Below are positions 1 to 32,602 of a stretch of 32,602 bases of DNA, one piece after another; position 1 is the first letter of the stretch; every line of letters begins with the position of its first letter. This DNA comes from a virus, in IMG/VR virus record IMGVR_UViG_3300031215_000004, one strand, 5' to 3'. The notes below the pieces were generated by a model that did not search any database, was not told where the DNA came from, and worked only from the letters and a program-made list of their open reading frames with translations. The position numbers and the translations under genes were made by a program.

Positions 1-113
1 TCGGCGCACGCACAGATAATTATGGTGTTGAGACTAAGGTCGTACAAACCAACCGCAAGGCACAACCAGCAAAGCAAGGCACACAGCTGCGCTTTACAAT
101 TAGAGAGGTATAA
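1..113 (+). CDS. 3' end (about the last 36 codons plus stop) of the YqaJ/lambda-Exo-like exonuclease. This is a duplicate copy of 32476-32588 created by the end overlap.
   Basis: Identical sequence to the end of ORF 31623..32588 (...NRKAQPAKQGTQLRFTIREV*). TAA at 111-113. Confidence 0.8.
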   Translation, partial: GARTDNYGVETKVVQTNRKAQPAKQGTQLRFTIREV

Positions 114-127
114 TCATGCTTACAAAC
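1..127. repeat. Terminal direct repeat / end overlap: bases 1-127 are identical to 32476-32602, so the contig closes into a circle of about 32,475 bp
   Basis: Both ends read tcggcgcacgcacagataattatggtgttgag...agagaggtataatcatgcttacaaac. The repeat covers the 3' end of the exonuclease CDS and the first 12 nt of the next small ORF. Confidence 0.9.
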
Positions 128-199
128 CCAAAAATTAAAGCAGTCACGTATTGGATTGCAATCATTTTACTTGTACTTGCAATACGTATGGCAATATAG
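116..199 (+). CDS. Small hydrophobic peptide, 27 aa (MLTNPKIKAVTYWIAIILLVLAIRMAI)
   Basis: ATG lies 2 nt after the exonuclease stop, with agagagg just upstream. One TM-like segment. Below the ORF-track size cutoff and translated by hand. Confidence 0.35.
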   Translation: MLTNPKIKAVTYWIAIILLVLAIRMAI

Positions 200-246
200 T
201 ACAAAGGTAATACAGAGGCACTGTACAACATTAAAAGGAGACTATC

Positions 247-1146
247 ATGGCACTACCCGTAAACGTGAAAAGACACGACAACAATCTTGAGAAATGCTTA
301 CCAAAATTTGCATTGGTATTAGAGGGCACAGGTTTAAGCCCTGCACGGCTCAAGCAGACTATCATAAGCGCCCTTATGGCGAATCCCTATCTTGCAAATT
401 CAGAGCCTACCAGCATCATGCAAGCTGCAATGTCAGCTGCTGTGCTTGGGCTTGAGTGTGACGGCGCAACAGGTCAGGGGTACATTGTACCCTATGGCGA
501 TAAAGCGCAATTCATCACTGGTTATAAGGGTTACATCACCCTTGCAAAAAATAACGGCTATATTGTCAGCGGTTGTGCTGTGCGTGAGAAAGATGATTTT
601 TCTTATCAGCAGGGCCTCAAGCCTGACCTGCACCACGTACCAGCGCAAGGCAGCGCGTCAGATAGGGGTGATATAATTTATACATACGCCACTGCTCTGC
701 ACTCCTCACTGCCGCCAATCTTTACGGTGGTGCACATTGAGCAGGTCAATGAGATTCGTGACGGCTCACAGGGTTATAAAGCCTTTATGTCAGGTAAGAT
801 TAAAAGCACACCTTGGGCCACCAATTATGAGAAAATGGCAATTAAGACTGCCATACGCTCATTGGCTGCACAATTACCCCTTAATGTTCAAAAGGCTCAC
901 GCATTAGAATCCGCGCATGAGGCTGGGCAACGCGCTCACATTACAGAGCAGGGTGATATTATTATTGAGAAACAAGATAATGAGGGTGAGGCCACAAAAG
1001 AGCAGCCTGACCTGACAGAAGAGCTGGGCCTTGACGGTGATATATGTGGCAAGTGCGCCGGGCGCGGTATAATTGAGACAGCTGACACTGACCCTAAAAC
1101 GGGTGAGATTGTTGATGGTAAAGGGCCATGCCCTGATTGCAGATAA
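247..1146 (+). CDS. recT: RecT-family single-strand annealing protein with a C-terminal CxxCxGxG...CxxC zinc-finger tail
   Basis: AAGGAG RBS upstream. RecT-like core (PYLANSEPTSIMQAAMSAAVLGLECDG...GQGYIVPYG...FITGYKGYITLA). Follows a YqaJ exonuclease as in RecET/Red-type pairs. Tail is CGKCAGRGIIE...GPCPDCR. Confidence 0.9.
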   Translation: MALPVNVKRHDNNLEKCLPKFALVLEGTGLSPARLKQTIISALMANPYLANSEPTSIMQAAMSAAVLGLECDGATGQGYIVPYGDKAQFITGYKGYITLAKNNGYIVSGCAVREKDDFSYQQGLKPDLHHVPAQGSASDRGDIIYTYATALHSSLPPIFTVVHIEQVNEIRDGSQGYKAFMSGKIKSTPWATNYEKMAIKTAIRSLAAQLPLNVQKAHALESAHEAGQRAHITEQGDIIIEKQDNEGEATKEQPDLTEELGLDGDICGKCAGRGIIETADTDPKTGEIVDGKGPCPDCR

Positions 1147-1177
1147 TTTTTAACCAACCCATGAAAGGGGTAAGACT

Positions 1178-1564
1178 ATGAATATTGACGAACTAACACT
1201 AGGACAAATTAAATCACTACAAAATATATTAGGTGGCAACACTTCAAAACCATCTGTTATATTTGATGATTATGTAGGTAAGTATGTTATTTGCAGAACA
1301 CGTAACGAAGGTATTAATGCAGGTAGAGTTGTTAAACTTGATGAAACAGGGGTAGTTTTAGAAGACGCTCGTAGACTTTATTATCACAAGCCACTAAATA
1401 AAAATGTAAGTTGGTATGAGGGTGTGGCTAAATATGGAATATCCAAAGACTCTAGAGTCGGGACACCAATAGAAAAGATTTTGGTTGAGGATTATTCTTT
1501 GACTGTGTGTACCAAAGAAGCTGAAAAATCAATAATTGGAGCAAAAGATAATGAGCAAAGTTAG
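1178..1564 (+). CDS. Hypothetical protein, 128 aa, encoded by a markedly AT-rich gene. Possible SH3/KOW-like small phage protein.
   Basis: aaagggg RBS upstream. Hand count gives about 29% GC in the first 120 nt, versus about 43% for the first 120 nt of recT. The motif GKYVICRTRNEGINAGRVV...ARRLYYHKP...SWYEGVAKYGIS resembles a widespread phage small-protein family whose identifier I cannot name with confidence. Confidence 0.7.
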   Translation: MNIDELTLGQIKSLQNILGGNTSKPSVIFDDYVGKYVICRTRNEGINAGRVVKLDETGVVLEDARRLYYHKPLNKNVSWYEGVAKYGISKDSRVGTPIEKILVEDYSLTVCTKEAEKSIIGAKDNEQS

Positions 1565-1787
1565 GGCTTTAAAATTTAACAGAGGCTATGGCGATGGCTA
1601 TGGCGATGGCGATGGCTATGGCTATGGCTATGGCGATGGCTCTGGCGATGGCGATGGCGATGGCTCTGGCTATGGCTATGGCTATGGCTCTGGCGATGGC
1701 TCTGGCTATGGCTATGGCTATGGCTCTGGCGATGGCTATGGCTCTGGCGATGGCTATGGCTCTGGCTATGGCGATGGCGATGGCTAA
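1551..1787 (+). CDS. Low-complexity repeat protein, 78 aa: basic leader MSKVRALKFNR followed by (Gly-[Tyr/Asp/Ser])x33-Gly
   Basis: ATG at 1551 has GGAG 9 nt upstream and overlaps the stop of the 1178..1564 gene by 14 nt (translational coupling). The ORF track starts it at an upstream TTG (1536). This frame is the only one with a credible start. Confidence 0.6.
   Translation: MSKVRALKFNRGYGDGYGDGDGYGYGYGDGSGDGDGDGSGYGYGYGSGDGSGYGYGYGSGDGYGSGDGYGSGYGDGDG
1584..1784 (+). repeat. Tandem hexanucleotide array (GGC-NNT)x33 plus GGC, built from only three unit types: GGCTAT, GGCGAT and GGCTCT
   Basis: Read directly. Every Gly is GGC, every Tyr TAT, every Asp GAT and every Ser TCT. Unit order is Y D Y D D Y Y Y D S D D D S Y Y Y S D S Y Y Y S D Y S D Y S Y D D. 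Confidence 0.9.
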
Positions 1788-1880
1788 ACTTTAACCTATG
1801 GGGGCGCATTTTTAGCGAAGTCTTTTAGACAACTACTTTCAAAAAAGATTGCGCCTCCACCAATTAACAAGGAGAATTAT

Positions 1881-2201
1881 ATGACAGAGAAAAAAGAATC
1901 CGCACCGGGCGCTGGGCACAATTCAGAGCCAATGGGTGTGAGTGCCATGGATGACAGCGGTGCTGTTGGTGGTGTTGCTGGTAAAAGGATTTTATCTTTT
2001 ATTGAGCGTATTGAGCGCTTGAGTGAAGAGAAAGCGGCCCTTGCAGAAGACATTAAAGAAGTTTATGCAGAGGCCAAAGGTACTGGTTTTGACGCGCCCA
2101 CGCTGCGCAAGATTGTGGCAGAGCGTAAGAAAGAGCCTGAAAAACGTAATGAGCAGCTTGAATTGTTTGAGCTGTATAAATCAGCAATAGGGATGCACTA
2201 A
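1881..2201 (+). CDS. gapR: GapR-like (DUF2312) nucleoid-associated DNA-binding protein
   Basis: AAGGAG RBS. ILSFIERIERLSEEKAALAEDIKEVYAEAKGTGFDAPTLRKIVAERKK...LYKSAIGM closely matches the GapR signature (IKEVYAEAKGxGFD...LYxSAIG). Confidence 0.88.
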   Translation: MTEKKESAPGAGHNSEPMGVSAMDDSGAVGGVAGKRILSFIERIERLSEEKAALAEDIKEVYAEAKGTGFDAPTLRKIVAERKKEPEKRNEQLELFELYKSAIGMH

Positions 2202-2203
2202 TC

Positions 2204-2371
2204 ATGGGGATAGACAACGGAAAATTTCATTGTGTTGTTGTAACAACAGTGACCACTGAAAAATTTAATTCTATTTACAATGCGGAAGTGCGTTTAAATA
2301 ATATTAAAGAAAACAACAAAGAAGGCGTTACAGCAGAGCTAGTGCCAATGAAAACAAGAAAGGTATTCTAA
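2204..2371 (+). CDS. Hypothetical protein, 55 aa (MGIDNGKFHCVVVTTVTTEKFNSIYNAEVRLNNIKENNKEGVTAELVPMKTRKVF)
   Basis: Hand-translated. Fills the gap between the gapR-like stop (2201) and the next start (2374). Below the ORF-track cutoff. Confidence 0.5.
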   Translation: MGIDNGKFHCVVVTTVTTEKFNSIYNAEVRLNNIKENNKEGVTAELVPMKTRKVF

Positions 2372-2373
2372 TT

Positions 2374-2736
2374 ATGACCGATGAAACTAACGAACAGAGG
2401 TTCGCAAATAAGATTTTAAAAATGACCAAAAACCACACGTCAAACAGTACGTTTCCTGTGCCCGTGGGTAAGTTGCAAATGCTTTGCTGTGCTGTGTTAG
2501 AGCTTAACCAGCCCAAGCCATTGCCACCACTCACTGACGTTGAGCAATCTGTGCTGTCTGCAATCAAGGCTGATATTGCGCAGGGCATTAAGCCAACCAT
2601 ACGCAGCGTGGCTGAAAGATTGCAGTATAAGCAACACAGCAGCGCACAAGGGGCAATTAAAAACCTTATCGGTCATGGTTACTTAAAACGTGAGGGCAGT
2701 CGCAAGCAATTAGTTGTGGTCAGCCTACGCAATTAA
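2374..2736 (+). CDS. Winged-helix protein with a LexA N-terminal-type DNA-binding domain and no peptidase/cleavage domain
   Basis: The C-terminal about 65 aa (LTDVEQSVLSAIKADIAQGIKPTIRSVAERLQYKQHSSAQGAIKNLIGHGYLKREG) align by eye with the LexA N-terminus (LTxRQxEVxxxIxxxxxxxGxPPTxxEIAxxLGxxSxxAAxxHLxALxxKGxI). Last gene of the + arm. Confidence 0.6.
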   Translation: MTDETNEQRFANKILKMTKNHTSNSTFPVPVGKLQMLCCAVLELNQPKPLPPLTDVEQSVLSAIKADIAQGIKPTIRSVAERLQYKQHSSAQGAIKNLIGHGYLKREGSRKQLVVVSLRN

Positions 2737-2843
2737 ATGTACTCTTAAACAGTCCCTCCTTTTGTGGACAGTGCCAGAGGGTGTGGCGTAAAACTAGCAA
2801 GGCCTAGCCACATGAAGCTTTGCCGCCCTCGTTACTGAATAAG

Positions 2844-2872
2844 AAAAAGCCCCCAATTAAGAGGGCTTTTTT
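2844..2872. terminator. Bidirectional intrinsic terminator between the convergent arms
   Basis: aaaaaGCCCCcaattaagaGGGCtttttt: a short GC stem flanked by an A-run and a T-run, so it reads as a terminator on both strands. Sits between the stop at 2736 (+) and the stop at 2896 (-). Confidence 0.6.
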
Positions 2873-2895
2873 ATTGATACACAGTATTACTCTAA

Positions 2896-3090
2896 TTATT
2901 TTTTAGCTTTATCACGCTCTTTACGTTTAGCGTTTACAATCTTTTGTTGCTTGTCAGCAGCAGCTTTTGCCTCTTTGGCAGTTTTCTTTGCAGCCGTATC
3001 TGTTCTTTTTTTGGCAGCTGCTGCGTTAGCCTGCAAGCCCCCGTTAATAGGGCTTATGCCGCCCACTGGTTTCACTTTCTTTTTAGCCAT
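2896..3090 (-). CDS. Small Lys/Ala-rich basic protein (histone H1-like composition), 64 aa
   Basis: AAGGAG lies 7 nt upstream of the ATG. By my count 20 K/R and 15 A out of 64 residues, with AKK/KAA-type repeats. Last gene of the - arm. Confidence 0.7.
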   Translation of the reverse strand: MAKKKVKPVGGISPINGGLQANAAAAKKRTDTAAKKTAKEAKAAADKQQKIVNAKRKERDKAKK

Positions 3091-3249
3091 GTCATTCTCC
3101 TTGGTTGTCTATTTGTTTCAGTGCGTCTAAATTTGCAACGCAACCCTGATAGGCAGAGTGCCCGCGTGTAATGTATTTTGCCACACCACTCTGCTTTTGT
3201 ACAGCTGTGGGTGTGGGCCAGTCTGGTGCTTTCTTGTACAGGCTTGCCC

Positions 3250-3783
3250 TTATTCATTAAGATTAGACCAGTCAGTTTCGTACCGTTGCTTGCGGCGCTC
3301 ACCCCAATCAATCTTATCATGGCTGCTCTGTACACTTTCTGTGCCTGCTGGCAGGGCCACACTTGGGGCGTGTTTAACGCTCTGTATTTCTTTCGCAATA
3401 TCAATAGCGCCCTGCTGCACTTTGTACTTACCAAAATCTTTAGGTAGCTTTGCAGCAAACCAAAACGTGACAACAGCACCAAGAATATACCAGCCCTCTT
3501 TTGGCATAGCGCCCAGAGCGCGCGCAGAAATTGCAAAGTTTACGGGGTCTGATATTGCAAAGTAAAAAATCCATATAGTGCCAAAGGTCATAATAGGGCG
3601 CGGTAATCTATTTAACCCATCAATAAGGGAATCCCACCACGTTTTACCATGCCCAAATTCAGCAGCAAATTGCTGGTAAACAGCAGAGCGTGCATCCGCT
3701 TGGTACGAATCCCGCTTTAATTTAGAGCCAAATATTGTTTTTATAAGGTCGCCCACCAATGGTATGCCAGCTAAAATACTCAT
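3250..3783 (-). CDS. Holin, GTA-type 3-TM holin family ('holin of 3TMs, for gene-transfer release')
   Basis: N-terminal MSILAGIPLVGDLIK..., the signature WWDSLIDGLNRLPRPIMTFG, and hydrophobic segments. ATGA overlap with the endolysin gene. Confidence 0.8.
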   Translation of the reverse strand: MSILAGIPLVGDLIKTIFGSKLKRDSYQADARSAVYQQFAAEFGHGKTWWDSLIDGLNRLPRPIMTFGTIWIFYFAISDPVNFAISARALGAMPKEGWYILGAVVTFWFAAKLPKDFGKYKVQQGAIDIAKEIQSVKHAPSVALPAGTESVQSSHDKIDWGERRKQRYETDWSNLNE

Positions 3784-4175
3784 GATTTAAAACTCCGTGG
3801 CAGTTGAAAATGTGGGTAATCTTTCCAATTCCAGTGACCGCCCCACTCAATAACAACCCCCTCCTCCATTGCCGCCCTAAACATTAGAGTGCCGTAAAGT
3901 TTAAAAGCTTCAATGTTATTCCAGTCCACAGGGTATGGTGCAAGGTCTATAGCATGGCCAAAACCACTTTGCTGTGGCCTGTGTAAGCTGTTTAATGTTT
4001 TAGATGCGCCACGTGCCACCAGCTTCTTCTGGTCTTCCAGCGTCCTTAAACCGCCAAATGGCACAACGGTTAAATCCATTACACCATACGACAGCGCACG
4101 TTCAGCAATCGCAATCAGTTTTGGATGTACACCGCGAATTCTTTTCTTTGATGTATTTCCAAATTTGTATCCCAT
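3780..4175 (-). CDS. Endolysin, peptidase M15 (VanY / L-alanyl-D-glutamate peptidase-like, zinc-dependent)
   Basis: GVHPKL...FGGLRTLEDQKKLVARGASKTLNSLHRPQQSGFGHAIDLAPYP...WGGHW...DYPHFQL matches the M15 H-D-H zinc-ligand pattern of T5-type endolysins. Confidence 0.9.
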   Translation of the reverse strand: MGYKFGNTSKKRIRGVHPKLIAIAERALSYGVMDLTVVPFGGLRTLEDQKKLVARGASKTLNSLHRPQQSGFGHAIDLAPYPVDWNNIEAFKLYGTLMFRAAMEEGVVIEWGGHWNWKDYPHFQLPRSFKS

Positions 4176-4687
4176 TATTTCGTCATTTGACCTTTAATTG
4201 TTGCCATATCTTTTGCAAGGCTATCAACTTGGCTTTCTATTTTACCCATCATTTCACGTGTTTCAGATTTTTGTGTTAAGGCCTTTGTTTGAAATTCTGA
4301 TTTTAAGTCACGTATCATTTCACGAATATCTGCCCCATCCGCGTTGGTAAATCTGTCTTTTGTACCCTCACGAATATCTTTTTCATTCATTTCAGAGGCG
4401 CTTGAATTACGCTCAACATCTTTGGCAAGCGTGCTGACCGTGCCAACTAAGACTGTCAGTGCGTCTGTCTGTTCTTTTTGGTCGCTTTGCATAGTCTGAA
4501 TTAACGTAGTGTTTGAAGCTGTCCTGTTGTCCTGCGTTTCTTGCTGGTCAAAATATACGTAACCAATAATAGCCAATAGCGCGACAGCTATGACCCACGG
4601 ATTGTTAATGTTTGCAGACACAGTTTGATTTGACATGCCGTTTTTCAATTCGCTGATCTCTTTCTTTAATTCTAAAATTTCAGTCAT
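4175..4687 (-). CDS. Membrane-anchored coiled-coil protein (i-spanin-like topology), 170 aa
   Basis: Single TM segment (WVIAVALLAIIGYVYF) followed by a long helical, charged region. TAATG overlap with the endolysin start. Lower GC than the structural genes. Confidence 0.7.
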   Translation of the reverse strand: MTEILELKKEISELKNGMSNQTVSANINNPWVIAVALLAIIGYVYFDQQETQDNRTASNTTLIQTMQSDQKEQTDALTVLVGTVSTLAKDVERNSSASEMNEKDIREGTKDRFTNADGADIREMIRDLKSEFQTKALTQKSETREMMGKIESQVDSLAKDMATIKGQMTK

Positions 4688-4696
4688 TTTATGTGC

Positions 4697-5401
4697 CTAA
4701 AAATTAAATATTAAATACGCAAACAAAGTTATACCTAAAGCCAAAGCCATACCATCGCCACCGCCTTCTGCATAAAAGTTTGCATCGTGTTTGTGACGCC
4801 TGTTCATAAACAAACCAACGGTGATCCATACGTGGCGACTGATCGCATTAAACAGCGCTACCAAACCCCCTAACGGTATAGAGACAAGAAAGCCTTTTGT
4901 CGTGCACCATATCTTCGGATACCACTTCCCCATTTTATCAACGCGCAAGAGCCTAGCAATAGGGTCATTGATTTTACGCATAGTGTTGTTGCGTAAATCG
5001 TCTTCGTTAATTACGCCGTCATTGTTTGTGTCTTTCGTCCACCCCCACCAGTTACCAATCAACTGATAGACAGTCGCGCTTTCTTTACCGACGAAGGACA
5101 CAAAGGACACAAATAGATAAATCACAAAAAACACCGAGAACGCCATAAGCAACATGTCAATACCGTCTATAGGAAAAGCCGTTGTGAATTTCTCAACAAG
5201 GTTAAATCTGTAATCAAACCCCACCAAAGCAACAGCGCCGACCACAGCTCCTAAAACTATTTCAGGAACTTTACCGCCCCACGTTGCAAAGGCTTGCCAC
5301 TTCTGCCACTTGTTATTTTGGAACGTCATAGAGTAACCCGCCTGTGCGGACAAAAACCCCATGACTAGAAATAATATTAGAAATATTGATAAGTAAATCA
5401 T
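4697..5401 (-). CDS. Multi-pass integral membrane protein with an EF-hand-like DxNxDGxIxxxD loop, 234 aa
   Basis: About five hydrophobic segments. Loop WWGWTKDTNNDGVINEDDL. AAGGA RBS. Confidence 0.75.
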   Translation of the reverse strand: MIYLSIFLILFLVMGFLSAQAGYSMTFQNNKWQKWQAFATWGGKVPEIVLGAVVGAVALVGFDYRFNLVEKFTTAFPIDGIDMLLMAFSVFFVIYLFVSFVSFVGKESATVYQLIGNWWGWTKDTNNDGVINEDDLRNNTMRKINDPIARLLRVDKMGKWYPKIWCTTKGFLVSIPLGGLVALFNAISRHVWITVGLFMNRRHKHDANFYAEGGGDGMALALGITLFAYLIFNF

Positions 5402-5411
5402 TGTTTTTTCC

Positions 5412-6080
5412 TTAAAAAGATACTACCGCCGAGGCGTGTGTTAGGTTTCCTGATATTGCAGAATAAGAATTAACCGCAAGCGCTAGGCCGTCTGTTTCTG
5501 TTTCTTGTGCGCCTGAGTGTGAAGTACCGCCGTTTTCAATCCATCCATCATAAACTTCTGTTAAGTTTGTCCAATTTGTAGCGGGAAAACTATTGTTACG
5601 ATAACTGGACACGCCCAAAGCAAACCCGCCCACCGTTGTATTAACAGGCATATCCGCAGAGCGTACACTATCGCTTGCGTTTGTATCGTGGGGTGTGTTT
5701 GATTTTAATCCAGTAGCAGACCAAACGCCAATCCCCAAACGTGAAGACCCTCCTGTGCAGGTGCAAACTACCGTTGCCGTTGTACCTGTAGGGACATGAG
5801 CGATCCATATTGACACGCCACTAATTCCTTCATCAATACTGTCTGCAAGAAGCGTAGCTGTAACGCCCCCTATAACAACATCGGTCACAGGAGCACCTCC
5901 ACCCAACGCAACAGCAACAATCACACGGCGATCATACGTTGCTGCGCCAATCCCACAACTTGTAAATGTGTATTCAGAGCGGTTTACTGCGTCTGCATAT
6001 TCAGAATGAAATGTCAGCACTTTAGGCGGTATATGAGCTGCCGCCGCAAGCAAGCCATTAAAAATAACTTTATTTAACAT
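5412..6080 (-). CDS. Hypothetical tail-fibre-adjacent protein (beta-rich, Gly/Thr/Ser/Val-rich)
   Basis: ORF track gives 5412..6086 with a GTG start. The ATG at 6080 overlaps the tail-fibre stop by 11 nt. Position is immediately downstream of the fibre gene. Confidence 0.7.
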   Translation of the reverse strand: MLNKVIFNGLLAAAAHIPPKVLTFHSEYADAVNRSEYTFTSCGIGAATYDRRVIVAVALGGGAPVTDVVIGGVTATLLADSIDEGISGVSIWIAHVPTGTTATVVCTCTGGSSRLGIGVWSATGLKSNTPHDTNASDSVRSADMPVNTTVGGFALGVSSYRNNSFPATNWTNLTEVYDGWIENGGTSHSGAQETETDGLALAVNSYSAISGNLTHASAVVSF

Positions 6081-7260
6081 CAGCACCTACCATAAAACCA
6101 CTCCATGTTGTGCCTGCATCTACCGTTGTAAAAACTAAATGGTCAACACCCGATGTCGTCAAAGCAGGAGAGGTTGCGCCTATCCAATTAACAGAGGCGG
6201 GCCAGTTTACTGTTTGAGAACCTCCGTTTGTTAGGATTAAATAAAACCCATCAGCATTACCTGTAGCCTTTGGATTACTAAAACTAAAAGTTGTTGTTCC
6301 TGTATCTACTGTACCTGTTACAGAGCGCCCACTATCTAAATCAATATCTTGAGTACCGCCCCCTATTGAGCCAAGGATATTAACCGTGCTATCAATTTTC
6401 TCTTGTGTAACAGCCTCGTTTATAATTTCAGAAGTTCCAATAGAGTTGTTAGCCATTTTAGCTTGCGTGATTGAATTGTCAGCAATAACAGTATCAATAA
6501 CCAACCAAGTTGTGGTGGCAAGGTCATAAACCTTCATAACATTATCAGTGGTGTTAAACACAAGAGCGCCGTCAATAAGTGTATTACCATCATTATCAAG
6601 CGTGGGGTCGGCTGATTTTGTGCCTAAATACCTATCGTCAAAATTATCATAGAGGGTTTCAACTTGTGCCAATATAGCTGCCGCATCATCTTTTGAGCTT
6701 TCTGCTGCCGTGGCAAAACCTTGCGCTGCTGTAATTTCGCCAGAGTTAGGGCCGTTGATAAGCCTACCAGATAAACCGTCCCATATTAAAGATTTTCCAT
6801 CTTCTGGCGCTGGCAAATAAAATGAGGTAATAGTTGTGTCAACAGGGGCAAGCAATGATCGGTTTAAATCTCTACGAATCTGTTGTGTCTGCTGTGCAAA
6901 CAGGTCAAGCTCTCTGTTTAATGCGTTTGCAAAAAAGTCACCCGCTTGGTTAAAGTCCGTGGTGCGCTCCGCTGGTGCTGCTTGGTATGCTGTAAAGACG
7001 TGGCCCGCCGTTGCACCAGAAGGGTAAACACCAGTATCAAGTGTACATACACCGCCCGCTTGTTGGTTTACGCTGCCAGAGGGCACTGTATAATCTGTGT
7101 CTTTTACCAGCAAAGTAATTGCGCCTGCTGCATTTGTCTCAAAAATCTGTATATGTGTTGCGTCATATATTGGAAAATCAAAGTCGACCTCTGTCTCACC
7201 GCCCGCCATTACGTTGCGCTGCACACCATCATTTGCGTTAATCTTTATTGCTGTTGTCAT
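6070..7260 (-). CDS. Tail fibre protein with a T7 gp17-type N-terminal (tail-attachment) domain
   Basis: The N-terminus (IKINANDGVQRN...VDFDFPIYDATHIQIF...DTDYTV...RTTDFNQAGDFFANALNRELDLFAQQTQQIRRD) follows the T7 tail-fibre N-domain pattern. The C-terminal part has fibre-like repeats (ITQAKMANNSIGTSEIINEAVTQEKI). Confidence 0.8.
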   Translation of the reverse strand: MTTAIKINANDGVQRNVMAGGETEVDFDFPIYDATHIQIFETNAAGAITLLVKDTDYTVPSGSVNQQAGGVCTLDTGVYPSGATAGHVFTAYQAAPAERTTDFNQAGDFFANALNRELDLFAQQTQQIRRDLNRSLLAPVDTTITSFYLPAPEDGKSLIWDGLSGRLINGPNSGEITAAQGFATAAESSKDDAAAILAQVETLYDNFDDRYLGTKSADPTLDNDGNTLIDGALVFNTTDNVMKVYDLATTTWLVIDTVIADNSITQAKMANNSIGTSEIINEAVTQEKIDSTVNILGSIGGGTQDIDLDSGRSVTGTVDTGTTTFSFSNPKATGNADGFYLILTNGGSQTVNWPASVNWIGATSPALTTSGVDHLVFTTVDAGTTWSGFMVGADVK

Positions 7261-10200
7261 TTCATTTCCACTCCCATGGCTTTGTTTGCACCTGTCTCAA
7301 GCTGGTCAAACAACCCGCCTAAATATAGCACGTTTTGGTAAGGCATCAAACGGCGCATTGCGTGTGTGTCAGATTCCTTCCAGTCACGTGAGAAAGCTGA
7401 CCCGGTTAATTTAAAAAAGTCATGGCTCAAGCCCAAGGTAGGCCCGGCAATACTATCAATAACATTACGGCTTGCATAGCGTGACATTTGAGGGCCACCT
7501 ATTAAGGCATTAACGCCAACCGTACCGCGTGTGGCTTTCTCTGTGATATTATTAACATCAAAAAACCAGCCCGTGATACCGCTACGGTCAATGCCCTCTG
7601 TAAGCCATACACGTGGGTCGTCACTAACTTCGCGCCCTGCCACCATACTCTTGGCTGCATAAGTCATAGCGCCCATACCGATCATCATCATCACACCATT
7701 AAGCGCAGCAGCATCACCTTGTTGCATACCTGCCATTGTCACACGTTGCATTGAGGCCATTGAGAAAGACCTGAATTGCCCAACCATGCGCCAACCTGGG
7801 CGGCTCATCCATAAAGGTCTATCAAGCCCGGGTGTCACAATCACCTCATCAACTTGCTTACGTACAGCGGCCCTAAATGTACTGGCTGCTTGTGCATCTG
7901 ACCAATCGCGGGCGTTTGGCACAAGTACGCGCTCTCTAGTTTCGCCGTGCTCTTTAAACATTTTAGCGACTCGCTGCGCCATTGGTCTGTCAATACCATG
8001 ACTGGCAAGGTTTTCAATTTCCTTAGTACCGATTTTTTTGCCATTACCTACCTCCGTGATTGCACGCATCATACGTGTCTGGGTCATAACACCTGCAAAA
8101 GTTTTTTGCCCTGTGTTCCATTGGTTCATTAGAGTTGCATTACCAAAATTCTGCGCAACGCTTTGGCTTACCGCATCAATTCTGCCAGAGGTGGGCGTAA
8201 ACTCATCCATGTTTGCACGTGCTTTGGCTGTTGTGGCAAGGGCCATATCCATACCAATGGCTGCCTCACGCACGTCAGCAGCCGCACCTTTGAATCCTTT
8301 AAAATCACTCATCATTGCAAGTATGCCGTCATTCATAGTACGGCTCATGCCGTGCACCATCACATGCCTGCCCATATCAGGTACTGCTGAAAGGGTCATC
8401 CCACCCAAGAGCCTTGTGAAATTCCACGCCATAAGCGCACGCTCTGCTGTGTGTTGAGGTGCTGCGTAATCATCAGGCTGTGCATATTGACCGCGTAGCT
8501 TTTCCCACATAGCTTGCATGTCGGTCATGTCTCTGCGTTTTGAGGCCTCAAGCTTTGCTGTTTTTTTAGGGTCGTCTTTTGCGCCACGTAATAGGGCCTC
8601 ATAGTCTTCACGTATTTGACCTTTAAGCTCATCAAAATCAAGCGTGCCAAAGGTATCCATAAGCTCTGCATCAGCAGCAGAGGTACGTGTGTGGCTTTCA
8701 ACAATGGCGTGTACATCATTGACCAGAAAGTCCTCAACCATGTCATCGGGTATATCATAAACCCTTTTCTTTGCAGAGCCACGTGCGCCTGTGCTTTTCT
8801 TTGGCCCGCCGCTGCTCTTTGGTTGTACACCTATATCATAGCCAAGCCTGCCACCGGGTAAGCCAATAATTCTATCAATAATCTGGTCAGCAATGGTATC
8901 AAGGTAATCAGCATCGCGCTCTTGGTTAATCACACGATTCTTTAACACATCAAGGTCTTTTAATATTTTATTATTCTTGGCCTTAATCTCAACGTCATAC
9001 TTAGCTTTGAAAGCCTCAAGCTTTGAAAGTGCGGCCTCATTCTGTGACCTTAACCACTCAAGATTTTTTGCTTTAAATGCCTGGCGTTGGTTTAGTATTT
9101 TATCTCTATCCCACATGCGCCGTGCCCAGCTGTCAGCTGTCTTAATCTCAATGTCAACATCATCAAAAATACCAACGTCAACCATGCGCTGTTTTAATGG
9201 GTCATAGACTTGCTTACGCACAGATTGTGCCACGTTGGCAACCTCTGGTATCACATGGCTATCATTGCGCCTGTTGGCCTTGGTCACCTCACTTGAAAAT
9301 TCACGCCATGTAAGGCTACCATCTTTCTTGCTGCCTAATCTTTCAGCGTCAGGAATCCCACCGGCTGCTTTTTGCTCTTTCACGCGCTTGCGGTAGGCCT
9401 TCCAGTTTGGTGTAAATTCTTTATAAAAACCAACCTTGAGCGTGTCATAAGCTTTAATCTTATTCTCAACACTGGTCGCGCTTGCAATAAATTCACTGTT
9501 TTTATTTTTAACCAGTGAGGTGTCGCCCATCTTCTCACCCATCATACGCACAACTTTTGAGGCGCTTACTGCTGTACGGTAAACAGGGTTTGTAAGTGCG
9601 TCAGGTATCTTATCAAAAACTTTCTGTGTTTTGCCCAAACCTTTAATAAGCTCTTGCTCTCCTGTTGTACCCACCTGCATTGCACCTGCGCTTGATAGGT
9701 TATTACCCTGTTGAGGCATCTGCATATCGCGCTCAAACTTTTCAGCCATTGCCGCCCGGCGCTCTGGTGAAAGAGCACCAGCTGCTGACCCAAGCAAACC
9801 ATTAAGGGCTGTGACACTGGCAATATTCATTGCGGATTCCTCAATGCTACGTGTCACTTGTGTCTCTTGCATATAAGCCTCGCGACCCGTTTCAATAATA
9901 GCAGCCACCCCGGCAGTTTTTGCCGCCCCTTCAAGTATGCTGCCACCAGTGCGGTAAGTTTTATAAGCTGGGCCACCAACAGGAATCCAGCTTATAGGGT
10001 CAGCCACGGCAGAAAGTGCAGCAGCTGCAAAGCCCTCAAGACCAGAAGCACCAGCAATCACCTCTTTGGCAGCAATCTCATCGTCAATACGAGTTTTACG
10101 GCGTGCCATGTCTTCACGGTTCTTTGCGTGTATCAGGTCATTTGCGTGACCTTCATACCTATCCATATCAAGGGCCGCCTCATAGTCAGGGTCTACTGTA

Positions 10201-10370
10201 TTATCATCAAATAGAAAATTGGTAACATCATCGATGACATTTACAACAGTATTATCATAAGCAAATGTTGCCTTAATAGTGTCGCCAAAAGACGATTTGG
10301 GCGCTGTGGTAATTGCGTCACGCTCTGCACGGTCTGGTAATACTTGGTCGGTAGGCTCATCAAATGGCAT
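7257..10370 (-). CDS. Large internal virion / DNA-ejection protein (positional analogue of T7 gp16), 1037 aa
   Basis: Size and position between the gp15-like gene and the tail fibre, with ATGA/TAATG coupling on both sides. No recognisable catalytic motif. Confidence 0.7.
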   Translation of the reverse strand: MPFDEPTDQVLPDRAERDAITTAPKSSFGDTIKATFAYDNTVVNVIDDVTNFLFDDNTVDPDYEAALDMDRYEGHANDLIHAKNREDMARRKTRIDDEIAAKEVIAGASGLEGFAAAALSAVADPISWIPVGGPAYKTYRTGGSILEGAAKTAGVAAIIETGREAYMQETQVTRSIEESAMNIASVTALNGLLGSAAGALSPERRAAMAEKFERDMQMPQQGNNLSSAGAMQVGTTGEQELIKGLGKTQKVFDKIPDALTNPVYRTAVSASKVVRMMGEKMGDTSLVKNKNSEFIASATSVENKIKAYDTLKVGFYKEFTPNWKAYRKRVKEQKAAGGIPDAERLGSKKDGSLTWREFSSEVTKANRRNDSHVIPEVANVAQSVRKQVYDPLKQRMVDVGIFDDVDIEIKTADSWARRMWDRDKILNQRQAFKAKNLEWLRSQNEAALSKLEAFKAKYDVEIKAKNNKILKDLDVLKNRVINQERDADYLDTIADQIIDRIIGLPGGRLGYDIGVQPKSSGGPKKSTGARGSAKKRVYDIPDDMVEDFLVNDVHAIVESHTRTSAADAELMDTFGTLDFDELKGQIREDYEALLRGAKDDPKKTAKLEASKRRDMTDMQAMWEKLRGQYAQPDDYAAPQHTAERALMAWNFTRLLGGMTLSAVPDMGRHVMVHGMSRTMNDGILAMMSDFKGFKGAAADVREAAIGMDMALATTAKARANMDEFTPTSGRIDAVSQSVAQNFGNATLMNQWNTGQKTFAGVMTQTRMMRAITEVGNGKKIGTKEIENLASHGIDRPMAQRVAKMFKEHGETRERVLVPNARDWSDAQAASTFRAAVRKQVDEVIVTPGLDRPLWMSRPGWRMVGQFRSFSMASMQRVTMAGMQQGDAAALNGVMMMIGMGAMTYAAKSMVAGREVSDDPRVWLTEGIDRSGITGWFFDVNNITEKATRGTVGVNALIGGPQMSRYASRNVIDSIAGPTLGLSHDFFKLTGSAFSRDWKESDTHAMRRLMPYQNVLYLGGLFDQLETGANKAMGVEMK

Positions 10371-13063
10371 TATTTAACCCCAAAATTATCAAGCTGAATT
10401 GTAATCCCTTTAATACGCTCATCACGGCGTTTGTTAAACTTAACCTTTTGCTGCTTCTGCATAAAGGCCCTGTCGTCAAATAAGCCTTTTTGTATAGAGG
10501 CAGCGCCATGCTCATCTGCAACAGCCTGCTTTTTAGCAACATCATCCACCAACTGTTTACGGCGTTTATCAGGGTCAAAGTAATAAGGCCCGCCAACCTT
10601 TGTAAATGTACCGTTTTTTGTCTTGTACATCATCTGGTAACGCGGTGCACCTGTTGCTGCTGTGCGCTTTGTTTGCTCTGGTATTACAAAGAGCCTCAAG
10701 TTTTCTTTAAGGTCAGCATTACCAAATTGCTCACTGTCTTCACGGAAAGTATTTTTAAATATACCTTGAGCGTCTTTAATCATTTGCTCACGCATCCAGC
10801 CAGAGTCCTCACCCTGTATGCTGTAATATTTCTCTGGTGGAAATTGCATTACTTGGTCGCCACCGTTTACACTGGTCACGCCATAGCGCCCCTGTACAAA
10901 CTGTGCAGCGTGTGTGGCGCTTAAACCCTCATCACGGGTAATTCTATAATGGTCTTCATACGCCACTCTGTAAGCGCCTGTGAGGCCGTCAAGTTGCCCT
11001 GCTGCTGCTTGGCCCTCTGTCTCAAGCCCAAGGTTCATAGGTAAGATTGAGCTATCATATAAATTCATAGCCTTACTGCGATAGTTAATATCTTTATCTT
11101 TCAGCTGTGCATTGGCCTCGCCCTGTGTAATCTCATTACGTGGGTCAAGAATTTCATCAACAATTTTAAGGGCTTCATCTTCAAGATACCCCAAATTTAC
11201 GCGGTCATTTATCATGCGCAACCGTGCCAAATCTTTGGGCGGTGCAATATCTTCTATGAGGTGTGGGTTTACGTCACCGATTCTGTCTATCAAATCAACA
11301 GCCATAGTAATCTGCTCAATGTCTCTGCTGCGTGCAATACGTTGTATGTCACCAGTCAAGCGGTCAGGCACAGACTTTGCGTTATTCACAATGCCAGTTA
11401 TCTCAACATTACGCTCATTAGAATCCAGCCCCGCAAGGCCCGGCTCAATGCTTTCATAATAATCATTATAAGCTTTCTTTGCCTGTGGGTCTTGCCTATT
11501 TAAAAAGCTTGAGCCACCCGCAAACGCGCTACCAGCGTTAATACTTATATTCTTTTCTTGGTCGGCTTTGAGTTTAGCAAATACCTTTTTGCGCAACGCA
11601 TTACCTTTAATCACGCCCTCTGGTGTTTCACTAAATAGCGGATTGTTATCAATACCATCAAGCACATTTGCAAGCTTTTGAGATTTTGACATTGTAGGTG
11701 CTGACGGCCCAATTAAGTTAGGGTCAGGCGCTACATCATCCATGGCTGTATCAATAGCAAGCTCAAACTGACTATTGACCACGTTGCGCTGCTGTGTTGC
11801 CTGTGCCTCTTGCGCAGCAATGTGAGAATTAACTGTCGCACTCACTAGCTTTGCGCTCTGTGTGCTTATAGAGTGGCGTAAATTAATAAGGTCAACACCT
11901 TCATTGTCAGCGTTTTCAATAAGAGATTGCGTCCAAGCAAGGCGGCTTTCTGTGTGCGGTATGCCCGGGCGTAAGAATTTATCAGAGAAAATGGCAGTAG
12001 CCTCTTGTGGGTCTTCAATACCTTTTAGGTCATTTAAAACTTTACCCTCTGGCGTGTTCTTTAATTCGTGTATTAGAAAACCAGCATTTGCAGCATAGCT
12101 TGACGGGTCAAGGCCATTGTCTTCTGCAAACTCTTCAAACTGTATGCGTCTTGGGCCAGTCCATTGAGCATAACCTGTGCCACCACGGCTACCGGGCACA
12201 ACAGGGTTAAGCTCTTGCATCTCCATAAAGCCACCGGTTTCATGGGCAAGGCTGCCAATAATACCAGCAGCAGCAGCGGGTGTAATATCAAGCGCTTTCT
12301 GCAAATCATTAGATAGGCGGTTACTGATTTTTACCGTGGACTCGCCAGGGTTAGGCAAGCGCATTAGTGTCTGCCCACTTTCAAATTGGCGCAAAGCCTC
12401 ACGCGGGTTTTCTGATCGAGTAACTCTATCAATAACAGCTGTGGAAAGTGCTGTGTCTTTAACAGCGTTTAATTGGTTTGACCTAAATGAGGCATTAAAT
12501 AATGGGTTGCCGTCTGCATCGGTGGCGCTCATTACGCCAGCTGTACGGGCCATTGTTTCTTGCAACTCTTCACCAGCTGCAAAAGCCACAGCATCATCGT
12601 CACTTAATAACCCTTGGGCAATGCCGGGTAATTTATTCTTGATTCCTTGGTAGGCTTGCAGGTTAGTAAATCTGCTGTTTTCATCCACAATAGATTTTTG
12701 GCCTGCTGTTGCGCGTGCAACTGCTGACGCACTAGATTTTGTAATCTGTAACTCATAACGTGCCCGCATTTCTGGGTCGTTAATCTCATCAAGAAAGCTT
12801 TCGGTATAATTACCCAGCGCCTCTGTCAGTCTGCCGGGGCTGTTCTTATGCTCTTGCTCAATGCGGGTAAAGTCTTTGGTCAGGGTGGTCTGCCCTTTAA
12901 GGTAAGCAGTCTCTTGCACTTTGGCGCTATATTTTTGACTTTCATTAAGCGCAAAGTTTGCTGCCTGCTTCATTGAGTTGACCCCGCCATTAGGCCCGCC
13001 CGTTTCTTGCACACGTGCATTAAGGCCTATTGTACTTGGTCTGACAGTTACTTTTCTTACCAT
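10370..13063 (-). CDS. Internal virion protein (positional analogue of T7 gp15) carrying a phage tail-lysozyme (peptidoglycan hydrolase) domain
   Basis: At aa about 260-380: AAAGIIGSLAHETGGFMEMQEL...GGTGYAQWTGPRRIQFEEFAEDNGLDPSSYAANAGFLIHELKNTPEG. This is the Phage_lysozyme2-type signature (HE(S/T)GG...GxxQWT..R...L..FA). Confidence 0.85.
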   Translation of the reverse strand: MVRKVTVRPSTIGLNARVQETGGPNGGVNSMKQAANFALNESQKYSAKVQETAYLKGQTTLTKDFTRIEQEHKNSPGRLTEALGNYTESFLDEINDPEMRARYELQITKSSASAVARATAGQKSIVDENSRFTNLQAYQGIKNKLPGIAQGLLSDDDAVAFAAGEELQETMARTAGVMSATDADGNPLFNASFRSNQLNAVKDTALSTAVIDRVTRSENPREALRQFESGQTLMRLPNPGESTVKISNRLSNDLQKALDITPAAAAGIIGSLAHETGGFMEMQELNPVVPGSRGGTGYAQWTGPRRIQFEEFAEDNGLDPSSYAANAGFLIHELKNTPEGKVLNDLKGIEDPQEATAIFSDKFLRPGIPHTESRLAWTQSLIENADNEGVDLINLRHSISTQSAKLVSATVNSHIAAQEAQATQQRNVVNSQFELAIDTAMDDVAPDPNLIGPSAPTMSKSQKLANVLDGIDNNPLFSETPEGVIKGNALRKKVFAKLKADQEKNISINAGSAFAGGSSFLNRQDPQAKKAYNDYYESIEPGLAGLDSNERNVEITGIVNNAKSVPDRLTGDIQRIARSRDIEQITMAVDLIDRIGDVNPHLIEDIAPPKDLARLRMINDRVNLGYLEDEALKIVDEILDPRNEITQGEANAQLKDKDINYRSKAMNLYDSSILPMNLGLETEGQAAAGQLDGLTGAYRVAYEDHYRITRDEGLSATHAAQFVQGRYGVTSVNGGDQVMQFPPEKYYSIQGEDSGWMREQMIKDAQGIFKNTFREDSEQFGNADLKENLRLFVIPEQTKRTAATGAPRYQMMYKTKNGTFTKVGGPYYFDPDKRRKQLVDDVAKKQAVADEHGAASIQKGLFDDRAFMQKQQKVKFNKRRDERIKGITIQLDNFGVK

Positions 13064-13569
13064 TATGAAAGTCCACTTAAAAGAGAAGGTTTACGGCCCG
13101 GCTTGGGTACTTTGCTTGAGCTGCTTGTTGTTGACGGTGCAGATTTATAAGATGAATAACCACCAGCCACAGCCTCTGCTGCTTTAAGGTAGCCTTGTGT
13201 TTTTGCGCTGCTAGCATCTGCTTTAAGATTCGCTGCACGTTGCGTGGCGTTAAGGCTGCCCATATCTGCATTAAACAGAGCATTGCTTATATCATCGCTG
13301 GCATTTTCTTTTGCTGCATCAGCCGCTGCTTGCGCTGACCCCTCACCCTGCAATACATTACGTGCACCAAATAAAGCATTTTGGCTGGCAAGGTCTTGAG
13401 CAAGCTGGTTTTCAATAGCCAGCGCCTGACGCTTACCCTCAAGGGTTTCAGCACGGGAATTTAATTCCGCTTGCTGTGATTGTAATTTTAAATTTGCCGA
13501 TTCTGCTTGCCCTGCTGCGATTGAGCTTACCGCACTTACCGCCGCCACTGCCACTGCCACCCAAGTCAT
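13063..13569 (-). CDS. Internal virion protein (positional analogue of T7 gp14), 168 aa, with an N-terminal hydrophobic segment
   Basis: MTWVAVAVAAVSAVSSIAAG followed by an Ala/Gln-rich helical region. Position and coupling within the ejection-protein block. Confidence 0.6.
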   Translation of the reverse strand: MTWVAVAVAAVSAVSSIAAGQAESANLKLQSQQAELNSRAETLEGKRQALAIENQLAQDLASQNALFGARNVLQGEGSAQAAADAAKENASDDISNALFNADMGSLNATQRAANLKADASSAKTQGYLKAAEAVAGGYSSYKSAPSTTSSSSKVPKPGRKPSLLSGLS

Positions 13570-14069
13570 GATTTATCCTCCTCAATCAAATCCCATTCAT
13601 AAGATATTTCACTGTAATCTTTTGCAATAAGCTCACCGTGCACATCTTCTTTATTCTCTGCATCAACACCAGTGACGGCTGCCCATAGTGTATCCTCTTG
13701 CGTATATACAGAGGCTTTTGTGCCAAATGGCGCAACGCCAATATATGGGGCTTTTAATTCGGTTGTGCCCTCTTCTGTTGTAACAATAACGCTACCCTCT
13801 AATATAAGCCATAATCTATCCTTTAGCCACAACTCACTGACCATTGCGGTATCCTTGGGGATTCTTAATACGCGGGTATAAGCACCGCCTGTAATAAATT
13901 CTTGCAGCCCTTGTGTGTTAATAGCGTCAGCATCACCACGCTCTGACCCAGCAAGCTCTTGTAAATCAACTTTAAACTTTTCAATCTGTGCGCGAGTTTT
14001 AAGTCTTTCTTCTTTATCACCCTTCGCAACCTTTTGTGCTTTTGGTTTTTTTATTACTGCTAGTGCCAT
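13566..14069 (-). CDS. Hypothetical protein at the T7 gp13 position, with a possible cupin-like beta-barrel in the C-terminal half
   Basis: GAYTRVLRIPKDTAMVSELWLKDRLWLILEGSVIVTTEEGTTELKAPYIGVAPFGTKASVYTQEDTLWAAV looks cupin-like by eye only. TAATG/ATGA coupled. Confidence 0.55.
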   Translation of the reverse strand: MALAVIKKPKAQKVAKGDKEERLKTRAQIEKFKVDLQELAGSERGDADAINTQGLQEFITGGAYTRVLRIPKDTAMVSELWLKDRLWLILEGSVIVTTEEGTTELKAPYIGVAPFGTKASVYTQEDTLWAAVTGVDAENKEDVHGELIAKDYSEISYEWDLIEEDKS

Positions 14070-16423
14070 TACGTATTTATCCTTTTTTTAATTGCCAGCA
14101 CCGTCATAGGTGATGGGTCATTTTGCGTAAGTGTTATTTGTGCGTCCTCATTCCAACCTGACCAACCCAATAAACGCTTAACGCCTGTGAATAAAGTGGG
14201 TGCTGTATCAAGAGGGCTGCCACCACCAGAAGGGCCAAAGCCTCTAAAAGATACAAGCTTACCGTTTATAACAATACCCGCTGTGTCTTTTAAGCGTAGG
14301 CTTATCTCTGAAATATTTGTTTTACGGCCCATGATTGTGGCTGACCCTTCAAATTGAGTTTCGGCAGGCAGGTCTGTCACAAGTGGGTTAAAGTTTAAGC
14401 CAATCTCAAAAGAGGTTGCAGCAACACGCTCAATGGTAACAGAGCCGCTGGCTGGTGTTTGGTTGCCCATCACAGAGTCGTCCGCCTTAACGCGGCACTC
14501 TTTACCCTCAAGGTGTGTGAGGCCCGTAAAGGTATCAGTGGCAGAGCCGGGCAATACACGTGTGCTGGCATCCATAAAGTGCTCATTATTAAAGCGCTCA
14601 ACAAAGTTTATGGTGTCGCCATCAATCTCACGCTCAACCACAAAATACATATCCTCAATGTCAACGCCACAGCTTTTAAAGTTGCCCTGTGTTGTAGATG
14701 ATACAAAGCTGGTAATACCTTGGCTGCGCAGAATATTTGCAAGGGTCAGTGTGCCATCACCACGCACAAGCAATAGGTATGCGCCCTCCTCTGTGCTGGT
14801 GGCTTTACGCAATGCAAAATCAACAGGGCCAGCAATTAAGTGCGAAGACAGCAGAGAAACAAAGTTATTGCTAAAGGCTTGCTGCGCATCATCATAAATA
14901 AATTCTTGTACGCTTGCGCCCTTGCGCTGTATGTACATCACGCCGCCCTCAATCTCTTGGGGTCTAAAGCCTTGCTCACTACCGATTGAGCTTTGGCGTA
15001 TCATTACAGCTGTCAGTGGTGTGATAGGGTCACCAAAGGTTTGCGGTATAATAAACTCGCCGCCACTGGTAAAGAACATAAGAGAGCGTCCGGGGTAGAT
15101 TGCCTCAATATCATCAAAGCCACCTGACAGCGGGCCAACCGCCTGGTCGTCAAGAGCGTCACCAAAATTAAAATTATAAAAGTCATTGACCACAGAGCCA
15201 TAACCAACAGAGGGCCGTGCTTTACCACCATCAGTCCATAAGCGCCCTTGATAAAAGCGCCCATGCCGTGGGTAACCGCGTGCAGCTGACCAAATAGGCT
15301 CGCGTAAAGACCAGTCAGTCGTGGTGCTTGTGCTGTCAAAATCACTCAATACATCGGCTGTGACGTTGTTGGTGTCAGTAAAAGCGGTGATACGGGCAGA
15401 GCCATCCCTGAAATGTACCGTCCAGCCAATCATTGAGGCTGTAAACACACCAGAGGTAATTGTGATTGTGCGCCCCTCACCTGTCACATTGTTGGTTTGC
15501 ATTGTGCCTGATACTGGCACTGCCCCAAAGTCATATGTGGGTGGGTTGGTGTAGTTTGCCTCACCTTTGACCCATACATCATTTGCACCATTACGGCGTA
15601 AGGTCTTTGTAATAAAATCACCATTGAAAATAAGCAGCGTATCTGCGTCAGATTCCCAATCGATGAAAGGTAGCACGGCGCTGGTCAGGTCTTCATGGTA
15701 AATGTCTATCAGGTAAGTTGTGCCTTGATATATGGCAATATTCTTATCACTCACCACCATCTTATAAGTCTGGTCAACATTAAACTCAAAATCAATGCAC
15801 CGTGTGTTACTTACGCCCGATTCGGTTGCAACGTCTAAACCTGTAAGAGTGGCCTTATCTGTACCCAAATCTGTTGTGCCTATGCGAATTAATCTCACAT
15901 ACCTGTACAATGAGCTGTGCACGCGCCGGGTAAAGTCTTTGGCTGTGGCAGCAACATCAATGGCCTCACCCATTGTAACCCAGTCAGAGTCGTTAATGCT
16001 GACCTGCAAGAAAAACTCACTTGAGGTGTTGGTGGTCAGAGCAAAGCCGTTAAGGTAAACCACACCAATATCTTGCGTGGCAATTAAATCATAATGAGCC
16101 ACAACGTAATTATCCGTGGTGCTTAAATCTGTTGTTGTGGTCAGGCTAGTTGCGCTGTCTTGGTCAGAAGCGTTGGCAGCTGTACCACCATTGGGCGCTG
16201 TCTCTGTGAGCGCTGCACCTGCAATTTTGGTTAATGAGCCACCAAGTACCCTGTCAATGTGTTCAAGGCCCGGACGGCGTTTAAAGCCCCCCTGTGGTAG
16301 CGTTAAAATATCACGCGCAGTGGCAAGAGCGCCATAATACTGGTCAATATCAGAGCGTGCCAACATTGCTGGATCAAGCTCACCCTGCGTAAATCTCTGC
16401 TGTAATGTGGTAAAACGTGGCAT
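14069..16423 (-). CDS. Tail tubular protein B (T7 gp12-like), 784 aa
   Basis: The N-terminus MPRFTTLQQRFTQGELDPAMLARSDIDQYYGALATARDILTLPQGGFKRRPG matches the gp12-family N-terminal pattern. Size and position fit. Confidence 0.85.
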   Translation of the reverse strand: MPRFTTLQQRFTQGELDPAMLARSDIDQYYGALATARDILTLPQGGFKRRPGLEHIDRVLGGSLTKIAGAALTETAPNGGTAANASDQDSATSLTTTTDLSTTDNYVVAHYDLIATQDIGVVYLNGFALTTNTSSEFFLQVSINDSDWVTMGEAIDVAATAKDFTRRVHSSLYRYVRLIRIGTTDLGTDKATLTGLDVATESGVSNTRCIDFEFNVDQTYKMVVSDKNIAIYQGTTYLIDIYHEDLTSAVLPFIDWESDADTLLIFNGDFITKTLRRNGANDVWVKGEANYTNPPTYDFGAVPVSGTMQTNNVTGEGRTITITSGVFTASMIGWTVHFRDGSARITAFTDTNNVTADVLSDFDSTSTTTDWSLREPIWSAARGYPRHGRFYQGRLWTDGGKARPSVGYGSVVNDFYNFNFGDALDDQAVGPLSGGFDDIEAIYPGRSLMFFTSGGEFIIPQTFGDPITPLTAVMIRQSSIGSEQGFRPQEIEGGVMYIQRKGASVQEFIYDDAQQAFSNNFVSLLSSHLIAGPVDFALRKATSTEEGAYLLLVRGDGTLTLANILRSQGITSFVSSTTQGNFKSCGVDIEDMYFVVEREIDGDTINFVERFNNEHFMDASTRVLPGSATDTFTGLTHLEGKECRVKADDSVMGNQTPASGSVTIERVAATSFEIGLNFNPLVTDLPAETQFEGSATIMGRKTNISEISLRLKDTAGIVINGKLVSFRGFGPSGGGSPLDTAPTLFTGVKRLLGWSGWNEDAQITLTQNDPSPMTVLAIKKRINT

Positions 16424-17040
16424 TAACTAAACCTTGCATCAATAAATGGGCTATCAAGCACTTGCTCTGGTGGTTTCTGTTGCGCATCAATACCAGTGGC
16501 AACGGCAAACTTGCCGCCTTTCTCACCTTGGTCTGGTGTGCCCCAAGCGAGTCGGTGCATCTTTGTAGTCAAATCATCATCATCAGTAACAGGGCCAGCC
16601 ACCAGCGCAGCGTATGCGTGAATAGCAAAATGGGTAAAATAACCGGGCCAGTTTGATTCGGCAGTATAAACGGTGTACTCCATCCAAATCTTTTCATTAT
16701 TACTGTGCACCTCACGCCCGCCATTAGGCGCTGCAATGTCAAAGCTATTGATAGGTTTAGCACCTACCGCACCGCTGTTATATACGGCCCATACACGCAA
16801 GCACTCTGCTGGTATAATGTGCGCATACTTATATTCATTCAATGGGGAATCTGTGCCACTTAGCATACGTTTTTTTGTGGCGAACGACCAAGGGTAACGG
16901 GTCAAAATATCTTGTGCAAAATCAGGGTAATAAAGCTTTGAAATATCAGCCTCATTTGTACCATCATCAAAGCTGCCTATGGTGTCTGCACGCAAAAGGC
17001 CCAAGCCTTGTGAGGCAATATCTATATCACTACTGACCAT
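16423..17040 (-). CDS. Tail tubular protein A (T7 gp11-like), 205 aa
   Basis: DIASQGLGLLRADTIGSFDDGTNEADISKLYYPDFAQDILTRYPWSFA fits the gp11-family pattern. Size and position are upstream of the gp12-like gene. GGAGGG RBS. Confidence 0.8.
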   Translation of the reverse strand: MVSSDIDIASQGLGLLRADTIGSFDDGTNEADISKLYYPDFAQDILTRYPWSFATKKRMLSGTDSPLNEYKYAHIIPAECLRVWAVYNSGAVGAKPINSFDIAAPNGGREVHSNNEKIWMEYTVYTAESNWPGYFTHFAIHAYAALVAGPVTDDDDLTTKMHRLAWGTPDQGEKGGKFAVATGIDAQQKPPEQVLDSPFIDARFS

Positions 17041-17065
17041 AAGGCCCTCCGTTGTTTAATAAAAT

Positions 17066-17104
17066 AAAAAGGGGCAGGGCCATAAAGCACCCGCCCCCTT
17101 TTAT
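17066..17104. terminator. Strong intrinsic terminator (bidirectional shape) downstream of the capsid gene pair
   Basis: aaaaaGGGGCaGGGccataaagcaCCCGCCCCcttttat: an 8-bp GC stem with one bulge, flanked by an A-run and a T-run. Confidence 0.7.
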
Positions 17105-17126
17105 AAAGCGTTTAAAGCTCTGGGGC

Positions 17127-17435
17127 TTAATCAGTATCAGTTACAGATACGACTGTGCCGTCAGCAACATCAACAACACCAGCAGCATTTGCGTTCACGT
17201 AGAACAAAGCCGGGGCTGGTGTTCCATCAGTGTCACAAACACCATAAATGAGGTCACCCACATTTAAATGCTTTGACGCACCGTTAAAGTAACCAGCTGA
17301 ATTAACAGCAGCCAGAGTGTCATTAGTGGCAAAAGACCACACAGACGGTGCACCTTTTAAGATAGCTGTACCAAACCCTGTAAGGGGCTTAGACGTATTA
17401 CCTACGGGCGCAAAGTTAGCAATTGAAAAAGTCAT
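17127..17435 (-). CDS. Small capsid-adjacent protein (possible decoration or minor head protein), 102 aa
   Basis: AAGGAG RBS. Immediately downstream of the major capsid gene and bracketed by hairpin terminators. Beta-rich sequence (SVWSFATNDTLAAVNSAGYFNGASKHLNVGDLIYGV). Confidence 0.7.
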   Translation of the reverse strand: MTFSIANFAPVGNTSKPLTGFGTAILKGAPSVWSFATNDTLAAVNSAGYFNGASKHLNVGDLIYGVCDTDGTPAPALFYVNANAAGVVDVADGTVVSVTDTD

Positions 17436-17460
17436 TTTTGTCTCCTTATATAACTTTTAT

Positions 17461-17490
17461 TAAAAGAAAGGTGGGGGCGCTAACCCCCGC
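17461..17490 (-). terminator. Candidate leaky intrinsic terminator just after the major capsid gene
   Basis: On the - strand: GCGGGGGttagcgCCCCCAC followed by ctttctttta. A 7-bp stem including one G.U pair, with a T-rich tail. Confidence 0.45.
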
Positions 17491-17495
17491 CCAGA

Positions 17496-18338
17496 TTACG
17501 CCTCGTGCGTTAGAACTTCATACACGCCGTTATCATCAATCACAACCGCACCAGCGCTAAAGATAGCGTTGACAAGTGTGCTTGTTTTTTCAGCAATGTA
17601 ATTAATCTCTGTACGCAAGTCGATACCCACAGCCAAACCAACCGCATCTTGGTGAAACGCAAAGTTTGTACGCGTGTTGCTGGTAACGTCTAAGCCACCC
17701 TCGTCACGTGTCTCAATCATGTGAAACTTAAAACTAGAAAAGTCATTAAGCTCACCTTTCATGAGTGGCATCAAGATATTGTAATCAGCACTGCTAATTT
17801 CAGTCTCTTGTAAGCCCTGCTCAACCGCTGTCGCACTAATAGCCATGTGACGGCGACCATCGTTAGGCACACCAGCATCATCCATAAGTGCCTTGGCACG
17901 TAAGATTTTTGCAAGGTTAAGACCTGTGTCAGCACCACCAATAGATTTGGCAACTGTGGTGCTGTTTGCACCTGTTGATAAACCGTCAAGGATTAGCTGG
18001 TCAAGTCGTCTGCCCATTGCCATTGTTGCTGTATCAACAAGCTCTTGGCGCTCATCAAAATTCAACTTAGAAAGGTCATACACGTCAGAGTAATCTGCCG
18101 CATTCCAATCTTCAATGGTTGCTGTCGCCTTGCCTTGGCCTACATTCATAGGCGTTACGTCAGTTTGTGGGATTCGGGGTGTTGCTACACCCTTATTGAT
18201 AATAGGGAATTCGTGACTAGAGCCTTTGACTCCAGTTTTCACACGTACTGCCCCGCGTAGTTTCATTTTGCCCTGATACTGCTTTTTTACCAGCGTATCA
18301 AATGACGTAATGAAGTTAGTAGATGCACCTGTTGACAT
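17496..18338 (-). CDS. Major capsid protein (HK97-fold, podovirus type), 280 aa
   Basis: GGAG RBS. FDTLVKKQYQGKMKLRGAVRVKTGVKGSSHEFPIINKGVATPR...NFDERQELVDTATMAMGRRLDQLILDG follows the capsid-family pattern. Positioned after the scaffold gene. Confidence 0.9.
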   Translation of the reverse strand: MSTGASTNFITSFDTLVKKQYQGKMKLRGAVRVKTGVKGSSHEFPIINKGVATPRIPQTDVTPMNVGQGKATATIEDWNAADYSDVYDLSKLNFDERQELVDTATMAMGRRLDQLILDGLSTGANSTTVAKSIGGADTGLNLAKILRAKALMDDAGVPNDGRRHMAISATAVEQGLQETEISSADYNILMPLMKGELNDFSSFKFHMIETRDEGGLDVTSNTRTNFAFHQDAVGLAVGIDLRTEINYIAEKTSTLVNAIFSAGAVVIDDNGVYEVLTHEA

Positions 18339-18461
18339 TGCATTTCTCCATATTTGTTAAGTTAAAAGGTCATATTGATATATGTGATAGGGCCACTTAC
18401 TTTGATTGAGGGCTGTGTTGCACAGTAGGGCCTCTGGGTACGCGGGTCACGTCATAGGTCT

Positions 18462-18490
18462 ATAATGCCAAAAAAGGCAGAACTTTGCAA
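18462..18490 (-). promoter_or_regulatory. Candidate sigma70-type promoter for the capsid gene (TTGCAA-N17-CATTAT on the - strand)
   Basis: Located in the unusually long 186-bp scaffold/capsid intergenic region. Hexamers read by eye, with no experimental support. Confidence 0.3.
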
Positions 18491-18524
18491 GCCCCGCCTT
18501 TCATTGGTGTACACAGTTAATACT

Positions 18525-19445
18525 CTAAAACTGTAAATTATCAGGTCTGCCAGCTGCACGGCGCTTATCAAGCAGCTCATCAGTCTTGCGTATCTTAGCT
18601 GCGTCTTTGCTTGCATAAGCTTTATCAATCATGTCAGCAATCTCTGCATCAGGTGGTAAACCATCATCGCCTGTATCAATGGGAATCGAATTACCGCCCA
18701 TGCTGCCACGAATCTCATTTAAGAATCGCACCATATTGGCTGAAACTAAACCCTCATCGGTCATGGTTTTAAGGCTGGCCTCTGAAATACGGCCCTCTGC
18801 AAGCATTTCTTTGCCCCAACTTTCAACCGCACGCAGCACTTGTGGCCCGTTTGGCCCTATGGCTTTAATCTCATCTTGCACACGTTGCTTGCTTGCTGCC
18901 TCTGCTGCCTCAATCTGCTCTGGTGTTTGCTCACCTGCTTCTCCTGCAATGGCAACCAAGTCCTCAATCATACCGCCCATGAAGCCCTGAAAGGCATCTT
19001 GTGAAATACCAAGCTCATGTGCACGCTTTTGGGCGGCTGCAAGTGTTTTATCACCCTCTGCCATTTGCGATGCAATCTCTTCTGGTAATTCAAGCTTGTA
19101 ATCTTCTGGCTTTGCAGGTGGCTTGTGGTCACCCTTACCCATTTTACTGCGCAAGTCTTTTGCAATTTTCTCTTGCTTCTGGCGGTCTTCATACAAGGCT
19201 TGAGCATTAACTGTTTTGTTTTCAGCGTCCCAAAACTCATCGGGGAATCCTTCTGGCTTTTCTTCACCAGTAAAATCAAACTTTACCCCGTCACCGTCTT
19301 CAAGGGCCTTGAGCATAGAGTCGCTGCTGCCACCATCATCACCGCTGTCACCGTTATCATCACCGCCCGTGTCGGTGTTTTGGTCATCAGCACCAGTGTC
19401 TGCATTATCGTCAGCACCAATGTCTGCGTTATCATCTTCACCCAT
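18525..19445 (-). CDS. Capsid assembly scaffolding protein with an acidic repeat N-terminus, 306 aa
   Basis: AAGGAG RBS. PEDYKLELPEEIA...AQKRAHELGISQDAFQGFMGG is typical of podovirus scaffolds. Positioned directly upstream of the major capsid gene. Confidence 0.8.
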   Translation of the reverse strand: MGEDDNADIGADDNADTGADDQNTDTGGDDNGDSGDDGGSSDSMLKALEDGDGVKFDFTGEEKPEGFPDEFWDAENKTVNAQALYEDRQKQEKIAKDLRSKMGKGDHKPPAKPEDYKLELPEEIASQMAEGDKTLAAAQKRAHELGISQDAFQGFMGGMIEDLVAIAGEAGEQTPEQIEAAEAASKQRVQDEIKAIGPNGPQVLRAVESWGKEMLAEGRISEASLKTMTDEGLVSANMVRFLNEIRGSMGGNSIPIDTGDDGLPPDAEIADMIDKAYASKDAAKIRKTDELLDKRRAAGRPDNLQF

Positions 19446-19455
19446 AGTCTTCTCC

Positions 19456-19842
19456 TTATATTTGGTTTACAGTACCAGTTTGGTTAATCATTGCAGTAAA
19501 ATCCTCAATGGTCTTACACTTATAAGCAATCTCAATGCAAAGCTCAATATCACGTACAAAGGCATTTTGCCCTTCACGTGCGTATGCGTGCGCGTTGGCG
19601 GCTTCCATACCCGACTCCCGCGCTAAAGCAGGCGACCAGGCGCTTGCCTCAATAGTGTTTTCACGCCATGCCTTGAGCACAGCCTTACCTTTTTCGCCCT
19701 TAAATATGGTTGCCATGTCACAGCAGTATTTATAACGGGCCAATGCGCCAGCTTCAAAGGCTTCTGTCGCTGGGTCTGTTGTCTCATCACTGTTGGCTGG
19801 TGTTACCCCCAAAGGGGTCATGTATGCGGATTCCCAAGTCAT
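19456..19842 (-). CDS. Hypothetical protein, 128 aa
   Basis: ATG with AAGGAA RBS. ORF in line with the operon. No recognisable motif. Confidence 0.7.
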   Translation of the reverse strand: MTWESAYMTPLGVTPANSDETTDPATEAFEAGALARYKYCCDMATIFKGEKGKAVLKAWRENTIEASAWSPALARESGMEAANAHAYAREGQNAFVRDIELCIEIAYKCKTIEDFTAMINQTGTVNQI

Positions 19843-19865
19843 GTGCTATTCCTTTTGTTGTGCCT

Positions 19866-20060
19866 TTAATCAAGTAATACAAGCAAGCGGGCCAGCGCCT
19901 CATTGCGTTTTTTCTTCTTTTTTAAGTCTATCAGAAATTGACGCACCCACCAAGGAGTCCCGTGCGGTTTCTGTACAGGTGTGGGGTCTGGTGTTGTACC
20001 ACCACCGCCCCATGAATTGCCCCAAGCATCACCAAAACTTAAACCCCATGCACTAGCCAT
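19866..20060 (-). CDS. Small Trp/Gly-rich protein with a poly-Lys tract, 64 aa (MASAWGLSFGDAWGNSWGGGG...DLKKKKKRNEALARLLVLLD)
   Basis: The ATG at 20060 forms a TAATG overlap with the upstream stop. The ORF track extends it to an upstream alternative start (20075). Confidence 0.6.
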   Translation of the reverse strand: MASAWGLSFGDAWGNSWGGGGTTPDPTPVQKPHGTPWWVRQFLIDLKKKKKRNEALARLLVLLD

Positions 20061-20965
20061 TAATCCTCGCCCCATGGGTCAGCATCTGTACCCACACCCG
20101 TCACAGTCACATCATTAACCGATTGCATATTTGCATCAAGCTCGTTGGCTTTGGTAAAGGTCAGGTCGTCAGTCTTGGCTTTAATGGCTGCAATATCACC
20201 ATTGGCAGGCGCTGTGTAAGAGGCAGCAAGCATAGCGTTATTTGTGCCCACCATGTCTGTATTGGTTGTGGTTGTATCAACAAGCGTGACGTTTGCAACA
20301 GTATCATTTTGCGCATCAAAGAAAGGATAAGGCATAATGACGTATTGGTCAGACGACTGCACTGCTGCTGGCAATGGCTTGTCAAAAGTTACTGTGTTTG
20401 TTGCTGCATCGAAATCTTTAATAACACGGCCAAGGCCAATGTTTGTTCCTGAACGCCAAAGACACAACATTCCGTTCCAATAATCATCAGCTTGCGTTAA
20501 AGCGTTATCAATCATAGTTGTCGCACTGCCCCCGCTATCTGCTGTGCCATCTGTAAAACTTCGCGCCCATCGGTCAATATTATCGGCGCCAGTTGTTCCG
20601 CCGCTGATGCGCTCAAGATTAACATCAACCGTATCTGCATTTGTAAACGATAATTGGCCTGCTTCTGTCTGAACATTCACCAAAACGTCATGCCATTCAG
20701 CACCAGAGGCATCAGAACAAATGATTGTCACGCTGTCAGCATTCATTTCATTCGCGGATAAAACAATCTGAACCATCTTTCCGCCTGCTGGTGTGATTGT
20801 TGGAAGCGTTGCAAGATTCGCCAATGCGCCACCATCTTTTGAAACTTTAAAGTCACCTGACGCCAGCGTTGGATTTGTTTGGAATGAACCAGACGATGCA
20901 ACAGACGGCAGGCCAATGTATAGCGTATGTGATGTGTTTTTAATTGCGGGTGATTGCTGTGCCAT
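20060..20965 (-). CDS. Hypothetical (probably virion-associated) protein, 301 aa
   Basis: AGGAAG RBS. Beta-rich, Thr/Asp/Ala-rich. Lies within the morphogenesis operon. Confidence 0.7.
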   Translation of the reverse strand: MAQQSPAIKNTSHTLYIGLPSVASSGSFQTNPTLASGDFKVSKDGGALANLATLPTITPAGGKMVQIVLSANEMNADSVTIICSDASGAEWHDVLVNVQTEAGQLSFTNADTVDVNLERISGGTTGADNIDRWARSFTDGTADSGGSATTMIDNALTQADDYWNGMLCLWRSGTNIGLGRVIKDFDAATNTVTFDKPLPAAVQSSDQYVIMPYPFFDAQNDTVANVTLVDTTTTNTDMVGTNNAMLAASYTAPANGDIAAIKAKTDDLTFTKANELDANMQSVNDVTVTGVGTDADPWGED

Positions 20966-20972
20966 GTGCTTC

Positions 20973-21506
20973 CTATGTCAGTTTTTTGATTGTTAGGGTG
21001 CTCTCGCCAGCTGCCATAGATGCGTTCGTTGCCGTGGTTGAACTTTCATTCCCTAGAGGCACGGTCAACACCAAGTCAGCCCCATCACGCTGAACCAAGA
21101 ACGAGGCAATGTGCGTTGAACTTTCGTCGTGTGAATTAGCCGATCGTATGTAACCAGTGGCAGGCCTAACGGGTTGCAACACACCTCCCAAGGTAAACCG
21201 CGCACTGACCGATGAACGCCCTCCCGCCGTGGCTTGAATATAAGTATTGTGGCTTAAATCATAAATTCCATCTTCTGATAAGGTTATAGTTAGCCCGTCA
21301 GGGGAAAGAGCGAACCATGAGGGCGTTCCCCCAACAGTAGGGGTAGAGTATTTCACCCTATGTGTGCCGTTATGAGCTTGGTTGCCCGGAATTGTTGAGG
21401 CTGATCGCGCCAAACAGTTAAGCATTACCGCCTCAATACCACCGCCACCTGCTGCGTCTGCACCGTCAGCGCCTTTTAAACCCGGTGTTTGTACTGTCAT
21501 GCTCAT
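20973..21506 (-). CDS. Hypothetical protein with a short Gly-X-Y/Gly-rich N-terminus and a beta-rich C-terminal domain (fibre-knob or C1q/TNF-like by eye)
   Basis: GLKGADGADAAGGGG, then ...DGIYDLSHNTYIQATAGGRSSVSARFTLGG...THIASFLVQRDGADLVLTV. ATGA overlap with the upstream gene. Confidence 0.65.
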   Translation of the reverse strand: MSMTVQTPGLKGADGADAAGGGGIEAVMLNCLARSASTIPGNQAHNGTHRVKYSTPTVGGTPSWFALSPDGLTITLSEDGIYDLSHNTYIQATAGGRSSVSARFTLGGVLQPVRPATGYIRSANSHDESSTHIASFLVQRDGADLVLTVPLGNESSTTATNASMAAGESTLTIKKLT

Positions 21507-22009
21507 TGTGTGCGCACCCCTATTGGCATCCCATCAGCGTCAAACTCAATAACCTTGGGGCTTTGTAACACACCAAGCACGTGGCTCATTGTCTCATTAA
21601 GGTTGACTAAAGAGCCTTGCATTGTGGCTAGGCGGTCAATTTTCTCACCAAGCTGGGTGATTCCTTCAATCATTTCAGCGCCATGAGATACTTTAAGGCG
21701 GTTGCTTGCATCATCAATAGCGCTTTGCACACGCTTATCTGCGCTGTCCATACTATCTGTAATCTGCTTTATGTTGTCTGTGTTGGCTGCATTAAGCTCT
21801 GCGATTCTTTTATCAGTGTCAGATTTGGTTTTATTGATTAACTCAAGCGCTGTGGCCTTTTGCTCATCCAATAATTTACTAGGGTCAATAGCCAGTACAC
21901 GTGTGCGCAGCTCTTCAAGCTCTTGTATCAAGCCATCCATTTCACTAGGCCCTTGGTTGGCCCGGCGCTCTTCTAATAACTCTGCTATGGATTTACTGTT
22001 GTTGCCCAC
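21503..22009 (-). CDS. Coiled-coil protein, 168 aa
   Basis: The ORF-track start at 22009 is a GTG overlapping the portal stop by 17 nt. The first in-frame ATG is 23 codons downstream. Helical, charged sequence. Confidence 0.65.
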   Translation of the reverse strand: MGNNSKSIAELLEERRANQGPSEMDGLIQELEELRTRVLAIDPSKLLDEQKATALELINKTKSDTDKRIAELNAANTDNIKQITDSMDSADKRVQSAIDDASNRLKVSHGAEMIEGITQLGEKIDRLATMQGSLVNLNETMSHVLGVLQSPKVIEFDADGMPIGVRTQ

Positions 22010-23546
22010 TTGGTAATACCTCTGCCCCTGCTTGTGCTTGCGCTTCTGCTACTTGTTTCATGCCTGCTGCAAGCTCTTCTGCTGATACATCACGCAGTAA
22101 TGCTGACGGTGAGCCTGTTTTTTCACTTAACCACTGTGGTAATTTCTCAATTTCATAAGCCATCATGGCAAGTTGTGGGTTGATTCCTGCCGTCATTTGG
22201 AAAGTCTGCAAGAATTTCTGCACGTCTTCCATTGCCTGTGTCTGTGCAATAGGGCTGACCACCTGAACTTGTACGAAGAAATTATCGATCTCAAAGCCCT
22301 CTGGTAATTCTATAAGGCCCTTACGGTGCAGAATAGCCACAACGCGCTTAAATAGGGGTTGCACGTATTCAAACATGGCACGCCCGTAAGCGCTACCAAT
22401 ATCAGTTTGAAACTCGCGAATCCTTTCAGCAATCTCATAAGCGCTGGCTGGTGTTGCCTGCTGCTCTGGTAACCTGCTGTCCAGCATGGTCTTACGTATG
22501 CTTTCTTTTAGGTCACTAATCATAAACTCTTGCACGTCAAATGAGCCAGAGCGCTCAAGTGGTTGTATGCTTGGGCCGCTTGGGCCGCCGTTGCGCTCAA
22601 CAGGGATGAAAGCATTAGGCGCAATCTTAGCCATGTTAGGGTTAAACCCACCGTTTGAGGCAACAGTGTACACACCAAACACAGAAAGCGCCGCATTACG
22701 CAGCATATACTCTTTCATCTTATTCAAGGTTTTCACGTCAGCCATAGCCAATACAAAAGGCCCAATGCCAAAAGCATGGCCCGGTATTTTCAGCCAGCGC
22801 GGTGTAAAACAGATCTCTTCATTAAAGGTATTCTCGACCAAGCGGTGCTTGCTGCCCTCAAATATAACCTCATAGCGCCATACAAACTCATCATAATCAT
22901 AGTAACAAGCTTCAATAAGTTCAACATCATCATCGGGGTTGTCTTTAACCATTGTCTCAAGGTCACTATCAAGCGTCACCTTTTCATTGGGCCACGTGTG
23001 CTTGAGCAAGCGGGCCTTTACTTTGTACTTTCTAAAGCGCCCATCAACTGTGCCAAAACGGCCCTCCACAACGCCCATTTCGCTCATTGGCGTTGCTAGG
23101 AAATTAAGCGGTTGGTTTTGGTCACCTTCATGGCACCAGAGCGCACCAGTACCGATACCCCATTCAAAGTACATTTCAGCACTCGCGGTTGAGAAGTTTG
23201 AGGCATTAAGATAAGTAAACACAACATCAGTGAGCTTTTCCAATTCTTTGTTATATTTTTTGCGTTGTTTTTCAGGTACGCCCGGCCCTGCTTTAAGCTC
23301 TGCCCAACGTGTAAAGACAGGGGTAAAGTTACTCTGCATGGTATTTACAAAGTTGCTTGCAGCGTTCATTGCCGTACTGTCATATTGTACCTTTGGTTTA
23401 TTGTGACTGCCACCCTGTTGATTAAATGTATTACGGTAAGGCAGCATAAACTCATAAGAATCCTCAAAGAGAGTCCTGTTAAGGTCACGCTCTGTAAAAC
23501 CCTTATTGGCTCTTACGACTACTTTCTCAACGGTCAGCTGTGTCAT
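21993..23546 (-). CDS. Portal (head-to-tail connector) protein, 517 aa
   Basis: Size, position after TerL, and a podovirus-connector-like N-terminus (FTERDLNRTLFEDSYEFMLPYRNTFN). TAATG coupling. Confidence 0.88.
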   Translation of the reverse strand: MTQLTVEKVVVRANKGFTERDLNRTLFEDSYEFMLPYRNTFNQQGGSHNKPKVQYDSTAMNAASNFVNTMQSNFTPVFTRWAELKAGPGVPEKQRKKYNKELEKLTDVVFTYLNASNFSTASAEMYFEWGIGTGALWCHEGDQNQPLNFLATPMSEMGVVEGRFGTVDGRFRKYKVKARLLKHTWPNEKVTLDSDLETMVKDNPDDDVELIEACYYDYDEFVWRYEVIFEGSKHRLVENTFNEEICFTPRWLKIPGHAFGIGPFVLAMADVKTLNKMKEYMLRNAALSVFGVYTVASNGGFNPNMAKIAPNAFIPVERNGGPSGPSIQPLERSGSFDVQEFMISDLKESIRKTMLDSRLPEQQATPASAYEIAERIREFQTDIGSAYGRAMFEYVQPLFKRVVAILHRKGLIELPEGFEIDNFFVQVQVVSPIAQTQAMEDVQKFLQTFQMTAGINPQLAMMAYEIEKLPQWLSEKTGSPSALLRDVSAEELAAGMKQVAEAQAQAGAEVLPSGQQQ

Positions 23547-23785
23547 TAACCTAAATTCCCTCTTTTGCCTTCATCTTCTGGTGTCACACCAGTCTCAAGG
23601 CCTGATAACAATGATTTTGACCCAGAGCGACCAGATCGTGAGCGTTGTGCTGCCGCATCTTTCTTGTCACGCTTGGCCTCATCATCTGCGAGTTTTTGTT
23701 CTTGTGCTGCAAGTCGTGCCTCTTGGGCTTTAAGCGCAGAGTTGTCTGGTTTGCCGCCCCCAAATATCTTACTGACTTTTCCCAT
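23546..23785 (-). CDS. Small charged protein, 79 aa (coiled N-terminal half, ...RSGRSGSKSLLSGLETG tail), conserved position upstream of the portal
   Basis: ATG lies 1 nt after the GNAT stop. TAATG overlap with the portal start. Confidence 0.7.
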   Translation of the reverse strand: MGKVSKIFGGGKPDNSALKAQEARLAAQEQKLADDEAKRDKKDAAAQRSRSGRSGSKSLLSGLETGVTPEDEGKRGNLG

Positions 23786-23786
23786 A

Positions 23787-24260
23787 TTATAATTCTTTCA
23801 TAAATACGCGGGCATGAGGTATTTCTGCCCAACCGTTACGCCTCAATAGAATATTAAAGCCCCGTGCTGCTTTACCATCATCATCAATACTGGCTGTGCT
23901 GGATGAATAAAACAACTTAGCGCCCTTAGTTTTGCACATATCCTCAATAAAATCTAGCATAGGTTTGGCAATACCGTAGCCTGATCCATTAGGGTTGGTA
24001 AAAAATAGCTCTTCAACTGCAACCTTTTCAACCGACCAAGGGTTACCAAGCCCTGCCATGACAAAGCCACCAAGCTCACCCTCATCATCATAAGCAGCCA
24101 CAATACAATAATCAGGGTCTTCCATCATAGCCAGCAACGACTTGTATGTGTTTTCTTTTGAGGGTGTCAGGTTTTTTATCCAGCCCGACTCGACAAAGAA
24201 TTTACCACCTATGTGCGCAATGGCTGCAAGGTCTTCAAGTGTGGCCTCTTTAATTAACAT
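23787..24260 (-). CDS. GNAT-family N-acetyltransferase, 157 aa
   Basis: The ATG at 24260 forms a TAATG overlap with the TerL stop (the track's 24275 start is a TTG). GNAT core: CIVAAYDDEGELGGFVMAG...VEELFFTNPNGSGYGIAKPMLDFIEDMCKTKGAK. Confidence 0.8.
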   Translation of the reverse strand: MLIKEATLEDLAAIAHIGGKFFVESGWIKNLTPSKENTYKSLLAMMEDPDYCIVAAYDDEGELGGFVMAGLGNPWSVEKVAVEELFFTNPNGSGYGIAKPMLDFIEDMCKTKGAKLFYSSSTASIDDDGKAARGFNILLRRNGWAEIPHARVFMKEL

Positions 24261-25825
24261 TAGAACGGACTCCAATCTTCTGTTGCAATATAGGTTTCTT
24301 GCAGCTTACGGCCCTGCTGGGTCTGTGCAACCTTCTTGGCAAAGGTTAATAAGAAAGCATCACCGTTATCTGGTGAAAACTTATATTCTTTTTTAAATTC
24401 TTTCTTGCTCTGCATCTTGAGGATTCTGTTGTTGTGCCAGTCATGTAAGCGTGCAGACAGCTCTGACTGTATTGATTGCGCATCTTTCTCTGACAGCTTA
24501 GACATTGAACAGGGCACGTCCTCAAACCACTCACGGGCATATCTAAACATTTGGGCCGTCATATCTGCGTTGTTTTCTGGGTCAAGAGCAGCACCACCAA
24601 AATTGACCATATTAACAATATGACCATAACCAGCGCCAATAAGGTTGTCATACAGGCCAACACCCAAGCCACCTGCATCAACATTGACCACAGCAGGTTT
24701 ATATTTCTCAATGTCTTGTATCATGCGCGTTGTGCTCTGGTCTAATCTCATAGGCTTGTAACGCTCATGCTTAATACTGGTACGGCCCTTACGATGGTGC
24801 ACAACAAACCTATCGCCACCCAAACGGGCAGGGTCAACGCCAAAGACAAGGGGGGCTGTGCTTTGTATTGGCTGGGTGTTACGTGCGCGGCGCACCAATA
24901 AAGGTTTAATATAGCTGTCAGCACCAGAAGCCTCAAAAGCCTCCTCTGGTGTAAATGGGTACTCTCTACAAAAGCGCTCTGTGTCACCCTGAAAATCATC
25001 CCGTATTTTCTTGCGCCGCCATGCCAAGTGCTCAAGGGTCAGCCCATCTTTGGCAAACATATCAAAATACTCTTGCTCACTGGTAAAGTCTTGGTCAGCA
25101 ACAGGCTGTGCCAGCTCAAATGTGTCATCCACCTCACGCTCATATTCTGGCTGCCAATACCATGGTATAAATACAAGCTCAAAGTCACTTTCCACATCAT
25201 CACTCATGGCTTGCACGCACGCACGGTGGAAGTAATTACCCTGACCGTTTGCCGTGCTTTCAAGTATTATCTCTGTGCCATCATCATCTGCAACCGTTTG
25301 TAAGATACCTGCGCTGTGGTCGTCACAGTTTGGGCTGTATGCCACCTCTGACCAGTGTATTTGTTGGAAAGTCTTTGAGCGCCCCATACCCTTTGTGCCT
25401 GCCGTACCCACTTTGTAACCGCTTTTAAGGTTAGGGAAAAGCAATTCTCTTGCGTTTGAGCGCCCCAAGTGTGGCCTGAATAGTGGGTCGTCACTCTCAT
25501 CATAATAAGTATTAACCATGTCATACAATGAGCTTGAGGCTTCACTGTCATGCGCAAAGATAAAGGTGAGTAGGGCCTTAATGGTAACTGATTTATGATA
25601 AAACCGTGCGCCAACGTATGTGCTGCAACCCTGCTGCCTGCCCTTTAAGATGATAGCACGCACACGCCCGGTACGTTTAAGCTGGTCTTCAAGCCTTTCA
25701 TGCAGATATTCTTGCGCACGGTTAAACTTAAAAGGAATCAGTGGCCCTGTCTTGGGCTTAATCTTTAGCTGGTTTTCAGCATAAAGCTGTAAATCGTCAA
25801 ATAACTGCTCTTGTAAATCATTCAT
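24260..25825 (-). CDS. terL: Terminase large subunit, 521 aa
   Basis: Walker A-like ILKGRQQGCSTY. ATPase plus C-terminal nuclease-like region (VVNVDAGGLGVGLYD). Size and context fit. Confidence 0.92.
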   Translation of the reverse strand: MNDLQEQLFDDLQLYAENQLKIKPKTGPLIPFKFNRAQEYLHERLEDQLKRTGRVRAIILKGRQQGCSTYVGARFYHKSVTIKALLTFIFAHDSEASSSLYDMVNTYYDESDDPLFRPHLGRSNARELLFPNLKSGYKVGTAGTKGMGRSKTFQQIHWSEVAYSPNCDDHSAGILQTVADDDGTEIILESTANGQGNYFHRACVQAMSDDVESDFELVFIPWYWQPEYEREVDDTFELAQPVADQDFTSEQEYFDMFAKDGLTLEHLAWRRKKIRDDFQGDTERFCREYPFTPEEAFEASGADSYIKPLLVRRARNTQPIQSTAPLVFGVDPARLGGDRFVVHHRKGRTSIKHERYKPMRLDQSTTRMIQDIEKYKPAVVNVDAGGLGVGLYDNLIGAGYGHIVNMVNFGGAALDPENNADMTAQMFRYAREWFEDVPCSMSKLSEKDAQSIQSELSARLHDWHNNRILKMQSKKEFKKEYKFSPDNGDAFLLTFAKKVAQTQQGRKLQETYIATEDWSPF

Positions 25826-25934
25826 CTAAACTATCCATACCATCAAACAAGCCCCACATACAGTAAATCATATATGCCAAAAGACACGCGCCAAAGGCAC
25901 AGAACACAGCCAGTATTGATAAAATTGTAATCAT
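25818..25934 (-). CDS. Small membrane peptide, 38 aa (MITILSILAVFCAFGACLLAYMIYCMWGLFDGMDSLDE)
   Basis: Hand-translated. ATGA overlap with the upstream 108-aa gene and an 8-nt overlap with the TerL start. One TM segment. Below the track cutoff. Confidence 0.45.
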   Translation of the reverse strand: MITILSILAVFCAFGACLLAYMIYCMWGLFDGMDSLDE

Positions 25935-26257
25935 GCGTTACCTGCTGGCATTATAATTGTCTGCTTTTTACGGGCAATCTCTTGATCTTTGAGCGCCTCA
26001 CTGAAAGCCATACGGAAAAGCTCTGCATGGTCGGCAACACTGAAAGTGTCAATGCTATTGGCTGACGCATACAGAGTCCCATAGATTGAAGCGGTACAAA
26101 CCACAAGCCACTCCTCATTTTGCCATGCGACTGATAATGAATAACAGCTTTTTTGCATAGCCTTTGCTATCTGTAACACCTTACCCTTACGCTCATAATC
26201 AAGCTCTGGTACTATCTCACCATCTTCATTGAAGGGGTTGTCGCCTATATCAATCAT
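25931..26257 (-). CDS. Hypothetical protein, 108 aa
   Basis: ORF with ATGA overlaps at both ends. No recognisable motif. Confidence 0.7.
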   Translation of the reverse strand: MIDIGDNPFNEDGEIVPELDYERKGKVLQIAKAMQKSCYSLSVAWQNEEWLVVCTASIYGTLYASANSIDTFSVADHAELFRMAFSEALKDQEIARKKQTIIMPAGNA

Positions 26258-26385
26258 ATTGTTGCCTTTTTCAGTGCCGTCTTTGCCTTTTCAAAGCTTA
26301 TCATTTTACCATACAAAGAGCCACTAAGCTTTTTGGCAACGTGTTTGAGGCATTGCTTACGTAGGTGACGTGCTGGTTGTGTCAT
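26254..26385 (-). CDS. Small basic protein, 43 aa (MTQPARHLRKQCLKHVAKKLSGSLYGKMISFEKAKTALKKATI)
   Basis: Hand-translated. Exactly fills the gap between the methyltransferase and the 108-aa gene, with ATGA overlaps at both ends. Confidence 0.45.
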   Translation of the reverse strand: MTQPARHLRKQCLKHVAKKLSGSLYGKMISFEKAKTALKKATI

Positions 26386-27116
26386 AAGAATAAATCCACT
26401 TGCTGTTGTCTTACGCGCATTGTTTCAGGTAATTTTTCACTCTGGGCCTCTGCAATGCGCTTACATGCAGCCTCAAAATAGTCACGGTCAAACTCAATAC
26501 CAATAAACTTACGCCCGGCGCGCACAGCTGCAACGCCTGTGCTACCTGCACCCATGTAAGGGTCGAAGATAGTCTTGCAATCTGTGAAGGTCATACACCA
26601 ATCCATGAGCTGTACGGGCTTCTGTGTAGGGTGTACACGCTCTGCGCCCTTCTCACTGTCACGCAGAAAGCCATCCCAAACATGGTAAAAGGTACGCGCT
26701 GCGCCATACTCACTGCACCAAGCAAGCTCACAGTCAGCCTGATTCCTTGACGGTGATACTTGGCAACGCTTATCCCAATTAAGCCAGCGCCCATTGTGAG
26801 GCAGGTTATGTGCGTAATGGTTTGCGCCCCATAGTATCTGCTCTTTACCTATCAGCCACGGTGTAGGGTCAAACTCCTCATCGTTACCCATGACAGGCTT
26901 AAAGGTCTTACCCTGCCCTGTGCCTGTCTTACGGTTAAAATCCATGTCTGTCATTATTGGCACGCCATAAGGCGGGTCACTCACAACAGCAAGGTCGTCA
27001 ACGTCAAAGCCATGCTCAAGCGCGATGATAGCAGCAAGGCCCGGATTCCATTGTTTATTGTCACCACAGATAAGCACAGCATCACCAATGCGGACAATTT
27101 CAATACCTTCAATCAT
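26382..27116 (-). CDS. DNA methyltransferase, beta-class N6-adenine/N4-cytosine (N6_N4_Mtase family)
   Basis: Motif IV SDPPYG precedes motif I FDPYMGAGSTGVAA (beta-class order). ATGA overlap with TerS. Confidence 0.9.
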   Translation of the reverse strand: MIEGIEIVRIGDAVLICGDNKQWNPGLAAIIALEHGFDVDDLAVVSDPPYGVPIMTDMDFNRKTGTGQGKTFKPVMGNDEEFDPTPWLIGKEQILWGANHYAHNLPHNGRWLNWDKRCQVSPSRNQADCELAWCSEYGAARTFYHVWDGFLRDSEKGAERVHPTQKPVQLMDWCMTFTDCKTIFDPYMGAGSTGVAAVRAGRKFIGIEFDRDYFEAACKRIAEAQSEKLPETMRVRQQQVDLFL

Positions 27117-27817
27117 TTCTTTTCTTTCTCTGCTGCACGCTTGGCTGCAATCTTATCGACTAGGCTCTCATAATCTTCATTTACATTCTGGGTGCGCTCA
27201 ACAAACATACCCAGCGCCTTGGCTAGGCTATCAAGGGCTTTATTCTTGTCATGAAATACAACCTCAACGCCACTGCTGGTGGTCTTCACTGATTTAATAC
27301 AGGTGCGCAGGTGCTGTGGTATCTCTGAAAGGTCTTTAATCATCACAATAGGGCCTGTGATATTCAGCGCTTGAGTAATGTCTGACTGTGCCAGCTTATA
27401 CCATTCACCCATTACAAAATCCGCAAGGTCTTCATGGCTTTCAAGTCTGCGCTTACGTTCTATATCAACGGCATCCATTACCTTAACAGTCCCTAACAAT
27501 CTTGAGGCAGAGGCTTCACACCCGCTATAGTCTTCAAGGTCAATCTTACCATAGGCTTTGGCGTATGCGCGTGTGCCGTTGTAACCAATATCAGGGTGGC
27601 AATACCAATACACAAAATCCTCTTGCTGTGGGTTAAGACCAAGGCCCTCAAATTGTGGGTAATTACTCACCACTTTCTTTGTCTTCTTAACCATTGCGGC
27701 ATTTTCCTTTGTTGTGTTTTTCTTCTTATCAGGCACAACGCGCTTGCGGTACTTTGGTGTCCACAGGTCACGCGCTATGTTGTTACGTTTCTTGGGGGGC
27801 TTCATACCAAAACTCAT
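27113..27817 (-). CDS. terS: Terminase small subunit
   Basis: LNPQQEDFVYWYCHPDIGYNGTRAYAKAYG...ASASRLLGTVKVMDAV fits the small-terminase HTH pattern. Basic N-terminus. Start uncertain (27817, 27805 or 27694). Confidence 0.72.
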   Translation of the reverse strand: MSFGMKPPKKRNNIARDLWTPKYRKRVVPDKKKNTTKENAAMVKKTKKVVSNYPQFEGLGLNPQQEDFVYWYCHPDIGYNGTRAYAKAYGKIDLEDYSGCEASASRLLGTVKVMDAVDIERKRRLESHEDLADFVMGEWYKLAQSDITQALNITGPIVMIKDLSEIPQHLRTCIKSVKTTSSGVEVVFHDKNKALDSLAKALGMFVERTQNVNEDYESLVDKIAAKRAAEKEKK

Positions 27818-28004
27818 AATTTTCTGGCACTAAAGCCCAATACAAAAAGTCGTCCATGTTTTCCTCTGTGCAAGCCTCACCAGAACAGCCTATATACTCA
27901 CCATCATCAGTGCGCGTAAATATATCTGCACCAGAGCCATCATTATACAGCACAACAAACTTTGAGCCTTTAGGCGGGTATGTGTCATCCATCAAATTAA
28001 ACAT
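27783..28004 (-). CDS. Hypothetical acidic protein, 73 aa
   Basis: ATG overlaps the upstream stop. ORF is in operon register. Confidence 0.65.
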   Translation of the reverse strand: MFNLMDDTYPPKGSKFVVLYNDGSGADIFTRTDDGEYIGCSGEACTEENMDDFLYWALVPENYEFWYEAPQET

Positions 28005-28479
28005 ACATCAACTCCATATAATCAAACTTGTCACCAAGGCACTGCTGAATTGTAACAGGCTCACCAGTCAGCTCAAGACAGCGCCCATTATACACCATGG
28101 CATAAGCCTCAACGTAACCCCTACCAGCAGCAAACTCATTGCCCTTGTCAGTTATGCGCCAAAAGCCAGAGGTTTTTTTACCATCATCACCCTCATTGTG
28201 CGGTTGTTTTTGAATAAGCCCCCAATAAGAAAGCTTACTCAAATCACCACAGCTGGTAGAGCCAAGCACCAGATTCCTTGCGTGTACCCATTGACCGTTG
28301 CCATAGTTTTTGTGCATGTGTATCAGCTGGCGTGCCATGAAAGAGTTAATCTTGCGTTTATAAACCTTAACAAACTGACCGCATACAGGGCAATCACAGC
28401 CCTTATCCCTTGCCTCTTCCATTACCCTATGCTTTTCAGTCTCAAGCGGTGTGACCTTATCAAATAAATTTGCTTGCAT
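27997..28479 (-). CDS. Hypothetical protein with an N-terminal Cys cluster (CDCPVCG), possible zinc-ribbon plus winged-helix, 160 aa
   Basis: GCDCPVCGQFVKVYKRKINSFMARQL...LSYWGLI...FWRITDKGNEFAAG recalls a common phage protein family of unknown function. TAATG coupling. Confidence 0.72.
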   Translation of the reverse strand: MQANLFDKVTPLETEKHRVMEEARDKGCDCPVCGQFVKVYKRKINSFMARQLIHMHKNYGNGQWVHARNLVLGSTSCGDLSKLSYWGLIQKQPHNEGDDGKKTSGFWRITDKGNEFAAGRGYVEAYAMVYNGRCLELTGEPVTIQQCLGDKFDYMELMYV

Positions 28480-28697
28480 TAGATTAACCCCTTATCTTTA
28501 GCCAACCACTCTGGCATTGATACCGTTACAACCGTGCTGTCGGTTTCTTCTGTAATCTCAATCTGTGACAGTGGTAAGAATATCCATTTTTCTCTGTCAT
28601 TCTCATCAAGCTCACCCTGAAAGAAGGCTTGCGCCTTACCCTTAACAATGCGTGGCTCAAGGCTCACGTCAACTATGTTTGATTTTCCTGTGGTCAT
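28479..28697 (-). CDS. Hypothetical protein, 72 aa
   Basis: ORF with TAATG overlap downstream. WIFLPLSQIEI...MPEWLAKDKGLI is a pattern seen in small phage proteins. Confidence 0.68.
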   Translation of the reverse strand: MTTGKSNIVDVSLEPRIVKGKAQAFFQGELDENDREKWIFLPLSQIEITEETDSTVVTVSMPEWLAKDKGLI

Positions 28698-28700
28698 GGC

Positions 28701-28907
28701 TTACCCCTGTGGTGTTGGCGAGCAGACTTCGCTGCCAGCGTGTTTGTTGATTGCTGCGCCGTACAGAGCACAGTTACTATCGCGCACAGAGTCCATGCGG
28801 TCAGCCTCTTTGTTAAGACCTGTAAGCAGTGCCCAGCCCATAAGACTGATAACGGCAGAACCCACGAGGCAATAAAGCGCCCCTCTTAATATTTTCTTAA
28901 ACATCAT
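28701..28907 (-). CDS. Small membrane-anchored protein, 68 aa (MMFKKILRGALYCLVGSAVISLMGWALLTGL...)
   Basis: The track ORF 28701..29048 overlaps the upstream gene. The internal ATG at 28907 (or 28904) overlaps the upstream stop (28897) and gives an N-terminal signal-anchor. Confidence 0.55.
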   Translation of the reverse strand: MMFKKILRGALYCLVGSAVISLMGWALLTGLNKEADRMDSVRDSNCALYGAAINKHAGSEVCSPTPQG

Positions 28908-29133
28908 CACCCCCCTCATCTTCATTAAAGTATTCACGTGCCCACTTGAGGTCGGCCTGTAACGCTTCAATTTTGGCTTTGATTGCGGTGATATAATTAC
29001 GGTTATGCTCAAGCATTGGTACTTGTTTGACCGTGCTAACCACATCAAAAATATCTTGACTGTATTGCTCTGCTATAACCACACAGCCCTCAAGCCATTC
29101 AATATCCTCTTGTAACTCTTTTGGTTGTCTCAT
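28897..29133 (-). CDS. Hypothetical acidic coiled-coil protein, 78 aa
   Basis: The ATG at 29133 has AAGGA 7 nt upstream. The track start at 29166 is a TTG. Confidence 0.62.
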   Translation of the reverse strand: MRQPKELQEDIEWLEGCVVIAEQYSQDIFDVVSTVKQVPMLEHNRNYITAIKAKIEALQADLKWAREYFNEDEGGDDV

Positions 29134-29168
29134 AATGATTCCTTTGTATTTAGTGCCTATGTACAAAG

Positions 29169-29642
29169 CTAATACAGATAAGGTACAAGGTCAAGCGTCT
29201 TTATTGTTATTTGCACGTGCGGCTGCTCTGGGTTTGGGGGTATGCGCTTTAAATGCAGGTCGTCAATAAACGAATCATCAAGTAGTAAACCCATGTCGAC
29301 CAAAAAATCAGAAAGCAGCTTTTCAAAGTTTGCAATATCACAAGGGTTTTTGTGGCGGTTACTTTTAAAGGCATAAGCATATTCAACGTGATAAGACAGG
29401 CCGGGGTGCGCCTCATGTAATGGCTTGAGCAAATACGTGCCCTGCTTAAAACTGTATTTTCTATTGCGCAAATCAATGTTGTAATTGCAGAGGTTCAAGT
29501 TTTCTTTTACGCACGCTTGAGCTGGGTGCTGTGCATCACGTGTCCACGCATTTGCCTTGGCTGTCTTTGTGCGCCCGCCCTTCTTTGAGTTGTTATATAA
29601 ACCGTTGAGGCTCACAGGTATTGGCAGCGTCAGCTTAATCAT
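29169..29642 (-). CDS. rusA: RusA-family Holliday junction resolvase
   Basis: MIKLTLPIPVSLNGLYN...GGR... and DIANFEKLLSDFLVDMGLLLDDSFIDDL fit the RusA signature (DxDNxxKxxxDxLxxxGxxxDDxxI). Confidence 0.82.
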   Translation of the reverse strand: MIKLTLPIPVSLNGLYNNSKKGGRTKTAKANAWTRDAQHPAQACVKENLNLCNYNIDLRNRKYSFKQGTYLLKPLHEAHPGLSYHVEYAYAFKSNRHKNPCDIANFEKLLSDFLVDMGLLLDDSFIDDLHLKRIPPNPEQPHVQITIKTLDLVPYLY

Positions 29643-30214
29643 TAGTAACCACCCTCCACCATAAAACGCTCATAATCGCGCATATAAGCCCATTCAGCAC
29701 TTGTGCGGTGGCATGGGTCAGTTTTATTGATTGCAACGTACACAGCCTTATCAAAAGGCGGTTTGTCGCCCCTTTCAATGATGGTGGCTATGTCAGCAGG
29801 CGTGGGCATTTCAGTATAATGCTTTGCGTAGTAAGCCAGCGCCCCCCGTATTTGCTCATAAGTATAATCTGCAAGCACAAAACGAAACATTTTTGTTACG
29901 GATTCCATTTGGTCAGGTGTCTTGCCATAGACCTTGAGCGTGTCAAAGAACATAGACAGGGCGACTGCCAGCTCTTTTTTAGCCTCTGGACACTCTTTAA
30001 GTGTGAGCGCTTGGGGCTTGGTGTCAGCTGATACCTCGCATGATTGCCTCTTTTGCTGCGTTTGATTTATTACCCCCGTTGCCACTGCGCCCAACTTGGT
30101 CAGCCCATTCTGTCTCCCAGCCTCTTTGGTTGAGCCATGTGGTGGCGTGTTGATTATAGTTTCCTGCGTCACAGAATTTTCTATATTCTTTGGTTGCTCT
30201 GTCGAATTGTTCAT
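29642..30214 (-). CDS. Hypothetical replication-module protein, 190 aa. Start uncertain because the first about 63 codons overlap the upstream gene.
   Basis: The ATG at 30214 lies 191 nt inside the DUF1376 gene in another frame. The next in-frame ATG is at about 29953. The C-terminal half looks globular. Confidence 0.6.
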   Translation of the reverse strand: MNNSTEQPKNIENSVTQETIINTPPHGSTKEAGRQNGLTKLGAVATGVINQTQQKRQSCEVSADTKPQALTLKECPEAKKELAVALSMFFDTLKVYGKTPDQMESVTKMFRFVLADYTYEQIRGALAYYAKHYTEMPTPADIATIIERGDKPPFDKAVYVAINKTDPCHRTSAEWAYMRDYERFMVEGGY

Positions 30215-30755
30215 AGTCTGTTACCTCTTTTGTTAAATCTTTAAAAATTTGCAGTGCCTTTGCCTTATTGCCCTTTGGTTTCACAGAGGGGTATTCGTTC
30301 CAAAAAGTCTCAAAATACATTTCAGGTGTAAAAACAAATTCCCCTATATATATACTATTGTTATTTGTTACTTGGTCTTTGTTACTTGTATTCGCTATGC
30401 CACTCTTAGCTTTTGGCTTACCCACTGGCTTTACTGTTTTGTTCTTTTTCAATGCGTTAGACTTGTTCTTCTGTGACAGTTTCTGGTACTTCTCAAGCTC
30501 TCTTTGGACTCCATTGTGTAACCATACTGGGGTTTTAACGGTAAACTTTTTGATTAAAGTAGGCTTAACTTTTGACCACTGACGGGGTGAACACTTAGCC
30601 ATTCGTGCGAGTCGTTTATCATCATCGGGTAAGTTATTATCCGTCTGATACGCACATACAAGCAATGACATATAAGCACCAAACTCAAGGGCATCCATGT
30701 GATTAGTGCCGCCGATAAGCTTTTCAATGTTTAATTGTATGGTATGTATGTGCAT
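30024..30755 (-). CDS. DUF1376 (YdaU-like) replication-associated protein, 243 aa
   Basis: MDALEFGAYMSLLVCAYQTDNNLPDDDKRLARMAKCSPRQWSKVKPTLIKKF matches the DUF1376 N-domain pattern. The ATG at 30755 lies 1 nt after the HTH gene stop (the track's 30788 start overlaps it). Confidence 0.78.
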   Translation of the reverse strand: MHIHTIQLNIEKLIGGTNHMDALEFGAYMSLLVCAYQTDNNLPDDDKRLARMAKCSPRQWSKVKPTLIKKFTVKTPVWLHNGVQRELEKYQKLSQKNKSNALKKNKTVKPVGKPKAKSGIANTSNKDQVTNNNSIYIGEFVFTPEMYFETFWNEYPSVKPKGNKAKALQIFKDLTKEVTDYEQFDRATKEYRKFCDAGNYNQHATTWLNQRGWETEWADQVGRSGNGGNKSNAAKEAIMRGIS

Positions 30756-30756
30756 A

Positions 30757-30945
30757 TTAAACCCCAAGCTCTTTAAGCTTATCCTCAACCTTATGATAAT
30801 TTATTAAGGTTGGTACGGCAGTGCCTGTCACGTATGTTGATAAAGATGTTTCATGAACACCACAAAGACTTGCAAAACTTTTTTGAGAGTGACCTAGTTT
30901 TTTTATGCGCCAAGACCATGAGCCTATTGTTTTGTTTACTTCCAT
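30757..30945 (-). CDS. Cro/C1-type (XRE) helix-turn-helix regulator, 62 aa. First gene of the - arm.
   Basis: LGHSQKSFASLCGVHETSLSTYVTGTAVP is a canonical HTH_3 core. Immediately downstream of a consensus promoter. Confidence 0.85.
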   Translation of the reverse strand: MEVNKTIGSWSWRIKKLGHSQKSFASLCGVHETSLSTYVTGTAVPTLINYHKVEDKLKELGV

Positions 30946-30968
30946 TATTATTTACCCTTATTTTATTG

Positions 30969-30997
30969 TTGACAGTGCTAATTATATTCATTAAATT
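30969..30997 (+). promoter_or_regulatory. Rightward promoter: TTGACA-N17-TAAATT
   Basis: -35 at 30969-30974 and -10 at 30992-30997, about 45 nt upstream of the AGGAG/ATG of gene 31044. Confidence 0.55.
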
Positions 30998-31009
30998 AAA
31001 GATAGTCAA
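30981..31009 (-). promoter_or_regulatory. Leftward promoter: TTGACT-N17-TATAAT (on the - strand)
   Basis: -35 is the complement of 31004-31009 and -10 is the complement of 30981-30986. It interleaves with the rightward promoter and drives the HTH gene. Confidence 0.6.
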
Positions 31010-31043
31010 TAGGCACTGACACAAAAAACAAAAGGAGATTACT

Positions 31044-31463
31044 ATGACTGAAATAGATTTATTACCAAAAACCAGCAAAACTGTTGACTTCACACCAATT
31101 GAAATATCAGAAGACGCTGACCTTAATACTTTGCATGATATGCTTAATGGGGCACATGAGGCGCACGATAAGTATAAGAAAATGCTTGAGCACGTAAGGC
31201 AGGCTGACGCTATTACTGACGGTCTTACAGGCTGGACGTCTGATTATATGACAGAAGAATGTGAAACGCCTACTTATGAAGACAGCGCCCTTGACGTTAT
31301 CAGCGGTGTTAAAGATCACCTTATTGTACAGGTTGCACGATTCGCAAAACTTCAAGATGACCTTGAGGGTGAAATTTATGACGCTGTACAATGTGGAAAA
31401 GATGACGCTGAATACGGCACCTATGAAGAACAGGTCGCCTCAACTTATTGGGGGTCAAGATAA
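31044..31463 (+). CDS. Highly acidic early protein, 139 aa. First gene of the + arm.
   Basis: AGGAG RBS. About 31 D/E versus about 11 K/R by my count. No recognisable catalytic motif. Confidence 0.8.
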   Translation: MTEIDLLPKTSKTVDFTPIEISEDADLNTLHDMLNGAHEAHDKYKKMLEHVRQADAITDGLTGWTSDYMTEECETPTYEDSALDVISGVKDHLIVQVARFAKLQDDLEGEIYDAVQCGKDDAEYGTYEEQVASTYWGSR

Positions 31464-31642
31464 TGGCTATTAACCACCCCATACATGATGAGTATGTGAA
31501 AAGGTTTACGGGCTATCTTAAAAATTGCACCAACCTTAAAGAGCAACACGCAGACAGGCACGCCAGAAATATGGCGGACTTAGCTTTCACAACATTAAAA
31601 ATTTACAAAGAGGTTAAGCACGATGACAATCACACCAATTAA
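31463..31642 (+). CDS. Hypothetical protein, 59 aa
   Basis: The ATG at 31463 forms a TAATG overlap with the upstream stop (the track start 31448 is a TTG). It overlaps the exonuclease start by 20 nt. Confidence 0.6.
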   Translation: MAINHPIHDEYVKRFTGYLKNCTNLKEQHADRHARNMADLAFTTLKIYKEVKHDDNHTN

Positions 31643-32588
31643 AGACGATGCACATTGGCATGAGCTACGCAATAAAACCATTGGCGGCAGTGAGGTGGGC
31701 ATTGTGTTTGGCGTGTCTTCTTACAGCACGCTTAATGAGTTGTTTCATGTGAAACGCGGCAATTATAAAGAAGACCTTGAAGGCTCAAAACTCATGCAAT
31801 GGGGTAAGGCGATGGAGCCAGTTATTGCTGCTTTTATTTCTGGCGAAATGTATTGGGATTTAGTGCCCTGCAAAGAATACCACCAGCACCCAGAGCACCC
31901 GCACCTTGGCAGCACACTTGATTATCATGTCGTACAGAGTGAGCACGGCCCGGGTCTGCTTGAAATTAAAAACGTAAGCACTTTTTCCCCAGAGTGGACG
32001 CAGACACGTGCGCCCAATTACTGTGAGCTGCAACTACAACACCAATTTTTAACGGTCAACGCAGCAAGGCAAGCAGCAGGCTTACCGACTTACAAGTGGG
32101 GCTGTATTGGCTCAATGCACGCTGGTAACCCAGAAGATATACGCATTATGTACCGCAAGCCCGACCCAAAGGTGCACGCGCATATCATTAAAAAGGTGGG
32201 TGAGTTTTGGCAAGACGTTCAAGACTGTAAAGAGCCTGACCTTATGGGCCACAAAGAGTACGAGCACATCGCTGCCATGTTTGGTAAGTGTGAAGACCCA
32301 CCAGCAGAGCAAGAAATTATTGACAGTAGGGGTGACGCTTTACTTGACGACCTCATTTGCAGGCATGAAAACGCCAAGCATGATAAAAGCGTTGCTGATA
32401 AAGAGCAGAAAATGCTCAAGGCAAAAATCTTGCATCACCTTATGGTGGTCAGCCCAGAGGGTGTGACCAAACGAATCGGCGCACGCACAGATAATTATGG
32501 TGTTGAGACTAAGGTCGTACAAACCAACCGCAAGGCACAACCAGCAAAGCAAGGCACACAGCTGCGCTTTACAATTAGAGAGGTATAA
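31623..32588 (+). CDS. YqaJ / lambda-Exo-like PD-(D/E)XK recombination exonuclease, 321 aa
   Basis: WHELRNKTIGGSEVGIVFGVSSYSTLNELF...MQWGKAMEP...STLDYHV...GLLEIKN matches the YqaJ pattern (W..R...I..S......Y.S...L, E-x-K). Partner of the downstream RecT across the end overlap. Confidence 0.9.
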   Translation: MTITPIKDDAHWHELRNKTIGGSEVGIVFGVSSYSTLNELFHVKRGNYKEDLEGSKLMQWGKAMEPVIAAFISGEMYWDLVPCKEYHQHPEHPHLGSTLDYHVVQSEHGPGLLEIKNVSTFSPEWTQTRAPNYCELQLQHQFLTVNAARQAAGLPTYKWGCIGSMHAGNPEDIRIMYRKPDPKVHAHIIKKVGEFWQDVQDCKEPDLMGHKEYEHIAAMFGKCEDPPAEQEIIDSRGDALLDDLICRHENAKHDKSVADKEQKMLKAKILHHLMVVSPEGVTKRIGARTDNYGVETKVVQTNRKAQPAKQGTQLRFTIREV

Positions 32589-32602
32589 TCATGCTTACAA
32601 AC
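32476..32602. repeat. Second copy of the 127-bp end overlap (identical to 1-127)
   Basis: Direct comparison of both ends of the window. Confidence 0.9.

Follow-up and report, generated by a model that had tools for sequence, protein, structure and literature searches.

Between the recombination gene recT and the gene gapR of an uncultivated phage of ~32.6 kb lies a pair of overlapping genes (1178-1787) that, judged by the comparison of related genomes, is a self-contained, horizontally mobile two-gene accessory cassette. Its site is the early exo-recT-...-gapR operon. The first gene, ORF1, encodes a DUF6948 protein that is confidently predicted to fold as an Sm/LSm-like small beta-barrel, and the second, ORF2, encodes a glycine-based dipeptide repeat. 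The gene pair is recurrent in many unrelated phages and, in the searchable literature, previously undescribed. Comparison across these phages indicates that both genes are real and protein-coding, that they are inherited and transferred as a pair, and that their two products very probably act together. Coordinates below refer to the window, the whole 32,602-nucleotide stretch of IMG/VR record IMGVR_UViG_3300031215_000004 that was analysed, which has an overall GC content of 45.5%. The features of the region are as follows.

247..1146, plus strand: recT, the upstream flank, outside the cassette (Pfam RecT, 1.6e-32; PHROG 148)
1165..1170, plus strand: Shine-Dalgarno-like AAGGGG, 7 nt 5' of the ORF1 ATG, read from the sequence
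1178..1564, plus strand: ORF1, 128 aa, DUF6948, predicted Sm/LSm-like beta-barrel (Pfam, AF2, Foldseek)
1538..1541, plus strand: GGAG, ribosome-binding site of ORF2, 9 nt 5' of its ATG and within the 3' end of ORF1, read from the sequence
1551..1564, plus strand: overlap of ORF1 and ORF2, 14 nt, from the ORF2 ATG at 1551 to the ORF1 stop at 1562-1564
1551..1787, plus strand: ORF2, 78 aa, MSKVRALKFNR followed by (Gly-[Tyr/Asp/Ser])33, from the translation
1584..1786, plus strand: hexanucleotide array GGC-[T/G][A/C]-T, 33.8 copies of the 6-nt unit (TRF)
1788..1880, plus strand: spacer, 93 nt, with a long-range hairpin at ~1799-1859, outside the transferred block
1869..1874, plus strand: gapR Shine-Dalgarno AAGGAG, in the spacer after the hairpin
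1881..2201, plus strand: gapR, the downstream flank, outside the cassette (Pfam GapR_DNA-bd, 6.4e-28)

A sequence-only reading of this DNA had placed ORF1 between recT and gapR, and both flanks are confirmed by Pfam, with GC contents of 48.1% and 47.0%, respectively. A YqaJ-like exonuclease gene precedes recT (the contig is circularly permuted), RecT itself ends in a CxxC...CxxC tail, and the gap from the end of recT to the start of ORF1 is just 31 nt, which leaves the cassette embedded in the operon. Positions 1-4000 of the window gave no megablast match among GenBank phages, and the phage terminase is at most 40% identical to the terminases of marine Pseudoalteromonas and Vibrio podophages. 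Mobility can be seen from two sides. DNA homology to the nearest relatives of the cassette (L006 and L024-L027) covers exactly 1178-1787, from the ATG of ORF1 to the stop of ORF2, and there the cassettes have unrelated flanks and other neighbours, in phage backbones of 34-40% GC. In a related phage (L028, with a RecT 61% identical), the recT-gapR slot is occupied by a different insert, a PAPS-reductase-like gene and a 46-aa ORF; alignment of the spacer and the recT end with this genome gave no usable DNA homology. Because the homology is confined to the cassette in other backbones and the slot of L028 differs, the region can be read as a mobile accessory cassette, which supports the earlier proposal of a horizontally acquired accessory module.

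Base composition separates ORF1, though not ORF2, from its surroundings in the way that had been proposed. ORF1 has a GC content of 33.9% (29.2% in its first 120 nt, as against the estimate of about 29%), and its GC3 of 20.2% is the lowest of the 44 ORFs in the window. In a sliding comparison, 0.39% of 387-nt windows were as GC-poor, which puts ORF1 ~3.5 SD under the 45.6% mean; a single region, near 30.7 kb, has a GC content below that of ORF1. The low value can be explained by the 34-40% GC backbones in which the nearest relatives sit. The description of the pair as a low-GC cassette does not extend to ORF2, which at 55.3% is the GC-richest gene in the window and deviates in the opposite direction, because all of its Gly codons are GGC.

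Accessory cassettes in phage early operons fall under the moron concept of Hendrix and Juhala. Like morons, the present cassette is found in one related genome and absent from the same position in another, deviates in composition, and forms a discrete mobile unit that is dispensable for the backbone. Unlike morons, it has no promoter or terminator of its own by site scans and follows closely on recT inside an operon. Promoter-like sites in 1-3300 numbered 7 against 5.2 +/- 2.5 in shuffles, which is no excess, and no terminator-like site follows ORF2, so the strict sense of the term, with own promoter and terminator, is not borne out. The spacer after ORF2 had been called atypically long and its hairpin the cassette's own 3' structure. 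The length is right, but the spacer is just the tenth-longest intergenic gap in the window, and the hairpin lies beyond the transferred block, where homology ends at 1787. Its stem pairs ~1799-1813 with 1841-1859 around a loop of ~27 nt that holds a weak inner hairpin (MFE fold only), and the fold reaches -21 kcal/mol against -13.6 +/- 2.95 in shuffles (z = -2.5, with 5 of 200 shuffles equal). The hairpin has no U-tract and was missed by the terminator scan; it is marginal and not terminator-like. The spacer has no match in Rfam.

The protein encoded by ORF1 can be placed by family and by fold. It matches Pfam DUF6948 (PF22253) with 50.7 bits against a cut-off of 27 (E = 2e-13), over residues 34-119 and the whole of the Pfam model, which makes it a member of this family, and its best structural matches in BFVD are DUF6948 proteins as well. 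The AF2 model (mean pLDDT 91.2) runs in the order helix, beta1-3, inserted helix, beta4-5, helix, and the N-terminal helix, MNIDELTLGQIK, stands ahead of the core. This is the arrangement that defines the Sm/LSm fold, in which five strands form a strongly bent antiparallel beta-sheet after an N-terminal helix. In a Foldseek search of the PDB, the top 50 matches were all of Sm/LSm fold and nearly all subunits of Sm/LSm rings, SmB and SmD3 among them, with probabilities up to 1.0, TM scores up to 0.76 (normalised to target length), and weak E-values of 0.01-0.1. The SH3/KOW-like globular protein proposed from the letters was therefore close, in that ORF1 is predicted to be a small beta-barrel, but the predicted fold is Sm/LSm-like. 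By sequence ORF1 is not a member of these families: no LSM or Hfq family matched in Pfam at E <= 0.1, PDB sequences searched with an ORF1 profile gave nothing at E < 0.78, and there was no match in PHROGs, NCBIfam or PADLOC.

Alignment columns reveal conserved residues at G34, R40, G45, G49, R65, R66 and G87. Conservation of R40, R65 and R66 is at least 90%, for RR65-66 among the partners of acidic repeats. RR65-66 is absent from divergent relatives paired with basic S-[R/W] repeats, a contrast in charge complementarity that comes from three family-B loci fetched via a shared N-terminal pattern, so that ascertainment bias is possible. The net charge of ORF1 is ~0 and that of its relatives ranges from -6 to +12, which is unlike what is usual for a dedicated nucleic-acid binder.

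ORF2 starts within ORF1, and the 14-nt coupling overlap reported earlier is exact. An 11-residue head is followed by 33 pairs of Gly with Tyr, Asp or Ser; 12 of the 78 residues are Asp, and the net charge is ~-8. A single-sequence AF2 run gave a mean pLDDT of 42 and no predicted fold, in keeping with the disordered (GX)33 partner that had been proposed. The array uses one codon per amino acid (GGC, TAT, GAT and TCT): all 34 Gly codons of ORF2 are GGC and the third position of the X codon is always T, a uniformity with P ~1e-25 given codon usage across the window. All three forward frames stay open through the array. Among relatives, codon sets differ (GGC/TAT/GAT/TCT in some and GGT/TAC/GAC/TCC in others, with some arrays mixed), and the hexamer varies even among close relatives, for example GGT...C in L022 and AGC/NGG in the S-X family. 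In 58 arrays of 11-62 units, Ser fills 37% of the X positions, Tyr 31% and Asp 26%; the share of Tyr per array spans 0-0.67, with some arrays nearly Tyr-free. Repeat length is thus hypervariable while composition is conserved, and the array evolves by expansion, contraction and homogenisation with the Gly-X pattern kept. At ~25 loci the repeat is an in-frame part of a longer protein, with a conserved helix on its N-terminal side and a ~150-aa domain on its C-terminal side; for this domain, Pfam, PHROG and the PDB gave no match. The coding assignment of ORF2 follows from this shared frame with N- and C-terminal domains, together with the different codon sets among relatives. For ORF2, PHROGs and PADLOC had no match, Pfam had TrAA12 below threshold (16.2 vs 30.9 bits), and matches in NCBIfam likewise stayed below threshold. 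Used as a protein query, ORF2 gave 11 matches only, as sequences of this kind are lost to composition filtering. Scans for Rfam families and tRNAs were negative, and sub-threshold miRNA-type matches on the repeat are chance.

The pairing of the two genes can be followed in both directions. Starting from ORF1, 21 of 21 loci with a relative carry a dipeptide-repeat ORF in frame overlapping or abutting the ORF1 stop. The repeat-frame ATG overlaps this stop in 20 of them (NK-7 has a 4-nt gap), and past the array the Gly-X or Ser-X frame usually ends at once. Of 58 pairs found independently, 54 have the start/stop overlap too. A (G-X)n ORF adjoins the DUF6948 gene in all five phage records inspected and, by regular expression, in 14 of 16 IMG/VR loci. 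Three of these 14 (L012, L019 and L021) contain divergent DUF6948-like relatives only; beyond the 14, degenerate arrays occur in L007 and, by DNA match, in L008. In L017, L018 and L020, a divergent DUF6948 relative is followed by an (S-[R/W])n ORF instead. For the reverse direction, viral loci were fetched by the DNA pattern (GGCKMT)x8 alone. Among 120 loci listed from the matches, DUF6948 was directly upstream in 64, nearby in 6 and absent in 26, and 24 lay at a sequence edge, which amounts to 64 of the 96 listed loci with upstream sequence; the 26 without DUF6948 are mostly pure (GS)n. In one locus, P0178, DUF6948 and a Gly-X-rich tail are naturally fused into one protein. With the pair kept together across relatives of ~30% identity, the overlap conserved and one fusion known, the earlier suggestion that the two products act together is very probable.

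The pair was found in well over 100 viral contigs at the least. Isolated phages with the pair include those of Pectobacterium, Ralstonia, Vibrio and Iodobacter, Pectobacterium phage Ymer and Vibrio phage IKEMa6-1 among them, and copies also occur in phages and prophages of Proteobacteria and in prophage-like regions of Bacteroidota, Firmicutes and Actinobacteria. Around 61 pairs, annotated neighbours are genes of early functions and DNA metabolism (RecT, Rad52, Erf, AAA_24, methylases, dUTPase and HTH), and some copies lie near Erf, Bet, RecE, Rad52 or SSB genes. SSAP genes make up 5 of the 150 nearest neighbours, and no conserved third neighbour was found among these 150. The pairing is not that of a RiPP precursor with its modifying enzyme, since no enzyme family recurs among these neighbours and ORF1 is a 128-aa Sm-like barrel. 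Searchable literature on DUF6948, the repeat strings, 'fibroin heavy chain-like' and phage Sm-like proteins gave nothing on the pair, which leaves a widespread pair without a name, a PHROG function or a solved relative.

Our overall reading, to which we give somewhat less than an even chance, is a mobile two-gene operon that would supply an Sm-like DUF6948 barrel and a coupled disordered acidic/aromatic (Gly-Tyr/Asp/Ser)n polymer. The ORF1 and ORF2 proteins would probably bind each other, and the timing would be early infection, beside recombination and DNA-binding genes. Tentatively, and by analogy, a putative conserved Arg/aromatic face of the Sm-like core (R40, R65, R66, an RRLW-type motif) could be occupied by the Asp/Tyr-rich repeat, either gating the binding of RNA or ssDNA or linking cores into a higher-order, condensate-like assembly. 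This explanation has to contend with the lack of a Pfam LSM match and the near-zero net charge of the ORF1 family. It must also accommodate the larger ORF2 relatives, in which the repeat is often a mere linker to a C-terminal domain of no known family; given this position in many relatives, the repeat may be a spacer and not the active part.

The analogy is to Hfq, whose acidic disordered tail binds basic residues of the Sm core and competes with nucleic acid (PMC5606850). In both, a small core of (here predicted) Sm fold goes with a disordered acidic stretch of low complexity; in the present pair the core has invariant or near-invariant arginines and the partner is rich in Asp and Tyr. Unlike Hfq, the present system has no LSM or Hfq match in Pfam and is phage-borne and mobile. 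Its acidic segment is a separate coupled gene, fused in P0178 only, so it is not an Hfq-type tail in cis, and it is a strict Gly-X dipeptide array with aromatics, unlike the Hfq tail. If the analogy is true, the pair would show that an Sm core can be separated from its regulatory tail, each encoded by one of two coupled genes that phages exchange. Other Sm proteins offer partial parallels. The eukaryotic SmD1, SmD3, SmB and LSm4 carry C-terminal Arg-Gly dipeptide repeats that are recognised by Tudor domains, themselves small beta-barrels. The likeness is an Sm fold paired with a glycine-containing dipeptide repeat; these repeats differ in being basic RG, in cis and spliceosomal, and apart from the fold the two have no evolutionary link. 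Tandem repeats that are perfect at the amino-acid level are found in Sm ribonucleoproteins of Borg elements (PMC9879509). As in the present pair, an Sm-type protein of a mobile element is combined with nucleotide-perfect, fast-evolving repeats that give disorder. The Borg repeats differ in being N-terminal, in cis, of 4-17-aa units and of other composition, in archaeal elements.

A more tentative generalisation still is that of a 'split Sm protein', a widespread and hitherto unrecognised two-component phage class in which an Sm-like core would be combined with a hypervariable, codon-homogenised sticker-spacer polymer (Gly-Tyr/Asp/Ser here, Ser-Arg/Trp or Gly-Asn/Tyr in sister families) for multivalent RNP- or condensate-like assembly or nucleic-acid gating in early infection. 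If true, this would be the first dedicated low-complexity or condensate module for small tailed phages. Prokaryotes have few Tyr-rich low-complexity proteins, and one with a dedicated Sm-like partner also offers a small, genetically tractable system for studying disordered multivalent proteins in phage infection.

Several alternatives must be weighed against a bound Sm-like core and polymer. In the [G/S]Y[G/S] low-complexity domains of FUS-type proteins and the (GX)n of silk fibroin, Gly or Ser alternates with Tyr in low-complexity, multivalent and length-variable sequences, and ORF2 shares these properties. It could likewise be a scaffold that phase-separates or assembles into beta-sheet fibres through its Tyr stickers and Gly/Ser spacers, forming a compartment or sequestering factors, with ORF1 nucleating or capping the assembly and taking no nucleic-acid role. 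We consider this unlikely. The Ser, Tyr and Asp content of the X positions, the variable length at constant composition and the lack of a predicted fold all suit a scaffold, and one homologue is labelled 'fibroin heavy chain-like' in GenBank. Aromatic residues are strongly under-represented in low-complexity regions of prokaryotes and phages (PMC6821194), so their retention in Gly-X arrays looks selected. However, ORF2 is very Asp-rich, tiny and equipped with a dedicated partner gene, unlike FUS or silk fibroin; the high Asp should oppose self-association unless neutralised, and in relatives with a long ORF2 the repeat is linker-like.

It is quite unlikely that the pair acts as an anti-defence or anti-nuclease decoy, in which the acidic polymer would mimic nucleic acid and block a DNA-binding defence or RecBCD, with ORF1 as chaperone or adaptor, in a role like that of gam or abc beside phage recombinases. 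Lambda gam and T7 gp5.9 are acidic DNA mimics from early regions. ORF2 is strongly acidic, the cassette is exchangeable accessory cargo, and it lies directly after exo-recT here and near other recombination genes elsewhere. Against this, known mimics such as Ocr, ArdA, Gam and gp5.9 are recognised by a folded carboxylate array or by homology, and ORF2 shows neither; its low-pLDDT model contains no folded DNA-like charge array, and the pair has no PADLOC or PHROG match. The basic S-[R/W] repeats of related modules cannot mimic DNA, a target specific to one lineage would fit poorly with the spread over Proteobacteria, Bacteroidota, Firmicutes and Actinobacteria, and SSAP genes are a small minority of the nearest neighbours.

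The array could also act at the level of RNA, with the Sm-like protein regulating its own synthesis by binding (GGCNNU)n in the mRNA that encodes it, much as Hfq or TRAP does, and the peptide incidental. The Sm-like fold, the invariant synonymous positions and the three open forward frames would suit such an element. It is nevertheless very improbable, since the Gly-X or Ser-X frame begins at the ORF1 stop in every one of the 21 loci and usually ends after the array, the longer relatives read through the array into a conserved C-terminal domain, the hexamer differs between close relatives (L022 and the S-X family), P0178 is a fusion at the protein level, and Rfam has no match.

Slimmer still is the chance of a tyrosine-kinase decoy, in which the Gly-Tyr units would imitate the tyrosine clusters at the C-termini of Wzc-type BY-kinases, with Asp as a phospho-mimic, and titrate a kinase or phosphatase of the host, one that governs capsule synthesis or phosphorylates proteins of DNA metabolism. 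A genome scan found cellular (GY)n tails at the C-termini of ~800-aa proteins with BY-kinase-like architectures; of three such proteins scanned, one has Wzz, GNVR and AAA_31 and two have AAA_31 (P-loop) only. But this is a resemblance only: BY-kinase tails are Tyr-rich tails on a Wzz/GNVR/P-loop kinase and ORF2 stands alone, the Sm-like partner is left without a role, Tyr is matched in frequency by Ser and Asp, and relatives have repeats with Asn, Phe or His or with Ser-Arg/Trp.

An artefact, with ORF2 a non-coding microsatellite or assembly error and ORF1 an unrelated orphan, has a negligible chance: three contigs of the same phage do end inside the array, and microsatellites of pure (GS)n, (GD)n or (GY)n abound elsewhere, but independent assemblies agree on an identical 78-aa ORF2 except for one Ser-to-Tyr change, and this reading is already contradicted by a pair, a reading frame and a coupled start that are kept across phyla.

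Two further candidates were rejected. A frameshift fusion of ORF1 and ORF2 is out, as the gene order is inverted in MW202478, and a diversity-generating mechanism is out, with no reverse transcriptase or template repeat nearby and variation that extends beyond A positions. In GenBank, the repeat gene is often missed or mis-framed, for instance in phiPLPE and in MW202478.

The window, 32.6 kb long with 45.5% GC, is a phage-like genome whose late genes occupy the minus strand and whose plus strand carries a short early operon that spans the window ends. In the circularly permuted contig the operon runs from a YqaJ-like exonuclease through RecT, ORF1, ORF2, GapR and a 55-aa ORF to a LexA-like winged-helix protein. 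The features discussed here are as follows.

116-199, 27-aa hydrophobic ORF before recT, GC-poor (33% GC)
1039-1143, C-terminal extension of RecT with two CxxC pairs (DICGKCAGRG...GPCPDCR)
1178-1564, plus strand, ORF1, 128 aa, 33.9% GC
1551-1787, plus strand, ORF2, ATG at 1551, 14 nt before the ORF1 stop
2204-2371, 55-aa ORF after gapR, GC-poor (33% GC)
2737-2895, convergent junction of early operon and late genes, with a GC-rich stem between runs of A and T
about 30677-31100, lowest-GC stretch of the window (31.8% GC), where the minus-strand genes and the early operon diverge

ORF1 matches the Pfam family DUF6948. Its GC3 of 20.2% is the lowest among the 44 ORFs of the window, and only 0.39% of stretches of its length are equally GC-poor. 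The ORF2 product consists of a MSKVRALKFNR head followed by 33 Gly-X units (X being Tyr 14, Asp 12 and Ser 7 times), encoded by a 6-nt array of 33.8 copies. The sequence-only reading had described a low-GC cassette, a description that fits ORF1 only, because ORF2, at 55% GC, is the most GC-rich gene of the window. It had also singled out the 93-nt spacer after the pair as atypically long and as forming a 3' structure of the cassette's own. Neither point was confirmed: nine gaps in the window are longer than the spacer, and its hairpin is marginal (z = -2.5), lacks a U-tract and is not terminator-like.

The suggestion that the two genes belong together was borne out in viral databases, where the families are paired whether they are searched from ORF1 or from the repeat. 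A tblastn search with ORF1 found relatives of ~30% identity in ten GenBank phage records (two of Iodobacter phiPLPE, representing one genome, five Pectobacterium phages, Ralstonia NK-7, Vibrio IKEMa6-1 and a spring-water podophage). A (Gly-X)n ORF adjoins the relative in all five records inspected, downstream in four (overlapping in three) and upstream in one. Among IMG/VR loci fetched with ORF1, a regular-expression test found a (Gly-X)n ORF in 14 of 16, counting L017 by an alternative Gly-Ala frame of its Ser-X array but not L018 or L020; in these three loci a divergent relative is followed by (Ser-[Arg/Trp/Gly])n ORFs. Degenerate Gly-Asp/Tyr arrays occur in L007 and, by DNA match, in L008. 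The frame with an ATG at the ORF1 stop is the Gly-X or Ser-X frame in 21 of 21 loci, overlapping the stop by 4-29 nt in 20 and separated from it by 4 nt in NK-7. The public annotation lacks the phiPLPE repeat gene (L001, EU876853, 1173-1409), and in MW202478 (L003; 1459-1665, CDS 1505-2077) the DUF6948 gene is entered as a CDS of 200 aa, with a start that takes in the upstream repeat, read in its Ala-Met frame.

Scanning IMG/VR for (GGCKMT)x8, independently of ORF1, gave at least 120 loci. In 64 of these the ORF immediately upstream, in the same orientation, matched the ORF1-family profile; in 6 a nearby ORF did, and 24 had no upstream sequence. The 26 loci without a match include about 20 plain (GS)n arrays and at least three mixed Gly-X arrays (L058, L065 and L121); in L058 and L065 other small beta-rich proteins stand upstream of the array, one of the two with a weak DUF6948 score. 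Of 58 pairs, 54 have an ORF2 that overlaps the stop of ORF1, and in one database protein (P0178) DUF6948 is fused to a Gly-X-rich tail.

Comparison of loci indicates that the cassette is a mobile pair. DNA homology of the window to L006 and L024-L027 begins at 1178 and ends at 1787, with ORF1 proteins 71-72% identical. In L022, whose ORF1 is 77% identical in protein, the DNA match is confined to ORF1 (1271-1564), consistent with its recoded array. The backbones of the nearest relatives have 34-40% GC and unrelated neighbours (terminase/portal genes or a methylase), and neither recT nor gapR; given these backbones, ORF1 looks to have kept the low GC of a donor. The recT, gapR and lexA-like backbone is shared with L028, a 32.7-kb viral contig with a 61% identical RecT. 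There the cassette is absent, replaced at 971-1855 by a gene of 294 aa that has a PAPS-reductase domain and by an ORF of 46 aa, so the recT-gapR slot is an exchange point for accessory cargo. The term moron-like can thus be kept in an evolutionary sense, for a mobile pair in an exchangeable slot, but not in the strict sense, as no promoter or terminator of its own is demonstrable for the cassette.

Openness alone is no proof of translation, because every forward frame of the array, all three, is open. What argue for translation of ORF2 are the consistent frame and start across loci, a stop that usually lies directly after the array, relatives that encode one amino-acid pattern with differing codons, and ~25 loci in which the array joins, in frame, a conserved N-terminal helix (ME..I..FL.I) to a C-terminal domain of ~150 aa that is also conserved. 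This domain has the motifs FAHG.TL.EA and WH..LTGSC..GR and is without a Pfam, PHROG or PDB sequence match. ORF2 of this long type (L037, L080, L111, L141, L036, L131 and others) has 196-267 aa and is partnered in many viral contigs by a short DUF6948 of 93-102 aa that lacks the N-terminal extension.

Codon use is near-uniform within each single array. The window uses GGC/TAT/GAT/TCT, L012 uses GGT/TAC/GAC/TCC and L022 uses GGT with mostly TAT, GAC and TCC; Gly codons are mixed in L016 and L024, and the Ser-X family combines AGC/AGT with AGA/AGG/CGG. All 34 Gly codons of ORF2 are GGC (37.5% elsewhere in the window, 1 of 11 in ORF1), and the joint probability of the array's codon uniformity is about 1e-25. 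Concerted evolution is indicated by higher-order duplications in some arrays (NK-7, L010) and by close relatives that differ in codon choice across the whole array; it probably works by slippage and unequal exchange under a protein-level Gly-X constraint. A comparable pattern is found in Borg elements, where perfect in-frame repeats create disordered regions, Sm proteins included (PMC9879509). Within the population of the window's own phage the array is stable, with one Ser-to-Tyr change between samples (a single TCT-to-TAT in L271). Three independent contigs of this phage (L270, L272, L273) end inside the array, which therefore breaks short-read assemblies.

The ORF1 model, built with a 67-sequence alignment, has a mean pLDDT of 91. 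It begins with an N-terminal helix (residues 8-18, modelled less confidently) and a short one; three strands follow, a further helix is inserted before two more strands, and the chain ends in a C-terminal helix. Its best 50 PDB structure matches are all of the Sm/LSm fold and nearly all Sm/LSm ring subunits (SmB, SmD3, archaeal SmAP1 and Lsm rings; also the LSm domain of EDC3), with probability up to 1.0 and target-length normalised TM up to 0.76 but E-values of only 0.01-0.1; the LSM and Hfq sequence families gave no match. Residues G34, R40, G45, G49, R65, R66 and G87 are at least 90% conserved, and an ARRLW-type motif is characteristic. The N-terminal extension is lineage-dependent (MNIDELTLGQIK, an I-D-G-V-E-Y-V type, MNIEKLKEAIE, or none). 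No structure is predicted for ORF2 (pLDDT 42, single-sequence prediction). Over 58 arrays of 11-62 units, X is Ser in 37%, Tyr in 31% and Asp in 26%, and nearly all repeat partners are net acidic.

Sister modules occur at L017:4001-4500, L020:2581-3143 and L018:3539-4605. Their ORF1-like proteins (112-116 aa) have the MNIDELTLGQIK head and W/A/G core common to DUF6948, and a (Ser-[Arg/Trp/Gly])n ORF follows, overlapping as ATGA in L017 and L020. In L018 there are three of these ORFs, with the motif MKATQL at or near every start. A third variant, in L019 and L021, is (Gly-[Asn/Tyr/Asp/Cys])n. Since the relatives paired with basic Ser-Arg/Trp repeats keep the W79/A84/G87 core and lack the RR motif, these few loci hint at charge complementarity.

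The best supported prediction is that the ORF1 and ORF2 products form a complex. Most economically, the acidic, Tyr-rich, multivalent partner would bind a conserved Arg/aromatic face of the Sm-like core, a model suggested by the precedent of Hfq, in which a disordered acidic tail sits on basic residues of the core, in competition with nucleic acid (PMC5606850). The outcome could be gated RNA or ssDNA binding, or cores cross-linked into larger assemblies, early in infection. Of the rivals, we give most confidence to a pure low-complexity scaffold and next to an anti-nuclease or anti-defence decoy; the sister modules with Ser-Arg/Trp repeats and the long forms of ORF2 both argue against any model resting on negative charge alone. 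A repeat that acts as RNA and is bound by ORF1 comes third.

We regard the pair as a type of phage module not described before, its conserved architecture being new and its mechanism not demonstrated, because DUF6948 and the repeat strings go unmentioned in the literature searched, neither ORF was matched in PHROGs or PADLOC (nor ORF1 in NCBIfam), the nearest matches in BFVD, a viral structure database, are unannotated DUF6948 proteins, and aromatic residues are reported to be strongly under-represented in low-complexity regions of prokaryotes and phages (PMC6821194). The ORF1 family has 290 representatives (50% clustering, 1.84 billion proteins), almost all of 110-140 aa. Of the genes nearest to 61 pairs, most lack annotation and no third gene recurs; those with a Pfam match are early or DNA-metabolism genes (HTH_17 4, RecT 2, Rad52 2, Erf, AAA_24 2, methylases 2, dUTPase 2).

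In bacterial genomes, 14 of the 120 pattern matches listed are DUF6948-plus-repeat pairs (in Bacteroidales, Prevotella, Ruminococcus, Clostridia, Bacilli and Microbacteriaceae), and pure (GD)n or (GY)n makes up most of the others listed. Among the (GY)n matches are (Gly-Tyr)n-tailed proteins of ~800 aa (L149:4072-6513, L191:5222-7657, L158:4501-6912). The three scanned, one with Wzz, GNVR and AAA_31 and two with P-loop AAA_31 only, are consistent with Wzc-like tyrosine kinases, and their tail hexamer, GGCTAT, is also used in ORF2. Such tails are naturally occurring clusters of tyrosine, similar to part of ORF2, and a tyrosine-kinase decoy is the rival in which we place least confidence. Mixed Gly-Tyr/Asp/Ser arrays also stand on other unannotated N- or C-terminal globular domains (P0272-P0276, P0281, L175:3147-3803; one example is from Brevundimonas staleyi), and because of these attachments the Gly-X array may be a module reusable beyond the DUF6948 pairing.

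Elsewhere in the early region, the RecT extension looks like a zinc ribbon and recurs in the RecT of L028 (DICGHCHGTG...QPCVHCGS). The lowest-GC stretch may hold regulatory or origin sequence, or more small accessory genes. At the convergent junction, the stem AAAAAGCCCCCAATTAAGAGGGCTTTTTT, at about 2844-2872, is likely a bidirectional terminator.
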